From: Candidatus Calditenuis fumarioli
GTDB taxonomy: Archaea; Thermoproteota; Nitrososphaeria_A; Caldarchaeales; Calditenuaceae
Length of the DNA: 64,000 nucleotides
NCBI GenBank assembly: GCA_030059665.1
Contig: JANVYR010000002.1
Coordinates: forward strand, 448,001-512,000
Reading direction: 5' to 3'
The notes under the pieces were generated by a model. The model did no database searches. It worked only from the letters and a program-made list of their open reading frames with translations, and was not told the DNA's origin. Shown piece after piece: positions 1 to 64,000 of the stretch. Position 1 is the first letter of the stretch; every line of letters begins with the position of its first letter. Made by a program: the position numbers and the translations under genes.

Positions 1-2
1 AC

Positions 3-932
3 GGCCACCTCCTCTGGGCCTTCAACTCATGGGATCCTGCGAAGAGCGGAGGAGATCCGAGATACGGCATCAAACCATCAAAGTATGTCAGGTTCCTGAA
101 TCCTCTCGATCCGAAGGACATGAACTGGAGATGGCAGGGTGAGTGGACCACAGGACAAGAGTACGAATACATTAAGAACCACGGAGCATTCTATCAGAAC
201 CCGCCAGGCGTTGGTGGGATCGAAAGCGATCCTGCTTATGATCCTCAGAGAAACAGACTGTTCGTGGCGGTCTACAATTACCCATCCGCCTATACCATTC
301 AAAATGTTGGACCTGGTACTGGATGGCCAGCAGGCCGAGGATTAAGGGGCGGTACTCTGCCTCCTGCTCCGATCAACACCACCATATACGCCATAGATGT
401 GAACACCGGAAGGGTTGTATGGAACACGTTCGTAGACGGCGTTCCGTACAGAGGTGGGTTAACCACATCCAATGGTCTCGTATTCGCGACCTTCAACGAC
501 GGCACCCTCAGGATTTACGATGCCGATACGGGAGCAGAGCTTAAGCGGGTGATAATAGGCGGTCCGGTTCTCGTGCAACCGTCGTTAGCGACCACCGCTG
601 ACGGTAAGATCAGGGTTCTGGTGCCCGTCTCTGTACCCCTATCGCTATGGGGTCCGACAACGAACCTTCCAGGTTTCGTCGTCGCTCTAGGCCTTCCTGA
701 TGTCATAGCAGAGAGAACGGTAGTCCAGGAGAGGACAGTGGTCCAGACTCAGGTCAGGACTCAAGTCCAGACGGTAGTCCAGACCGCAGTCGCTACTCAG
801 GTGGTCACTCAGGTACAGACTCAGGTCAGGGAGGTTGAGGTTATACCTGCTTGGGTCTATGCCGTTGCAGGCGTCGCAGTAGTAGCTGTGATAGCTGCAG
901 CCACGATAGCTGCCAGGGGAAGGAGGAGGTAA
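3..932 (+). CDS. PQQ-type beta-propeller dehydrogenase-like surface protein, paralog 1 (5' end outside window)
   Basis: Frame is open from base 3 (GHLLWAFNSWDP...). It has ESDPAYDP and YRGGLTTSNGLVF propeller motifs, a V/Q/T-rich stalk, a C-terminal TM helix and a basic tail. Confidence 0.85.
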   Translation, partial: GHLLWAFNSWDPAKSGGDPRYGIKPSKYVRFLNPLDPKDMNWRWQGEWTTGQEYEYIKNHGAFYQNPPGVGGIESDPAYDPQRNRLFVAVYNYPSAYTIQNVGPGTGWPAGRGLRGGTLPPAPINTTIYAIDVNTGRVVWNTFVDGVPYRGGLTTSNGLVFATFNDGTLRIYDADTGAELKRVIIGGPVLVQPSLATTADGKIRVLVPVSVPLSLWGPTTNLPGFVVALGLPDVIAERTVVQERTVVQTQVRTQVQTVVQTAVATQVVTQVQTQVREVEVIPAWVYAVAGVAVVAVIAAATIAARGRRR

Positions 933-961
933 AGTAGACAAACCGGATAACGAGCTCAAAA
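687..961 (+). repeat. 275-bp perfect inverted repeat, copy A (3' end of paralog 1 plus 29 bp downstream)
   Basis: Identical to the reverse complement of 8775-9049; the ORF track gives the same 90-aa shadow ORF at 687-959 and 8777-9049. Confidence 0.95.
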
Positions 962-1145
962 GGCCCTTATACTTTTTATGCGATTTTTCTTTCTTTTAGC
1001 GAGATTGAAACGTCTGTCTTTTACACTCGCGCACTCGGAAAAATCATACCTGCAATAAAATGGTATCAAGGGCAAATTGCTTAAATTGGTTGCAAACAGC
1101 CATCTTTAAAAGCTTATATACAAACAATTGATTTCCAAGATCGAC

Positions 1146-3344
1146 ATGTTGAGGGGAGAAGTCTTTGGAATCGCCTTGGTGCTCTCAATGACCACTTTAT
1201 TCCTGACCTCAACGATAGCATATGCGCAGCAAACAACTGATTGGTCATACTATAATGGCAACAAATGGGGATGGAACTACGCGTTCCAGAACCAGATTGG
1301 CAAGCAAAACGCGCAATTCGTAGAGGTGAAGTGGGTGTTTCCGGTGCCTGCAAATCCGGGCGACCCAGCCAAATTCTTCGTGACCGAGGGCGTTGGTCTA
1401 ATACCTCTTGTATACAAAGGAGTCGTTTACTTTATGACCAATTGGAACAGAGTGTACGCATTGGATGCGAAGAGTGGGAAGACCTTATGGTTCAGGGACC
1501 TTTCGCCTCCCGCAGATTGGATAGATCGGTTCAAATCAGGTCCATTCGCGATGTATTACTCGTTCGGCGGTCATTATCACCAGCAATACATCTTCGAGCT
1601 TGGAGGAAAACCGTATATTGCCATTGTGACTGACTGGTACGAACTATTCCTATTGGATCCTTTAACCGGCGATATAAGGCTCAGGTATCTTATTTTGGAT
1701 CCTGAATGGGTGAAGAACAACGTAGTCGGTAATCGGGGTGTTTATCATCTTATAAGCCCTAACTATATTATAGATACTAAGCGAAACATTCTAGTAACGA
1801 TGACAAACTCTAGGCACTCGCAGGATGCTGGGCGTGCCTTCATCATAGGTGTTGATTTAGGCCCATGGGTGAGGGGGGAGGGGCAACCGAGGATCAAATG
1901 GATCACGTATACCATGCCACCGCAGGACGGATCCGACCCGATGTGGAGCATTAACTCCGTTAACTCCATGAAAGGAGCTTGGGCTTGGGACGGCGAGAAG
2001 CTTGTGGACCTGAAGGCCATGCCGGACGATCTAAAAATGCAGATACTGTACGACGATTGGGGATTCAAAAGGTTTTATGAGCAGTATCCGAACGAGAAGG
2101 TCAGCTATGCTGGCGGGGCAGGAGCTGGGTTTGGAGGTATGTTCGTGGCTGATGAGGAAAGGGGACTCACTTATGTGTACACTAACCAGCCTGGGCCTTT
2201 CTTCAACGCTACGTTCAGACCAGGTCCCAACCTTTGGTCCGATTCGATCCTCGCAATCGATACTGAGACGGGAAGGATAGTATGGGCGGTTTCCACGCAT
2301 CCACACGACCTATGGGATTGGGACTGTGCATGGAACATCGTTCTAGCCAAGAACGCGCTTGTCAAAAACCAGAAGAGGGATGTTCTGCTGAAGGCATGCA
2401 AGAACGGAGTCCTCATGGCATTGGATCCCGATAGCGGGTCCCTGTTATGGGCCTTCAACCCCTGGCATCCAGAGAGGTATGGGGGCAATCCTGCTTACGG
2501 CGTTAAACCGTCCAAGTACGCGAGGTTCCTCAACCCCCTTGATCCGAAAGACATGAATTGGAGATGGCAAGGCGAGTGGGAGACCGACCCGGCGTCTTCC
2601 AACGCGATAAAGACGCACCAACCAATCATAGTGAATCCAGGTCCTTTGGGAGCTGTCGAGAGCGATATAGCGTATGACCCTGAGAGGAACTACGTTTTCA
2701 TAGCAACTTATAACATTCCGTATAAGTTATCCATACAGAACTGCGGTCCAGGTACCCAGAGACCACAAAACAACTGCGGTTCGTCGAGCAGATTAGGGAA
2801 GGAGAACACCACTATTTACGCGATAGACGTCAATAACGGCAGGGTCGTCTGGGAACACTTTATTCCAGACCTTCCGTTTAGGGGTGGCCTTACAACATCC
2901 AATGGTCTGGTTTTCGTACCATTGATCGACGGCACGCTAAGGATCCTCGACGCGGACAACGGGAGGGAGCTGAAACGACTCGTATTCGGAGGATATATAG
3001 TACAGCCACCGTCGATAGCTGCCGATGTCGACGGGAAGGTGAAACTTTTCCTAGCAGTTGGCGGTGCCCCACAAATATGGGGGCCTCAACTGCCTGGCTT
3101 CGTCGTAGCTCTAGGTCTTCCGGAAGTAATCGCAGAAAGAACGGTAATCCAAGAAAGGACCTTTATACAGATTCAAACGCAAACACAAGTGATTACACAA
3201 TTACAGACAAGTGTGGTTACGCAGGTACAGACTCAAGTTAGAGAGGTCGAGGTTATTCCTGCATGGGTTTATGGAACTACTGGAATTGCTGTGATTGCAG
3301 CTATTACGGCAGCTACGATAGCGATCAGAGGAAGGCGTAAGTAA
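1146..3344 (+). CDS. PQQ-type beta-propeller dehydrogenase-like surface protein, paralog 2
   Basis: Signal peptide; RPGPNLWSDSILAID and PHDLWDWD match PQQ dehydrogenase motifs; C-terminal stalk and TM anchor. ATG 1146 chosen because TTATATA at 1114-1120 sits about 26 bp upstream (track start is TTG 1128). Confidence 0.88.
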   Translation: MLRGEVFGIALVLSMTTLFLTSTIAYAQQTTDWSYYNGNKWGWNYAFQNQIGKQNAQFVEVKWVFPVPANPGDPAKFFVTEGVGLIPLVYKGVVYFMTNWNRVYALDAKSGKTLWFRDLSPPADWIDRFKSGPFAMYYSFGGHYHQQYIFELGGKPYIAIVTDWYELFLLDPLTGDIRLRYLILDPEWVKNNVVGNRGVYHLISPNYIIDTKRNILVTMTNSRHSQDAGRAFIIGVDLGPWVRGEGQPRIKWITYTMPPQDGSDPMWSINSVNSMKGAWAWDGEKLVDLKAMPDDLKMQILYDDWGFKRFYEQYPNEKVSYAGGAGAGFGGMFVADEERGLTYVYTNQPGPFFNATFRPGPNLWSDSILAIDTETGRIVWAVSTHPHDLWDWDCAWNIVLAKNALVKNQKRDVLLKACKNGVLMALDPDSGSLLWAFNPWHPERYGGNPAYGVKPSKYARFLNPLDPKDMNWRWQGEWETDPASSNAIKTHQPIIVNPGPLGAVESDIAYDPERNYVFIATYNIPYKLSIQNCGPGTQRPQNNCGSSSRLGKENTTIYAIDVNNGRVVWEHFIPDLPFRGGLTTSNGLVFVPLIDGTLRILDADNGRELKRLVFGGYIVQPPSIAADVDGKVKLFLAVGGAPQIWGPQLPGFVVALGLPEVIAERTVIQERTFIQIQTQTQVITQLQTSVVTQVQTQVREVEVIPAWVYGTTGIAVIAAITAATIAIRGRRK

Positions 3345-3408
3345 TCTTGTGAATGAAAGGTCGCCAGTTTTTGTTTTTATGTTAATTCATACTTTGGATT
3401 TTCACAAA

Positions 3409-3834
3409 ATGAGAGTAAATAAAAGGAATACAATACTTTTCACTATTCTGATTATAATGATTGGTACAATCTTACTTTTAATATCTTTCCTAATTAATAA
3501 TGAGTTTATACAGGTGAAAAATATAGAAAAAACTACAAAGATTACCATTGTTGCAACCGATTACAGCTTTTCGGAGAGAGTTATAAACGTACGGAAAGGT
3601 TACACTGTGACGTTCGTCTTAGTTAATAAAGGACGTTACCCCCATAACTTTGTCCTTAAATTCAAAGACAGGATTGTTGAATTGGTGTCAGTTCTTATGC
3701 CAGGTGATAATTCTACGTTCGTATTCACGTTTGCTGATCCAGGCAGGTATGAATTCCTTTGCACAGTAGAGTACCCGGCTCCTATACCACATTACGAGCT
3801 GGGTATGAAGGGTGAAGTCTATGTTAATCAGTAA
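3409..3834 (+). CDS. Membrane-anchored type-1 (blue) cupredoxin
   Basis: N-terminal TM helix; HNF...CTVEYPAPIPHYELGM gives His/Cys/His/Met ligands. Confidence 0.88.
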   Translation: MRVNKRNTILFTILIIMIGTILLLISFLINNEFIQVKNIEKTTKITIVATDYSFSERVINVRKGYTVTFVLVNKGRYPHNFVLKFKDRIVELVSVLMPGDNSTFVFTFADPGRYEFLCTVEYPAPIPHYELGMKGEVYVNQ

Positions 3835-4065
3835 TTGCCAAACTGGTACGTTCAATCCGTCATAAAAAGCTGATAGGTGGTCCCCTACCTAAACGCTCGT
3901 TGGATCAGCAGAGCTTGAGGTCTTGCACTAATCCACCGCATTTGAGAAGCGCTATTTGCCTCACGTGGTATGACTCGTCAAGTCTCTTTCGAGCCCTCCT
4001 TGGTCCACATAACGGTCGTTATGGGGGACTAGAGCTAAATACAGCGTTATAATTTTTAACGCAGT

Positions 4066-4551
4066 ATGCGTACATCTAGATTGGTATTGGTTATAACCTT
4101 GATCGCGATATTGGTTATAGCGGCAGCTCTTGCAACTTTCCTTAGACAGCCTGGTCCACGTGAGGTTCGGATAAAGGTCACGGAATTCTCATACCAGGTG
4201 GATAGCGGCCAGCCCATCATCACACTGAAGGTAGGGGAAGAGATTAGAGTAGTTTTAGAGAACGTAGGGAAACACGATCACGAGTTCCTATTAGTCCGTG
4301 ATAAGGACGTGGCAATACAAACGGTCAGGGAGGAGCTGGCGAAGGGTACACCCGATGAGGCGCTAGACCGGCTTAAATCTAACATGGCAGTGATGGGCAT
4401 CAGATATGAAGTAGAGCCTGGAAGCCTCACGATCTTTAGGCTGAGGTTCACCACACCGGGGACGTTCTACTTCGTCTGCCTCGAGACGGAACCTAGAGGA
4501 GTGCCTCATGCAGAACTGGGAGAAGTGGGACAGATAGTTGTGGAGGGTTAA
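4066..4551 (+). CDS. Membrane-anchored cupredoxin with Glu at the axial-Met position
   Basis: HEF...CLETEPRGVPHAELGEVG aligns with the previous gene, with E in place of M. Confidence 0.82.
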   Translation: MRTSRLVLVITLIAILVIAAALATFLRQPGPREVRIKVTEFSYQVDSGQPIITLKVGEEIRVVLENVGKHDHEFLLVRDKDVAIQTVREELAKGTPDEALDRLKSNMAVMGIRYEVEPGSLTIFRLRFTTPGTFYFVCLETEPRGVPHAELGEVGQIVVEG

Positions 4552-4557
4552 GGCGCA

Positions 4558-5613
4558 TTGAGGATTTCCCTGGAACGGCTGGAGAAGTCCTATGGAGGTA
4601 GAAAGGTGCTGAAGGGGATAGACCTGGATATAGGATCGGGTGAGCTCTTCTGCGTGTTGGGTCCCTCGGGCAGTGGTAAGACCACCCTGTTAAAACTGAT
4701 CGCGGGCTTGGAAAGGCCCGACAGCGGCAGGATACTCTTCAACGGGGACGACGTAACGGAGGTCCCAGCAGGGGAGAGAGGCGTCTCCATGGTGTTCCAG
4801 AACCTAGCGCTCTTCCCCAACATGACGGCCTTTGAGAACGTCGCCTTCCCCTTGAGGGTTCGGAGGTTTTCCGAGGAGGAGGTTAAAAGGAGGGTGAGGG
4901 AGATATCCGAGCTTCTCCGGATTGAGGGACTTCTCGACCGGAAGGTCGAGACCCTCAGCGGTGGGGAGAGGCAGAGGGTGGCCCTAGCGCGGGCCCTGGT
5001 TTACGAGCCCAGGGTGTTCCTCTTAGATGAGCCTCTGACAGGATTGGAACCACAGTTAAGGCGGGAGATCCGGGAGGAGGTGAAGAGGATCCAACGGGTC
5101 ACAAAAATCACTACAGTCTACGTTACACACGACCAAGGGGAGGCCTTCGCACTGGCAGACAGACTAGCCTTGCTGAGGGATGGGGAGGTCCAAGAGGTCG
5201 GTGACCCGATCAGCGTTTACACGAGGCCAAGGAACCTATGGGTTGCTGAGTTCCTGAGCGATACGCCGTTGAACGTCTTCAGGGGCAGGGTCGAGGGGCG
5301 AATGGTCCACGTGGAAGGGTTAGGGTGCGCGTTGGACGCCCCGAAAGGAGTTGAGGACGGACAGAGGTTGATTGTCGTGTTCAGACCTGAAGACCTCAAA
5401 ATTTGTGAGGAAACCCCGCACCTACCGACAGGAACTGTTCGGAGGATCGAATTCGTCGGCGACAGAGCGGTATATGAGGTGGACATAGGAACCACGTCGA
5501 TTTACATTAAGGAATTCAAACCGCAATGGTTCCCCAAATTATACGGGCGGGTGTCGATCAGATACAATCCGGAGGTCGTGCTGTTCTTCAACGAGGCGGG
5601 TGAGGCACTATGA
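4558..5613 (+). CDS. ABC transporter ATP-binding subunit (MalK/CUT1 type)
   Basis: GPSGSGKT, LSGGERQ, LLDEP, VTHDQ motifs and a C-terminal TOBE-like region. Confidence 0.93.
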   Translation: MRISLERLEKSYGGRKVLKGIDLDIGSGELFCVLGPSGSGKTTLLKLIAGLERPDSGRILFNGDDVTEVPAGERGVSMVFQNLALFPNMTAFENVAFPLRVRRFSEEEVKRRVREISELLRIEGLLDRKVETLSGGERQRVALARALVYEPRVFLLDEPLTGLEPQLRREIREEVKRIQRVTKITTVYVTHDQGEAFALADRLALLRDGEVQEVGDPISVYTRPRNLWVAEFLSDTPLNVFRGRVEGRMVHVEGLGCALDAPKGVEDGQRLIVVFRPEDLKICEETPHLPTGTVRRIEFVGDRAVYEVDIGTTSIYIKEFKPQWFPKLYGRVSIRYNPEVVLFFNEAGEAL

Positions 5614-6482
5614 GGCTCAGCTCTCTCATATGGTCGATTACTGTACTGGCTGTTGCGGTATTGGGCTCTTTGGTTCCGTTAGCATACACGTTGTACCTGA
5701 GTTTTATTTCGCCAGGAGGTGAGGTGGGAACGTTAACCCTCAAGAACTTCGCATCGGTCATCTCGGACGTTAACTTCTACAGGTCAACTTTCCTCTCGAT
5801 TGCCTACACTTTACTGTCGTTAATGGGATCGCTGGTGATTGGCGTGGCCGCTGCCCTCGTTCTCTCGGCACTCGGCAGGAGCAACAGGATCCTAGAGGGT
5901 CTTTACGCGATGCCTCTAGCCGTCTCACCCATCATCGCAGGTATCCTCTGGTCACCTCCCGCTGTATGGGACGACATCAACTCCCTTCTTCACGTATCCT
6001 TTGGACTTCCGTTCATAGACGTAACAGATGCCATAATTTACTTCCCCATAATGACTCTGGCTGAAAGCTGGCTTTGGTCACCACTGTTCATGTTAGCGTC
6101 ACTGATCGTCATAGAGGACATCCCGAAGGAATGTGTCGGAGCTGCGAGGCTGATGGGCGCGAACGAATTTGACCTGCTTAGATACCTCTACCTCCCCTCC
6201 ATCCTTCGATCGAACGTCGTTAGGACGCTCATGATCATAAAGTCGATAGATTTCTTCAGGGCTTTCGAGATACCATTTGCATGGAGCAACTGGGTACGGG
6301 CAACGCAGGTGGGTGAAGCTACCGACACCTTAAGCCTCCTTTTGTTCAAGCAGCTAGTCTATCCACCGTCCGGTCTGCCCTCCATCCAGTACATAGCGAC
6401 AGTTTCGATGCTGCTTCTGGGGGTCAGCCTATCAGTTGCTTTCGTCCTCTTCAGGGTCTTCGTGCAGGGGGAACGATCATGA
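5610..6482 (+). CDS. Carbohydrate ABC transporter permease (MalF-like)
   Basis: Multi-TM with an EAA-like loop (GAARLMGA); 4-bp overlap with the ATPase gene. Confidence 0.85.
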   Translation: MRLSSLIWSITVLAVAVLGSLVPLAYTLYLSFISPGGEVGTLTLKNFASVISDVNFYRSTFLSIAYTLLSLMGSLVIGVAAALVLSALGRSNRILEGLYAMPLAVSPIIAGILWSPPAVWDDINSLLHVSFGLPFIDVTDAIIYFPIMTLAESWLWSPLFMLASLIVIEDIPKECVGAARLMGANEFDLLRYLYLPSILRSNVVRTLMIIKSIDFFRAFEIPFAWSNWVRATQVGEATDTLSLLLFKQLVYPPSGLPSIQYIATVSMLLLGVSLSVAFVLFRVFVQGERS

Positions 6483-7330
6483 GGGTGACACGGTTATTAG
6501 TTTACGTCGCTGCAGCCGCCCTTGCACTCTTTTACGTATACCCGATAGCGAACATGGTCTTTGAAGGGTTCGACATAGATCTCTCCTCGATCTACGCACC
6601 TGGGTTCAGGTTGATAGGGGGAGTCCCATACTATTCAGGGGGGATAACGCCCTCTTTGACCTATTACATGGACATGTTCAGGGTTCAGGGATTCCAGAGG
6701 CTGATAACCAACAGCTTAGTTATAGGAACGGTCAGCGCACTCATAGCTACCGTTTTAGCACTGCTTTCGTCTTACCAATTGACGTTCGGCTCCAGATTCT
6801 TAGGGAGGAACATGGACTACCTGATGCTCGTCATGAGATCTGCTCCTCCGTTTGTGTACTTACTGCCGTTTCTGATAATAGCGGTGAACGTTGGGTTATG
6901 GGACACCCAAGCTGGTTTGACGCTTGCCTATACATCGCTCAACATACCTCTGGCCTATCTGCTTGTGAGGTCGTTGCTCAGGGACTTCCCTAAAGAACTA
7001 GTAGAGGTCGCGGAGTTGATGGGAGCACCGGCCACCGCCGTCCTAAGAAGGGTCATACTTCCTTTAGCGTTACCGGGGCTCGCAGTGATATGGACTTTCT
7101 TGTTCGTCGTTACTTGGAACGAGTTCCTCCTTGCTAGCATTCTCACAGGACCTGACGCGAGGACCGTAAGCGTGGGCGTTTGGGCGGGCGTTGGCGAACA
7201 AATAGGGACCTTCAGGACCGTTGAATTCGAGGCCCAAGCTGCAGCCGGAACCATAGCGATGATCGTTCCTTTGTTGATAACGCTCTATCTCAGGCGCAGG
7301 TTAGCCAGACTATTTTCGTTACGAGTGTGA
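6479..7330 (+). CDS. Carbohydrate ABC transporter permease (MalG-like)
   Basis: EVAELMGA loop and WNEFLLA motif. Confidence 0.88.
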   Translation: MRVTRLLVYVAAAALALFYVYPIANMVFEGFDIDLSSIYAPGFRLIGGVPYYSGGITPSLTYYMDMFRVQGFQRLITNSLVIGTVSALIATVLALLSSYQLTFGSRFLGRNMDYLMLVMRSAPPFVYLLPFLIIAVNVGLWDTQAGLTLAYTSLNIPLAYLLVRSLLRDFPKELVEVAELMGAPATAVLRRVILPLALPGLAVIWTFLFVVTWNEFLLASILTGPDARTVSVGVWAGVGEQIGTFRTVEFEAQAAAGTIAMIVPLLITLYLRRRLARLFSLRV

Positions 7331-7358
7331 ACACTGGTGATCTGTTCTCGGGCCAGCT

Positions 7359-7577
7359 TTAGGAAGCTAATCGTATACGCGAAAAATACCAAGCCATCAA
7401 CGTTACCAGACCTGTGAAGACCAAAACCAACGAGAAAAGGTACCACGATCTTATGTCCTGCCTGAAGAATTGGTGAGAAAGGTCCTCCAGCAATATTATT
7501 GCTATATAACCCATGAGGATAAGCGTAAGGGCCGTGAGCATCAACATCCTTGACGACAACCTCCAAAGACCTCTCAT
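7359..7577 (-). CDS. Small two-TM membrane protein
   Basis: ATGA overlap with the kelch gene stop; two hydrophobic stretches. Confidence 0.5.
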   Translation of the reverse strand: MRGLWRLSSRMLMLTALTLILMGYIAIILLEDLSHQFFRQDIRSWYLFSLVLVFTGLVTLMAWYFSRIRLAS

Positions 7578-8590
7578 TCCAATATTAGAACGTCATTTAC
7601 GTCGCTGACCGTGAGCCCTGGTCTAGGACCGCCGGCGATAACGTAGACTCTGTTACCTACGGTTGCTGCAGCGAGTCCGTGTCTAGGGGTGGGCATGTAT
7701 GTCAACGATGTCCATGATCCCCTGTTCACGTCGTATGCCTCGACCTCACCGAAGGTCCTCGTCTCGCTCTCTCCTCCGAAGACCATAACCATCCCCTTGA
7801 CAGCGACCGCCGCTATACCGCTTCTAGGTGTTGGCATAGGAGGACCCTCACTAAGGACTCCGGTATCTGCGTCATAGATCTCCAGGGTTCCCAGGTTGTT
7901 GATCCTTCCACCTGAGGGTGCCCTGCCGCCCACAACATAGATTCTCTTCCCCATTACGGCTGATGAGAGGTGTTCCCTCGCCACCCTTAGCGAGACACCA
8001 TCCACCACCGACAGTCTTTCGAGATCAACTATGGCGTGATCGTTCACCGCATGCCCCTTTCTGGCGCCACCGAAAATGTGGATCTCATTGCCCAGGACCT
8101 GTGCGGTGGCAGCTGCTATGGGTCTCTTTAGGGTGAGAAACACCTCCCACCCGTCAGACTTGACGCTGTAACGATAGATCCTGTCCTGTGCCGTCCAACC
8201 GTCGTCGTAGCCGCCGATCACGAAGATCTGATCGCCTTGACTTACCATTGCCACGTGATGGAGGGGGGCGGGCATTCTCGCCAGCTCCTTCCACCTAACT
8301 TCTGGGACGTCGAACGCGAAGAAGCGATCGGACGCACGACCTTCAGCGGTAAGTCCCCCCGCTAGATATATGGTCTGTCCGACCACTGTAGCAGCCACCT
8401 CGCTCAGCCTCACCGGCAAGGGAGGACCTGAATCCCACCGCACCGATATGGAGGATGTCCGCTCTGCTAGGGAAATCGCGGTTTGCGATTTCTCACCTGA
8501 AATCAGCTGGAGATATCTGAGACCAAATGCAGACAGTCCCGATAATACCGCCGCTCCTGCCAGCGCTATGAGAGCTCTTCGTCGGTTCAA
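7574..8590 (-). CDS. Exported kelch-repeat beta-propeller protein
   Basis: About six kelch repeats (IYLAGG, IFVIGG, IHIFGG, IYVVGG, VMVFGG, VYVIAGG); N-terminal RRR plus hydrophobic Tat-like signal. Confidence 0.9.
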   Translation of the reverse strand: MNRRRALIALAGAAVLSGLSAFGLRYLQLISGEKSQTAISLAERTSSISVRWDSGPPLPVRLSEVAATVVGQTIYLAGGLTAEGRASDRFFAFDVPEVRWKELARMPAPLHHVAMVSQGDQIFVIGGYDDGWTAQDRIYRYSVKSDGWEVFLTLKRPIAAATAQVLGNEIHIFGGARKGHAVNDHAIVDLERLSVVDGVSLRVAREHLSSAVMGKRIYVVGGRAPSGGRINNLGTLEIYDADTGVLSEGPPMPTPRSGIAAVAVKGMVMVFGGESETRTFGEVEAYDVNRGSWTSLTYMPTPRHGLAAATVGNRVYVIAGGPRPGLTVSDVNDVLILE

Positions 8591-8774
8591 AGCCCCCAGA
8601 ATCTTTCTCTACGCATTACCTTAAAATAATTGCTCGGTTTTGCGGCTTCATTAATCGTGGTACTTCCGGTTCGTGAGCCGGATAAGGGTCTTCCGAGATC
8701 GTCGTTGAAAGAGACACGCATCTTGATATCAAAAAAGGATAAGGGGACCGAGATCGCATAAAAGTCTAAGGTTT

Positions 8775-9049
8775 TTTTGAGCTCGTTATCCGGTTTGTCT
8801 ACTTTACCTCCTCCTTCCCCTGGCAGCTATCGTGGCTGCAGCTATCACAGCTACTACTGCGACGCCTGCAACGGCATAGACCCAAGCAGGTATAACCTCA
8901 ACCTCCCTGACCTGAGTCTGTACCTGAGTGACCACCTGAGTAGCGACTGCGGTCTGGACTACCGTCTGGACTTGAGTCCTGACCTGAGTCTGGACCACTG
9001 TCCTCTCCTGGACTACCGTTCTCTCTGCTATGACATCAGGAAGGCCTAG
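8775..9049 (-). repeat. 275-bp perfect inverted repeat, copy B
   Basis: Reverse complement of 687-961; identity breaks at 9050/686 and 8774/962. Confidence 0.95.
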
Positions 9050-11035
9050 GACCACCACGTAGCCTGACAGCGCGTGAGGCCCCCAAGTTCCCGGGATCGC
9101 GTTTGATACTGGAACTATTATTCTAATTTTTCCGTCGGCTGTGGCAGCGATGCTCGGTTGTGTCATCATCGGGCCTCCCACAATCACCTTCTTTAGTTCC
9201 GCTCCGGTGTCAGCGTCGTATATGCGGAGGGTGCCATCGTTGAACGTCGCGAAGACTAATCCATTCGAGACCGATAGTCCTCCTCTATACGGTACGTCTG
9301 GCACGAAGGTGTTCCACACGATCCTCCCGGTGTTCACGTCTATGGCATAGATCGTTGTGTTCGTGGGTTGCGATGGGAGCGTCTCAAAGCTAATTCCCCA
9401 TCCCGCAGGCCACGCTGTTCCTGGGCCGACGTTCTGTATAGCGAATGCTGCGGGCATGTTGTAAACTGCTACGAATAACCTGTTTCGTTGGGGATCGTAC
9501 GCAGGATCGCTCTCCAGCGCGCCAGTTGCAGGCGGGTTCTGATAGAAAGGTTTGTGATTCTTAATGTATTCGTACTCCTGTCCAGTGGTCCACTCTCCCT
9601 GCCATCTCCAGTTCATGTCTTTCGGGTCGAGCGGGTTCTGCCACTTCACGTACTTCGACCACTTTATCCCATACCTTGGATCACCTCCGTACTTCGCCGG
9701 CTCCATAGCCTTGAACACCCATAGTAGGTGACCGTCGTCGGGATCTAGCGCGAAAACCAGCCCGCTCTTGCACCCTTTGATCACAGCATCACGTCTCTGT
9801 CCGCCTATCATGGCGTTCTTGACCAGCAAGACGCTCCACGCGCAGTCCCAGTCCCAAAGATCGTGAGGCAACGATTGAACTCCCCATATCAGTTTTCCAG
9901 TCTCGACGTCCAGCGCTAAAATGGAATCGCTCCACAAGTTCGGGCCTGGCCTGAACGTTGCGTTCCAGTCTGGAGCGGGTTGATTAGTTCCCACGTACGC
10001 TATTCCCCTGTCCTCGTCCACAGCGTAAGCTCCTCCCCAACCCGCACCGGCTCCAGCATAGCTGACCTTCTCGTTCGGATACCGCTGAACGAACCTAGCA
10101 AATCCCCAGTCGTCGTAGAGGAGCTGTCTCTTCTGGTCAGGTGGTAGGGTCTTGAGGTTGATCAGCTGATCGCGGGCACCGTCGAATATCCATGCTCCTT
10201 TCATCTGGTCAACCAACTTCAAAGTCCACTCAGGGTCACTGCCGTCCTGGGGTGGGACCGTGAAAGTCCTCCAGATGATCTGGGGATTGCCGCGTCCCTC
10301 AAGCCACGGCTTCAAGTCCACGCCAACGAAGAAGCCACGACCTGCGCCCTGGTCCTCGGGCGTAGAAACACCGATTATCATAATCTTCCTCTTGGTATCA
10401 ACTACAAAGCTCGGAGTGGAGATGTCGTATACACCTCTGTTCCCAGGCACGTTGGCTAAGTAGTCGACAGTGAATATGGGCCACCGTAGCTTTATGTCAC
10501 CCGTGAGAGGATCGATGACAACGAGATAGTAGTAGTTCGTAATTATGAAGAGGTAAGGTCTGCCGTCGAGTTCGTAGATGTGTATCTGATGGAAGTGCCC
10601 CTTGAAGAACGGCTCCCACAGCGGCGGTTTACCAGCGGCCATCTGATCGACGAATTCCTTCGGTGGAGGAAGGTCCTTGAACCAGAGAGTCTTTCCAGAC
10701 GCTAGGTCCAACGCGTAAACCCTGTGCCAGTTCGTGACGAAGTACACCACTCCTTTGTAAACAAGCGGTGTGTGTATGACTCCCTCGGACCCAGCGAAGA
10801 ACGGATCACCCAGCGATGCGGGCGGTACCGGAAATACCCACTTCACCTCCAAGAACTTCACGTTCTCCTTGTCGATCTGAGTCTGCGGGCTCCAGTTCCA
10901 GTTCCCAGGGACTCCGTTGTACCTCGCCCAGTCCAGTGCCTGCTGCTGCGCCAAGGCCACCGAAGAGGTGATCAGCATAGCCAGCACGGAGACGACGGCC
11001 AGGCTCAATCCGAGCAGCCCCGATTTCCTTTCCAT
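8804..11035 (-). CDS. PQQ-type beta-propeller dehydrogenase-like surface protein, paralog 3
   Basis: Same motifs as paralog 2 (RPGPNLWSDS, PHDLWDWDC); C-terminus identical to paralog 1. Confidence 0.88.
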   Translation of the reverse strand: MERKSGLLGLSLAVVSVLAMLITSSVALAQQQALDWARYNGVPGNWNWSPQTQIDKENVKFLEVKWVFPVPPASLGDPFFAGSEGVIHTPLVYKGVVYFVTNWHRVYALDLASGKTLWFKDLPPPKEFVDQMAAGKPPLWEPFFKGHFHQIHIYELDGRPYLFIITNYYYLVVIDPLTGDIKLRWPIFTVDYLANVPGNRGVYDISTPSFVVDTKRKIMIIGVSTPEDQGAGRGFFVGVDLKPWLEGRGNPQIIWRTFTVPPQDGSDPEWTLKLVDQMKGAWIFDGARDQLINLKTLPPDQKRQLLYDDWGFARFVQRYPNEKVSYAGAGAGWGGAYAVDEDRGIAYVGTNQPAPDWNATFRPGPNLWSDSILALDVETGKLIWGVQSLPHDLWDWDCAWSVLLVKNAMIGGQRRDAVIKGCKSGLVFALDPDDGHLLWVFKAMEPAKYGGDPRYGIKWSKYVKWQNPLDPKDMNWRWQGEWTTGQEYEYIKNHKPFYQNPPATGALESDPAYDPQRNRLFVAVYNMPAAFAIQNVGPGTAWPAGWGISFETLPSQPTNTTIYAIDVNTGRIVWNTFVPDVPYRGGLSVSNGLVFATFNDGTLRIYDADTGAELKKVIVGGPMMTQPSIAATADGKIRIIVPVSNAIPGTWGPHALSGYVVVLGLPDVIAERTVVQERTVVQTQVRTQVQTVVQTAVATQVVTQVQTQVREVEVIPAWVYAVAGVAVVAVIAAATIAARGRRR

Positions 11036-11155
11036 AGCGTAGAGGTGAAGTAAGAGGTCAATAGATAAGGATTTCCGATGGGAACTTAAATGGAATGTAG
11101 TGAACGTAGGGGTCCGCTGCCGCGGGCATCAAAGGACTTTAGATCTGCAGGGAAC

Positions 11156-12253
11156 TCATTTCCTAACCAGCGAGCACAGGGCCGGGTCGATCCTCACGCA
11201 TACCCTGGACCCCGTGGCGACGTTCACCCTAGATGGGAGTGAAACCCTGAGGATCACGCCGCTCACTTCCACCGAAAGCTCCCACCTGTCGCCGAGGAAC
11301 TTCTTCTCGCGCACCGTCCCGGCGAACGCGTTGGTGGTGCCGCTACAAGTTCCCGTGAGGTCCAGGTCGACAGACTCCGACCGAAAGACCACATAGACCT
11401 TTCCGTGGTCCAACGTCGGATCGCGAGATTCAACGACTATCTTGCCGATCCGCGTATCAACCGTGCCGTCGGGAAGCAGCTCACCCTCCAGCACGTTCGC
11501 AGAGCCCAGGAATTCGGCCCCGAACTTGGTCCTGGGCCTGAAGTAGGTCTGGACCGGATCTCCCACCTCGAGCAGCTCACCCTCGCTCATCAGACCTATG
11601 CGGTCCGACATCACGAAGGCCTCCAGCTGGTCGTGGGTCACGTAGACTGTGGCGATGTTCATCGATCTCAGGAGGTGCCTCAACTCGTCCCTCAGCTCCT
11701 CTCTGACCTTGGCGTCCAAGTTGCTGAGCGGTTCATCGAGCAACAGCACCTTAGGTTCCGAGACGATGGCCCTTGCGAGCGCCACCCTCTGTTGCTGTCC
11801 ACCGCTGAGCCTTGTGGCAGGCCTGTCCTCCAGCCCGTCTAGCTTGACCAGCGACAGAGCCCATCTCACCCTCCTCACCAGCTCGTCCTTAGGCACCCCC
11901 TTTGCCCGGAGGGGATACGCCACGTTCTCGAAGACGCTCATGTGGGGCCAGACGGAGTAGTTCTGGAAGACCATGCCTATCCCCCTTTTCTCAGGCGAAA
12001 CGGAGATCGATCTCGTTTTCGAGAAGACCGTTACGCCTCCGATCTCTACCTCGCCCTCGTCTGGGTCCTCGAGTCCCGCTATGCACCTCAGCGTGGTCGT
12101 CTTCCCGCATCCACTGGGCCCGAGCAGCGTGAAGACCTCACCCTCCCGTACTTCGAAGTCCATTTCCCTGATGGCTTCAACCACCTGAACCAGTCTCCCC
12201 GACTTGACCCTGAAAGTCTTCCTGAGACCCTGGACCCTCAGGGCTACACACAT
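11156..12253 (-). CDS. ABC transporter ATP-binding subunit (Fe3+/polyamine FbpC/PotA type), no adjacent permease
   Basis: GPSGCGKT, LSGGQQQ, LLDEP motifs and a TOBE-like tail. Confidence 0.92.
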   Translation of the reverse strand: MCVALRVQGLRKTFRVKSGRLVQVVEAIREMDFEVREGEVFTLLGPSGCGKTTTLRCIAGLEDPDEGEVEIGGVTVFSKTRSISVSPEKRGIGMVFQNYSVWPHMSVFENVAYPLRAKGVPKDELVRRVRWALSLVKLDGLEDRPATRLSGGQQQRVALARAIVSEPKVLLLDEPLSNLDAKVREELRDELRHLLRSMNIATVYVTHDQLEAFVMSDRIGLMSEGELLEVGDPVQTYFRPRTKFGAEFLGSANVLEGELLPDGTVDTRIGKIVVESRDPTLDHGKVYVVFRSESVDLDLTGTCSGTTNAFAGTVREKKFLGDRWELSVEVSGVILRVSLPSRVNVATGSRVCVRIDPALCSLVRK

Positions 12254-12378
12254 GGCGCACCATCACCGCGCAGGATTCCCGGCCCTAAAATCTGTTCGCC
12301 GGTCGTCTCTTGATTTTCGGGACTACAGAGCTGTTAATCGCGAATATTTAAATAGGGATGAGCGCCTTTGCGTGCGAG

Positions 12379-13254
12379 ATGGCACCAGACCGCATGGCTG
12401 GGATCGCACGGACCCTCTTGGTCGGAATAGTCGTGGCGGTCATCGTGGTGGCAGCGGCCGGTTACATTTTAGCTGCGCGAACGCCACCTTCAGGTCCTGC
12501 AACGACCGTCACCCGCTCTCCAACCCAACAGACCACTACGTTTGCCACCCAGCCTGGAACCGTCACTGAAGTCACTAGAACTCGGACCGAGACTACCGTG
12601 ACGACCACCACAACGGTCCAGACTTCGCCCGCCGTGACGACGACCCAGACTACGCCAGCCGCCAATCTGCCCACAGAGCAGCAGCTAAGGACCTTCTTCA
12701 ACAACTACGTAGCTGACGTCCAGCGTCGGGACGTGTTGGCTATCATCGACAAGTACAGTCAGGACGCTGTGGCTTACTGGACTGGACAGGCTGCGGGTCT
12801 GAAGGGGACATACAAGGGACAGGGAAACATCAGGATACTGTACATAGCTGCACTGGGAACGGCGAAGACCATCACGCTTAAGGAGGAAAGCTTCACCACG
12901 AGGTATGAGGGCGACGTTGCCGTGATAGAAAGCGTTCAAGCGATCAGCGGCAATTCTGATGTGCTGGGCAACTTCGATGGACGTGTGAAGATCACGCTGA
13001 AGGTGAAGCTGCTGGGCGGTCAGCTTAAGATAGTTGAGGAGACTTGGGATTACCTGACCTTCAATTACGAGAAGACCGGGGGAGCCACCACGTTCCCGCA
13101 GTGGGCCGACATCAAGGCTGGCAGGCCGGTGGCGCTGGAGCCGACGAAGGACTTCAAGGACCTAGTCTGGGCGGTCAGCAGCTTCTTCGCCTATGGGCTC
13201 TTCGCCTTCGCCGCGGTTACAGCGGTCATCGCCATCAGAAGGTTCGTTCGGTAA
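12379..13254 (+). CDS. Membrane-anchored Thr-rich protein with NTF2/SnoaL-like domain
   Basis: N-terminal TM, long Thr-rich linker, helix-strand pattern typical of NTF2-like folds (AIIDKYSQDAV...YKGQGNI...KIVEETW), C-terminal TM. TTTAAATA at about 12346 supports start 12379. Confidence 0.65.
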   Translation: MAPDRMAGIARTLLVGIVVAVIVVAAAGYILAARTPPSGPATTVTRSPTQQTTTFATQPGTVTEVTRTRTETTVTTTTTVQTSPAVTTTQTTPAANLPTEQQLRTFFNNYVADVQRRDVLAIIDKYSQDAVAYWTGQAAGLKGTYKGQGNIRILYIAALGTAKTITLKEESFTTRYEGDVAVIESVQAISGNSDVLGNFDGRVKITLKVKLLGGQLKIVEETWDYLTFNYEKTGGATTFPQWADIKAGRPVALEPTKDFKDLVWAVSSFFAYGLFAFAAVTAVIAIRRFVR

Positions 13255-13265
13255 GGGTGTGTTTC

Positions 13266-13778
13266 ATGGACGTACTGAAGATCTCTAAAATCTACTTCGC
13301 TCTTGGATTGCTAAACGGAGTTTTGGCTGCGGTGGCCACAGCCCTCATCCTGATACCTGAGCTGCGTCTGGCCGCTGGACCTGGCTCGATACTGACCCAT
13401 AACGTGGACGTCTGGCCCGGCGCCTGGGGTTGGGTATCGTACTTCGTGCTGCTGATCGCTGGCGTGGGTGGAGCTTTCCTTTGGTCGCTGAGCTACTACC
13501 TCCTCAGGCAGCTGTTCAACGTCGAGGGCGCCAACGCGCTCCTGTCGATCCTGTCCATGGCCCTTTACGAGATAGGGGTTCTGGGAACCGTCGGTCTCAC
13601 GGGCTACGTCGGGATCGAGGGAGGGAGGTTCGTGGCTGACGGCGGCTCCGCGATGGTGGTCACAGCGCTGATAGGGTGGGTCGTGATTCCCACCGGGCTC
13701 TCCGTAGGCGCCGCGGTGCTCGGCACCCTCCTCGGCATATTGAACCTGATAGCATCGGTTGTGCGCAGGAGACGATGA
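13266..13778 (+). CDS. Uncharacterised 4-TM membrane protein (WPGAW motif)
   Basis: ATG 13266 in the open frame; hydrophobic helices; paralog of the next gene. Confidence 0.7.
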   Translation: MDVLKISKIYFALGLLNGVLAAVATALILIPELRLAAGPGSILTHNVDVWPGAWGWVSYFVLLIAGVGGAFLWSLSYYLLRQLFNVEGANALLSILSMALYEIGVLGTVGLTGYVGIEGGRFVADGGSAMVVTALIGWVVIPTGLSVGAAVLGTLLGILNLIASVVRRRR

Positions 13779-14290
13779 ATAAGCGGGGGTCTACACTCAT
13801 TGACCCACTCGTAGCTTCCAAGTACTTCCTGATCAACACGCTGATTAACGTGATTGCCTCAGCCCTAGTTGCAGCACCGGTCCTCGTAGCACCGCTCGCG
13901 CTACCGTTGAAACTCACCGTCTGGCCCGGGACCTGGATGTTCGTGGCCTATGCAGTCTTCGTAGGGTTCGGGACCATTGGGGCCCTCTGCTGGTCAGTCA
14001 TCTATTACCTGGCGAAGGTCGTGCTGGGAGTCAGCGCGCTTCGCAGGCGGCTGGTCGTCACGCACCTGCTGACGCACAACGCAGCAGCTTACGGTATAGG
14101 AGCGCTCATGGGATATGCTGTCGGGTACGTGGGCGGAACGGCTGCGATGCTCGGGTTCGGCCAGGCGGTGATAACGGCATTAGTCAGCTGGGCCGTGATC
14201 CCCATAGGTCTCATGGTCTTCATAGGGCTTCTGTCGGCGCTGCTCGGCGTATTCGCGTTGGTGGACGGAGCAGGGAGGTCTGAGGGTTGA
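13775..14290 (+). CDS. Uncharacterised 4-TM membrane protein (WPGTW motif)
   Basis: ATGA overlap with the previous stop; shares WPGxW, YYL and WxVIPxGL motifs with it. Confidence 0.7.
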   Translation: MNKRGSTLIDPLVASKYFLINTLINVIASALVAAPVLVAPLALPLKLTVWPGTWMFVAYAVFVGFGTIGALCWSVIYYLAKVVLGVSALRRRLVVTHLLTHNAAAYGIGALMGYAVGYVGGTAAMLGFGQAVITALVSWAVIPIGLMVFIGLLSALLGVFALVDGAGRSEG

Positions 14291-15747
14291 ACTTCAGGCT
14301 CAGCAGGAGGAGGTTCCTGACCGTCACTCTCTCCGCCGCTGCGACGGCGGCTCTTGGGATTTACTTCTTGACCAGCAACAGGAGCGGTAAGGGCTCCGAG
14401 AGGAGATCTGTTAGGGACCTGCTCGCGTCGCTGGGCAGGAGCGACCTCAATCCGCGCTACCTGGCCTTCCTGGAATGGTTGGCGGAGGTCTCTCCCCCCA
14501 TAGCGGGCTCGAGAACTTACGTGGCCTTGATGGCGGAGAGCACAGGGCTCGCCCTTCAGAGGATAGAGCGGGACTTCTACTACGCCTCAGGCGTGGACTC
14601 CAAACTGGACGTTTCCCCTTATCCGGTCCACGTGACGAAGACCCTCTCCGCGCTGAGCGTTGGAACTGCAATCCACGACCTGGTGGCAGTCGAGTCCTTC
14701 GATCTGGCCCTTTACAGACCCTACCTGACCGAGGTGGGAGGCCTTCCTGAGAGGTACAAGGATTACACCTACGATGGGTTCAGACTCGACGATTTCATCG
14801 GACCCTCCCTCGAACTGGTATGCTACTACCCTCCAGTTGGACCCAGGGAGAACAGGGTGCCGGTCCTCCTTCCCCTCAGCGCACCCACCATGATCCGCTT
14901 CTACAGGGCAGACCTCTACGAGAGGCTCGGAAGACCTCCCGGGAGGACATGGGACGAGCACCTCGAGGACCTCAGGGACCTCCACAACCCGACAGGCGGG
15001 ACCTTCGCGACGGCCATGCAGTTGGGGAGCGATGTCGGTGCCGTGACCGAGTTCAACAACCTGGTGTTCAGCTACGGCGGCAGGCTCTTCGAGGTCGGTG
15101 AAAGGGAGGTCGTACCAGTCATGGACAGCTCCGAGGTGGTCGAGGCCCTAGAGGTGTACTCGCGGATGAGGCCCTTCGCCGACCCGGCCTCGATATCGTA
15201 CGACTGGGACGCAGTCGCGAACGCGATGAGGAGGGGAAGGATAGCGACCGCCATCCTTTGGCAGGACTTCGCGTGGATGATGGACGACCCCGAGAGGTCG
15301 ACGGTGGTAGGCAAGGTGAGATACCTGAGGAACCCCGCGGGCCCCTCGGGAAGCTTCCATCAGTTCGTCGGCGACGGTCTGGGACTCACCAGGAACTCCA
15401 GGAACCGACTGGCCGCCTGGCTATGGCTCCAGTGGGCTACGGAGGTCGGCACCAGGATCGAGCTGATGCTGGATAAAAGGTCGCTCTCCATCCCCGTCAG
15501 AAGATCCGCCTTCGACGACGATTCCGTAAAGGCTAACATCGGACGGCGCGAATACGAGTCCGTTAAGGTGGTGAAGGAGGTGCTGGACTCGGGCGAGGTC
15601 GCCTACGTGCCTCCCACGATCAAGGCTAACCAGGTGATGTTCGTTTTGGCGAGGCACATCCGTAGCGCTTGGGCTGGCAGAGACCCCAGAACTGTGGCGA
15701 AGGAAATGAAGGAGGAGGTCGAGGCCCTTGGGCCGTTCACTTACTAG
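14287..15747 (+). CDS. Tat-exported sugar-type ABC substrate-binding protein (family 1)
   Basis: SRRRFL twin-arginine signal; YRADL, TWDE and AAWLWLQW motifs typical of SBP family 1. Confidence 0.85.
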   Translation: MNFRLSRRRFLTVTLSAAATAALGIYFLTSNRSGKGSERRSVRDLLASLGRSDLNPRYLAFLEWLAEVSPPIAGSRTYVALMAESTGLALQRIERDFYYASGVDSKLDVSPYPVHVTKTLSALSVGTAIHDLVAVESFDLALYRPYLTEVGGLPERYKDYTYDGFRLDDFIGPSLELVCYYPPVGPRENRVPVLLPLSAPTMIRFYRADLYERLGRPPGRTWDEHLEDLRDLHNPTGGTFATAMQLGSDVGAVTEFNNLVFSYGGRLFEVGEREVVPVMDSSEVVEALEVYSRMRPFADPASISYDWDAVANAMRRGRIATAILWQDFAWMMDDPERSTVVGKVRYLRNPAGPSGSFHQFVGDGLGLTRNSRNRLAAWLWLQWATEVGTRIELMLDKRSLSIPVRRSAFDDDSVKANIGRREYESVKVVKEVLDSGEVAYVPPTIKANQVMFVLARHIRSAWAGRDPRTVAKEMKEEVEALGPFTY

Positions 15748-16357
15748 ACTAACAGTCTTCCTTTTGGTCCCAGTCCTCGTCGCTGCAGGATCTAACGAGA
15801 TAGTTAACACGGTTAAGATTCAACTGGTGGACGCCATAGGGAGGAGCGAGTACTCGCTCACCGTCGAGATGCCGGATGAGGTACGTAGGGGCTCCCCCAT
15901 CAACCTGACCTTCACGCTGGTTCTGGAAAAGCTACCTCCGTTGAAGCACTATTCAGGCTACATATCCCTCACGTTCACGCTCATCTCGCCTGACGGCAGG
16001 ACGCTCGCCAGGCGCACCGTGACCACCAGGGATGATGCGTACAAGGTGGATTACGTCTATCCCGGCTACAGATGGGGGCCGTTCACGACGTCCATCATGC
16101 CAGATTATTCGATAGCCGCATCTGACTCAATAAGAGTCGTGGTGACGTTGGAGTCCGAGGAGTACGCGGAGGACCCACTCGGCATCCCAGTCATACCCAC
16201 CAGACCGACCCCGGCCGTGGTGGAGATCGGCACCGTGAGGGTCTCAAGCGACCACTGGTCCTACGTGACTCCACTGCTGCTCCTTTCAGTGGCGTTGCTC
16301 CTCGTATCTTGGACGGCTTTCCTTCTAAGGAGGAGATACAGGAAACTTCGCGCGTGA
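15728..16357 (+). CDS. Secreted or membrane-anchored hypothetical protein
   Basis: Signal peptide, beta-rich body, C-terminal TM and basic tail. Confidence 0.65.
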   Translation: MGRSLTRLTVFLLVPVLVAAGSNEIVNTVKIQLVDAIGRSEYSLTVEMPDEVRRGSPINLTFTLVLEKLPPLKHYSGYISLTFTLISPDGRTLARRTVTTRDDAYKVDYVYPGYRWGPFTTSIMPDYSIAASDSIRVVVTLESEEYAEDPLGIPVIPTRPTPAVVEIGTVRVSSDHWSYVTPLLLLSVALLLVSWTAFLLRRRYRKLRA

Positions 16358-17820
16358 TGGACCTCATAGTAGAGGGCAAACGCCGCAGCGGTTAACGACA
16401 GTCCGGATCCGATGAGGAAGAACGTGTCCATCCCCTTAACGAACGATGAGATGTCTATCTCACCTCCAAGCAGGAACTTCTCGTATCCTATACTCAGATC
16501 CATCACCATCGAAGCGAACACCAGGCTGAGGGTCTGCCCGATGTGTCTCATGAAGCCCAGGAGACCGTTGACCTGTGCCCTCACCTCAGGTTGCACGGAC
16601 TCGAGTGCAGTGTTAGTGTTGGGTGCAGCGAACGTGCCTATCCCCATTCCGAGGAGCACCAATGAGACGGCTATGAACAGAATGGACGTATCAGCCGATC
16701 CGAAGGACAGCATCAGAAGCGATGTTCCGCTGACGAACAGCCCAAAGGTCATGACCTGAACGTGTCCGTACCTGTCGGATATCAGTCCGCCCAGAGGGGA
16801 GATCACGAGCACCGTGAGCGGAAGGACTGCGATGGTCATCCCTGTCTCGATGGGGTCCATCCCCTTGACAACGGTCAGGTAGAAGCTCAGAAGCACCCAT
16901 GTGGCGTGATGGGCCGTGTAAAGCAACAGGATCGAGACGCATGCGGATCGCAACCTGGTGTTGACCTTCAACAGCCTCAGGGGGATGACCTGATCGCTCT
17001 CACTCTTCCACTCGCTGAGGAGCGTCAGAGTCGTGAGGGCGGCACCCGCCAGCACGGGCACCCATGCGGGGAAGCTGACGTAGAAAAAGGGACGCGTGTA
17101 GAGACCGAAGAACCTGACCTCCTCCAGTAACAGCTCGATGGTGCCCTTGGTCATCGTCCACATGCTCACGCCGCCTATGAGCGCGAGCAGCCCGAAAAAG
17201 AGGAGGACTGCCCTGAACCAGTTCAAGCGCCCCGATGAACGAACGGGCCTGTTGCTCCTCGGGACCAGTACGACCGTGAGCGTTGCCGATGCCACGCATA
17301 TCGGGATGTTCACAAAGAACACGTCCCGCCAGCCCACCACGCTCGTCAGGGTCAGGATGACGCCCCCTAGAAGAGGACCCATGAGGAGGGCGAAGTAGAG
17401 GACTGCTATGTGGACGCCCATCGCCAGACCCCTGCCTTCCCCGAACAGATCGGAGATCAGCGCCCTGCTGTTGGCCAGCACGAAGGCCGCCCCCACCCCT
17501 TGTACCAACCTCGCGAACAGCAGCTCGTAAATGGTCTGGGAGCTGCCCGAGAGGAACGCTCCCAAGGCGAAGACGAGCAGCCCGAACGCGAAGAACTCCC
17601 GCCTTCCTAACCTGTCCGACAACGCCCCGAAGGTGGGCATGAAGACCGAGATCACCAGCAGGTAGATTATCGGAACCCACGTGGCTACGGTTATGTGGGC
17701 GTGGAGGTCCCTGCTGAGGGCAGGCAGTATAGCTGCCACAAGACCGGTGTCCAGCGGTGGCGGCAGGGTGCCGAGATTAACCGCCGTCGCCGCCAGCCAC
17801 CTTCTGACCTCTCCTCGCAA
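16261..17820 (-). CDS. MFS transporter, DHA2 (EmrB/QacA) family
   Basis: About 14 TM helices; GALSDRLGRR motif A. Confidence 0.9.
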   Translation of the reverse strand: MRGEVRRWLAATAVNLGTLPPPLDTGLVAAILPALSRDLHAHITVATWVPIIYLLVISVFMPTFGALSDRLGRREFFAFGLLVFALGAFLSGSSQTIYELLFARLVQGVGAAFVLANSRALISDLFGEGRGLAMGVHIAVLYFALLMGPLLGGVILTLTSVVGWRDVFFVNIPICVASATLTVVLVPRSNRPVRSSGRLNWFRAVLLFFGLLALIGGVSMWTMTKGTIELLLEEVRFFGLYTRPFFYVSFPAWVPVLAGAALTTLTLLSEWKSESDQVIPLRLLKVNTRLRSACVSILLLYTAHHATWVLLSFYLTVVKGMDPIETGMTIAVLPLTVLVISPLGGLISDRYGHVQVMTFGLFVSGTSLLMLSFGSADTSILFIAVSLVLLGMGIGTFAAPNTNTALESVQPEVRAQVNGLLGFMRHIGQTLSLVFASMVMDLSIGYEKFLLGGEIDISSFVKGMDTFFLIGSGLSLTAAAFALYYEVHHARSFLYLLLRRKAVQDTRSNATERSSSGVT

Positions 17821-19693
17821 GCCTCCTGCCTCCGAGCCTCAGAAGCGCGATGAACCCCAACACTATAACCCCTGCACCCACCACCAATAGCAGGAGCTCA
17901 GAGGAGCTGAGCCCGAATGGCCCGGGGGTCGCAACAGGCCCCACCAGCTTGAAGGCAGCAACGACGCCGGGCGTGTAGGTGCCCGCGAACTCACCCCCTC
18001 CCGAGGGTACTACCAGCACGGGTTCGCCCGATGCGTCGGTGCCGATGCTCACACCCGATGATCCGAGCCCTCCCAGCGAGATCCTCCTCAGGAGCCTTCC
18101 CGTCTCCTCGTCGAGCATGTACAGGATGCCTGCCCTGTCAACCGCGTAGACGACGCCCCCGCTCACGACCACAGAAGCCGCCTGATACCTGTTCGGCATC
18201 TCGAACTTCCACTTTATCGTCCTGGTCCTGAGGTCGACGGCGTACAGCGTGGAGTTTTGGGGTATCGTCGGATCGGGGAGGCTGATGTAACCGTCTATTA
18301 TCTGCCCCTTGTAGAAGACCTTTCCCTTGACTATTCTGTGGCAGGCCCTCTGGGAGGCGACGAAGAGGACACCGTCGTGATAGGCGGGCGGTTCCTCGAC
18401 CCCGCCTTGAGCTCCGGGGCAGTACGTCTTGCCAGCCAGGACCTCAGTGGAGAGGCCCATGTCGGCTCCGTTCCCCATGTTCACGTTGTGGACGTTCATC
18501 TCGCGCCATCCCACCTTAATCGGCTCGTACACGGGCTCGCCTGTCCGCGCGTCCAGGACGTAGATGTAGTCCGCCTTAGACGCGGCTATGACGACCTTCC
18601 TCTTGGCCCCGCCAACCTCAAGCTCAGCGAGGATGACGCTCCACCCGGGCTCCAGGGGGACGAGGGCGTGCGGCATGACCTGATAGTACCATTTCAGGTC
18701 ACCGGTCTTCGCATCTATTGCAACGATGGACATGGTATACAGGTTTGGACCTGGACGAAGCGAGGCGTCGTAGTAGGGAGATGGCTGTCCAACAGAAGCG
18801 TATAGCGTCCCCTCCTCCTGGTCGATGGCTATCAGGCCCCATAACGCCCCACCGCCTATGAGGTCTGTCGTTCCCCAATCACCGGGGAAAGGTCTGATGT
18901 TGCCCCTAGTCTTTCCCTCGAAGAGTCTCCCGTCCCTCTCGACCACGTACTTCGCAGACCAGTCAGGGTCCCCTCCTACCGGTGGAACGGTGTACCAACG
19001 CCATACCAGCTTCATGTCCCGGAGATCGTATGCTGCGAGGAAGCCCCTCCCGCCGAAGCCCGCTGTGGAAGCCCTCACTATCAGAAGGTTATCGTAGACG
19101 ATTGGTGCCTGCTCTCCCCAGTAGTAACCGGTGTTCCCTGGGATGTCGCACACAACCTCCCCTGGAACGCGCCTCAGCAACCTCCCTGTCAGCGCATCTA
19201 GCACGTGGATCGAGCAGTCCGATGCCATCATCAGTATCGTGTTGTTGTGGTACCAGATGCTCTTCTGGTTCGCGACGTACGCCCAGTAGGGCTTACCCGT
19301 GAACTCGCTCATGTTTACCTGATATGACCAGATGGGTGTTCCGGTGTCGGCCCTCAGCGCGATCACTCTATTGTATGGTGTGGCGAAGTAGACGATGCCG
19401 TTCACTATCAGCGGCGTGGTCTCGATGCCCTGGAGAGGTGCCAACGAAGGTATCCTGAAGGGGTTCTCAGGCACCTGATATAGCCAGACCAGCGCGAGCC
19501 TCCCTACGTTCTCCCGGTTTATGAGGTTCTGGGGACTGTAATTGGTGTTGCGGAGGTCGTACGCCGGATACTGCCAATTATAGGTCTGCTGAGCTGAACC
19601 GGTCGTTAGAGGAGCCCACGTCGCTAAGAGGATCAGTGTTAGGAACGCCGTTCCGATGAGGAGCCTGAGAGCGCCGGAAACGGAGGGGCGCAT
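17777..19693 (-). CDS. PQQ-type beta-propeller dehydrogenase-like surface protein, paralog 4 (divergent)
   Basis: GIETTPLIVNGIVY, GGGALWG and RPGPNLYTMSIVAID motifs; PHALVPLE replaces PHDxWDxD; C-terminal TM. Start ATG 19693 preferred over the track start 19738. Confidence 0.85.
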   Translation of the reverse strand: MRPSVSGALRLLIGTAFLTLILLATWAPLTTGSAQQTYNWQYPAYDLRNTNYSPQNLINRENVGRLALVWLYQVPENPFRIPSLAPLQGIETTPLIVNGIVYFATPYNRVIALRADTGTPIWSYQVNMSEFTGKPYWAYVANQKSIWYHNNTILMMASDCSIHVLDALTGRLLRRVPGEVVCDIPGNTGYYWGEQAPIVYDNLLIVRASTAGFGGRGFLAAYDLRDMKLVWRWYTVPPVGGDPDWSAKYVVERDGRLFEGKTRGNIRPFPGDWGTTDLIGGGALWGLIAIDQEEGTLYASVGQPSPYYDASLRPGPNLYTMSIVAIDAKTGDLKWYYQVMPHALVPLEPGWSVILAELEVGGAKRKVVIAASKADYIYVLDARTGEPVYEPIKVGWREMNVHNVNMGNGADMGLSTEVLAGKTYCPGAQGGVEEPPAYHDGVLFVASQRACHRIVKGKVFYKGQIIDGYISLPDPTIPQNSTLYAVDLRTRTIKWKFEMPNRYQAASVVVSGGVVYAVDRAGILYMLDEETGRLLRRISLGGLGSSGVSIGTDASGEPVLVVPSGGGEFAGTYTPGVVAAFKLVGPVATPGPFGLSSSELLLLVVGAGVIVLGFIALLRLGGRRLARRGQKVAGGDGG

Positions 19694-19806
19694 CACCTCA
19701 GTCGGATCGGTAAGCGCTCTATTAGCGCTTCGCTCCAACCGTCATGCCGTCCAAATTTGGACTACAGGGGAATGCTTATCAAGACCTCTCATGGTAGTGA
19801 TGCAGG

Positions 19807-20277
19807 ATGAGGGCCACCACATCCCTCCTCATGGTATCGATCGTTTCGGCAGCGGTCGTCATGCTCTACGCGTTGCAACCGTTTTTGGGGACGGGAACCA
19901 AGGCTGGAGAAGTCACGGCCGCAGATGCCTCGTCGTTGTATGAGAGGTTGTCCGGGAAGTCGCCCAACGAGGTCTTCGAGGCGATTGACAAGTTATCTGA
20001 TGCGGAGTTCAACGCGTTGCTCAACTCCATTAAACCGAGGTTTGCCACCGCACCACCTTTCAGGTGTACGCCAGATATGAGCGCTAGGCTGTGCGCACTC
20101 CTGCAGAGGAGCAGCGCCAACGGGCAGAGAGAGCCATGGGAGTTCTGCTTCAACGAGCCCTTCGACGCCGGATGCCCAGCCGCCACCTACTGCGACATTT
20201 ACACCGGAAGGTGCCAGAGCTCTCAAGGACCCTGCTTCCTGGACCAGGCGAGACAGGCCTTCGAGCGCGGCGGGTAA
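19807..20277 (+). CDS. Membrane-anchored Cys-rich hypothetical protein
   Basis: N-terminal TM; seven Cys in the C-terminal half; first gene of a tight three-gene run. Confidence 0.6.
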   Translation: MRATTSLLMVSIVSAAVVMLYALQPFLGTGTKAGEVTAADASSLYERLSGKSPNEVFEAIDKLSDAEFNALLNSIKPRFATAPPFRCTPDMSARLCALLQRSSANGQREPWEFCFNEPFDAGCPAATYCDIYTGRCQSSQGPCFLDQARQAFERGG

Positions 20278-20282
20278 CTGCC

Positions 20283-20900
20283 TTGGAGCGGTACAGGCTA
20301 GCAGCGCTCGGAGCGTTGGCTATATTGATCGTTGTGTCGGCCCTGCTCTCTGCGGACTTCAGTCCCTACAAACTTAGACCGGTAAAGACGTTTTACGTCG
20401 TTGCGTATAAGTGGGGATACGTCTTCTACGATTCGCAGTTCAACGAGATACCTTACATGGCCGTGAACAGGGGCGATGAGGTGGAGATTTACCTCATACC
20501 GGCGTCCCAGATAATCAGAGACCCGATACTCTCTGTCAGGATGAACGCCTACGTCGAGTACGAGAACAGGACTCGGTGGAGTGGCATCGGCCCACTTCCT
20601 CCGAACGACCCCAGGATAACTGAGGAGATAGTAGCGAGCCACGACCTGCCCGATCACTCGATGTTCATAGAAGGGTACAACGTAGTCGTCATCACATGCG
20701 ATGAGTGCGCGAAATCCAGGGAGGGCGAGACACATAAGGTCAGGTACAGCATAAGGCAGGTTCTGGAGGAGGCAAGGGCATCGGTCGGATACGTGAGGTT
20801 CGTGGCTGATAAACAGGGGAGCTTCGACGTTTACTGCACGATTTACTGTGGTTTCGGGCATCAGTACCAGAGGGTGAGGGGGGCTTTCGTGGTTAAATGA
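20283..20900 (+). CDS. CuA-type (COX2-like) cupredoxin with Met-to-Gln change and extra CxxC
   Basis: DHSMFIEG...CTIYCGFGHQYQ; ITCDEC insertion; N-terminal TM. Start TTG 20283 inferred. Confidence 0.8.
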   Translation: MERYRLAALGALAILIVVSALLSADFSPYKLRPVKTFYVVAYKWGYVFYDSQFNEIPYMAVNRGDEVEIYLIPASQIIRDPILSVRMNAYVEYENRTRWSGIGPLPPNDPRITEEIVASHDLPDHSMFIEGYNVVVITCDECAKSREGETHKVRYSIRQVLEEARASVGYVRFVADKQGSFDVYCTIYCGFGHQYQRVRGAFVVK

Positions 20901-21730
20901 GGAGCGGGTCAGTAACTGCACGTTGGAAGTTCAGCTCCGCATTGCTGTGGGCGATCTCGACTTTCGTCGGGTCATTCGCGATATCCCTCTTCGTCGACGA
21001 CCTTGCAATGAGCCTGAGGATCTGGCTTGACAACAGGATTGGCTCTCCGGGCCTCAGCATCCTAGCGTACAACTCGGTTCACTACCTGCTCTTTCAGCTG
21101 GCGGTGATACTGCTGCTCATTGGGGTCACTGGCGGTACTAGGAAGACCGCTGGCAGAGCATTGATCTTGCTCTTCGCGATAACCGCTGGGAAGCTAGCTG
21201 GGAGGTCGTTCTCGGAGCTTTCCCCCACGCTTTCGCAAGCGGCGTTCTCCATAGTCGTATCGACGGCGCTGAGCGCTTCAACTATAGTTCTGTCGGAAGA
21301 CCTTCTTGGTGACGGTGAGGGCCGGAAGTCGGACCCGCCGTACTTCCTCTGGACCGCAACCTTCGTGGCTGTGACCTTCTGGTTCGCTGCTTTTCCCTTG
21401 GTAGACAGGTTCGGTAACCCTGACATCTCCAACGCCACAAGGATAGGCATGGTTTTGACGCTAGCAGCTCTCGGCTACCTGGGAACGAGGGGGGTTAAGA
21501 TCAGATGGACGCTACTGCCCCTGGGGACTATGACCGCTTATTTGACCGTGGCGCTCCTCGTGTCGAGCCTCCTCGCTGACGTCTTAACAGGTACGAGAAC
21601 GCTGGCGTCGCTGCCCCCAGTGGAGCTGATCCTATACGCGGCCTCCAGGGCCCCTTTGGCCTTCTACCTCTCGATGATCGGTGTAGCTGGGAACTTCGTC
21701 AGGCGACTACTCGCGTCACGACCTGATTAG
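20897..21730 (+). CDS. Polytopic membrane protein of unknown function
   Basis: About 8 hydrophobic segments; ATGA overlap with the CuA gene. Confidence 0.65.
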   Translation: MRSGSVTARWKFSSALLWAISTFVGSFAISLFVDDLAMSLRIWLDNRIGSPGLSILAYNSVHYLLFQLAVILLLIGVTGGTRKTAGRALILLFAITAGKLAGRSFSELSPTLSQAAFSIVVSTALSASTIVLSEDLLGDGEGRKSDPPYFLWTATFVAVTFWFAAFPLVDRFGNPDISNATRIGMVLTLAALGYLGTRGVKIRWTLLPLGTMTAYLTVALLVSSLLADVLTGTRTLASLPPVELILYAASRAPLAFYLSMIGVAGNFVRRLLASRPD

Positions 21731-22843
21731 CAATGGGATGACCTCGTTAACGAGCATCTCTGCAGTCCTCAGCGACTCTGAGTAGGACAGGTCCCCGAAG
21801 CGAGTCAGCAATACGAAGGAGTTGGCGCCGGACTCGGCCAACGACCTCCTCATTTGGGCCGCCACACGATCTGGCGCCCCGATGAAGGCGATTCCCCGAT
21901 TAACTGCGTACTCAGCTGCATTGTTGCCATCTATTACGTTGGTCTTCAGCTCATTCAACAAAAAGTCATCGATCGGGGTGGAACCGGTGAAGGCCCTAGT
22001 CCACCTTACGGACCATTCGCTGAAGAGATACTCCAGGTGGCGTTTGATTGCCACCTCACCCCTTTGCCTAGCCCTGTGGTCGTCTTTGTCCACGAGAACG
22101 AGCTTCGAGAGGGACAGATAGGGGCCTTTCCTGTTGACCGAAGTGGATGCTCTCGATTCGAACGTTCTTCTGTAGTGCTCGAAATGCTCTCTGGTGGTCC
22201 CCCTCAACCAGCTCAACCACCCCCTCACTATGTTGTAGCCGTTTTCAGCAGCCCATTCTACAGCCTCCCTCCTCCTTACGGGGAACCAGAGAGGAGGATG
22301 CGGTCTCTGATAAGGCATTACGGGCGGCAACACGTCCTCGAACTCGTAATATCTCCCCTTGAAGGAGAACCTGGCCCCTCCTGATTTGAAATATTCTATC
22401 AGGAACCTTGTGGCCTCGATGCTCATCTCGCGGGCAACCTCCGGGTCCAGTTTCATGCAGGCTAGGGCCCTGCTCCCGACGTCCACCCCGCTCCCCACCC
22501 CCAACTCGAGTCTGCCCTTGCAGAGGTGATCTAACATTGATACTTCCTCCGCCAACAACAGCGGGCTCCTCATGGGTAGGACGTAGACGAGGGCACCGAG
22601 TCTAACGCGGCTGGTCCTCTGCGAAGCAGCAGCAATTATTGCGGGCTGAGACGGAGAAGGCCTGCTGGGGTTAACGTGCTTCTCGGTGAAGAAGACCCTC
22701 TTCAGTCCTATCTCTTCAAGGGCTTTGACGTGCTCAAGTTCCATATCATAAAGCTCGTGTAGCTGTTGTTTTGATCCGGCAATTGATATCCTAATTAGTA
22801 CCGAGAAGGCTTCAAGATCTAGGTCCTCAATAGTGGGGATCAC
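21716..22843 (-). CDS. Luciferase-like (LLM class) flavin-dependent oxidoreductase
   Basis: FFTEKH, TSRVRLG, LDHLCKGRLELGVGSG and PYQRPHPPLW motifs. Confidence 0.92.
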   Translation of the reverse strand: MIPTIEDLDLEAFSVLIRISIAGSKQQLHELYDMELEHVKALEEIGLKRVFFTEKHVNPSRPSPSQPAIIAAASQRTSRVRLGALVYVLPMRSPLLLAEEVSMLDHLCKGRLELGVGSGVDVGSRALACMKLDPEVAREMSIEATRFLIEYFKSGGARFSFKGRYYEFEDVLPPVMPYQRPHPPLWFPVRRREAVEWAAENGYNIVRGWLSWLRGTTREHFEHYRRTFESRASTSVNRKGPYLSLSKLVLVDKDDHRARQRGEVAIKRHLEYLFSEWSVRWTRAFTGSTPIDDFLLNELKTNVIDGNNAAEYAVNRGIAFIGAPDRVAAQMRRSLAESGANSFVLLTRFGDLSYSESLRTAEMLVNEVIPLLIRS

Positions 22844-23167
22844 TCAGTCCCCCCTAAAGGGCGATATGTGGGACTATCATTTATAATTTTCATCAAGTGG
22901 TTTAATTCGCACATCTTTCGCGCTCATATGTCGTCAGTCCTCGGAATTCCCCTTGCGATCAGACCGAAAAACCCCGTTGTTACCTAGGATTTGTTGCACG
23001 GTTAATCAGCAGTCTTGTTACGTCTCGCCTATCAAGCCTCAGAACATATAATCATTGAGCTCCAATATCTACATGCCTATTAAAGCAGCGATAAGTTAAT
23101 GGAGGAAACCAATAGCTCACCCCTTGTTTCAAATCACACGAGACTAACGGGTCCTCAGGACATGCAT

Positions 23168-23896
23168 TTATATGTTTTTTATCAAGTAAGTATAATGTCT
23201 TCTTAAACTATGGTCTGGATACTTCTTCACGACGACTTTACGGTTTAGTAGATTGCTAAACAAACTTTCTATAAAAGCCAAAAGAACATCGTCCACTCTG
23301 ACATCGAAATCGGTGAATCCCATGAACCTATTCACACGCAACAAGTAGTTATGTTTAATTCGGGTTAATGATATATCGGCATCAAAAATTTCCTTAAAAA
23401 TAGCTAATGCTGACACGCATCTTTCATTCGTCTTATGTTTTGTATGGGTTAGAACAAATTTTGCCAACCTGTTGCCTAACTCCCTCAAGAAAACAGAACT
23501 ATGATACGAGTAGAATGGATCAAGCAGACGGAACGCATGGAACAAAGCATTTACTACGATATTTCTGATGACAACATTCGCATTCATTTCTATGAAATTC
23601 ATATCATTGTGATGACTTAATTGCGTTGTGTTGAAAACATCCAGTATCTTTTTCATAAGCTCCTCCCTTTTTGAGAGATCAGGCGCAGAGAGAAAACTGT
23701 ACTCGATCAACCTTTCAATTCGCGCGAGATACTTGACTGCTTTACCAGTTCTGATCCTTATAGCTAGCCCATCATTCGTTAAGGACTTCAGGTGATAATG
23801 AACTAGTTGTCTGTCCACACCTAATTTTCTGGCAATTTCGCTGGCAGCCATGGGTTCCCTTACAATTGAGAATAGCACCGCGAGGCTCTGCCTCAC
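23168..23896 (-). CDS. ArsR-type winged-helix transcriptional regulator with C-terminal ligand-binding-like domain
   Basis: MAASEIARKLGVDRQLVHYHLKSL HTH; GTG 23896 lies about 25 bp from the TATA run (the track start 24142 overlaps the opposite gene). Confidence 0.78.
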   Translation of the reverse strand: MRQSLAVLFSIVREPMAASEIARKLGVDRQLVHYHLKSLTNDGLAIRIRTGKAVKYLARIERLIEYSFLSAPDLSKREELMKKILDVFNTTQLSHHNDMNFIEMNANVVIRNIVVNALFHAFRLLDPFYSYHSSVFLRELGNRLAKFVLTHTKHKTNERCVSALAIFKEIFDADISLTRIKHNYLLRVNRFMGFTDFDVRVDDVLLAFIESLFSNLLNRKVVVKKYPDHSLRRHYTYLIKNI

Positions 23897-23915
23897 GTCA
23901 AAATAATTTTTACAA

Positions 23916-23930
23916 ATATATATATATAAA
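23916..23930. promoter_or_regulatory. Shared bidirectional TATA element
   Basis: ATATATATATATAAA lies 20-45 bp from the divergent starts at 23896 (-) and 23952/23961 (+). Confidence 0.65.
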
Positions 23931-23951
23931 GATTCGATGATGTGACTCGGG

Positions 23952-25190
23952 GTGAGGGTTATGAGCCCTAGGTTCAGTCTGGTCCTGTCTTCAGTTGCCC
24001 TGATTGCCGCGATAATCGTCGCAGGGTATGTGGTCGTGCTCTCAGAAGGTTTAAGGAACGACGTACGAAGATCGGTAAACGACCTCACCAGCGACCTGAA
24101 GTCGGTGTCTGATAGGCTGCAAACCCTCGAACAGCTGATCAACCTGTACGCGCGGGCCGCTGGGATAGAGTCCCCAGCTCAGGCCGAACAGCTCATTAAA
24201 GAGAGACAGGAGCTTCAGGCCAAAATAGAGGGAGCCAGGAGGGAAAGCGGTACCCTGCGCATTTACGGCAGCGTTGATTTCAGGGACGTCAAGTCATTGA
24301 TCGACGCTTTCCAGGCAAGATATCCATTTATAAAAGTGACTTACGAAGAGATGAGACCGCCAGAGGTTTACACAAGGGTTACCAGCGAACTCGCCGCCAA
24401 CAAGCCCACCGCCGACATTGTGATAATCAGTCATACGACTGGTGTAAGGCTAGCAGCAGAGGGAAGGTACATGCCCTATGTTTCGCCGGAGTCTAAGTCT
24501 TACCCCGACTCTTTAAAGGATAAAGACGGTCTTTGGACGGCTTTCGTACTGCTACCCATATCACTCGTGTACAATACAAAGCTGGTCAAACAAGAAGAGC
24601 TTCCCAGGACTTTGGAAGAATTAGTGAACCCTAAATGGAAGGGAAAAGTCGTAATGCATGACATCACTCTAGGAACGGTGGGAACCCAGTGGCTGGTTTC
24701 TCTGAAGAGTTATGTAGGTGAGAGTAGGTGGAATGAGTTCGTAAATGGGCTTCTGAATTTGAAACCAGTCCTTGACATCGCGGTTTCTGCTGTTGCGGAA
24801 AAGGTTGCGGCAGGCGAATACCCCATTGGTATCATAACCAACCTACACGACGTGGTTCGATTAAGACTTCAGGGGGCTCCGGTGGACTACTTCCTTCCGG
24901 AAGGCGTCCCGTTGCTTACGTCCTTCTCTCACATCGCCATCATTAAGACGACGCAGAACCCCAATTCAGCCAAGCTCTTCGTCGACTTCGCCCTCTCACA
25001 GGAAGGTCAGGTCATAATAGGTAACGTGCCCGTGAGGTTCCCGGCAAGACCAGGAACTCCGGCCGACTTCGCATTGGAGAAGGTCCTGAAACCGGGCATC
25101 AAGATCGAACCTTATCCCACGCAGGAGGCAGTTGAGAAGGCTAGACAATGGGCTGACGAGTTCAAGAAAATGGGCTTCGGTTCTAAGTAG
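23952..25190 (+). CDS. Fe3+/thiamine-type ABC substrate-binding protein with N-terminal TM and coiled coil
   Basis: LRIYGS, LVYNTKLV, LVNPKWKG, GEYPIG and NPNSAKLFVDFALSQEGQ motifs. Start is 23952 or ATG 23961. Confidence 0.9.
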   Translation: MRVMSPRFSLVLSSVALIAAIIVAGYVVVLSEGLRNDVRRSVNDLTSDLKSVSDRLQTLEQLINLYARAAGIESPAQAEQLIKERQELQAKIEGARRESGTLRIYGSVDFRDVKSLIDAFQARYPFIKVTYEEMRPPEVYTRVTSELAANKPTADIVIISHTTGVRLAAEGRYMPYVSPESKSYPDSLKDKDGLWTAFVLLPISLVYNTKLVKQEELPRTLEELVNPKWKGKVVMHDITLGTVGTQWLVSLKSYVGESRWNEFVNGLLNLKPVLDIAVSAVAEKVAAGEYPIGIITNLHDVVRLRLQGAPVDYFLPEGVPLLTSFSHIAIIKTTQNPNSAKLFVDFALSQEGQVIIGNVPVRFPARPGTPADFALEKVLKPGIKIEPYPTQEAVEKARQWADEFKKMGFGSK

Positions 25191-25221
25191 GTTACTTACA
25201 ATCAATTAGAGGTCCAAATTT

Positions 25222-26904
25222 ATGGATCGTCCCATAATTCACAGGATACTGAAGCTTGCGCTTTTTGCCCTAGTCGTCTTGCTAGTATTATTACCAGTTG
25301 TATTCCTACTGCTCGCAAGCATAGGATTGGGACCTTTGGGACCTAAGACTAACATCACGCTAGGGAACTATCTAGCGGTATTAGAGGATCCATTTTTCGC
25401 GTCATCGCTGGTAAACAGCATCACTTTTGCTGCCCTCTCCTCATTAGTTGCAACAGGTCTCGGGTTCGTCCTGGCCTTCATCAACAGAGCGACTGATGCC
25501 CCTCTGGCTAGTGTTCTCCGCTCGGTGATGGTTGCAATGTTGGCAATGCCCAGCTTCCTTGAAAGCATCGGATGGACGTTTTTACTTAGCCCGAGAGCGG
25601 GGTTAGTTAATGTCATTTACTCGCGACTAGTTGGGGCGCAGGAGCCGCTTTTCAACATATACTCTTTCGCTGGATTGGTCTTCGCCATGGGGCTGAACCT
25701 GACACCGGTGTCCTTCTTCCTCATCAGCCCAGCTTTCTCGCTCATCGATAAGACCTTGATAGAGATGTCGACCGTCTTCGGTGGCGGTCTCTGGCGCACC
25801 ATATATCGCGTATATCTGCCTATAGTTTTGCCTTCTATCGTCTCAGCTTACATCTACACTTTCATAATCGGACTTGAGGCCTTCGACACCCCCGCAATAA
25901 TTGGCATACCTGCCGGAATCTATGTCCTGACGACCTCCATTTACAAGAAGATGGTCAGCGATATCCCTCCAGATTACGGCGGCGCAACAGCATATGCGGT
26001 TTTCCTTGCAGCGTTGGCGTCGGTTGCCCTTTGGTCGTATAGGTTCGTAGTCGCGCATGCCGAAAAATACGGGTCATTAACGGGTAGGGCAGAAGTTTCG
26101 CCAACACTTAGGTTGGGAAGAAAGTTAAAGTTCACAATCACGTTAATTATCATGACATATCTTGTAATTCACCCTATATCGGTTGTTGGCGTGTTAATTC
26201 TAGCCTCACTTCACTCCTTCTGGAACCCTAGCGTGCTCTTTCAGAACATAACGCTGGAGAATTTCCTCCTGTTCCTGACATATCCCTTGTCGTGGGTCGC
26301 TGCAATAAACAGCGCATTAGTGGCGCTCATCACCTGCATAGTTACTGTCATAGGCGGCTTGATGGTTTCGTACTTTTGTTACAGGAGACCATTTAAGGGG
26401 TCACACACTTTCGCTCTCATAACATCGCTTCCGTTGGCCGTTCCTCCGATGGTCCTCGCAATAGGCGTCTACTGGACGGCCCTCTTCTCGAACGTCGGGA
26501 TCTATGGGACCGTATGGGCTTTGGTATATGCCTATTCTCTCAGATACCTTCCCCTTGTAGTTAGATTGGTAGTTGGTCCTCTACTGCAGATAGGCAGAGA
26601 GATTGAGGACGCAGCGAGGATTTACGGTGGAATTTGGCGAAGTTTAACCAGGGTTATATTACCTCTTATGCGTGGACCCCTAATTTACGCAGCAACGTAT
26701 GTGACTGTTATAGTGTTAACGAACCTCAGCGTGGCAGTCCTCCTCGTAACTAAAGAGTCGGTCGTTCTGTCGACAACGCTGTATTCGTTGTGGAATACAG
26801 GGGAGCGGCTCGAAGCAACTGCTGGTGGACTCTTGTATTTTAGTGTAACGTTATCGGTCGCTCTTATCGGTAATTCGCTGCTGACTAAAAGCGATAGGCA
26901 ATGA
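25222..26904 (+). CDS. FbpB-type iron ABC permease (two fused repeats)
   Basis: Two EAA-like loops (EMSTVFGG, EDAARIYGG); about 12 TM helices. Confidence 0.9.
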   Translation: MDRPIIHRILKLALFALVVLLVLLPVVFLLLASIGLGPLGPKTNITLGNYLAVLEDPFFASSLVNSITFAALSSLVATGLGFVLAFINRATDAPLASVLRSVMVAMLAMPSFLESIGWTFLLSPRAGLVNVIYSRLVGAQEPLFNIYSFAGLVFAMGLNLTPVSFFLISPAFSLIDKTLIEMSTVFGGGLWRTIYRVYLPIVLPSIVSAYIYTFIIGLEAFDTPAIIGIPAGIYVLTTSIYKKMVSDIPPDYGGATAYAVFLAALASVALWSYRFVVAHAEKYGSLTGRAEVSPTLRLGRKLKFTITLIIMTYLVIHPISVVGVLILASLHSFWNPSVLFQNITLENFLLFLTYPLSWVAAINSALVALITCIVTVIGGLMVSYFCYRRPFKGSHTFALITSLPLAVPPMVLAIGVYWTALFSNVGIYGTVWALVYAYSLRYLPLVVRLVVGPLLQIGREIEDAARIYGGIWRSLTRVILPLMRGPLIYAATYVTVIVLTNLSVAVLLVTKESVVLSTTLYSLWNTGERLEATAGGLLYFSVTLSVALIGNSLLTKSDRQ

Positions 26905-26916
26905 CCAGATGCGTCC

Positions 26917-27810
26917 TTACTTCGTTAGTTCTAGTTGGCGTATAACATTTCGGGATGGGACTCCATCTATCAATTTTCTATTCAGCATCCAGCTTGCAGC
27001 ACTATATAGTTCTTCATATGTATAAGGTTCCCATAAATTCCATTTATCAATAAGATTAACATCACTAAGGTCTGGAAGGTCAATGCCAATCTCACTCGCA
27101 AGTTGCAGCAAGTACTCCTCACACACCTTGTTATATTTTAATGCCTCCTTATTTATAATTTTAATTGCCTTATTAATCGCGTATATGAGGCTCCGAACTA
27201 CCCCATCGCTCAACCTATTAGACACAATCAGTACTGTTGGTCTCGTCCTACGGAGTTTGACTAGCTCGATCATTCCGTATAGTTTGGCTATTCTGTTCCA
27301 CGGTCCGAGGAGGACGGCTGCATCTACGGTCCCTTTAATTAACGCCTGAAATCTCTTATGAGGTTCAGAAATGTTGACGAGCTTCAATTCCCGCTCCGTT
27401 ACAAATGGTTCTAAGGCTTCCAGCAAATTGTATTTAGAACCGGTACCTTCCTCTACAGCGACAGCTTTGTACTTAAGGTCCGTAAGCGTTCTGATGTCAG
27501 AACCTTTCCTTGCGAACAATGTGAAGCTCGAGTTCAACGTCTCATCGCCTGGCGGAGATTTTGCTACCGCTTTCCCGTCCTCAGATATCAACAACCTAGC
27601 AACTGCAACCCACTCACCACAATGGTAGAAGTCTGTAATACCATCAGCCATCGCCCTGACGTAAGCCGAGGTTTTGTCGGGATATTTCGGCAGTCTGTTC
27701 CATTCTATTAACAACCCTTGCTCTCTGAAGAAACCCTCTCTGTCCGCGATCAGCTCGGGCAGATACCAGTGAAATGCCGCCGGATTGACCGCATACCTTA
27801 CCGTTGTCAT
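26917..27810 (-). CDS. SsuA/NMT1/THI5-like solute-binding protein without signal peptide
   Basis: IADREGFFREQGL, IRTLTDLKYKAVAV and GTVDAAVL motifs; no hydrophobic N-terminus. Confidence 0.75.
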   Translation of the reverse strand: MTTVRYAVNPAAFHWYLPELIADREGFFREQGLLIEWNRLPKYPDKTSAYVRAMADGITDFYHCGEWVAVARLLISEDGKAVAKSPPGDETLNSSFTLFARKGSDIRTLTDLKYKAVAVEEGTGSKYNLLEALEPFVTERELKLVNISEPHKRFQALIKGTVDAAVLLGPWNRIAKLYGMIELVKLRRTRPTVLIVSNRLSDGVVRSLIYAINKAIKIINKEALKYNKVCEEYLLQLASEIGIDLPDLSDVNLIDKWNLWEPYTYEELYSAASWMLNRKLIDGVPSRNVIRQLELTK

Positions 27811-27961
27811 CCCATCTGTTATGTATGAACAGTTATAAAAGGAATTTTTAGGGTAGGTGTCGGTTAAAATATAGCCAGCTCCTCAGCGCGTAGGATATTG
27901 ATGATGAGCGAGGGATATAAATATCTTCTGGGATAAGATGTCAAATCATTTTCAATCATCG

Positions 27962-28651
27962 TCATTGAGAAGTTACGATATATTTCATGTATATTGCGTC
28001 CAATATCGCCCACTGAACGTCGCAGTTGAATTTTGCCGCCTTTATGCATTTCTTTAACTGCTCGCTGGATAATATCTTCTTCTCAATAGCTCGTGAGACG
28101 ATCTCTATCTCTTCTGTCAGATAACTCATTCGCTGGTAAAAGAACTCTAACCCTTCAGGTTCGATCCACTCGTATTTCTCAGAAAGCGCTTTCAACCTTC
28201 GTGGTAACTCGTCTATTAACATGCTTTCTGCGAGCGTTGCAGACATCGCATACAACCAATTGGTGTGCCTGACAAAGTCGAGATAAGAATTGACCGCCAT
28301 CTTCACCCCAGGTATGATTTTTGATTTCTCTAGGACCTGTCTTGGAATGCCAGCAGCCTTAGCGAACTCAGCCCATCCCTCGACATCGCCGAGATAACCA
28401 CCCAGCCCCTCCCTCTTGGACAACCTGATCAACCAGAGCTTCCTCAGTTCGGGATCAGTGCATTTTGATAATATCATGGCGTCCTTCACAGGAACGCATT
28501 TGAGGAAATAGTAGCGGTTTACTATCCATCCCCTTAGCTGATGAGGTGTCAATTTCCCAGAATAAAGTAACTTCATGAATGGGTGATGCCAGATATACTT
28601 AGCCTTTAAGGCCTCCCTGACCCTTTCGGCTAGGTTCAATGAACCCGACAC
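27962..28651 (-). CDS. PqqC-like protein (TenA/PqqC fold) with altered active site
   Basis: HHPF, QLRGWIVNRYY, PVKDAMILSKC, PGVKMAVNSYLDF, YEWIEPEG and WAILDAI follow PqqC along its full length. Confidence 0.85.
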   Translation of the reverse strand: MSGSLNLAERVREALKAKYIWHHPFMKLLYSGKLTPHQLRGWIVNRYYFLKCVPVKDAMILSKCTDPELRKLWLIRLSKREGLGGYLGDVEGWAEFAKAAGIPRQVLEKSKIIPGVKMAVNSYLDFVRHTNWLYAMSATLAESMLIDELPRRLKALSEKYEWIEPEGLEFFYQRMSYLTEEIEIVSRAIEKKILSSEQLKKCIKAAKFNCDVQWAILDAIYMKYIVTSQ

Positions 28652-28726
28652 GGCGGTTATCCCACATCATATAATAAAAGCCTTACTAAACCCGTCTGAA
28701 GACATAGACTACTGCCCCAATTGAAC

Positions 28727-29959
28727 TCACGGGGTATTGCTGCCCAGCTCAAGCATTATCGTCCACTCTGCCAAGGTGGGCATATCGTCCTCGTCAACGA
28801 TCCCCGTGTCCTTCAGGTAATCGAGGAAGCACATGGCCAGCGCCTTCCCGAACGGCCTGAGCTTTCCGTACTTCGAGAGCATTCCGAGACCCACAAGCTT
28901 CTCCAGCGTCTCGGCTCTGAGCCACTCTGGCGTCTTCAGCCCTAGGAAGACGTAGAAGCAAGACAGAACGTCGATGAAAGTCAAGTTCTCCGCGACGATC
29001 CTGCTCACCTTCTCAAGCGCCTGTGGGTTCTCCCTCATCCGTTGACTTATCTTGGAGAGCTTCCTTGGAAACTTAAGGACGACGTAGTTCATGAGGTTGT
29101 GGATCCTGTACTTCCACGTCTGAGCCTTCGATTCCGGAATCCTGCAGCCGCTCTCCGCTATTCTGTGGAGGAGGTCCCGGAAGGATCTGCCTAACGGAGT
29201 TAGGGAGACGCTGTCACCGTTAACCTTGATCATGCCGAACGTCCAGGCGTCGTGAAGGGCCCTCGATGCGTTTCTCTCGTCAAGCCCCATCGCTTTCAGG
29301 ACCGCATCGCACATCGCCCTTTCATACTTGGGTTCAACGACGAAGAGCAGGTACGCAGCGAGCTCGGGGTAGACGCTCGAGAGCAGCATTTTGAAGACGA
29401 GGGAACTCGTGCGGGCTGCACCGAGCCTGCTACCGTCCAGGACCCTTAGGGCGTTTACGAGCTGGGTGACCTTCTTCTTCTCCCTGGTCCTCTCCAGCCT
29501 CTCTGCACGAACCAGAAGCCCACCGAGTTGTTCCTTTAAGGCCGAGACGAGCCTCCCTATCCTCTCGTTCCCTGCAACCTTACGTCTCAGGATCAGTATG
29601 TCCTCGCCGAGGTCCCTGAGCTGAAAGCCGTGAGAGCTGAGGACCTCGGCCGCCATCAGGAAGAACTCGCGTCTGCTCACGAAGCGAGCGGTATCGGTGG
29701 TTCCGCGCGCCACCAGCAGGACGTTCTGTCCCCTCAAGCGGAGCTCCACATTGGTCGTCCATCCGTTCGGATCCATCGGGAACAGCACGGATAGCGAGGG
29801 GAACCTCTCGGCCAGCTGTTTCACCCTCAGCCCCTTGAACTCGTCCCTAAGCAGGACATCGCATCGAACCGTCTGCATTCCCCTCTCCTTTTCGATCAAC
29901 TTCTCCAGCTTCCTCAGCGCCTCTTCGGCCCTCCGAGCGGACCTCCCGGCTTTTCCCAT
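28727..29959 (-). CDS. Hypothetical protein, possibly with two C-terminal winged-helix modules
   Basis: 410-aa ORF; VSLTPLGRSF and KLRPFGKAL resemble wHTH wing ends; divergent from the TnpB-like gene. Confidence 0.6.
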   Translation of the reverse strand: MGKAGRSARRAEEALRKLEKLIEKERGMQTVRCDVLLRDEFKGLRVKQLAERFPSLSVLFPMDPNGWTTNVELRLRGQNVLLVARGTTDTARFVSRREFFLMAAEVLSSHGFQLRDLGEDILILRRKVAGNERIGRLVSALKEQLGGLLVRAERLERTREKKKVTQLVNALRVLDGSRLGAARTSSLVFKMLLSSVYPELAAYLLFVVEPKYERAMCDAVLKAMGLDERNASRALHDAWTFGMIKVNGDSVSLTPLGRSFRDLLHRIAESGCRIPESKAQTWKYRIHNLMNYVVLKFPRKLSKISQRMRENPQALEKVSRIVAENLTFIDVLSCFYVFLGLKTPEWLRAETLEKLVGLGMLSKYGKLRPFGKALAMCFLDYLKDTGIVDEDDMPTLAEWTIMLELGSNTP

Positions 29960-30141
29960 ACCTCAGAACTCGCTCCGGAAATTTTACTTAAGCGAGAGAG
30001 ACGGGCGAAAGTGGAGGCTAAGGTTGTAATGATAGGTTTATATTGAAGATAATGAAAGCGAGGAATGCGGAAAGCGGGGTAGTCGGCCCCGCAAGGTGAC
30101 CTCCTTTGTCCAAGGATAGTTCTGATCATCGAGCCGAATCG

Positions 30142-31059
30142 ATGGGCCCCGGTGCCCCTGGGGTCTCGGGTTCCGGGGCCGATCTGAGGCAGAGGCTTCT
30201 GAGGAAGTACGCGGAGAAGGGTCTGCTGGTGATGACCGTAGTCGACGTCAACGTGGACGACGTGATCGTCGCGCTCTTCGAGGTGAGGCTGCTGCTACAT
30301 CTGATGAGGCGAAGTAGGACGTGGAGGAACACCGGGAAGCTGCTCTTCGTGAGGAGGGTCAACAGGATGTCGATGAGGGTGTACGGAAGGCCAGCGACGT
30401 CATGGCTGAGGTATGCTAAGAACCTGGACAACGACTGGGTCAACAAATCGGTTGCTCTCGTGAAGAGGTTCATGGCGAGGAGCAGCGTGGTCGTGATCGA
30501 GGACCTGGATCCCCAGAGGCTGAGGGAGAAGCTGAGGTCGAAGGATCCCGAGAAGGCATATTTGTTCAGCACGTGGCCCGTCGCTAAGATCCTGAGGAGG
30601 ATCAGAGCTGTAGCGGAGAGGGCCGGTAAGCTACTGGTGGTCCCGCCGAACTACACCAGCTCGATATGCATCAAGTGCCTGACGTTGATGGAGCACGACG
30701 AGGGGAAGTGGAGCAGGCTGAGGTGTCCTAAGTGCGGTTTCAGGGAGGACAGGGATCACGTCGCCGTCTGGAACCTCGCGAAGAGCGCGCTGGTGGTTCT
30801 CGGATTCCACTACCTCGACACGTACCTCGGAAGGAGCATCAAGGCGTATAAGGAGGCCGTCGACGCGCTGACGCCTGCGCTGACGAGAGCCCTCTCCCAA
30901 GGCCCCGAACCAGGGCCTGGGGTTTCGGAGGAGGGAGGGGAGGCGTCCTCCCCAGAACCCTCCCTGAGCTCCAGGCCAGCTCGGGGAGATCTGGGAGAGG
31001 GCGCTAATGAACCTTCCTCCGATGATGACCTCGGTAGCCAGAGGGGCCCGGTCCAGTGA
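30142..31059 (+). CDS. tnpB: IS200/IS605 TnpB-like protein reduced to RuvC plus zinc finger
   Basis: VVDVN (RuvC-I), VIEDL (RuvC-II), CIKC...CPKC, DRDHVAVWNL (RuvC-III); no N-terminal WED/REC region; low-complexity tail. Start uncertain (track 30106). Confidence 0.8.
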   Translation: MGPGAPGVSGSGADLRQRLLRKYAEKGLLVMTVVDVNVDDVIVALFEVRLLLHLMRRSRTWRNTGKLLFVRRVNRMSMRVYGRPATSWLRYAKNLDNDWVNKSVALVKRFMARSSVVVIEDLDPQRLREKLRSKDPEKAYLFSTWPVAKILRRIRAVAERAGKLLVVPPNYTSSICIKCLTLMEHDEGKWSRLRCPKCGFREDRDHVAVWNLAKSALVVLGFHYLDTYLGRSIKAYKEAVDALTPALTRALSQGPEPGPGVSEEGGEASSPEPSLSSRPARGDLGEGANEPSSDDDLGSQRGPVQ

Positions 31060-31130
31060 GAGACCCAACCGGGCCACAGGGACTTACTACCGGGGCTCTG
31101 CGGGAGAGCCTTGGAAGGGCTCGCAGAAAA
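30889..31130 (+). ncRNA. Candidate omegaRNA/sotRNA overlapping the tnpB 3' end
   Basis: 11-bp stem 30889-30899 / 30992-31002 enclosing several GC-rich hairpins; further hairpins around the stop codon. Boundaries approximate. Confidence 0.5.
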
Positions 31131-31323
31131 AGAAGGAGATGGCTGGCGAAGCGGGGCAACCGTCGGTGAAGCGGGATGGCAACAGAAGACGGGAGAAGCG
31201 AACGCAACCTCTCCCCAAAATCTATTTTTTGTTTTCATTCTGGTCGTAGCATGACGCATCTTCGGCACCGAACATAGACGTCGACTTCACATCACGACTG
31301 CGCGGCGCAAAAACCGCAAAGCG

Positions 31324-31398
31324 TGCCCCGGCCGGGATTTGAACCCGGGTCTCCGGCTCGAGAGGCCGGCATACTTGACCGGGCTATACTACCGGGGC
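31324..31398 (-). tRNA. tRNA-Glu(CTC)
   Basis: GCCCCGG/CCGGGGC acceptor stem, CCGGC-CTCTCGA-GCCGG anticodon arm, GGTTCAAATCC T-arm; no encoded CCA. Confidence 0.95.
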
Positions 31399-31613
31399 GT
31401 TTCCTTTCCCGGATCCGGTTCCCCGGATCGCCATCAGATCTCGTCGATCCCCTTCACATAAACGCTTTCCCGCCTTGAACGTCGGATCGGACGCCTCGCT
31501 TTCCCCCTCGCGCACCGATGGCTCTACCGAGGGCTCTATACCGATGGGTATGTCGAAACGCGACAGACGGCCGCAGAGTCTATAAATTATCGGTGGGAGG
31601 TTTGCGAGCAGAA

Positions 31614-31718
31614 GGGGCCGTGGCCTAGCAAGGTATGGCGGCGGGCTCCAGATCCTAGATGCTGGCCGGAGCGGGAGGTCAAACCCGCAGGTCGTGGGTT
31701 CGAGTCCCACCGGCCCCA
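31614..31718 (+). tRNA. tRNA-Trp(CCA) with 31-nt intron (31652-31682, position 37/38)
   Basis: GGGGCCG/CGGCCCC acceptor stem, GCGGG-CTCCAG...A-CCCGC, GGTTCGAGTCC T-arm; TATAAATT at 31581. Confidence 0.9.
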
Positions 31719-31851
31719 CACGTTCCTGAAACGCGTTCGATCTGCGTACTTCAAGCTCGATTGTGGTATGAGAATGGATTGCAGAATAACCCGTGAGATA
31801 TGAAACGGTCAGCTTAACAGGGACCACCACGGATTCACGTCCGTTCTCTTC

Positions 31852-32952
31852 TCAGGACTTCCTCCAGAAGACGGGAACGAACCTCTTGGACCTTCCGTAA
31901 TCGGGTGGCGGGGAACCGACGATCGCGATCTTGTAGCCGCAGCTGGGGCACCTGTTGTCCTTCGTCAGCCTCCAGTCCACGATGTCGAATCCGTAGCGCT
32001 CGACGACCATCTCTCCGCATCCCGGGCAGTACGTGCTCTCGTAGGGGTGCCCAGGGACGTTCCCGATGTAGACGTAGTTCATCCCCTCCTCCTTTGCCAC
32101 CCTCCAGTGCCTCTCGAGCGTCTCGACCGGTGTCCAGGGCAGGTTCATCATCTTGTAATCCGGATGGAACCTGAGGAAGTGTATCGGTGTGTCGGGGCCG
32201 AGGTTGTCATGCACCCACCTGACGAGCCTCCTCGCGGCCTCGAGGTCATCGCCCACCTCCGGCACCACGAGGTCCGTTATCTCGACGTGGATCGTCGTCC
32301 TCTCCTTGATCTCCAGCAGGGTCTGGAATATCGGCTCGGGGTCTGGTATGCCGACGTACCTCCGGAGGAAGTTGACCTCAGCGTTACCCTTGAAGTCGAC
32401 GGTGGCCGCGTCGAGGAACTCGGAGGCCATACTGACTGACTCGGGAGTCCAGTAGCCGTTGGTGACGAAGACGTTGATCAGCCCTCTCCTCCTCGCGATC
32501 ACGCCGACGTCGTGGGCGAACTCCATGAAGATCGTCGGCTCGTTGTAGGTGTAGGCTATCCCGTGGGAACCGTACCTGATAGCGGTCTCGACTATCTCCT
32601 CGGGCGTCACCTCAATCCCCTCGACCTTCCTCCGCTGGCTGATGTCGAAGTTCTGGCAGTAGGCGCAGAGCCAGTTGCACCCGGTCGTTGCGATGCTGAA
32701 GATCTTCGCGCCCGGCATGAAGTGCGTGACCGGCTTCTTCTCGATCGGGTCGACGTGGCTCGCGATCACGCGGCCGTAGACGAAGAGGTAGAGCGTGCCG
32801 TTGACTACGCCCCTGATGCCGCAGAGTCCCACCTGGCCCTCGCCGATCTGGCAGTACCTCGCGCAGGCGGTGCACTTGACCCTGCCGCCCTTCGCCGGCG
32901 TCCAGAGCCGGGCCGGAGCCCCCGGTACCTCCCTCTGCTCCGTCCAGGCCAT
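31852..32952 (-). CDS. AmmeMemoRadiSam-type radical SAM enzyme
   Basis: [27 protein letters not shown] (CxxxCxxC), YTYNEP and RFHPDY motifs. Confidence 0.92.
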
Positions 32953-33096
32953 CCTCTATAACTGAGGAGTTCCTCCGAGGACATAAGGAATAACCCACAG
33001 TGCGCCGCGCGGTGCCGAGGAGCCCCACCCGCATCGAAGCGGACCCCATCTTTCAGGAACACGTTATAACGGGGCAGGCTTAGAGGACGGCGGAGG

Positions 33097-34356
33097 ATGA
33101 GCAGGTTCAGGGAGAACGTCGAGCTGAGGTTCCCGCTGATCATCATCAGGACCAGGAGGGCCGCGGCGCTCTTCGAGGCTCTGGGCAGGAGCAGGCTCGC
33201 GGGGGCCTTCGGGCTGGGCTCGGCGATAGCGCTCCCGGTGCTGGCCGGCATAGCCACCTTCTTCCTGCTGACGTCGCTGACGCTGATCCTGACGCGGCCT
33301 GAGGTCCAGCAAGCCCAGAGGGAGCTGGGGCCTGCGTCGTACGTGCTCCTTCCCGGAGTCAACCCGTACCTTCCGCTGCTCTACGGCTGGATCGGGATCG
33401 TGGTGGCTCTGGTGGTCCACGAGGGAGCCCACGGTGTCCTCGCGAGGAGGTACAACTACACCGTCAAGTCGAGCGGCATCGTGCTCTTCCTCGGCATCCC
33501 GATAGGGGCCTTCGTCGAGACAGACGAGAGCGAGATCAGGTCCGGAAGGTTCTCGGAGGTGGTGAAGATCCTCTCGTCGGGACCTGCGAGCAACGCCGCG
33601 GTCGCGGCCTTGGCGCTGATCGGGGTGCTGGTCATAAGCGCGGGGCTGGTGCCGTCGATCCCGATCGTCGTGGAGAGGGTGATGGAGGGATTCCCTGCGG
33701 CCTCGGCGGGCATCGAGCCGGGCGACAGGATAGTCTCCGTGAACGGAAACCCGGTCCTCTCGCTTCAGGACCTGAGGAGGGCCTTCGCCGCGGCTGGGGT
33801 GGGCACCGCGGTCAGGGTCGGCGTCGAGAGGGCAGGTAAGCTCCTGGAGTTCGACCTGAGGCTCGCGGACATCGGCAACGGCACCCCCGGAATTGGGGTC
33901 GCGATCAGGGACGCTGACCTGCTCGCCTACTCCTCAACCGTCCTCGAGCGCTTCAGGTCCGTCGCCACCTCGAACCCCGTCGTCCTGCTTGTTCCGCCGA
34001 CGCTGGACGTCTTCACGTACCCCTTCTCCGAGCGGCAGATATGCGTGGTTAGGGAAAAGGGCGAGGACTGCAGGACCATCAGCTCCCTCTTCACGCACCC
34101 GGTCCTCGGAGGATCGTTCGTGGCCGTCTCGGCATTGCTGTACTGGATCTGGTTCGTGAACATCAACGTCGCGATCTTCAACGCCCTCCCGATCTACCCG
34201 CTCGACGGAGGGCAGGCGCTGAGGAAGCTCCTGACGTTTCTGGTGAAGGGAGCGGAGGGGCAGAGGATAGCGTCCGCGATCACGACGGGCGTCACCATTT
34301 TCTTCGTCTCGGTCATCATCTCGATAATCCTCCTGCCGTACCTGAGCCTGAGATGA
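33097..34356 (+). CDS. Site-2 protease (M50) with PDZ domain
   Basis: HEGAH, PDZ-like GIEPGDRIVSVNG, NALPIYPLDGG. Confidence 0.93.
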   Translation: MSRFRENVELRFPLIIIRTRRAAALFEALGRSRLAGAFGLGSAIALPVLAGIATFFLLTSLTLILTRPEVQQAQRELGPASYVLLPGVNPYLPLLYGWIGIVVALVVHEGAHGVLARRYNYTVKSSGIVLFLGIPIGAFVETDESEIRSGRFSEVVKILSSGPASNAAVAALALIGVLVISAGLVPSIPIVVERVMEGFPAASAGIEPGDRIVSVNGNPVLSLQDLRRAFAAAGVGTAVRVGVERAGKLLEFDLRLADIGNGTPGIGVAIRDADLLAYSSTVLERFRSVATSNPVVLLVPPTLDVFTYPFSERQICVVREKGEDCRTISSLFTHPVLGGSFVAVSALLYWIWFVNINVAIFNALPIYPLDGGQALRKLLTFLVKGAEGQRIASAITTGVTIFFVSVIISIILLPYLSLR

Positions 34357-35093
34357 TCCGGGGCCCGAGGGGCCTTCTGGTCATCAGGGCCACGAACCTG
34401 AGGGGAGCGAGGGAAGCTGCGTTCAGGGTTTCCCTTCACGGACCGCAGGTGATCCTCCTGGACCTGCCGGAACCGGCCGAGGGCCCGGTGAACGAGTTCC
34501 TCAGGCACGGTGATCCAGAGATCCTCCTCCACCACCCATCGGAGCTCGTCAGGATCTCGATCAGGGCACACCTCAGGTTCCTCGAGGAACTGCACAATCT
34601 CGGTTACCGGGGAGAGGTGAGGTGCGTGGCTGACGAGGGCGAGGCCCTCCAGGAGCTCGAGCTGGGCTCGGAGGCCTCCCGGCTGACCCTGAGGTACCTG
34701 CTCACGGGAAGGGTGGACGTTGAGATGTGGAGGGGATTGCTCAGAAACGCGCTCCGGGGGGAGAGCTGGAAACCCGCGGTGAACCTCCTCTACGCGTTGG
34801 AAGAGGTCGGTGAGTCTTGGGCTGCGGTCCTCGACATTAGGAGGCTGCGCGCGGTCAGGCCCATCTCCACGTCGGGTCTGGTTGACTTGGTCCTCTGCGG
34901 CCTACCGTTCTGCAGATCGCCCCTCGAGGAGATGCTGAGGCTGGAGCGGATCGGGAGGCTCACGGACGAGAGGTTGAGGGCACTGGTGGCCGAGCAGGCG
35001 GAGTTCGTCCGGGTGGTTCAGACCTCACCCGACCTGGAGACCGCATACGAGCGATGGACCAACCGTTGCCTGGGAGCTTGGGCATGTGGATAA
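34353..35093 (+). CDS. Hypothetical protein
   Basis: ATGA overlap with the protease gene; host-like codon usage. Confidence 0.65.
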   Translation: MIRGPRGLLVIRATNLRGAREAAFRVSLHGPQVILLDLPEPAEGPVNEFLRHGDPEILLHHPSELVRISIRAHLRFLEELHNLGYRGEVRCVADEGEALQELELGSEASRLTLRYLLTGRVDVEMWRGLLRNALRGESWKPAVNLLYALEEVGESWAAVLDIRRLRAVRPISTSGLVDLVLCGLPFCRSPLEEMLRLERIGRLTDERLRALVAEQAEFVRVVQTSPDLETAYERWTNRCLGAWACG

Positions 35094-35096
35094 GGG

Positions 35097-35321
35097 TCAC
35101 TTGTCTATGCCGAGGTTCCTCCTGAGCCTCTTCAGGCGCTCGAGGTGCTGCGCCACGAGCTCCTCCCGGTCCTCGGGCACAGGATAGCCGTGTCTCTTCA
35201 GGACCTCCAGCTTGACCTCGACCCACTCCCTCGCCAGCTCCTCCATCTCGCGCTCGCTGAGCTCCGGTTCAAGCACCCTCGACGATATCCTCCTGAACCT
35301 CTCCTCCGGATCGCCGCTCAA
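35097..35321 (-). CDS. Small helical hypothetical protein
   Basis: Start overlaps the aspS stop codon; charged, helical sequence. Confidence 0.6.
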   Translation of the reverse strand: MSGDPEERFRRISSRVLEPELSEREMEELAREWVEVKLEVLKRHGYPVPEDREELVAQHLERLKRLRRNLGIDK

Positions 35322-36634
35322 GGGAGGAACCTCTCCGGCGTCCGGGGGAAGAGCACGGCCTCCCTGATGTTCTCGAGCTTGAGCAGGGCCATCGTGAGCC
35401 GCTCGATCCCGATGTTGAAGCCGCCGTGCGGAGGAGCTCCGTACCTGAAGAACTCGGTGAACCAGCTGACGCTCTCCAGACTCATCCCCTTCAGCCTCAC
35501 CTGCTCGACGATCTTCTCGTAGCGGTGCTCCCTCTGGCCTCCCGAGCTCAGCTCAAGTCCCCTGTAGATCAGGTCCACGCTCCTGGCCCAGAACGGGTCC
35601 TCGTCGACCCGCATCACGTAGAAGGGCTTGACGTTGAAGGGGAACCTGTTGATGAAGAAGGCCTCGGCTCCGTACTTCTCCCTCACGTAGTCCGCGAGCA
35701 TCCTCTCAGCCTGCCGGTCCAGGTCCTCGCCGTAGGGGATCTCCTTGCCCATCTCCGAGAGGATCCTGTAGACCTCGGGGAACCTGACCTCGGGGAAGGG
35801 CCTCTTCGGGACCTCGACCTCGGCCCCGAGCAGCTCCAGGTCCCTCGAGTTCTCCTCAAGGACCCTCTTGATCCCGGCCACCAACAACTCCTCTTCCAGC
35901 GCCATGACGTCCCTCTCGTCGGAGATGTACGAGAACTCGACCGCGCATCCCCTGTGCTCGCAGAGGTGCCTCGGCGTGTGGCTCGGCTCCGCCCTCCAGC
36001 TCGGCCCGAGGTCGTAGATCCGCTCGAAGCCCGCGACCATCAGGAGCTGCCGGTGGAGCTGCGGGTCCTGGCGGAGGTAGGCCTTCCTGCCGAAGTAGTC
36101 GATCTCGAACATCTCGGCTCCGCTCTCCGACGGCGCTCCGATTATGCACGGAGTGAAGACCTGGACGAACCCCTTCGAGTCGAGGTACTCGACCATCCCC
36201 TTCACCAGCGAGTGCTGTATCCTGAAGATGGCCTGGTTCCTCGGTGACCTCAGGTCGATCGGCCGGTAGTCGAGCCTCGTGTCGAGCTGGGTCTGGACGG
36301 TTCCGGTCACGTCGATCGGCAACCTCTCCGCCCTCGAGAGGACCTCTATCGATCTCGGGATCAGCTCCATCCCTACCCTCGCGGCCCTTTTCTCCGGCAC
36401 CCTCCCCGTCGCGGCGATGACGTCGTGAGTGTTAAGCGACTTGGCCAGCTCGATCAGGGATTCGTCGACCTGACCCGCCTTCAGGGTCAGCTGGGCGACG
36501 CCCGTCCTGTCCCTGACCCAGACGAAGACGAGCCTGCCCACCTCCTTGACGGTCTCGACGAAGCCCGCAATCCTCACCTCGGCCCCCGGCTCATCGGGTA
36601 TCTCCGCGATCTGGTGGGTCCTGAGCAACCCCAT
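35318..36634 (-). CDS. aspS: Aspartyl-tRNA synthetase (archaeal type)
   Basis: OB-fold N-terminus, YRPIDLR, WRAEPS...RHLCE, ELSSGGQR and PPHGGFNIGIERL motifs. Confidence 0.96.
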   Translation of the reverse strand: MGLLRTHQIAEIPDEPGAEVRIAGFVETVKEVGRLVFVWVRDRTGVAQLTLKAGQVDESLIELAKSLNTHDVIAATGRVPEKRAARVGMELIPRSIEVLSRAERLPIDVTGTVQTQLDTRLDYRPIDLRSPRNQAIFRIQHSLVKGMVEYLDSKGFVQVFTPCIIGAPSESGAEMFEIDYFGRKAYLRQDPQLHRQLLMVAGFERIYDLGPSWRAEPSHTPRHLCEHRGCAVEFSYISDERDVMALEEELLVAGIKRVLEENSRDLELLGAEVEVPKRPFPEVRFPEVYRILSEMGKEIPYGEDLDRQAERMLADYVREKYGAEAFFINRFPFNVKPFYVMRVDEDPFWARSVDLIYRGLELSSGGQREHRYEKIVEQVRLKGMSLESVSWFTEFFRYGAPPHGGFNIGIERLTMALLKLENIREAVLFPRTPERFLP

Positions 36635-36701
36635 CCACCTTTCTCCAAGTGACGAGCCTCACAGGAAAAAGTTTGAGCGACCGGGACTCCTCCGGGGACC
36701 G

Positions 36702-37505
36702 TTACGTTGCGGCCGGCCCTCCGACCACCTGTCCGAGCTCCTGAGCCGCCTCCTTAGGCGTCCATCCCTCGTGGACGATCCTCCGCAGCGCCCTTATCAT
36801 GCCCACCGGGTTAGAGGACTGGAAGACGTTGCGGCCGAAGTCCACGCCCGCCGCTCCTGCCGAGACCGCCTCGTACGCCAGCTTCAGCGCGTCCATCTCC
36901 GATTCCATCTTCGGGCCTCCGGCGATCACCAGCGGCACCGGCGCAGCGTCCACGACCTTCTCGAACTCGGGCGTGTAGTACGTCTTGATGAAGTGGGCTC
37001 CCAGCTCAGCGGCGACCCGGCACGCCAGCGCGATGTACTTCGTCTCCCTTTTCTCCAGCTCCCTGCCGACCGCCGTCACCGCGAGGACCGGGATGCCGTA
37101 GTCCTCTCCGAGGTCCACCAGCTTCGCCAGAGCCTTCAGGGTCTGGTGCTCGTAGGGCGTTCCGACGTATATCGAGAAGGCGAGGGCCGCGGCGTTGAGC
37201 CTTATCGCGTCCCTGACCGACGTCACTATGTCCTCGTTTCCCAGCGCCGGCCCAGCGATGGTGTTGCCTCCCGAGACCCTCAGCACGACGGCCACGTCCA
37301 CCGTGGGGTCGACCGAGGTCCTCAGTACACCGCGGGTCAGCATTATCGCGTCGGCGTAAGGGAGCAGCGGGGTTATGGTCCTCCGCGGGTTCTCCAGGCC
37401 CCTGATCGGCCCGAGGAAGTAGCCGTGGTCGACGGCCAGCATCACGGTCCTCTTCGTCTCGGGCTTGATGATCCTCGAGAGCCTGTTCCTGAGGCCCCAG
37501 CTCAT
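36702..37505 (-). CDS. lsrF: Class I aldolase/thiolase, LsrF/DhnA family
   Basis: MSWGLRNRL, AVDHGYF, AAELGAHFIKTYY, IAGGPK and FGRNVFQ motifs. Confidence 0.88.
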   Translation of the reverse strand: MSWGLRNRLSRIIKPETKRTVMLAVDHGYFLGPIRGLENPRRTITPLLPYADAIMLTRGVLRTSVDPTVDVAVVLRVSGGNTIAGPALGNEDIVTSVRDAIRLNAAALAFSIYVGTPYEHQTLKALAKLVDLGEDYGIPVLAVTAVGRELEKRETKYIALACRVAAELGAHFIKTYYTPEFEKVVDAAPVPLVIAGGPKMESEMDALKLAYEAVSAGAAGVDFGRNVFQSSNPVGMIRALRRIVHEGWTPKEAAQELGQVVGGPAAT

Positions 37506-37567
37506 ACCTCCACATGCGGAACCCGGGTGAAAAATTTAGCGCCTGGACCGGCGGAGGGCATCGGGGA

Positions 37568-39169
37568 GTGGAGCGGAGGACCTTCGCGGAGTTCGTGGAG
37601 CTCTGCCAGCGCCTCGAGGCCACCGAGAGCAGGTCCGCTAAGGCGAGGATGGTGGCGGCCTTCATGTCCTCGCTCGGCCCGGAGGAGGCGAGGGCCTTCG
37701 CCTACATGCTCGTCGGCAGGAAGTCCGGGGAGAGGGGGAAGCCGATCAACGTCGGCTGGTCGACCGTGCAGAGGGCCCTCTCGATCGCTGAGGGGTCGGT
37801 CCCGCTCGACCTCTGGGGCAGGCGGCTCGGGCTGCTGGAGGTCTGGAGGGCCCTCGAGGAGCTGTCGGCACTGGAGGGTCCGGGATCGCAGGAGAAGAGG
37901 GTCAGGGCCCTCGCCTCGCTCTTCGTCAGGTGCACTCCGGAGGAGAGGGGGTGGCTGGTGAGGGTGCTGACGGGCGAGATGCGCCACGGCGTCAACCACG
38001 GGGTCTTCCTCGAGGCGGTGGCCGCGATGCTCAGACGCGACCTCGATGAGATCAGGTACGCCGACATGGTCTACTCCGACATCGGGAAGCTGGCGGAGCT
38101 CGCGGTCAGGAACGAGCTCGCAGCTCAGCAGGTGGAGCCCATGAGGCCGGTGCGGCCGATGCTCGCGGAGATGTGCGGGTCTCCGTCCGAGGCGCTCTCG
38201 GAGCACGGAGGTACGTCCTGCTTCGAGCCGAAGTACGACGGCATCAGGCTTCAGGTCCACGTCTCGGGAGGTGAGGTCCGGCTCTTCACCAGGCGGCTGA
38301 GGGACGTGACGCAGAACCTGCCCGACGTCGTGGAGGCCGTCAGGAGGGAGATAAGGTGCAGGTCGGCCGTTCTGGACTCGGAGGCGATAGCCGTCGGCCA
38401 CGACGGGAGGCCCATGCCCTTCCAAGAGACGGTCCGCCGGGTAGGCCGTGAGAGGGAGCTCGAGGAGGCGCTGAGGGAGCTGCCCCTGGCACTGAGGGTC
38501 TTCGACGTCCTCCACCTGGACGGGAAGGCTACGGTCCTGATGCCCTACCTCGATCGGAGGAGGTTGCTCGAGGAGTTTGTGCCGCCGGAGATGCTCGCGC
38601 CGGTGTCCCGGCTCTCGGACCCCAAGGAGGTGGAGGAGCTGATGCGGAGGAACGTCGAGACGGGGAACGAGGGTCTCGTCGCGAAGGACCCGAGGTCTCC
38701 CTACATTCCCGGAAGGAGAGGGAAGCACTGGCTGAAGCTGAAGGCGTCCGAGACGATGGACGTCGTGATCGTGGCCGCCGAGTGGGGTCACGGGAGGAGG
38801 TCCGGATGGCTGAGCAACTACCACCTGGCCGTGTACGACGATGCGTCGGGGAGGTTCGTGATGGTCGGGAAGACGTTCAAGGGCCTTACGGACGCGGAGT
38901 TCGAGGAGATGACCAGGAAATTGCTCTCCATAGCCGTCGAGCGGCAACCGTGGGGCGTCGTCGTGAGACCGGAGGTGGTCGTCGAGGTGGCCTTCAACGA
39001 GGTCCAGCGAAGCCCGAGGTACGAGGGCGGATTGGCGCTCCGCTTCGCGAGGATAGTCCGGATCCGGGACGACAAGGCTCCGACAGAGGTCAACACGCTC
39101 GAGGACCTCAGGAGGGTTTTCCTCCGGCAGATGGAGAGGAGGGGAGCATCGGAGAGGTTCTCGCTCTGA
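37568..39169 (+). CDS. lig: ATP-dependent DNA ligase
   Basis: EPKYDG, FDVLH, EGLVAK and WLKLK motifs plus OB domain (LRFARIVRIRDDK). Start GTG 37568 inferred. Confidence 0.95.
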   Translation: MERRTFAEFVELCQRLEATESRSAKARMVAAFMSSLGPEEARAFAYMLVGRKSGERGKPINVGWSTVQRALSIAEGSVPLDLWGRRLGLLEVWRALEELSALEGPGSQEKRVRALASLFVRCTPEERGWLVRVLTGEMRHGVNHGVFLEAVAAMLRRDLDEIRYADMVYSDIGKLAELAVRNELAAQQVEPMRPVRPMLAEMCGSPSEALSEHGGTSCFEPKYDGIRLQVHVSGGEVRLFTRRLRDVTQNLPDVVEAVRREIRCRSAVLDSEAIAVGHDGRPMPFQETVRRVGRERELEEALRELPLALRVFDVLHLDGKATVLMPYLDRRRLLEEFVPPEMLAPVSRLSDPKEVEELMRRNVETGNEGLVAKDPRSPYIPGRRGKHWLKLKASETMDVVIVAAEWGHGRRSGWLSNYHLAVYDDASGRFVMVGKTFKGLTDAEFEEMTRKLLSIAVERQPWGVVVRPEVVVEVAFNEVQRSPRYEGGLALRFARIVRIRDDKAPTEVNTLEDLRRVFLRQMERRGASERFSL

Positions 39170-39218
39170 CGGGCAACGACACTTTCCAGCTAACCACTTG
39201 GCTCAATCTCAAGGCGCG

Positions 39219-42200
39219 CTAATTCTTCGTTAATGCCCCATTAGCCACCGCCTCCCTGATGTGCATCAGGACGTCTTCAATCACGCCCTCGGGGTTGATC
39301 CACCACTCGCTCGACCAGATCCTGTATATCCTCCAACCCAATCTCTCGAGGTGTCTCTGCCTGATCCAGTCCCTCTCCCGAGCTGTCCTGTGACTGTGGT
39401 ACAGCCTTCCGTCGCACTCTATCCCCAAGATGAACCGGCCGTTATGCAAGACTCCTATGTCGATCCTGTACCTTCCCACCCCGACCTGAGGGACGAGTTC
39501 CACCTCTTTGTTCAATCCCTCATTGGTCAGGGCCGCCTGCAGACGTTTGAAGACCTCCTCCTCAAAGGGCGAGTCGAAAGGCTCTATGTGTGGATGTGAA
39601 GCTCCTCCCCTTTCGGCGTACTCCAAAAAGTCCCTCAGGACCCTTACGCCACGCGGGTCGTTGTCGTTAACCCTGATCATGTCGTATTTCATTGACGAGA
39701 CGACCCATAGCATCTTCCTGGCTCTGGATATCAGGACGTTGATGCGTCTCTCTCCGCCTTCATTATTGATCGGCCCGAACGTCTTGCGCACCACTCCTTC
39801 GACCGGTCCGTAGGTCATGCTGATTATCACGAGGTCTGCCTCCCTTCCCTGCACCGTCTCCAAATTCCTGACCAGCAGCCTGCCGTCCTCTTCCATCTCA
39901 TCGATCAGATCGGCGACTTCCCTCTCGCGATAGGGTAATGGAACGGTCAGGTGCTTCGCGTACCTGAAGGCCCTGAGCCTTTCCCTGTCCATGGGGCCCC
40001 TCCGATCAGATTGGGATTGTGCCTTGTAGTCCTCGATGAGACCCTTTATTGCGTCCTGCTGCCTCTCGTTCATCGCCACTATCAGGATGCTCTTGTATTC
40101 CTTCGATTTCACCGCCTCGATGAGCCGCCAAAGAACTACTGCTGCCTCGTTCGGATTTACACCGGTTTTCGATATGTAGTTGCCGTTTTCGACGAAGAAG
40201 AACCGCACCCTCCTGTCATTAGGATCTGCTGAGGGATACACCACCAGACGGTTGTCGTAAAAATAAGCGTTGGAGAACGCGATGAGCGATTCGTGCTCTC
40301 CTCTGTAGTACCACCTGAGCCACTCCTCGCCGAAGACCCTGAAACCTGAAGAGTTGGTGTTGAGACATGCCTCCAGCAGACCCTCGGGAGTTTCGATTTC
40401 CTCGCCCTCCTCGTCCTCCTGCTGCTCGATCCTTCTCGTGAAGTAGTCCGTGGGTGGCATCTGCTGCTCGTCGCCGACTACTATGACCTGACGGCCTCTC
40501 GCTATTGCGGGGAGTGCTCGCTCCGTTTGCACCTGTGACGCCTCGTCGAAGACCACCACGTCGAAGAGCTGACCCTTGAGACCCCTCAGCAGCGTGGATA
40601 CCATAAGAGGAGTCATGATCAGGACGGGTTTGACCAGCAGTATCTCGTTTAAGTGGTCACGCATGATGCGGACGAGGGGGCGCCTCCTTCTGATCTTGAG
40701 CTGGTGGGCTGCGAGTTCCCTTAGCCTCATTATTGGACCTTTGAATAGCCGCGGACCACCGGGCAACGTTCTAAGCCCTAAGTTCAGTCTGATGGTGTGG
40801 ATGACCTTGCTCCTCAACGCGAGCGCTGCCAGCGCCACACTTCGGCCTTCTCCTAAGCGCTGCCCATCTCCATGTGTGTAGAGGCCATCGTAGTAACCGA
40901 TGAGCTTCTGCATCGCTCCCTTAGGGCCCTCACGCACCTCGCTCAGCAGGCTTACGAGTGCCCTCCTCAGCTTATTACCCGACCGCTCGTAAGCGACGAT
41001 AGATTCCCAGACCTCCGTGAGCTCGTCGAACGAACCGAAATTCTCAAGCAGTCTGTCAACGAAGCGCGAAAATTCCCGGTCGGCGATAACCCCTGCCAAG
41101 TCTAGGAGACGCTGAAGCTGAATCCCGAAGCTATCGCTTTCAGCCAGATCTTCTAGCACTATGACTGTGCGGTCGAGCAGCTCGGGGAGTACCAAATCCT
41201 TCCGGACGGCTTCCGCGTCAATAAGCCACTGCAGAAATCCACGCAGATCGCCTAGTCTCTTAGCGAGGCCCTGCAGGTCCAGCTCGGTATCGAAGAACTG
41301 CTGGGCGTACGCGAGCAATTCGTCCTCACCATCTGGAGATGGTTCGAATCCTAAAGCTTCGAGAGCGCGCTCACGACCATCAAGCAGTCTCCGCAGAGCC
41401 CTTTCTAGTTCTATTGTTGGCATCTTGTCTACTGCATGTCCCAGGAGCTGCCTGAGCTCGTTCACAAGTTCCTCCCTTAGATTCGAGGCATACTCGAGTT
41501 CGGAGAGCGTTCTATCCCTCTGGTAGTAGAGCTGACGTTTGATCTCTTTACGAGCGGTATCCGGTTCTATGCCGTACCTCCTCAGCTCGTGGGCCCACTG
41601 AGCGAGATGCCTGTGTCCCAGTAAAATCGTCTTGATTCTCGAGATCAGCCCCCGGGGGAAGAGCCTCATCATCAACTCATCTATGTCTTTCACCTCTTGG
41701 CTGAGATGATCGATCTTTCCATCCAACTCGAGGATCTGACGTGTGAGCTCCAGAGCGCGCTGCAACTTTCGTATGCTCAGCTTCACTTTCAGACCGTCCG
41801 TCACAACGTTCAGCAGCTTCACGCATTCACCGACACTCCTTTGGCCTTGAAGCCAGTTTAACAACCTCATTGATGAGGCGAGGTAACTTATCGCAAGAGA
41901 CAGCTCCTCAGCGCTAGGATTCTGCTCCAGCCCGAGCCTGCTTCGGAGCCAGGCGACCGTCTGAAACAATGCGGGATCTAGGGTTCTCTGGCCTGTCTCT
42001 TCCCTTAGCTCAAAGGCGCTGAGTATCGCAGCGGAGTACTTCTGTTCTTCGAACCATCTGCGTACCGTATCCCTACCATGCTCCGCGAGAAGCTGCCGTA
42101 AAACCTGAACCTTTTCACGCTTCTCCAGTAGCGCCTTGCTAGCGATTGCGAGGTCGTGTCTCATCTCGTTGCCTGAGACCAGGGCCAGATACTCCGAGTA

Positions 42201-43511
42201 GCGACCGTAGACGTTCCCAGGTAGGGGTGGGGGACCTGTAGCTGTTTCGCGGAGGGTGTGGCGCCCCTCACCCAACAGGAGGTCTATTGTGCGTATCAGA
42301 TCTTCAAGGACCCTGTCTCGGTCTTCCCTTGACGTGCTGAGCACCTCAAGCACGGGAAGGTCCAGACCAGCCCCCCTCAGCCTGCTGATCACCACGTCGG
42401 CGGCGTCCTTCTTCTCGACGACGAAGAGCGCCCTCTTCCCCTCGGCGGCCAGCATGACCAGCAGATTCGCTATGGTCTGGCTCTTGCCTGTGCCAGGAGG
42501 TCCGTGAACCACGAGGTTCTCGCCCCTGAGGGCTCTTCGGATAACCCTCACCTGCGACTCGTCTGCAGGCAGAGGTGTGAGCAGTCCGTCGAGTTCGTAT
42601 GGCTCGGGATCGTCGTTGGACGGTGGTTCACGTGGTGCCGCTGTGGTGTCGCCGCAGATCGCCCTGATGACCGGGTGTTTGAGCATCTCTCCGCGAAGCT
42701 CCATTGCGTCGTAGTAGATCGCCATGTCTGGAAACCCGAGCATCGCAAACCAGCACCGCCTCTTGACACCCTGGAAGAACCATCGACCTTTGAAGGCGTC
42801 CTCAAGAGCGTCTATGGCGCGGTTCAATTCCTCAACCGAGGTGAAGTACTCCTCGTCACCGGCGAGCCCTCCGCTGCGTCTCCCAATCGTCTCCTTCAGG
42901 TCGATCTCGTAGAGCTTCTGAAGGTAGACTCGCAGAGCTGGATTCAGCCTGAACCCGTCCTCGTCTAGAGTGACCTCGTAAATTTTCCTTCCCTCCCTTC
43001 GCCTAGGTCTTGCGGAGATGCTGCACCTGGCGATGAAGAGGGGTGAGCCAACGACCTGCTTCCCCTCGTTACCGGTGCCGTGCTGGCGGCGCCCCTCGGG
43101 TTCCCGCCATAGCAGCAGACCGTAGATCAAGTAAACGGATCCCGACCCTGTCTCGCTTCGTCGCTCCCTGTCGCGCCACATCATGCGGTTAACAAGATCG
43201 ACGAGGTCCTGATCGTCGGTTATTTTCAGCTCCTTCTCGACCGCCTCCCTATCGATGAATCGATCGGAGCCTGACACTACGGACCAGTCGTCCACGTTGA
43301 CGGCCAGCAGCTGCGCGCTTCCACCGTCCTCGTCCAATACCTCGTAGAGGATGTCCTCTCGAAGCGGGATGCATCTGGCCAGAACGCGGTCGCTGACTGA
43401 GAAGTAGAGCGACCTGTTCCTTCTGGAGATGTCGATGAGTCTCAGTAGAAATTTCTCGAGTCTCTCCTGTACTTTGATCGCGTGCTCGTCGCCGCTTACC
43501 CGTCGGCCCAT
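39219..43511 (-). CDS. DUF4011-SF1 helicase-Vsr-like nuclease (Hhe-like defence protein)
   Basis: LIDISRRNRSL (DUF4011), GPPGTGKSQT, FDEASQ, GDEQQMPP, YYRGEH, NVLISRAR, then SPFEEEV...YRIDI...GIECDG..YH..TARERD..RQ..LE..GW. TTTATAAC upstream supports ATG 43511. Confidence 0.9.
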   Translation of the reverse strand: MGRRVSGDEHAIKVQERLEKFLLRLIDISRRNRSLYFSVSDRVLARCIPLREDILYEVLDEDGGSAQLLAVNVDDWSVVSGSDRFIDREAVEKELKITDDQDLVDLVNRMMWRDRERRSETGSGSVYLIYGLLLWREPEGRRQHGTGNEGKQVVGSPLFIARCSISARPRRREGRKIYEVTLDEDGFRLNPALRVYLQKLYEIDLKETIGRRSGGLAGDEEYFTSVEELNRAIDALEDAFKGRWFFQGVKRRCWFAMLGFPDMAIYYDAMELRGEMLKHPVIRAICGDTTAAPREPPSNDDPEPYELDGLLTPLPADESQVRVIRRALRGENLVVHGPPGTGKSQTIANLLVMLAAEGKRALFVVEKKDAADVVISRLRGAGLDLPVLEVLSTSREDRDRVLEDLIRTIDLLLGEGRHTLRETATGPPPLPGNVYGRYSEYLALVSGNEMRHDLAIASKALLEKREKVQVLRQLLAEHGRDTVRRWFEEQKYSAAILSAFELREETGQRTLDPALFQTVAWLRSRLGLEQNPSAEELSLAISYLASSMRLLNWLQGQRSVGECVKLLNVVTDGLKVKLSIRKLQRALELTRQILELDGKIDHLSQEVKDIDELMMRLFPRGLISRIKTILLGHRHLAQWAHELRRYGIEPDTARKEIKRQLYYQRDRTLSELEYASNLREELVNELRQLLGHAVDKMPTIELERALRRLLDGRERALEALGFEPSPDGEDELLAYAQQFFDTELDLQGLAKRLGDLRGFLQWLIDAEAVRKDLVLPELLDRTVIVLEDLAESDSFGIQLQRLLDLAGVIADREFSRFVDRLLENFGSFDELTEVWESIVAYERSGNKLRRALVSLLSEVREGPKGAMQKLIGYYDGLYTHGDGQRLGEGRSVALAALALRSKVIHTIRLNLGLRTLPGGPRLFKGPIMRLRELAAHQLKIRRRRPLVRIMRDHLNEILLVKPVLIMTPLMVSTLLRGLKGQLFDVVVFDEASQVQTERALPAIARGRQVIVVGDEQQMPPTDYFTRRIEQQEDEEGEEIETPEGLLEACLNTNSSGFRVFGEEWLRWYYRGEHESLIAFSNAYFYDNRLVVYPSADPNDRRVRFFFVENGNYISKTGVNPNEAAVVLWRLIEAVKSKEYKSILIVAMNERQQDAIKGLIEDYKAQSQSDRRGPMDRERLRAFRYAKHLTVPLPYREREVADLIDEMEEDGRLLVRNLETVQGREADLVIISMTYGPVEGVVRKTFGPINNEGGERRINVLISRARKMLWVVSSMKYDMIRVNDNDPRGVRVLRDFLEYAERGGASHPHIEPFDSPFEEEVFKRLQAALTNEGLNKEVELVPQVGVGRYRIDIGVLHNGRFILGIECDGRLYHSHRTARERDWIRQRHLERLGWRIYRIWSSEWWINPEGVIEDVLMHIREAVANGALTKN

Positions 43512-43718
43512 CCCGGGCGTTCGAACGTCTTGGCCCTTCACATGTTATAAACAATTTCCTTTGATAATGCGTTGTGGCTCGATTCGCGGGTCCCCAGGGC
43601 TTCACTACTAGCGGTTGGAAAACGGATGGTATCCCAGTCGCTCCGAAGTTCTTGTGAACTCGTCCTCTCTCGGAAGTTCTGGCGTTAAGTCGTGAGTCCA
43701 TGACTCCTGGCCGTTCAG

Positions 43719-43845
<127 letters not shown>

Positions 43846-44048
43846 TCACGATTACTGCTGTTTCATGCTACTATTTAAAACTAGTAATTAAGGGGAAGTT
43901 TTACGTCAAACTGAGAATATTAGGGAAATTGCTAAGAGAAGACGGCATGTTGTTACATAGATGGGAGAGATAAATAAATGTTGACTTTGAGAAGAGGAGA
44001 AGGAAATGAAGGGAGGGGTTAACTAGCGGACGGTCATTAGTATTGCTT

Positions 44049-44160
44049 AGGGGAGCCGAATGAGGACCTCAGGCACTGGGCTTTTAACTGCTTCATCCCC
44101 CCTAACGGTAGGTCTGCACTCGTCGCTCTTCTGCCGAGACCCCATCCGGCTCTTTCCCCC
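44049..44160 (-). ncRNA. Dual-guide hairpin RNA (bridge-RNA/tigRNA-like loop) matching tRNA-Lys
   Basis: Roughly 25-bp interrupted outer stem, symmetric internal loop GCA-GAAGAGCGACG-AGTGC / GCA-GTTAAAAGCCC-AGTGC, inner CCTA-ccgt-TAGG hairpin; starts 4 nt after the nuclease stop codon. Confidence 0.8.
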
Positions 44161-44164
44161 ATTT

Positions 44165-44923
44165 TCACTCCTTCACCGCTTTCAGTGCTTTCTTTATGGT
44201 TTTCAAAACCTCCCGCACCTCTTTTCTCTTGATCTTCCGTCTTCTCTTTACGCTGACGGTCAACGAATTTACGGCTTCCCTCAGGGTTTTATTCAGCCAG
44301 CAATAAGACATCACCTTCCTCAGCCCTAGGCTGAAGTCGACAAATAATAGCAGTTGGACCAAGGCCACTCTTCCGTAGAGGCATCTCTTTGAGTTGATTC
44401 CCAATCTCTCCGATATCTGATGGATCGGTAGGAAGCTTCTCGCCAGCGAGTCTATCTCCCTGGCCAGTTTATCTTTCCGCCTTCTGAGCGATCTGATCAG
44501 CTGGTTATAATGCACCTTAGTCTCCTCATCACCTGCTTGACGCGACAGTTGCTTCACTAGTTTCAGTTGCCCTTTCGTCATCCTATATTCGTGTAGAAGC
44601 ATCCGTATCTTCAGCTCGTTTTCCGTTAACTCCCTGAAGAATTGCTGGGGTATTCTCATTAACGCCTTAACGTCATTCTCATCGCTCTTAGTTTCTCTGT
44701 ACTTCTTAATGACGTCCGTCCTCTTCAGGTAGAATATTCTGATGCCTCTTGCCAATAGCTTCTCGAACTCCTGATATCTGGTCAGCTGGATAGCGTCTAC
44801 ATAGAGTTCGTCTCCGGCTTGAGCTGGTATGTCGCTAAGCTCCTTGAACCTCATAACGACACCGTCTGCTACGACCACGTGATCCTTCCTCCAGTGGACG
44901 TCAGCGTAGAACTTTTTGGACAT
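44165..44923 (-). CDS. IS110/TasR-like protein: RuvC (D8, D43, D81, D84), coiled coil, truncated Tnp/Nop-like domain
   Basis: FYADV, LYVDA and KSDENDVKAL match the IS110 DEDD domain; LRKVMSYCWL-NKTLREAV matches SYxGL...GNxxLR but lacks the intervening serine loop. ATG 44923 follows a purine-rich SD-like tract; the track extension to 45106 is likely non-coding. Confidence 0.8.
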   Translation of the reverse strand: MSKKFYADVHWRKDHVVVADGVVMRFKELSDIPAQAGDELYVDAIQLTRYQEFEKLLARGIRIFYLKRTDVIKKYRETKSDENDVKALMRIPQQFFRELTENELKIRMLLHEYRMTKGQLKLVKQLSRQAGDEETKVHYNQLIRSLRRRKDKLAREIDSLARSFLPIHQISERLGINSKRCLYGRVALVQLLLFVDFSLGLRKVMSYCWLNKTLREAVNSLTVSVKRRRKIKRKEVREVLKTIKKALKAVKE

Positions 44924-45411
44924 TTTCTTATCCCATCCCCTTTTCGCAGATTCCCCGATGGGGGCGTCACGCCCGAAGATGCCAACGGAGGGCGCGCCCT
45001 CTTCACCCGGGCTGGGGACCGCGACTGCCTCTGGGTTAACTCCGGCGTCCTGAACAATTTCACCACTCATTCTATCACCCAATGACAAGTCCTCAAGACC
45101 ATCCATCTCGCTAAGTAGTTTTCAGTGAAAGCTACTCAAACTTTGCCTTTCAGCAACCCTTTCACTGGCTTTCGGTGGCTTTCTGAGAGGAATGCAGGGG
45201 CTAGTTCTATCGCGTTTATGCCCCAACACCATACATGGAATGTTGAGCATTTGAGCATCTTATGGTCTCACAGTGGATTGATCTCGAGGGAGGGAGTTCT
45301 GAAGGCGATGATGGATCAAGCTGATGAAATGCAGTCGAGCAGTCGATAGGAGTGAAGCAGGTATAACGAGGGATGAAGATTTCTGAAGATTTCTTTCATG
45401 TTTCATATTCT

Positions 45412-45447
45412 AAAGCCGGCCGCTCTTCCTGGCTGAGCTACGGGCCC
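45412..45447 (-). pseudogene. 5' fragment of tRNA-Lys (intron-less), ending in the anticodon loop
   Basis: GGGCCCGTAGCTCAGCCAGGAAGAGCGGCCGGCTTT: first 27 nt identical to the spliced tRNA, then 2 substitutions; TTTAAT about 25-29 bp upstream in host-like sequence. Confidence 0.85.
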
Positions 45448-45479
45448 CACGAATTTCAACGCGCCGCTGGATTAAAGGA

Positions 45480-46382
45480 TCACCTGGTCCCGGAGCGCTC
45501 CGGTTCCGAGGGGCCGGTGTAGAGGGCCTCGAGGTCCGGTTCCAGATCCGCATAACCGGATGCGAGCTGCTCGGGCCTGAAGTCCTTGATGGCGCCGCAG
45601 GAGGTGCAGTGGATCCGCAGGAGGTAGTCGCCCTCGACGGCCCGCTTGATCTCCTCCTCCCCCGGCATCTGGACGTTGACGTTCTCCTTGCAGACCTCGC
45701 ACCGGTACGTGAAGGTCTGACCGTTTCCTTTGACGGGAATCTCCTCGATCAGCAGCCCTCCGACCAGGTACATCCTCGCCACGGGGAGCGAGATCCCCCT
45801 ACCCCTCAGGGCGTCCCTGAGCCTCCTCACCTCCAGCTCCCTCTCCTGGAGCAGCTTCCGGGCGTCGTTGAGGCTCCGCTCGATCATCGAGAACATCCAC
45901 GCCGGAACGTACTTGTCCCTCACCGCGGGAACGAGGGCGTTCGCGAGCAGGTTCCTGACGCGCTCCCTCACCGACTCGTCCACGTGCGGAACCGATTTGG
46001 ATCTGAGGGCCTCGCTCAGCCTCTTCAGGAGGTCCGAGAGTTTCGATAACGCCTCGACGTCCACGCTGCCGGAGGACGAGAGCACCGCGATCAGCGCGTC
46101 GAGCTCCTCCCTGAGGGCCCTCAGCTCCTCGAGCTCCTCCCTCTCCCTCGCTGCCTTACGCTCGATCAGCTCGGTCAGGAAACCCGAGAGCCTTCCGCCA
46201 TGCACGAGCTCCCCACTGGTGAGTATGGAGTGGACCTCCTCGATCAGCTGAGCGGCCTCCCTCGGATCCATGCCGATGCGATCCACCGCGTCCACCAGCT
46301 CGCCGTACCTCGAGTAAGGGATGAACCGCTCCAACGCCTCTGCCACGGCCTTCGGGGGAGGAATTAACGCGTCACCGGACAA
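45480..46382 (-). CDS. Coiled-coil protein with C-terminal zinc ribbon
   Basis: Long helical E/L/R-rich region; CEVC...CTSC. Start uncertain. Confidence 0.7.
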   Translation of the reverse strand: MSGDALIPPPKAVAEALERFIPYSRYGELVDAVDRIGMDPREAAQLIEEVHSILTSGELVHGGRLSGFLTELIERKAAREREELEELRALREELDALIAVLSSSGSVDVEALSKLSDLLKRLSEALRSKSVPHVDESVRERVRNLLANALVPAVRDKYVPAWMFSMIERSLNDARKLLQERELEVRRLRDALRGRGISLPVARMYLVGGLLIEEIPVKGNGQTFTYRCEVCKENVNVQMPGEEEIKRAVEGDYLLRIHCTSCGAIKDFRPEQLASGYADLEPDLEALYTGPSEPERSGTR

Positions 46383-46467
46383 CCACCGGAGAAGTATCAG
46401 GGTAATTCGGAAGTATCACGCAGGTGATCCCGGCAACGTTAACACCGCGCACCGCACTTCTACCGTC

Positions 46468-46887
46468 GTGAAGGTGCGGAGGTTCGAGTACAGGATCAAG
46501 ACGAAAGGCGAGGGTGACATCAGGGACCTCACCGGGCTGGTCGAGGACAGCGTGGCCAAGTCCGAGGTGAGGGAGGGCGTCGTGAACGTCTTCGTCGTCG
46601 GGTCGACCGCTGCGGTCTCGACGATGGAGTACGAACCCGGGCTCATCGAGGACGTCTCGGCAGCGCTCGAGAGGATAGCGCCCCGCAACGCGGAGTACAA
46701 GCATCACCTCAGGTGGGGAGACGACAACGGCCGCTCTCACGTCCGGGCCACGATCATCGGCCCCAGCCTGACCGTCCCAGTCTCCGGAGGGAGGCCCATC
46801 CTCGGGACCTGGCAGCAGGTTGTCCTCCTGGAGCTCGACACGCGGCCAAGAGAGCGGAGCTTAGTAATCACCGTGATGGGCGAGTGA
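46468..46887 (+). CDS. yjbQ: YjbQ/UPF0047 family protein
   Basis: FVVGSTAAV...YEPGL...YKHH...DDNGRSHVRA...LGTWQQVVLLELD motifs. Confidence 0.92.
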   Translation: MKVRRFEYRIKTKGEGDIRDLTGLVEDSVAKSEVREGVVNVFVVGSTAAVSTMEYEPGLIEDVSAALERIAPRNAEYKHHLRWGDDNGRSHVRATIIGPSLTVPVSGGRPILGTWQQVVLLELDTRPRERSLVITVMGE

Positions 46888-48288
46888 GGACCTCTCGTGC
46901 GCCCTCAGGTCGGGGTACGTGACGCCCCTGAGCAGCAGCAGGACCGGGATGACGACCGCGAGGCCGAGCCCGAAGGAGCCGATCGCAGGCGCGAGGGGGG
47001 ATGGTCCGGTCGATGGGGCGGAGAGCGAGGCCGAGATCGGGAACCACATCAGCTGAGACCCTATGCTGCCGCCGAGCACCCTCATGAACGCGAGCATTGA
47101 GGTGACGATCCCGAGCGTCTCGCGGCTTGCCAACGTCTGGGTGGCGATCAAGGTCGGAGGGACCACCATGCCCATCCCGAAGCCCAGCATCATCAGCGCC
47201 GGAACGATCAGGACCAGGCTCCCCTGAAGCGCTGCCAGGGAGAGGAGAGCCATGCTCCCCGCGAGGAGGGAGACGCCAAGCCTGATGATGCCTGCGACCT
47301 CGTGGTTGACGACGAGCCTCGAGGCTATGTTGGCGGCCACGACCCATCCGAGGGTCCCGGAGACGATGATGAGGCCTGAGGTGGTGGGGTCGAATCCGAG
47401 GCCCCACTGGAGCACCGCGGGCATCACCGAGACCGTCCCGAAGAAGACTAGCCCTCCGACGAGGTTCACGGCCATCGCGGTTCCCGTGTAGCGGTCCGTC
47501 ATCGATCCGAGCGGGATGAGCGGGTTTGGGGCGCGGCGCTCGACGAGGAGGAAGAGCGCTATCGCGGCAGCACCGAGACCCACGAGGACCGGCGTGAGCT
47601 CCGGCCAACCACCCTCGGACTCGACGAGGAGCATGAGGGCTCCGGTCCCGAGCGCGAAGAGCGCGGCGCCCTTGAAGTCGAAACCGTTGCCCTTACCCCT
47701 GATCCTCGGCATGGCTCTAAGGGCTATCGCGGCCGCGGCCATACCGGGGGCGACGCCGATCAGGAAGATCCAACGCCAGCCCACGCTCTCCGTCAACCAC
47801 CCTCCGAGGAGCGGGCCCGAAGCGCTGGAGACGGCCCATACGGTCGAGGTGTAGCCCGTGACGTAGCCCCTCTCCTCCACGCGGAAGATGTCGCCGATCA
47901 CGGTGAACGTGAGCACCAGAAGCGCTCCGCCGCCGATGCCCTGCAGGACCCTGAAGGCGATGAGCGACCTCATGTCCCAGGCGAAGCCGCAGAGCAGCAT
48001 GCCGACCGTGAAGGTGATGAGGCCTGCGATGTACACGGCCTTCCGCTCGAGTACGTCCGAGAGCCTACCCCAGATCGGGCCCGAGACGGTCGAGGCCACC
48101 ATGTAGAGCGCTATCGGCCAGATGTACGCCGACCTCTCCCCCAGCTCCGCGACGACGGTGGGCATCGCGACCGAGACGACGGTCGACTCTATTGAGGCCA
48201 GGAAGACCCCTGTGGAGAGGCCGATCAGCATCAGCCGCTTCCTGCCCGGCGTCAGCCCAAGCTCGACAGGCATGACCCGAGGACGCAT
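46861..48288 (-). CDS. MFS transporter, DHA2 family
   Basis: ASIESTVVSVAMPTVV and WGRLSDVLERK motifs; about 14 TM helices. Confidence 0.9.
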   Translation of the reverse strand: MRPRVMPVELGLTPGRKRLMLIGLSTGVFLASIESTVVSVAMPTVVAELGERSAYIWPIALYMVASTVSGPIWGRLSDVLERKAVYIAGLITFTVGMLLCGFAWDMRSLIAFRVLQGIGGGALLVLTFTVIGDIFRVEERGYVTGYTSTVWAVSSASGPLLGGWLTESVGWRWIFLIGVAPGMAAAAIALRAMPRIRGKGNGFDFKGAALFALGTGALMLLVESEGGWPELTPVLVGLGAAAIALFLLVERRAPNPLIPLGSMTDRYTGTAMAVNLVGGLVFFGTVSVMPAVLQWGLGFDPTTSGLIIVSGTLGWVVAANIASRLVVNHEVAGIIRLGVSLLAGSMALLSLAALQGSLVLIVPALMMLGFGMGMVVPPTLIATQTLASRETLGIVTSMLAFMRVLGGSIGSQLMWFPISASLSAPSTGPSPLAPAIGSFGLGLAVVIPVLLLLRGVTYPDLRAHERSSLAHHGDY

Positions 48289-48319
48289 GGGGATTAGGCG
48301 CAATATGAACTGCGAACGG

Positions 48320-48985
48320 TCAAGCGCCGAGGGCCCTGAGGGCGAGTATCACCGCCAGCGCGGAGGCCGGGACCAGCACGTTGTCGTCTATCGGGCCGAA
48401 CTCGAACCTCTCCACCAGGGATGAGACCAGCCCCGCGAGGGCTCCGGGTGGGCCGAGGACCGCCAGACCGAAGGGGACGCAGAAGGCCGCCATCGCGATG
48501 TTCCCCTCGATCGCCTTGGTCCTCCTTCTGTAAATGAGGTTGCGGACCACACCGGTCACCCCGTCGCCGACCGCCATGAACATGACCGGAACGACCGCGA
48601 GCCAGACGTCGTTGACCGCGAACCCCAGGAACATGACCGCGCCCCACATCAGGATGAAGTTCACCTCGTACGCGTTCTCGGGCACCTGATACCAGTAGAG
48701 GAGCCTGCCGGTCCGGTGGGGGAGGTAGTTGCCCACCGCCAGGAGCGCGACCATGATCGCTATGGGCAGGTAGGAACGGTAGAGTAAGGGGACGAGGAGC
48801 GCTACGACGCCGCCCGCGAGGACGTGTATCAGCTTCCTGTTGAAGTAGACCGCGACCCGGTGCTCGAGGCCCCGGGCTCTCATTTCGTGGTAGGTCCATC
48901 TCGTCAGAGGGATTGCGACGAACAGGACCCAGCCGAGGAGGATCGCGGTGACAACCCACTCCGAGAGCGTTGGAGCTTCGAGCAC
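48320..48985 (-). CDS. Dolichol/phytol kinase-like (CTP-dependent) membrane protein
   Basis: RKLIH, GDGVTGVV, KAIEGNIA and DDNVLVP motifs. Confidence 0.82.
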   Translation of the reverse strand: MLEAPTLSEWVVTAILLGWVLFVAIPLTRWTYHEMRARGLEHRVAVYFNRKLIHVLAGGVVALLVPLLYRSYLPIAIMVALLAVGNYLPHRTGRLLYWYQVPENAYEVNFILMWGAVMFLGFAVNDVWLAVVPVMFMAVGDGVTGVVRNLIYRRRTKAIEGNIAMAAFCVPFGLAVLGPPGALAGLVSSLVERFEFGPIDDNVLVPASALAVILALRALGA

Positions 48986-49302
48986 GTCGTCCTCGGTTCC
49001 GTCGTCCGAGATATGACTTCCTGGGGAGAGGCCATCGGAGAAAATTGCGGTGGTCGGGGAGCTTGGGCGATGTCAAAAGGCAACTAAGGTAATACCATTT
49101 TTCAGCATCTGATAAGTGCTCTGAATTGAGTTGATATTGAGATTCAATCTCTCGCGCATCGAGCAGCATATATAAATCACCTATATGAATTTTGCTGAAG
49201 ACGACCCCCATCATCTTAAAATAGAGGTCAAAAATTCGTCCGTGCGAAGGGGTGGCGCGGCGGGAAGCCGCGCAGAGCCCGAAAATCCCGGAATCGGGAA
49301 CG

Positions 49303-49395
49303 GTGATCCCGAGAGAGGGAGTTGAAAGATCTCCGCTATCAGCGCCTGCACGTCCAGTCCCGTTTCGCTCAGTGATCCCGCGAGAGAGTCGAAAG
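49303..49395 (+). CRISPR. Orphan mini CRISPR-like unit: repeat, 43-nt spacer, degenerate repeat
   Basis: GTGATCCCGAGAGAGGGAGTTGAAAG (49303-49328) and GTGATCCCGCGAGAGAGTCGAAAG (49372-49395); GAAAG 3' end and TCCC/GGGA palindrome; AT-rich leader with TATATAAA at 49169-49176; no cas genes in the window. Confidence 0.6.
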
Positions 49396-49454
49396 CTGCG
49401 GAATTGAAAGGGAAAAGGTTGAGTTGAGGCATCAACCTGCTCACGCGACAAGGA

Positions 49455-50042
49455 ATGGAGGCCATCAGGAGGCGCGGCTCCTTCAGCAGGTCCACTAAGG
49501 AGACGGAGGTAGAGGTCTCAATAGTCCTGGACGGCACGGGGGTCGCCGACGTCTCGACGGGCCTGAGGTTCCTGGATCACATGCTGCACCTCCTCGCGCA
49601 CCACACCAGGTCCGACCTCACGGTCAGGGCCAGGTGGGACCTCGTCCACCACGGAGTCGAGGACGTGGCCATCGCGCTGGGCAGGGCCGTCGGGGAGGCG
49701 CTGGGCGACCGGAAGGGGATCAGGCGCTTCGGTCACGCGCTGGTGCCGATGGACGAGAGCCTGGCCCTCGCAGCGGTCGACCTGGTGAGGAGGGCCCACG
49801 CATCGGTTGACCTGACGTTGTCCTCCGAGAGGATAGAGGACGTGGCGGCCGAGGACCTCCAGCACTTCGTCGAGTCTTTCGCGGTCAACATCCCGGCGGT
49901 GGTGCACGTGGAGGTGCTGAGGGGAACGAACGCCCACCACAAGGTCGAGGCCGCCTTCAAGGCCCTCGCGCTTGCCCTACGCGACGCCTGGTCCATCGAG
50001 CCCGGCTTTTCGGGCCCCAGGTCCACCAAGGGCGTCCTCTGA
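49455..50042 (+). CDS. hisB: Imidazoleglycerol-phosphate dehydratase
   Basis: FLDHML, HHGVED, PMDESL, NAHHKVEAAFK and STKGVL motifs. Confidence 0.95.
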   Translation: MEAIRRRGSFSRSTKETEVEVSIVLDGTGVADVSTGLRFLDHMLHLLAHHTRSDLTVRARWDLVHHGVEDVAIALGRAVGEALGDRKGIRRFGHALVPMDESLALAAVDLVRRAHASVDLTLSSERIEDVAAEDLQHFVESFAVNIPAVVHVEVLRGTNAHHKVEAAFKALALALRDAWSIEPGFSGPRSTKGVL

Positions 50043-50114
50043 CAACCCGGAGCCCAACTTCACCAATAACCGGTCTATGAAACCATCTATATCCCGGAGG
50101 AGCGCGGTCCCTCC

Positions 50115-50759
50115 GTGAGGGCCCGGGAGCTCCTGGAAAGCGTGAGGAAAGAGCTCGAGCCGCTGAACGCCTCAGTTCTCAGGTGCCGCTTCCTGACGAA
50201 GGCGGAGCGCGGTGAGCTCTCGGTCGACGACCTTCGCCTCTTCGCCGAGAACCAGCTCTACATCGTCTCCCACGACGCCCGGAGCCTCTCATTGATGGCG
50301 TCCAGGGCAGGCGACCCGGAGGAGGCCGAGTACTTCGCGGAGCTGGCCCGGTCGGACCTCATGGCGCTCAGGGCCCTGAGGGAGATGGCGCTGGAGCTCG
50401 GCATTGGCCAGAAGCCCCTCCACGAGCTGAGGATCGTTCCCCACGCGGTCGACTACACCCACTTCCTCGCGTTCCTCGCGGCCCACGGCAACCCCGGCGA
50501 GCAGGCGTTCGCGCTGATCGTGAACCTGCCTGTCTGGTCGGCCGCGTGCTCCAGGCTCCTCAACGCCGTCAGGAGCAGACACGATCTCCGGAGGACCGAA
50601 TTCCTCGAGCTGTTCGCGAACGTCCCGAGCTGGGTCGAGGAGGTTGGGCTGCGCGTCTGCGAGAGGTACGTGGAGCGCCACGGCGAGAGCATGAGGTTCT
50701 TCGCGAGGCTGATACAGGAGTACGAGCTCAGCTTCTGGGAGGGGTTGGGAGGTGGCTGA
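50115..50759 (+). CDS. TenA family protein (TenA_E-like)
   Basis: TenA fold signature (F..ENQLYI...YTHFL...ELSFWE); tandem with the next gene. Confidence 0.82.
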   Translation: MRARELLESVRKELEPLNASVLRCRFLTKAERGELSVDDLRLFAENQLYIVSHDARSLSLMASRAGDPEEAEYFAELARSDLMALRALREMALELGIGQKPLHELRIVPHAVDYTHFLAFLAAHGNPGEQAFALIVNLPVWSAACSRLLNAVRSRHDLRRTEFLELFANVPSWVEEVGLRVCERYVERHGESMRFFARLIQEYELSFWEGLGGG

Positions 50760-51462
50760 GGTGAGGAGCGGGAGGCCGAGGGAGGCCCTCTGGCGCTCGA
50801 TCGATGACGTTTACCGCGCCATCCTCGCGCACCCGTTCGTGAGGGGCCTCTCGGACGGGTCTCTGCCGGAAAATCGCTTCAGGGAGTACATCGTCCAGGA
50901 CGCCCTCTACCTCAGCTCCTTCTCGAGGGCCGTGGCGATCGTTGGGACGAAGGCCCCGAACGACGACAGCTCGCTCACCTTGCTGGAGAACGCGGTGGGA
51001 GCGCTGAGGGTGGAGAGGGCATCGCTCCACGAGTTCCTGATGCGGGAGTGGGGCGTGAAGCCGGAGGAGCTGAGGTCACGCGTCATGAGCCCGGTGAACC
51101 TCGCCTACACGAGCTACCTGATCGCCGCTGCGTCCTCCGGATCCTTCGAGGAGGGCCTCGCCGCGATACTGCCGTGCTTCTGGGTCTACTACGAGGTCGG
51201 GAAAGAGCTGGTGAGGAGGGGCTCAGAGGTCCCCGTGTACCGCCGCTGGATCGAGACCTACTCCTCGCCCGAGTACGAGAGGGCCGTGATGGCCGTTGTT
51301 GGGCTCGCGGACGAGCACCTCGCGGGGCTGACCGGAAACCGGCTCAGGGCCGTCCTGGGACACTTCAGGACGTCATCGATCTACGAGTACCTGTTCTTCG
51401 ACGAGGCCTATCGGGGATGGAGCTGGCCCTTCAGCCCGCAACCCTCCGAGTATCCTTTATAA
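50752..51462 (+). CDS. tenA: Thiaminase II / TenA
   Basis: HPFV, YIVQDALYL, LPCFWVY (catalytic Cys), YRRWIETY and EYLFFD motifs. Confidence 0.92.
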   Translation: MAEVRSGRPREALWRSIDDVYRAILAHPFVRGLSDGSLPENRFREYIVQDALYLSSFSRAVAIVGTKAPNDDSSLTLLENAVGALRVERASLHEFLMREWGVKPEELRSRVMSPVNLAYTSYLIAAASSGSFEEGLAAILPCFWVYYEVGKELVRRGSEVPVYRRWIETYSSPEYERAVMAVVGLADEHLAGLTGNRLRAVLGHFRTSSIYEYLFFDEAYRGWSWPFSPQPSEYPL

Positions 51463-51488
51463 CCTGAGGGCGGATTAAGGGGTGGGAC

Positions 51489-51941
51489 ATGGGGAGGAAG
51501 CGGAGGAAGATCGTCAAGCGCGCTCCGAGGAGGATCCCGAGGGTCTTCTACTGCCCGCTCTGCAACCAGCAGGCGGTGACCGTGGTGAACGTGACGGGAT
51601 ACAGCGCCGAGGTCTCCTGCGGAAGCTGCGGGACGTCCGTCACGGTTCCGTGGTACAGGAGCTCCCTCCCGGTCGACGCCTACTCGACCTGGTACGACGT
51701 GGTGACGGGCAGGAGGAAGCGCGAGGAGGTGGAGGCGGAGGTAGAGCGTCTCCGGCAGCTGCACGAGGGATTGGCTGAGGAGCTGGTCGAGGCGCTGGTG
51801 GGTGAGGGCGAAGGCGCCAGCGGCGAAGAGTCGTCCGAGGCCGGGGCAGAGGCTGAGGCCGAGGGGCTGGAGGGATCGGAAAGTCTTGAATTGAGCCAGC
51901 GGGAGGAACCCGAGGGAGGGGAGGATGAAGCAGGTCGTTAG
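51489..51941 (+). CDS. elf1: Transcription elongation factor Elf1 with acidic C-terminal extension
   Basis: MGRKRRK, FYCPLC...CGSC, VDAYSTWYD; Glu-rich tail. Confidence 0.88.
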   Translation: MGRKRRKIVKRAPRRIPRVFYCPLCNQQAVTVVNVTGYSAEVSCGSCGTSVTVPWYRSSLPVDAYSTWYDVVTGRRKREEVEAEVERLRQLHEGLAEELVEALVGEGEGASGEESSEAGAEAEAEGLEGSESLELSQREEPEGGEDEAGR

Positions 51942-52242
51942 GATCAAGCTCGCGTCGACGGACCTCGAGAAGCTGGAGGGGCTCTGCAGGGAGATCAAGG
52001 AGATCGCCACCAGGACCGGTGCGAGGGTGGCGGGCCCTGTGCCGCTGCCGACGCAGAGGATGGTGCTTCCCGTCAGGAAGAGCCCGTGCGGTGAGGGCAC
52101 CAAGACCTGGAGGAAGTGGGAGATGAGGGTTCACAGGAGGCTGATCGACCTGACCATCACCGACCCACGCGTCCTGAGGGAGATCATGAGGATACAGCTG
52201 CCCGAGGAGGTCGCGATCGAGATGCGCGTCAGGACCACCTGA
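51925..52242 (+). CDS. rps10: 30S ribosomal protein S10
   Basis: GPVPLPT...RKSPCGEG...WEMRVHRRLID. Confidence 0.97.
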   Translation: MKQVVRIKLASTDLEKLEGLCREIKEIATRTGARVAGPVPLPTQRMVLPVRKSPCGEGTKTWRKWEMRVHRRLIDLTITDPRVLREIMRIQLPEEVAIEMRVRTT

Positions 52243-52306
52243 GACCGTTCCTCCTCCCCCGCGCTCGGTTCAAGTGCAACCAACCCTTTGCGTGGGCCGT
52301 GAGGTC

Positions 52307-53677
52307 ATGCTGGACGAGGAGCGCTACAGGTCGCTGACATGCGACGAGTATGAGTCGGCTGTCGGAATAGGGGCCTACTACACCCAGACCAGGGGCATCG
52401 GCGGCCTGATCAAGGTCCTCCCCGAGGACTTCGAGGTCTGGGAGGTCCTCAACGGCGGGCTCGACGCGAGGGAGCGATTCGAGCGCTGGAGGCCGCCTCC
52501 GCATCCACCCGTGAGGAACGCGCTCCTGGTGGTCAAGAAGAGGGACCGGGAGACGCTCAGGGTAGCTGCTGACCTGGCAAAGATCTTGGGAGTCCGGTTG
52601 AGGGCGGTGAAGACCTACGGGCTCAAGGACAGGAGGGCCGTGGCCTGGCAGTTCGTCGCGGTCCCTGCGCGGAGCGTGCTGGACAGGATCGACGTTCCGA
52701 TAGAGGTGAGGGGCGCACAGGCCCTGGTGGTCGGGGAGGCCCACTCGGTCGAGACCCGGGAGCTCCTCTACAACGCGTTCAGGGTGCTGGTACGGGAGGC
52801 AGATCCCGATCAGGAGGTTCTGGAGAACTTCGTTCGCGAGGTGAACTCCAGAGGCGTCCCGAACTTCTACGGACTCCAGCGCTTCGGGGTTTCGAGGCCC
52901 ATCACCCACTTGGTGGGATATCACATCGTCCGAGGTGACCTCGAGGCTGCAGCGAGGGCCTTCGTCGGCCTGCACACTCCCCACGAGCAGGAGCACGTCA
53001 TCGAGTTCAGGCGCTCCTTCCTCGAATCCGGCGACTGGAGTTGGGCTGCGATGAACGCGCCCAAATCTCTCGTTTACGAGAGGGCGCTGCTCCGTCACCT
53101 CGCGTCGAACCCAGGCGACTTCGCTGGCGCCTTCAGGAGGCTACCGCTCAGGATCAGGCGGCTGCTGGTCGAGTCGTACGCATCCTACGTCTTCAACAGG
53201 GCCCTCACCGAGAACCTCCGGGACGGAGTCCCGCTCGACGAGCCCTTGGAGGGAGACCTCGTGGCCCGCGTCGACCGGTTCGGAAGGCCCGAGCGGAAGC
53301 TCTACGAGGTGAGCAGGTGGAACATCGTAGAGGCGGCGAGGCGCGTCAGGGAGGGGACGATGGCGATACTGATGCCGCACCCAGGCCACTCCGTCAGGCT
53401 CCCCCAGAACGAGCGGGGTAAAGCGATACTGAGGGCGCTCGAGCAGGACGGTCTGAGGCCGTCCTCGTTCAGGCTGAGGGACCTCCCGGAGGCCGGGTCG
53501 ATGGGGGGATACAGGGCCGTGACGTTGAGGCCGCTCCGAATCTCGGCGCGGGCCGTCAAGGAAGACGGGGTCCTCGTCGAGATGGCGCTCCCGAGGGGTT
53601 CCTTCGCGACGGTAGTGCTGAGGGAGCTGATGAAGCAGAGGTGCGCGCTGGCCTACGTCGGAAAAAGGGTCCACTGA
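52307..53677 (+). CDS. truD: tRNA pseudouridine(13) synthase TruD/Pus7
   Basis: PEDFEVWE, GLKDRRAVAWQ, PNFYGLQRFG and LPRGSFATVVLRE motifs. Confidence 0.95.
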   Translation: MLDEERYRSLTCDEYESAVGIGAYYTQTRGIGGLIKVLPEDFEVWEVLNGGLDARERFERWRPPPHPPVRNALLVVKKRDRETLRVAADLAKILGVRLRAVKTYGLKDRRAVAWQFVAVPARSVLDRIDVPIEVRGAQALVVGEAHSVETRELLYNAFRVLVREADPDQEVLENFVREVNSRGVPNFYGLQRFGVSRPITHLVGYHIVRGDLEAAARAFVGLHTPHEQEHVIEFRRSFLESGDWSWAAMNAPKSLVYERALLRHLASNPGDFAGAFRRLPLRIRRLLVESYASYVFNRALTENLRDGVPLDEPLEGDLVARVDRFGRPERKLYEVSRWNIVEAARRVREGTMAILMPHPGHSVRLPQNERGKAILRALEQDGLRPSSFRLRDLPEAGSMGGYRAVTLRPLRISARAVKEDGVLVEMALPRGSFATVVLRELMKQRCALAYVGKRVH

Positions 53678-53681
53678 GAGG

Positions 53682-54815
53682 TCAGGCCTTGGCCTCGGCG
53701 AGCCTCCGGAACCTGGGCCTCAGCTTCTCGAGTATCATCGGCAGCGTCGTGTACTCCATCTCCTCGTGCCCGAGCCTCGCGGGCTCGAACTCTCCCATCG
53801 TCCTGAGGTAGACGGCCATCTCGGCCGCGATCCTCCTGCTGTACTCGAAGAACGGGTCGTCGAAGAGGTCCGCGGGCTCCTTCCCATCGACCCCCACGAG
53901 CTTCCCCTCGGATATCTGCCAGCCCATCGCGATGACCCTCGGAGGCCCGTCGAAGAAGGTCACCACGTTCTGGCCCTTCCTGAAGGAGACGGGCATGAGC
54001 GGCCCCCTGTGGGAACCCCTCATCCATCCGCTGACGATCGGCGGGACCGCGAAGGCGCTCAGTATCTCCCCGACCGCGGGGAACCCCGCCTGGGCCCTCA
54101 CCAGCATCACCGGGTCGTCCTTACCGACGTACCTCCCGGCGATCAGGCTGAGCCTCGTGGTGCTCGCGGCCGCGGCGGGCTCGTCGTCGATGGCCCTGTA
54201 GACCTTGGAGACCGCGTACCTGCCGGGTGTTCCGAGAAGGGCGACGAGGTCGTAGAGCTCCTCCGGGACCTTGAGCGTGACCACCTCGGACTCGATCAGG
54301 TCCATCACCTCGAACTTGAAGCCCGCGTGGAGCTTCGGGTCTATCACGAGGCCAGCGGTGTTGTCCGGCGACGCGAAGATCCTGTAGAGGGGGACGTTCC
54401 ACGCACCCGGCTCGGTCTTGTCGGCCGCGAAGACCACCACCGGTTCCGAAGGCCTCTCCTCGAACTCGAGCTCGGCGACACCTGGCCCGAGGCCCCTGAC
54501 GTTACCGCTGAAGGCGTCGCTGAGGAGGTCCTGACCCGCACCGTACAGCTTCAACGGCTTAGCCACCCTCTCCGTGATCTCCTTGAAGGTCCTCCAGGCG
54601 AGGCCGTGGATCTCCGGGTCGTTCTCGCCGCGGGTGTGGGTCATCACAAGAACTATGTCGTCGCCGCAGTGGGTCACGTACCCGGATCCGATCAGGCCCG
54701 TCTCCTCAGCCTCGGCGATCCTCGACTGCGCGTACCTCAGCATCTCGGAGTGCGGCCTGTGGTGACCTGCGACGCTCCCGACGTCGGCCTTGATGACGGA
54801 GAGGGTCACCCTCAT
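53682..54815 (-). CDS. fbp: Bifunctional fructose-1,6-bisphosphate aldolase/phosphatase
   Basis: SVIKADVGS, YGAGQDLLSD, DKTEPGAWN, YVGKDDP and GWMRGSH motifs. Confidence 0.97.
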   Translation of the reverse strand: MRVTLSVIKADVGSVAGHHRPHSEMLRYAQSRIAEAEETGLIGSGYVTHCGDDIVLVMTHTRGENDPEIHGLAWRTFKEITERVAKPLKLYGAGQDLLSDAFSGNVRGLGPGVAELEFEERPSEPVVVFAADKTEPGAWNVPLYRIFASPDNTAGLVIDPKLHAGFKFEVMDLIESEVVTLKVPEELYDLVALLGTPGRYAVSKVYRAIDDEPAAAASTTRLSLIAGRYVGKDDPVMLVRAQAGFPAVGEILSAFAVPPIVSGWMRGSHRGPLMPVSFRKGQNVVTFFDGPPRVIAMGWQISEGKLVGVDGKEPADLFDDPFFEYSRRIAAEMAVYLRTMGEFEPARLGHEEMEYTTLPMILEKLRPRFRRLAEAKA

Positions 54816-54871
54816 GACGCCAGGAAACTATAACGGCGGGTAAAATGCATACCGCCGCATACCGCGACGAA

Positions 54872-55291
54872 CTACTCGGAGGAGGCCCTTCCCAGGAGCG
54901 CGAGGCCGAAGACCAGGGCGCCCATCAGGTGGGCGACGGTGCAGAAGACGCAGAAGCTTCCGATCACGAAGAACTCGAGGTATGTCAGGTAAGCGACGCC
55001 CATCAGCCCCAGAGCGCCCCAGTAGACCAGGTACCGCATGAGCGAGGGAGACCTCAAAGAGGCCAGCGAGAGAACCGAGGAGACCGCGAACCACGCGACG
55101 CCGTAGGCCGCGACCGGAACGCCCAGGAACCTCGAGTGCTCTCCGAGGATGACGGGACCGCAGGAGAGGAGCTGGTTGATCGAGCAGTAGGGGCTGGAGG
55201 CCACCTGCTCGGGGAAGAGGAGGTAGAGGCTGACGGAGAGGCCCGCGAGGGAGGCCGCGATCGTTCCCAGCGCGAAGGTCCGTCCCCTCAA
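54872..55291 (-). CDS. Vitamin K epoxide reductase (VKOR) family protein
   Basis: C..C pair (YCSINQLLSC), FLGVPVA and CVFC motifs; TTG start overlaps the upstream stop. Confidence 0.9.
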   Translation of the reverse strand: MRGRTFALGTIAASLAGLSVSLYLLFPEQVASSPYCSINQLLSCGPVILGEHSRFLGVPVAAYGVAWFAVSSVLSLASLRSPSLMRYLVYWGALGLMGVAYLTYLEFFVIGSFCVFCTVAHLMGALVFGLALLGRASSE

Positions 55292-55875
55292 CCCCTGAGG
55301 GCCTGCTCTATCGCGGACTTGAGGGTATCGTAGGGCTGCTCCCCGATGAGCTTGGTGACGATCCTCCCGTCGCTGTCGATGACGAAGTAGGTCGGGGTTC
55401 CCGTGACGCCGTAGAGGGAGAAGACCGACATCCTCTCGTCGTAGAGGGCCGTCCAGCTGACGCCGTGCCTGCTGAGGAAGGACGCGGAGGCCGACGGGCT
55501 GGATCCGGAGCTCCCCATCACCGTTACGAAGACCACTCCCTTCTGGGAGTACTCCTGGTAGAGGCGCTTGATGATGGGCGCCATGTTGTTGCAGTGGGGG
55601 CACCAGCTGAAGGCGAAGTCCAGGAAGACGACGGAGCCCCTCGTCGACGAGAACGTGAACTCCCTATCGGTCAGGCCCTCAGGCGTGATGACCTTGAGCT
55701 TGAAGTCCGGCGCCTCGATCCGTTCACCTGTCGAGGTCTGGGTCGTTGGGCTGACGGGTGCCGGCGGTATCGAGAGGAGGTACACCAAGATTCCCACCAG
55801 CAGCATCGCCGGGACGAACGCGACGGCTATGTACCACCTCGGCTCGCTCTTCGTCCGGCCCTTTTTCTTCGCCAT
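55288..55875 (-). CDS. Membrane-anchored TlpA/DsbA-like thioredoxin
   Basis: WCPHC, GVTGTPT and N-terminal TM; paired with VKOR as a disulfide-formation module. Confidence 0.92.
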   Translation of the reverse strand: MAKKKGRTKSEPRWYIAVAFVPAMLLVGILVYLLSIPPAPVSPTTQTSTGERIEAPDFKLKVITPEGLTDREFTFSSTRGSVVFLDFAFSWCPHCNNMAPIIKRLYQEYSQKGVVFVTVMGSSGSSPSASASFLSRHGVSWTALYDERMSVFSLYGVTGTPTYFVIDSDGRIVTKLIGEQPYDTLKSAIEQALRG

Positions 55876-55988
55876 CTCCCACGTCGAGCCCCAACCGCTC
55901 AAAATATCCTTTTTCCACGCCATCGCACCTTCGCATCGACGCTCCCGGGACCCCTCCCGGCGACCCGACCTCGCAGCGCAGAAACGGG

Positions 55989-56453
55989 ATGACTTTTTCC
56001 CTCAGGCGGAGGGCCTCGTCGCGGATGCCGAGGCTGATCTTCTGCCTGAACGAGGGGACCTTCCTCTCGGAGCCGAGGCACGAGGTGACGTGGGAGGCGG
56101 TGACGGAGCTGGCGTGCGAGCTGCTCTCCGAGAAGCGCGACCTTCTGAGGCGATGGATGCGGCGCCACGTTGCGGCCAAGGACGAGGTCCAGGCCTGGAC
56201 GGAGGCGTACTTCAAGGTCCGTAGCTACGTCCCGAAGCAGCCGGACTTCGACCTCTCCGAGTTCAGGACGCCGTTCGGATACGACCTCGAGCGGCTCGCG
56301 AAGAGGCTGGGAACCGACGTCAGGAGGGCTTCGGTCTTCGTCAGGAAGCTGGACAAGGCGCTGATGCTGGCGGCTGCAGAGGAGGTCCTCGCGGGCATCA
56401 GGCACAGCAACCAGTTCGGCCACAGGATCGAGCTGAGGAAGGTCAGGAGCTGA
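55989..56453 (+). CDS. Hypothetical protein
   Basis: Host-like codon usage; start 55989 or 56025. Confidence 0.6.
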   Translation: MTFSLRRRASSRMPRLIFCLNEGTFLSEPRHEVTWEAVTELACELLSEKRDLLRRWMRRHVAAKDEVQAWTEAYFKVRSYVPKQPDFDLSEFRTPFGYDLERLAKRLGTDVRRASVFVRKLDKALMLAAAEEVLAGIRHSNQFGHRIELRKVRS

Positions 56454-56501
56454 CGCGCTAAGGTTAATCGATCCGCGCCGAGAACGAGGCGGAGGGATGG
56501 G

Positions 56502-57071
56502 ATGAGCGCTCCGGAGCAGGTGATCTACCTGAGCGTGCCCCCCGACAGGATAGCGGTCCTGATAGGCACCGATGGAGGGACCAAGAGGCTGATCGAGGAG
56601 ACCTTCGGAGTGCACTTGAGGGTCGACAGCTCCACGGGCCAGGTCGAGCTGAGGCCGCGTCAGGATCAGGGGATGGGAGATCCGGCGGCGCTGCTGAAGG
56701 CGAGGGACGCGATCGTCGCCATAGGGAACGGATTCAGCCCCGAGAAGGCCCTCCAGCTCTCCAGGGACGACGTGGTGCTCGAGGTGATCGACGTCTCGGA
56801 GCACGTGGGAAAGGACCCCGAGGACCTCAGGAGGGTCATGGGACGGATCATCGGAGCCCAGGGAAAGACCAGGCGGATCATCGAGGAGACGGCGCACGTC
56901 GATCTGGCGATAACGCGCGACAGGGTCTCGATCATCGGGCATCCTGAGGACGTCGACGCAGCGAAGAGGGCCGTCACGATGCTGATAGAGGGGGCGAGGC
57001 ACAGCACGGTTTACAGGTTCCTCGACCAGTACGCCCAGAGGCGGAAGTTCAGCAGGCGCGGGCTCTTCTGA
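56502..57071 (+). CDS. Two-KH-domain rRNA processing protein (Dim2/Pno1 family)
   Basis: VLIGTDGGTK, GRIIGAQGKT and GARHSTVYRFL motifs. Confidence 0.93.
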   Translation: MSAPEQVIYLSVPPDRIAVLIGTDGGTKRLIEETFGVHLRVDSSTGQVELRPRQDQGMGDPAALLKARDAIVAIGNGFSPEKALQLSRDDVVLEVIDVSEHVGKDPEDLRRVMGRIIGAQGKTRRIIEETAHVDLAITRDRVSIIGHPEDVDAAKRAVTMLIEGARHSTVYRFLDQYAQRRKFSRRGLF

Positions 57072-57078
57072 CGGCTCC

Positions 57079-57459
57079 TCACCCTGAGAGCCTCAGGTTG
57101 TGGCTCTTGAGGCGGAGGATCTCGACGTTGACCACGTTGGGCTCCATCGACGCCTCATCCCCGAACTGGTAGGTGCCCCGGAGCCTGTTGACGTGGACGA
57201 ACCTCGCGCTGAGCTTCTCCCTGAGCCTGACGAAGTAAACGCTGACCGTCCCTCCCAGCCCGCCAAGGGCCACGAAGAGGGTTCCATCGCTCTCGGAGTA
57301 GTTGACGAACGGTGCCGGCAGCATCGAGGCCAGCCGGAAGAGGTCACCCGGATCCGCCAGCTCGAAAAGCAGAACCCTCTGAGCTCCCTCCTCGCCCACG
57401 GACCTAATCCCTCCCCGACGCATATTAAAGTTGCACGGACGTCCAGGCGACGTCCGCAC
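57079..57459 (-). CDS. Hypothetical protein
   Basis: Fills the intergenic gap with a plausible alpha/beta sequence; start uncertain. Confidence 0.55.
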   Translation of the reverse strand: MRTSPGRPCNFNMRRGGIRSVGEEGAQRVLLFELADPGDLFRLASMLPAPFVNYSESDGTLFVALGGLGGTVSVYFVRLREKLSARFVHVNRLRGTYQFGDEASMEPNVVNVEILRLKSHNLRLSG

Positions 57460-57549
57460 AGGTCAGCGAAGGGAGAGGGTGGGATTCCCTGACCCGGGTC
57501 CTGCTGGAGGCGGTTGAGGTTTATCTCAATGCGGGAGGGGCAAGGAGGC

Positions 57550-57828
57550 GTGAAGGTCCCCGAGGCGATCAACACGTACTGCCCCAAGTGTAACGCTCAC
57601 ACCGAGCACAAGGTCTCCCTCTACCGGAAGGGGAAGGAGAGGGCGCTCGCGATAGGAGCCCGGAGACACGAGAGGGAGCTCCACGGCTACGGAGGCCAGA
57701 AGTACCCGATCCAGCGTAACAAGGCCAAGACGACCGAGAAGAAGACGCTCGTACTTACCTGCAACAAGTGCGGCCGCAAGGTCATGCGGGAGGGCGTCAG
57801 GCTCAGGAAGCTCGAGATCGTGAGGTGA
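57550..57828 (+). CDS. rpl44e: 50S ribosomal protein L44e
   Basis: TYCPKC...GYGGQKYP...KTTEK..L.LTCNKC. Confidence 0.96.
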   Translation: MKVPEAINTYCPKCNAHTEHKVSLYRKGKERALAIGARRHERELHGYGGQKYPIQRNKAKTTEKKTLVLTCNKCGRKVMREGVRLRKLEIVR

Positions 57829-58040
57829 GGCCCCTGTCCTCGAGGATCGATCCGGCATCGCTGGTCCCATCTCCGAGGTCGAGGTTCCTCCTGGTCAGCT
57901 GCCAGAGCTGCGGCAACCGGCAGGTGGTGTTCGACCACGCCAAGATCGTGGTGAAGTGCCTGGTCTGCCAGGAGCCGCTGGCCCTTCCTCGGGGAGGGAA
58001 GGCGAAGATACTGGGTAAGGTCGAGGCGGTCCTCACTTGA
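57825..58040 (+). CDS. rps27e: 30S ribosomal protein S27e
   Basis: PRSRFLLVSCQSCGN.QVVFDHA...CLVC...PRGGKA. Confidence 0.95.
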   Translation: MRPLSSRIDPASLVPSPRSRFLLVSCQSCGNRQVVFDHAKIVVKCLVCQEPLALPRGGKAKILGKVEAVLT

Positions 58041-58046
58041 GGGAAA

Positions 58047-59304
<1,258 letters not shown>

Positions 59305-59317
59305 CGAACCCGCACCG

Positions 59318-59560
59318 CTAACCGCTCAGCTCTGCACCGAGGAAGTAGGGGAGGGTCTTGGCCTTCTCCACGAACCACCTGATCTTGCCCTCCTTGCCCG
59401 ACACGACGATGGTCCCCCTCAGCGCGTCGCCCTCCCTCCTCAGCTCCATCCGCTCGACCGTCAGACCTCCCTGCTTCAGCAGAAGGGTGGCCTTCAGGAG
59501 GGCCTCGTTGCTGGGCCTCAGCGTTACCGTCACGACCCGGGTCGTTTCCTGCGACAGCAC
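59318..59560 (-). CDS. ACT-domain protein (IlvN-like)
   Basis: VVTVTLRPSNEALLKATLLLKQGGLTVE pattern; start GTG 59560 inferred from TTTAAT upstream. Confidence 0.6.
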   Translation of the reverse strand: MLSQETTRVVTVTLRPSNEALLKATLLLKQGGLTVERMELRREGDALRGTIVVSGKEGKIRWFVEKAKTLPYFLGAELSG

Positions 59561-59665
59561 GTCCGTAGGGCTCCACCCCCACATTAAAGCTTGCCCGCGG
59601 GATCGGCGGGCCCTCCGCAAGGCCTACGGTTTGGGTTTTTAACAGGCGCGAAGAGGTGGTCCACG

Positions 59666-60385
59666 ATGGCCGAGCAGGGCGAGGTGCAGGCGGCGCCGGC
59701 GGTGGAGAACGGGAGCTTCGTCCTGGTCGATTACGTGATAACCGCCAAGGAGACGGGGGAGCTCGTCGACACGACGCTGGAGGAGAAGGCGAAGGAGAAG
59801 GGCGTGAGCGGGGCTGGCGCGCTTTTCGAGCCGAGGCTCGCCGTGATAGGGAAGGGGATGCTGCTGAGGGCGCTGGAGGAGGAGATGATAGGGATGCGGG
59901 AGGGCGAGCACAAGGTGGTCGTGATCCCGCCCGAGAGGGCCTTCGGTCCGAGGGACCCGAGCAAGGTCAAGGTGATACCGATCAGGAGGCTGAAGGACCT
60001 CGACCAGCCGATAACTGTGGGGACGAGGCTCGTCGTGGACGGAAGGGAGGGCGTCGTGAGGAGCATCGAGTCTGGCAGGGTCCAGGTCGACTTCAACCAC
60101 CAGCTGGCCGGGAAGACCCTCGAGTGCGAGGTCTGGGTGAGGAAAATCATCACCGACGACGCCGAGAAGGTGCTGTCGCTCCTCCACTCGCACGTCCCCG
60201 AGGCGAACAGCAGCAACACGGAGGTCAAGATCGAGGGCGGGGTTGTAACCATCAAACTTCCGAAGGAGGTCTTCAATTTGCCGGGGCTGCAGGTCGTCAA
60301 GAGGTCGCTCGTGAGGGAGGTGGCCGACTCGATAAAGGACGTCAGGAAGGTCGTCTTCGTCGAGGAGTGGGAGGTACAGACCTGA
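59666..60385 (+). CDS. Long-type FKBP peptidyl-prolyl isomerase (SlyD-like)
   Basis: VLVDY, IPPERAFGPRD and DFNHQLAGKTL motifs. Confidence 0.93.
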   Translation: MAEQGEVQAAPAVENGSFVLVDYVITAKETGELVDTTLEEKAKEKGVSGAGALFEPRLAVIGKGMLLRALEEEMIGMREGEHKVVVIPPERAFGPRDPSKVKVIPIRRLKDLDQPITVGTRLVVDGREGVVRSIESGRVQVDFNHQLAGKTLECEVWVRKIITDDAEKVLSLLHSHVPEANSSNTEVKIEGGVVTIKLPKEVFNLPGLQVVKRSLVREVADSIKDVRKVVFVEEWEVQT

Positions 60386-60410
60386 AAGGCCGAGCAGCGG
60401 TGAGCCGGTC

Positions 60411-62399
60411 TTGCGCTCCCTTCTCGTACCGGTCCTGGTCTTAGCCCTGACCATCGCGGCCCTCTCGATCCCCTCGCACGCCGCAAGGCTACCGCAGAGC
60501 GACTCGCTCTCGGTCGTCGACTGGTACTGGGGGAGTCCTGGGGTGAAGGTCGATGCGGGTCCCGGCGACGAGCGGATGCCCCTTACGGTCGTCCTCATCA
60601 ACACGAGGAAGGAGGTGGTCTTCGGCGTCGCTGCGGAGCTCAGGCTCTCCGGCCCCTTCAGATCGTCCGACGGATCGGCAACGCCCGTCGCATACTCTCC
60701 GGCCCCCGCGAGGAGCGGTGACGCGGTCTACCTCACGTTCGAGCTCGACGTCTCACCCGATGCCTCCCCTGGAACCTACGATCTCGAGGTTCTGGTGAGG
60801 TACAACTACGTCGACAAGAACGGAGACGTCGCCTCCTCGACCTTCACGGAGCCGATCGAGCTGGAGCTGAAGGCGAACCCTGGCATGCCCGAGCTCCTCG
60901 ACGTCGACTGGGCCTCCGGCGTTCCTCCGGAGTACGGCTCCTTGGGCCGACTGACCGTCTCCCTCGCGTTCAGGGAGAGGCTGCCGATCAACCGCCTCTC
61001 CGCCGAGCTCGAGCTCCCGGATGGCCTCAGGGGTCCAGACGGAGGGGCCGTCGTCACATCTGTGGCGGGACCGGCCGCCGGCACAGTCTACGCTCTCGGA
61101 TTCGATCTGGTGCCGCAGAGGAACGCGCCGACGAGGGCCAAGGCGACGCTCAGGGTGGAGTACGTGCTCGAGTGGGGGACGAAGAGGAGGTTCGATTACC
61201 CGATCGAGATACCCCTTAGGGGGAGGCCGGGGATCGAGGTGAGGGTGGAGCCTAGGACGCTCATCGCGGGGACCGTCAACCCCCTCAGGCTTGAGGTGGG
61301 CAACGCGGGGACCGAGGCGCTCAGGGGCGTCACGCTGAGCATATCAACCGCACCGGGCTCTCCGCTGACCCTGCTCAAGGGCTCGAGGGTCGAGCTCCAG
61401 TCGATCGGCGTGGGAGAGCTGGTGGTCCTCGAGGATCTCGTGGAGGTCTACGCCTCTCCAGGCGCTACCGAGGGACCTGTGACGCTCACGCTTAGGGCCG
61501 AGTACTTCGACTCCTCGGGGACGAGGCGGGTGGAGGTCCTGGACGTCGGGCTTGCGCTGACGCGGCCTGTCCGGAACGGGTTCGAGCTGGACTTGGGTGG
61601 GAACGCCTTGACGCTCGGGAGGGAGGGTGAGCTGAGCTTCAGGCTCCGGAACGTCTCAGGCGGCGAGGTGTCAGACGTAGAGGTGGTCGTCTCGGCAGCT
61701 CCTCCCCTGACGCTCCTCAGCTCTGGGATCTTCAGGGCCGATGCGGTACCGGCCGACGGCGTCCTCGAGTTCAAAGCACGAGTTATCCCATCGCCGACAG
61801 CCTCGGAGGGAGTTTACAGGGTCGCGGTCACGGTCACGTACAAGGACCGATACGGCCGCTTGCTCACCGAGAGCAGGGAGGTCGGGGTGCTTGTTAAGGG
61901 CCTGGTGTCCCTGAAGGTCTTCAACCTGGACGTCCTCACCGAGGACCCTGCCTCTAGGCTCTTCTCGGTGACGGGCGACCTGCTGAACGAGGGCCTCACC
62001 ACCTCGAGGACCGTGTGGGTGGAGCTGAGGGGAGACGACGTGGCCTCCTCGACGCCGTCGTACCTGGGAGACGTCCAGCCGGGGGAGCAGAAGTCGTTCT
62101 CCGTCGAGGGCAGGCTCAGGGGCGATAGCGGTCGGGTGCTGCTGGTCTTCACGTACAGGGACAGGTTCGGCGAGGTTTCGGAGTACTCGGTGCCGGTATC
62201 CGTGAAGATCGAGGGCAGCGCTGCCCGTTTCGAGACGACGCAGACCACCACCGTCACCGCTCGAACCTCATCTGAACTCTCCTACGCGTTCGGCATCGCG
62301 GGATGGGCCGCATTCATAATCAGCCTCGCGTACCTCCTGCTGGTGGCAAGGAGGAGAGGTGGACATGGACGGGGACCGGAAACCGCTGATCAGGCTTGA
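60411..62399 (+). CDS. COG1361-type S-layer domain protein
   Basis: Signal peptide, repeated Ig-like modules (A..G.Y...V.V.Y), C-terminal TM; upstream of a MacB/LolD-type ATPase. Confidence 0.82.
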   Translation: MRSLLVPVLVLALTIAALSIPSHAARLPQSDSLSVVDWYWGSPGVKVDAGPGDERMPLTVVLINTRKEVVFGVAAELRLSGPFRSSDGSATPVAYSPAPARSGDAVYLTFELDVSPDASPGTYDLEVLVRYNYVDKNGDVASSTFTEPIELELKANPGMPELLDVDWASGVPPEYGSLGRLTVSLAFRERLPINRLSAELELPDGLRGPDGGAVVTSVAGPAAGTVYALGFDLVPQRNAPTRAKATLRVEYVLEWGTKRRFDYPIEIPLRGRPGIEVRVEPRTLIAGTVNPLRLEVGNAGTEALRGVTLSISTAPGSPLTLLKGSRVELQSIGVGELVVLEDLVEVYASPGATEGPVTLTLRAEYFDSSGTRRVEVLDVGLALTRPVRNGFELDLGGNALTLGREGELSFRLRNVSGGEVSDVEVVVSAAPPLTLLSSGIFRADAVPADGVLEFKARVIPSPTASEGVYRVAVTVTYKDRYGRLLTESREVGVLVKGLVSLKVFNLDVLTEDPASRLFSVTGDLLNEGLTTSRTVWVELRGDDVASSTPSYLGDVQPGEQKSFSVEGRLRGDSGRVLLVFTYRDRFGEVSEYSVPVSVKIEGSAARFETTQTTTVTARTSSELSYAFGIAGWAAFIISLAYLLLVARRRGGHGRGPETADQA

Positions 62400-63087
62400 G
62401 TCGGTCCAGAAGTTCTACAACTCCGGCGCCTCCCGAGTTCACGCCCTCAGGGGCATCGACCTTACGGTTTGGGAGGGCGACATGATCGCCATCATGGGAC
62501 CAAGCGGCTCCGGCAAGTCGACGCTCCTCAACCTGATGGGCCTCCTCGACCGTCCGACGTCGGGCAGGATATTGTTCAGGGGGAAGGACGTATCGAGGCT
62601 CAGCGACGACGAGCTCTCCCACCTCAGAGGTAGCGAGATCGGCTTCGTCTTCCAGAACTACAACCTGATACCGCGCCTCACCGTGATCGAGAACGTGATG
62701 CTCCCGATGACGCTCGTGAGCAAGGTTCCCGAACAGGAGAGGCGGAGAAGGGCCCTGAAGCTCCTCGAGCAGGTCGGCCTGAGCCACAGGGTCAACCACA
62801 AGGCCGTCCTCCTCAGCGGCGGAGAGCAGCAGCGCGTGGCGATCGCAAGGGCCCTCGCCAACGACCCATCGCTGATACTCGCGGACGAGCCGACGGGGAA
62901 CCTGGACACGAACACCGGCAGACAAATCATGGAGATCTTCAAGGAGCTGAACGAGAGGGGCAAGACTATCGTTATCGTCACCCACAACGTCGAGGTCACC
63001 GAGTACGTTAGGAGGGTGCTGAGGATCAGGGACGGCAGGATAGTCGGGGAGGAGCTGAGGGGGCAGCAGGCCGTCAGGGAATCCTGA
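62359..63087 (+). CDS. ABC ATP-binding protein, LolD/MacB/SalX family
   Basis: [25 protein letters not shown] and ADEPTGNLD motifs. Confidence 0.95.
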
Positions 63088-64000
63088 ACCTGCCCCTCTT
63101 CACTCCGTGGGACCTCCTCTCCTCTGCGGTCAGCTCGAAGGCCGCTCTGATGGCTCTCTCATAGGCCTGCGAAGGTGAAAGGCCCCTTCTCGACATCATC
63201 CGCCTGGCTGTCTCGAGGGCGGACTCGAGCTCCAGCTCGAAGAGCTCGCCGACGAGGGGCTTGGCCGACACGGCGAAGGGAGGGACGTCGGAGGTCACGA
63301 ACCCGTAGATGTGGCTGAAGGAGCCCACGGACTTCCCCGAGAAGACGAGGGTCCCTATCGCGGACTTGACGTGGTCACCGATCACGGGCCCCAGGAAGGT
63401 CCTGCCGGTGTCAACCGATGCGCCGCCCAACCTGACGCGCACCGTGCCGTAGGTGTTCTTCAGGTTCGAGACGGTGGTCCCAGCACCGAGGTTGACCCAC
63501 TCGCCGACATAGGAGTGGCCGAGGTAGCCGTAGTGCCTCTTGTTGGAGTATCCCAGGACGACCGAGCTATCCACCTCTCCTCCGACCCTGCAGACGGGTC
63601 CTATGTAGGAGGATGCGACGTTCGATCCCGGAAAGACAATCGTACCGTCGCCGACGAAGCAGGGCCCCTCGATCCTGGAGTGCGACATGACCCTGACGGA
63701 TTCGCCGATGAAGATCGGACCTCTCCTCAGGTCGAGCGTGACGAACGGCTCCAGCACCGATCCGCGACCGATGTGGATCCTCGAACGGTCACCCAGCACC
63801 CTGACCTGCTCGTCCACGTCCCCGAGGATCCTGCCGTCGACCAGCCGGTCCAGCTCCGAGGGGAGCAGCATCTCCGTCACCGGTATGAGGTCCCAGACAG
63901 ACCCGATCCTGAGGAGCCCTCCGACATCGAACTTCTCCTCGAGCTCGTCCGAGAGAGACCTCAGGAGGTCCTTCGCCGTGAAGCCCGAATCGGACCCGGG
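63074..64000 (-). CDS. GlmU-like sugar nucleotidyltransferase/hexapeptide acyltransferase (5' end outside window)
   Basis: Frame is open to base 64000; [35 protein letters not shown] and IGDHVK hexapeptide repeats. Confidence 0.88.

Follow-up and report, generated by a model that had tools for sequence, protein, structure and literature searches.

A serine-free RuvC/Nop-like protein and its hairpin guide RNA: the probable effector pair of a self-immunising mobile element in an archaeal tRNA-Lys gene

In the window (the whole 64,000-nucleotide stretch of DNA analysed here), a compact RuvC-like protein is encoded beside a tRNA gene, which raises the question of what such a protein does at this place. 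The preliminary description regarded the surroundings as a cellular tRNA locus and the protein as an RNA-guided nuclease or binder rather than a transposase. In this study, neither the cellular setting nor the exclusion of a transposase was supported. The ORF was found to be the sole ORF of a 1,630-bp low-GC insertion that interrupts the only tRNA-Lys(UUU) gene (Table 1), and a sister species retains the empty site. Moreover, the guide RNA beside the ORF spells the insertion site, and the family is multicopy, and therefore the protein appears to serve mobility, either by cutting or by recombining. We consider it probable, at about 0.65, that the ORF and the hairpin RNA constitute the effector pair of an RNA-guided, self-immunising mobile element.

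Table 1. Features of the insertion and the rebuilt tRNA-Lys(UUU) gene, in window positions.
Feature	Position	Strand	Basis or remark
Displaced 5' fragment of the original tRNA-Lys(UUU)	45421..45447	-	25 nt identical to rebuilt exon 1, then CG
Left arm and leader of the insertion	44924..45420	-	own sequence; homology to L003 upstream of the L003 ORF
ORF, 252 aa, RuvC-like/coiled coil/Nop-like	44165..44923	-	translation, family alignment, profile search, AlphaFold2, fold search
Hairpin guide RNA gene	44050..44160	-	RNAalifold consensus; begins 4 nt after the ORF stop codon
Guide segment 1 (GAAGAGCGACG)	44121..44131	-	11/11 match to the intron-less tRNA and the G005 empty site
Guide segment 2 (GTTAAAAGCCC)	44078..44088	-	11/11 match, adjoins the target of segment 1
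Motif downstream of the RNA, C-rich and then T-rich (TTAACCCCTCCCTTCATTTCC), probable RNA terminator	44002..44022	-	conserved in every subfamily examined
TATA-like box TTTAAATA, element-borne	43872..43879	-	26 nt upstream of the rebuilt tRNA
Element-borne exon 1, rebuilt tRNA-Lys(UUU)	43821..43845	-	25-nt direct repeat
30-nt hairpin intron, D arm (standard position 24/25)	43791..43820	-	absent from the empty site
Remainder of tRNA-Lys(UUU)	43720..43790	-	Rfam tRNA 40.6 bits; by-eye alignment to the G005 tRNA

The insertion is bracketed by an exact 25-nt direct repeat (45423-45447 and 43821-43845, spacing 1602, 100% identical) that encloses the ORF, and CG is present at both element junctions. 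The GC content is 45-50% inside the insertion (~46-53% in the left arm) versus 60-65% in the flanks. The displaced 5' fragment lies 32 nt past the stop of the upstream gene. In the sister species G005 this gene has an ortholog, and the place of the fragment is taken by an intact tRNA-Lys that has no D-arm hairpin; the native promoter side is upstream of the displaced fragment. The left arm begins with GCCGGCTTTAGAA, which is similar to the right half of the target, and includes a stem-loop (45123-45167) that is conserved in the copy L003. The left arm also holds a possible N-terminal extension of the ORF, as the reading frame is open further upstream to ATG 45070 (301 aa) and ATG 45106 (313 aa), and database gene calls give a gene length of 301-313 aa. 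On the other side of the RNA gene, the motif TTAACCCCTCCCTTCATTTCC corresponds to the right core end that relatives have in conserved form, '...CCAGCCAACC..CCCCTATTTTTCC'. The remainder of the tRNA comprises the anticodon arm, T arm, acceptor 3' strand and encoded CCA, with an ordinary anticodon-loop intron at ~43759-43777, and the same TATA-like box was found ahead of the rebuilt tRNAs in L002 and L003.

A direct repeat of a tRNA segment resembles attL/attR, and together with the foreign base composition of the insertion it brings to mind a tyrosine integrase acting in trans, encoded by a pNOB8-type plasmid or virus with tRNA attachment sites, for which the ORF would be an accessory DNA-binding protein. 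Recombination of this plasmid-integrase type was suggested by Sugahara et al. for a tRNA-Thr insertion (PMC3293823). However, no integrase gene was found within the 1.63 kb, the sole ORF of which encodes the RuvC/Nop-like protein, and what is repeated is the tRNA 5' end rather than the 3' end. This explanation, which also leaves unaccounted for an RNA whose two loop strands co-vary with six tRNA targets, is very improbable.

The interrupted tRNA gene is rebuilt by the element. ARAGORN indicated that the element-linked tRNA-Lys(UUU) and tRNA-Asn genes are the only ones of their kind in the genome, of which 9% is missing, and the D-arm hairpin motif is restricted to the three element-linked tRNAs of this genome. 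Without the intron option, ARAGORN missed the interrupted tRNA-Lys; with introns, the whole 1.7 kb was returned as one intron-bearing tRNA, which was rejected as an artefact of the duplicated 5' exon. All six element introns (6/6) share a central helix of 3-4 bp with AG|N and NA|C flanking bulges, and only 3/4 pairs form in the central helix of the window motif. The bulge-helix-bulge-like setting of the 30-nt intron is a candidate splice motif, through which the intron would be removed.

The hairpin RNA (~110 nt) consists of a basal stem, a large internal loop and an apical stem-loop, as indicated by RNAalifold consensus structures from 3 copies and from 8 copies of 4 genomes. Both stems are preserved, two of their pairs show compensatory changes, and the variation is concentrated in the two loop strands. 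These strands carry the guide segments. Segment 1 has the same sense as bases 20-30 of tRNA-Lys (linear count) and is predicted to pair with the antisense DNA strand, and segment 2 is antisense to bases 30-40, in the anticodon stem and loop, and is predicted to pair with the sense strand. Against opposite strands of the uninterrupted tRNA gene, the two 11-nt segments abut and cover 21 contiguous bases (22/22 match), and both 11-mers match the empty site of G005 exactly. The intron insertion point falls within the target of segment 1 and splits it into 6+5 nt; because the intron sits inside this target, occupied genes would no longer be targets, which amounts to self-immunity. No flanking-motif requirement was evident at the targets. 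Under one assumed geometry, the published rule that TasR cuts at the fifth spacer base would place the antisense-strand nick exactly at the intron site; this placement depends on the choice of spacer register and strand geometry and is given no weight here.

Elements of the same design were seen at five further tRNA genes, in three genomes, and every one of them has guides that match its own site. Across the six elements (tRNA-Lys, Asn, Thr, Arg-GCG, Arg-CCT and Thr), the best match of a guide pair is always the tRNA of its own element, and the guide-target spacing is constant. In addition, the flanks of non-tRNA copies in G024 contain exact 9-mers of the two segments, the left flank in sense and the right flank in antisense orientation. 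The preliminary description was correct that one hairpin guide takes the place of a TIGR array, since no tandem repeat was found near the gene and each element has a single hairpin.

Guides of this kind could also belong to a box C/D-like RNA that, with a Nop5-like scaffold, modifies tRNA-Lys RNA and has no action on DNA. Segment 2 is indeed antisense to the anticodon arm of the RNA, and Nop5, Nop56/58 and Prp31 are among the lower fold matches of the protein. However, segment 1 has the sense of the tRNA and thus cannot pair with the transcript, and the two segments jointly cover both strands of one duplex. Moreover, a box C/D reading of GAUGA...CUGA was rejected, since L003 does not retain the CUGA-like box, which sits in a regular helix. 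With the RuvC acidic residues intact, in contrast to Nop5, and with the locus being an insertion, this is the least credible of the explanations considered.

In the stop-free translation of 252 aa, a RuvC-like domain is followed by a coiled coil and by a helical, Nop-like C-domain in which a serine loop is missing. The acidic residues D8, D43, D81 and D84 are present as first described, with Asp instead of Glu at the second DEDD position. In the family alignment (n=37), D43, K79 and D84 are invariant or nearly so, and the RuvC motif of the family, K(S/T)DxxDA, is IS110-like; the profile search aligned KSDENDA of the window protein to NKTDTVDA of IS621. The equivalent of D81 is missing in some multicopy subfamilies, which makes RuvC chemistry across the family putative. 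No conserved serine column exists among the 37 members, and no Ser-Gly was found in the window copy or its paralogs. The absence of the IS110 serine loop and the direct succession of SYCWL and NKTLREAV, both pointed out before, were confirmed. At this site, the two closest paralogs in the same genome have 8 extra residues (TYTGNYYPNDGKYNK), which likewise lack a Ser-Gly motif. Across the family the loop varies from 0 to 22 residues and is wholly missing in five distant members, one of which has the same YCW as the window protein. Of the refuting condition set out beforehand, a decayed IS110 with a recent internal deletion, one half holds: compared with its paralogs, the window copy has lost 8 residues. 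Since the longer paralog forms are also without the serine, however, a decayed IS110 it is not.

It is a separate matter whether the family is mobile and the window copy a dead passenger, at a locus whose sole remaining role is that of tRNA-Lys gene for the host. The 24-nt in-frame deletion at SYCW/LNKT would then have removed part of the RNA-binding Nop-like domain. A conserved Gly of this domain is now Trp, and the closest paralogs as well as the subfamily outgroups P0005, P0009 and P0010 retain G-x-Y-x-P-x-x-G-x-Y-N at the deletion site. However, the ORF is intact, the guides remain 22/22 on target, and the 25-nt repeat shows no divergence. Furthermore, the deletion allele is present in contigs of many hot-spring studies, five distant members are loop-less as well, and the model has pLDDT >90 across the deletion site. 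This possibility is unlikely, and ranks second among the alternatives.

The family profile matched TasH (E 7e-5) and IS621 (E 2e-3), and TasR had no sequence-level match to the family. No model scored above threshold in Pfam and NCBIfam scans of the window protein, which had no match to PF01548 or PF02371; neither model's gathering score was reached in the family, 5/37 members of which matched PF01548 with an E-value of ~0.01 at best. A word-indexed search returned paralog clusters only, and exhaustive profile search was needed to recover the family. The AlphaFold2 model of the window protein (pLDDT 96.7) has a small beta/alpha N-domain (1-99), long helices at 101-128 and 133-161, in agreement with the coiled coil and C-terminal domain described earlier, and a helical C-domain in which no beta hairpin is present. 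The fold comparison proposed in the preliminary description returned both IS621 and TasR, together with ISCro4, at a Foldseek probability of 1.0. VIA-align gave Z 14.3 for TasR (9mty_A, rmsd 4.4, 233 residues), the best structural match, followed by ISCro4 (12.6), TasH (12.5, rmsd 2.9, C-domain only) and IS621 (12.2), with weaker matches to Nop5, Nop56/58 and Prp31 (Z 7.2-7.7). The model thus supports a RuvC, coiled coil and Nop-like architecture common to IS110 recombinases and TasR, and the suggested position of the family between IS110 and Tas is supported by both profile matches and fold scores.

The distribution of the family is that of a mobile element. Relatives have up to 60 or more family matches per genome, many of them fragmented or at contig ends; G000 has 4 protein-level and 12 profile-level matches, and six genomes of the same genus have none. 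In one Caldiarchaeum population, Sugahara et al. (2012) found occupied and empty tRNA-Thr alleles of a homologous element (PMC3293823). Contigs of four hot-spring runs from four studies carry the window element in pieces, and neither an empty-site nor a circle junction of the source organism was seen in them. Apparent 'skip' joints in these contigs were rejected as tRNA genes of other organisms, with short sides and foreign letters between them.

These features would also suit an IS110/IS1111-type enzyme, a genuine RNA-guided recombinase or transposase that carries out strand exchange at the CG core with the RuvC site only and without a serine intermediate. The hairpin would then be a target loop like that of a seekRNA, and the protein or another RNA would read the donor ends. 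The K(S/T)DxxDA motif with weak PF01548 matches, IS621 and ISCro4 among the top fold matches, an RNA 3' of the ORF as in IS1111, CG at both junctions, guides that match the flanks of each copy, and the high copy numbers and contig-end positions typical of active IS elements are all in its favour. However, the serine-bearing beta hairpin is missing throughout the family, and TasR is the best structural match. The RNA has one internal loop only, and thus no donor-binding loop, and showed no match of at least 7 nt to the joined element ends (window element and L002). The complementarity search to joined ends gave only the self-complement of the intron and chance matches inside the ORF. Moreover, the ends next to the junctions show no conservation from copy to copy, and junction overlaps of 2, 3 and 7 nt occur. 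A search with blastn-short for a long left-flank duplication in the variable right-hand DNA of G024 copies found none. Because a donor loop is absent, the RNA is not complementary to the element ends and the junction-proximal ends differ, cut-and-copy is favoured over a donor-recognising recombinase, which is the foremost of the alternatives and still an unlikely one.

On the preferred reading, that of an RNA-guided, self-immunising element, the element inserted into the single tRNA-Lys(UUU) gene of a hot-spring archaeon of Caldarchaeales type. The RNA, once expressed, would present two guide segments of 9-11 nt in one internal loop, which would pair with opposite strands over 21 contiguous bases, a stretch that begins on the 3' side of the D stem and reaches the anticodon loop. 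The serine-less protein would, most likely as a dimer by analogy with TasR, bind the hairpin, and its RuvC site would act on the guide-matched tRNA gene DNA. Host recombination with an occupied allele as the source (homing) would then bring the element, or a copy of it, into the cut gene; some subfamilies may instead enter through a transposition step. The host would be kept alive by the element-borne TATA box, the new tRNA 5' exon and the 30-nt intron in its splice-motif setting. Several observations count against this reading. The RuvC motif and the CG at both junctions fit direct recombination, and 20-60 copies per genome, each with its own guides, would be hard to reach by homing alone. 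In addition, the window copy, with its 8-residue deletion and Gly-to-Trp change, may be inactive, and the retargeting of guides and rebuilt 5' parts is not accounted for. The three-pair central helix of the window splice motif and the subfamilies that lack the D81 equivalent weigh in the same direction.

These results bear on the divergence of IS110 recombinases, TIGR-Tas nucleases and the Nop5 scaffold of box C/D RNPs, as the RuvC motif of the family resembles that of IS110, its Nop domain is free of the serine as in Tas, and one RNA carries both spacers. Vaysset et al. in 2024 reportedly found no archaeal intermediate. Our wider proposal, which is tentative, is that the family is a living intermediate between IS110 recombinases and TIGR-Tas/Nop5 and also a writer of non-canonical archaeal tRNA introns that leaves orphan tRNA halves behind, in effect an RNA-guided gene drive. 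An uninterrupted tRNA gene would be cut and replaced by an immune, intron-bearing copy, and deletion between the two 5'-exon repeats would leave a solo intron. This bears on the origin of non-canonical introns and of split or fragmented tRNA genes in thermophilic archaea: an identifiable element brings a tailored 24/25 intron that would also shield the gene from re-targeting, which joins the ideas of 'intron transposition' and of 'introns protect against integration'. Furthermore, a compact thermophilic system (252 aa and ~110 nt of RNA) with no flanking-motif requirement seen could serve as a programmable DNA tool.

Among known systems, TasR of TIGR-Tas (Faure et al. 2025, PMC12045711; PDB 9mty) has the same RuvC, coiled coil and Nop-like domains and also lacks a serine nucleophile. 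The TasR guide has the same order of stem, spacer, hairpin, spacer and stem, and its two spacers of ~9 nt address opposite strands of adjacent DNA (PMC12045711), a pairing that is predicted from sequence here; a flanking motif is evident in neither. In contrast to TIGR-Tas, with its tandem array of 36-nt units that are processed to tigRNAs, one ~110-nt hairpin is present here, the RuvC motif is IS110-like, and the element targets its own insertion site in a host tRNA gene and rebuilds that target.

The IS110/IS1111 elements, whose recombinases use a bridge RNA or seekRNA (IS621, ISCro4; PDB 8wt6, 8wt9, 9t56), share the overall fold (Z 12.2-12.6), K(T/S)DxxDA in the N-terminal RuvC-like DEDD domain, and a small element of one ORF and one structured RNA, which in IS1111 is also located 3' of the ORF. 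Two guide halves on opposite target strands and a dinucleotide at both junctions are further likenesses. Unlike these elements, the present family has neither the catalytic Ser loop (the GLxPxxxxSG beta hairpin) nor a donor-binding loop nor conserved junction ends, and Pfam models are not reached; its guides vary between copies, and each element brings along a rebuilt portion of its target gene.

Archaeal Nop5 of box C/D sRNPs resembles the window protein in its coiled coil and Nop-like domain (Z 7.2-7.7) and in the use of a two-guide RNA. It differs in that the acidic RuvC residues are intact here, K-turn boxes are not kept and the guides follow the logic of a DNA duplex. As with intron and intein homing endonucleases and TnpB/IscB of IS200/IS605, the insertion point lies within the recognition site, which insertion destroys, the target is absent from the occupied allele while G005 has an empty one, and the host gene would stay functional through splicing, although recognition here would be by RNA guides and the candidate nuclease gene lies outside the intron, beside the duplicated 5' exon.

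A homologous element is the 1.87-kb insertion that Sugahara et al. [quoted passage not shown] Its 813-bp ORF 'b' is P0005 (CSUB_C1679 / HGMM_F14A09C06), a family member that shares 41% identity with the window protein; upstream there is a 5' fragment of the tRNA, the rebuilt tRNA has a new 24/25 intron, and several copies occur per genome. The window element differs in its target, tRNA-Lys(UUU), and in the genus of its host. The 2012 study assigned the ORF 'b' protein to no family and did not see a guide RNA (PMC3293823), and the present comparison bears on what that insertion encodes, as ORF 'b' belongs to this family.

The ORF under study lies within an insertion in a tRNA-Lys gene, and the locus is read here as an RNA-guided mobile element whose guide specifies the tRNA-Lys site, with a probability of about 0.8. 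The opening 25 nt of the tRNA recur without mismatch 1,602 nt upstream, and GC content is 45-50% within the insertion against 60-65% outside. A sister species of the same genus (G005) has an ortholog of the upstream gene (77% identical) and, after it, an uninterrupted tRNA-Lys(UUU) that lacks the D-arm hairpin. The window exceeds this empty site by 1,630 bases (45420-43791), which have CG on both sides. The protein family was found in none of the six same-genus genomes searched (66-90% complete), which, together with the foreign composition, points to recent acquisition. The ORF itself is real and intact and encodes 252 aa. Its frame is open upstream to ATG 45070 (301 aa) and ATG 45106 (313 aa), and this extension shares approximately 55% identity with the paralogous copy at tRNA-Thr (L003) and is absent in that at tRNA-Asn (L002), so that the true start is uncertain.

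Features of the insertion in tRNA-Lys, listed in minus-strand order
Feature	Position in the window	Strand	Remark
tRNA 5' fragment, 27 nt	45447-45421	-	first in order
Leader, ~500 nt		-	between tRNA 5' fragment and ORF
ORF	44165-44923	-	after leader
Conserved hairpin RNA gene (predicted)	44160-44050	-	after ORF
C-rich then T-rich motif		-	after hairpin RNA gene
TTTAAATA box	43879-43872	-	before complete tRNA-Lys
Complete tRNA-Lys(UUU)	43845-43720	-	usual anticodon-loop intron and 30-nt D-arm hairpin
30-nt D-arm hairpin	43820-43791	-	within tRNA-Lys(UUU)

The hairpin RNA was predicted to fold into a basal stem, a big internal loop and an apical stem-loop. Eight copies, drawn from four genomes, share this scaffold; two of its base pairs show compensatory changes, and both loop strands are variable. 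The 5' loop strand of the window hairpin (segment 1, GAAGAGCGACG) is the sense of tRNA-Lys bases 20-30, and the 3' loop strand (segment 2, GTTAAAAGCCC) is the antisense of bases 30-40; the two putative guides span an unbroken run of 21 bases in the empty site and match at 22/22 positions. Equal spacing and a guide-tRNA match were also found in L002, L003, the tRNA-Thr element of Caldiarchaeum and two tRNA-Arg elements (GCG and CCT) of a related genome, G017. When the six guide pairs were crossed with the six tRNAs, each fitted its own tRNA best, and the only comparable off-diagonal cells were the two tRNA-Thr(GGU) elements on each other (segment 2) and L002 segment 1 on tRNA-Arg(GCG). Spacers A and B of tigRNAs likewise read adjoining duplex halves as sense and antisense, as does the target-binding loop of IS110. 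An RNA-modification guide was excluded, since one sense and one antisense segment lie on adjoining halves of one duplex.

The rebuilt tRNA appears to carry its own splicing signal. The genome (1.57 Mb) has three occurrences of the hairpin motif ATTGGG...CCCAAT and none away from the three element-linked tRNAs; the motif thus travels with the element. Exon-1 bases -6 to -3 are able, in each of the six elements, to pair with the four bases of the intron that precede its last two, giving a helix of 3-4 pairs flanked by AG|N and NA|C bulges beside the intron's own stem; this arrangement is a predicted bulge-helix-bulge-like splice motif, whose helix co-varies with the tRNA (GAAG/CTTC, GCGG/CTGA, ACAG/CTGG, GGAG/CTCA). 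ARAGORN found no second gene for tRNA-Lys(UUU) or for tRNA-Asn in the assembly, so both rebuilt genes must work. The intron lies between bases 6 and 7 of the target of segment 1, and the occupied gene therefore no longer has the site. In L002, the D loop has A in the rebuilt tRNA-Asn and T in the displaced native fragment (GGAAGAG against GGTAGAG; 1175-1197 and 2448-2470). This A completes the predicted GAAG/CTTC helix, so the rebuilt exon either became adapted to the intron or derives from a Lys-type element.

Several further features of the locus were observed. A 9-bp stem-loop in the leader (CAGTGAAAG...CTTTCACTG, 45123-45167, minus strand), perhaps a leader RNA or a regulator, is conserved in L003 with one G-U change and absent in L002. 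The insertion begins with 13 bases (GCCGGCTTTAGAA, 45408-45420, minus strand) that agree with the target's right half (ACGGGCTTTTAAC) at 8/13 positions; they are either what remains of the original anticodon arm after mutation or an IS110-like donor-target likeness. With introns allowed, ARAGORN called one tRNA with a 1.3-1.7-kb intron at each of two element-bearing loci of this genome (G000:C2:491720-493447 and G000:C1:626773-628148), linking the 5' fragment that was displaced with the tRNA 3' half; this is a likely source of mis-annotation in element-bearing genomes. Directly 3' of tRNA-Lys, a gene at 39219-43541 (minus strand) encodes a 1,440-aa protein with DUF4011, SF1 helicase (AAA_11/AAA_12) and REase_MTES_1575/DUF559 nuclease domains; its GC content is 54-59% against approximately 63% nearby, G005 has another gene after the tRNA, and it may represent a second, defence-type island on the 3' side of the same tRNA-Lys.

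The window protein had no match reaching Pfam or NCBIfam models. Among 5.8 billion proteins, a word-indexed search matched three clusters only, all paralogs in the same genome, and an exhaustive profile search gave 141 cluster representatives, the full-length ones being 240-330 aa long. Names, where the sources give any, are 'hypothetical protein', from MAGs of Caldarchaeum or Nitrososphaerota. D8, D43, D81 and D84 are at the positions previously given, and NKTLREAV immediately follows SYCWL. Across 37 aligned members K79 is invariant, D43, D84, R76 and L66 are nearly so, the K(S/T)DxxDA motif is common to the family and IS110 DEDD domains, and no conserved Ser was found in the 0-22 residues between 'Y-x-G-L' and 'Y-N-x-x-x-R'. 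The RuvC catalytic set is not uniform across the family, since the D81 column has Ala, Thr or His (KSARND, KSAKAD) in the subfamilies of P0005, P0007, P0008, P0011 and P0012, which include the multicopy Caldiarchaeum elements. In the window copy, Trp replaces a conserved Gly, and 8 residues kept by its paralogs and by outgroups P0005, P0009 and P0010 are missing, which is a derived in-frame deletion; the serine motif is missing in these longer forms too, and the loop is missing in five distant members as well.

Against the PDB, the family profile matched TasH over the Nop-like C-domain (E 7e-5) and IS621 from KTDxxDA to GLTPRRYESG (E 2e-3). The AlphaFold2 model built on the family alignment (pLDDT 96.7, pTM 0.90) had ISCro4, IS621 and TasR as top Foldseek matches (each probability 1.0, TM ~0.6), and VIA-align gave Z 14.3 for TasR, 12.6 for ISCro4, 12.5 for the TasH C-domain, 12.2 for IS621, 7.2-7.7 for Nop5, Nop56/58 and Prp31, and 6.7 for phage RuvC with residues 1-95. 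These matches identify a RuvC, coiled-coil and Nop-like protein, whose N-domain is IS110-like by motif and whose C-domain is Tas-like by the missing serine hairpin. The Tas- and IS110-like, serine-less, single-guide protein of the preliminary description was borne out, and the cellular nuclease also proposed there gives way to a component of a mobile element.

The IS110-type RuvC motif, the CG flanks and the IS-like copy numbers would suit an IS110-like recombinase that recombines directly by its RuvC site alone, which is considered somewhat less likely than a cut-and-copy role. A TasR-like, cut-and-copy role is a tentative reading, held at somewhat under even odds, in which the RNP would cut the uninterrupted tRNA gene and the break would be repaired from the occupied allele. 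This role is favoured by the missing serine, by TasR being the best structural match, by a single RNA loop that reads the target only and lacks complementarity to the element ends, by junction-proximal ends that are not conserved, by variable junction overlaps (2 nt in the window, 3 nt in Caldiarchaeum, 7 nt in L002) and by homing-element logic. Similarity of tRNA genes could supply arms for jumps among tRNAs with a common acceptor stem; the Lys and Asn tRNAs here and both G017 Arg tRNAs start with GGGCCCG.

The family was present in 17/40 related genomes. Matches numbered up to 60 or more in a single genome, and many lay at contig ends or were interrupted by stops. In Caldiarchaeum subterraneum (G024), four copies (L026, L027, L030, L031) share approximately 1.6 kb at 86-96% identity, and their 6-7-nt guide cores are entirely different, those of each copy agreeing with its flanks. 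Exact 9-mers of the guide segments occur in sense in the left flank, directly at the junction, and in antisense in the right flank, 28-785 nt past the conserved right end; the DNA from this end to the right junction varies copy by copy. The guide differences suggest concerted evolution of the core or guide rewriting by another route; the preferred explanation of the hypervariability would be that the shared core evolves in concert and guides are selected locus by locus. In the copy-specific right-hand DNA of L026 (1053-1836, minus strand), a 415-nt stretch resembles by eye the beginning of a host gene of gatD type; a second copy of it (84% identity) is found at another place in the genome (G024:C1:824137-824545). 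Rebuilding of the target 5' part may therefore be general, with protein-coding targets possibly rebuilt as tRNAs are. The same gatD-like sequence directly follows an element in a further related genome (G030:C2:211986-212393).

An element of this kind has been described. Sugahara et al. 2012 (PMC3293823) reported in Caldiarchaeum subterraneum a 1,868-bp 'insertion sequence' lying between a 5' fragment of tRNA-Thr and a tRNA-Thr in which a new intron sits at 24/25. Its 813-bp ORF was given no family, each genome had six to seven copies, and occupied and empty alleles coexisted in one population; plasmid-integrase-type recombination was proposed. No paper linking this type of element to IS110 or Tas, or noting a guide RNA, was found in the literature search. 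The ORF product of the Caldiarchaeum element, P0005 (CSUB_C1679 / HGMM_F14A09C06), shares 41% protein identity with that of the window, and the window element is thus a relative in another genus and at another tRNA of an element known since 2012, the nature of which is now read as that of an RNA-guided, Tas- and IS110-like mobile element.
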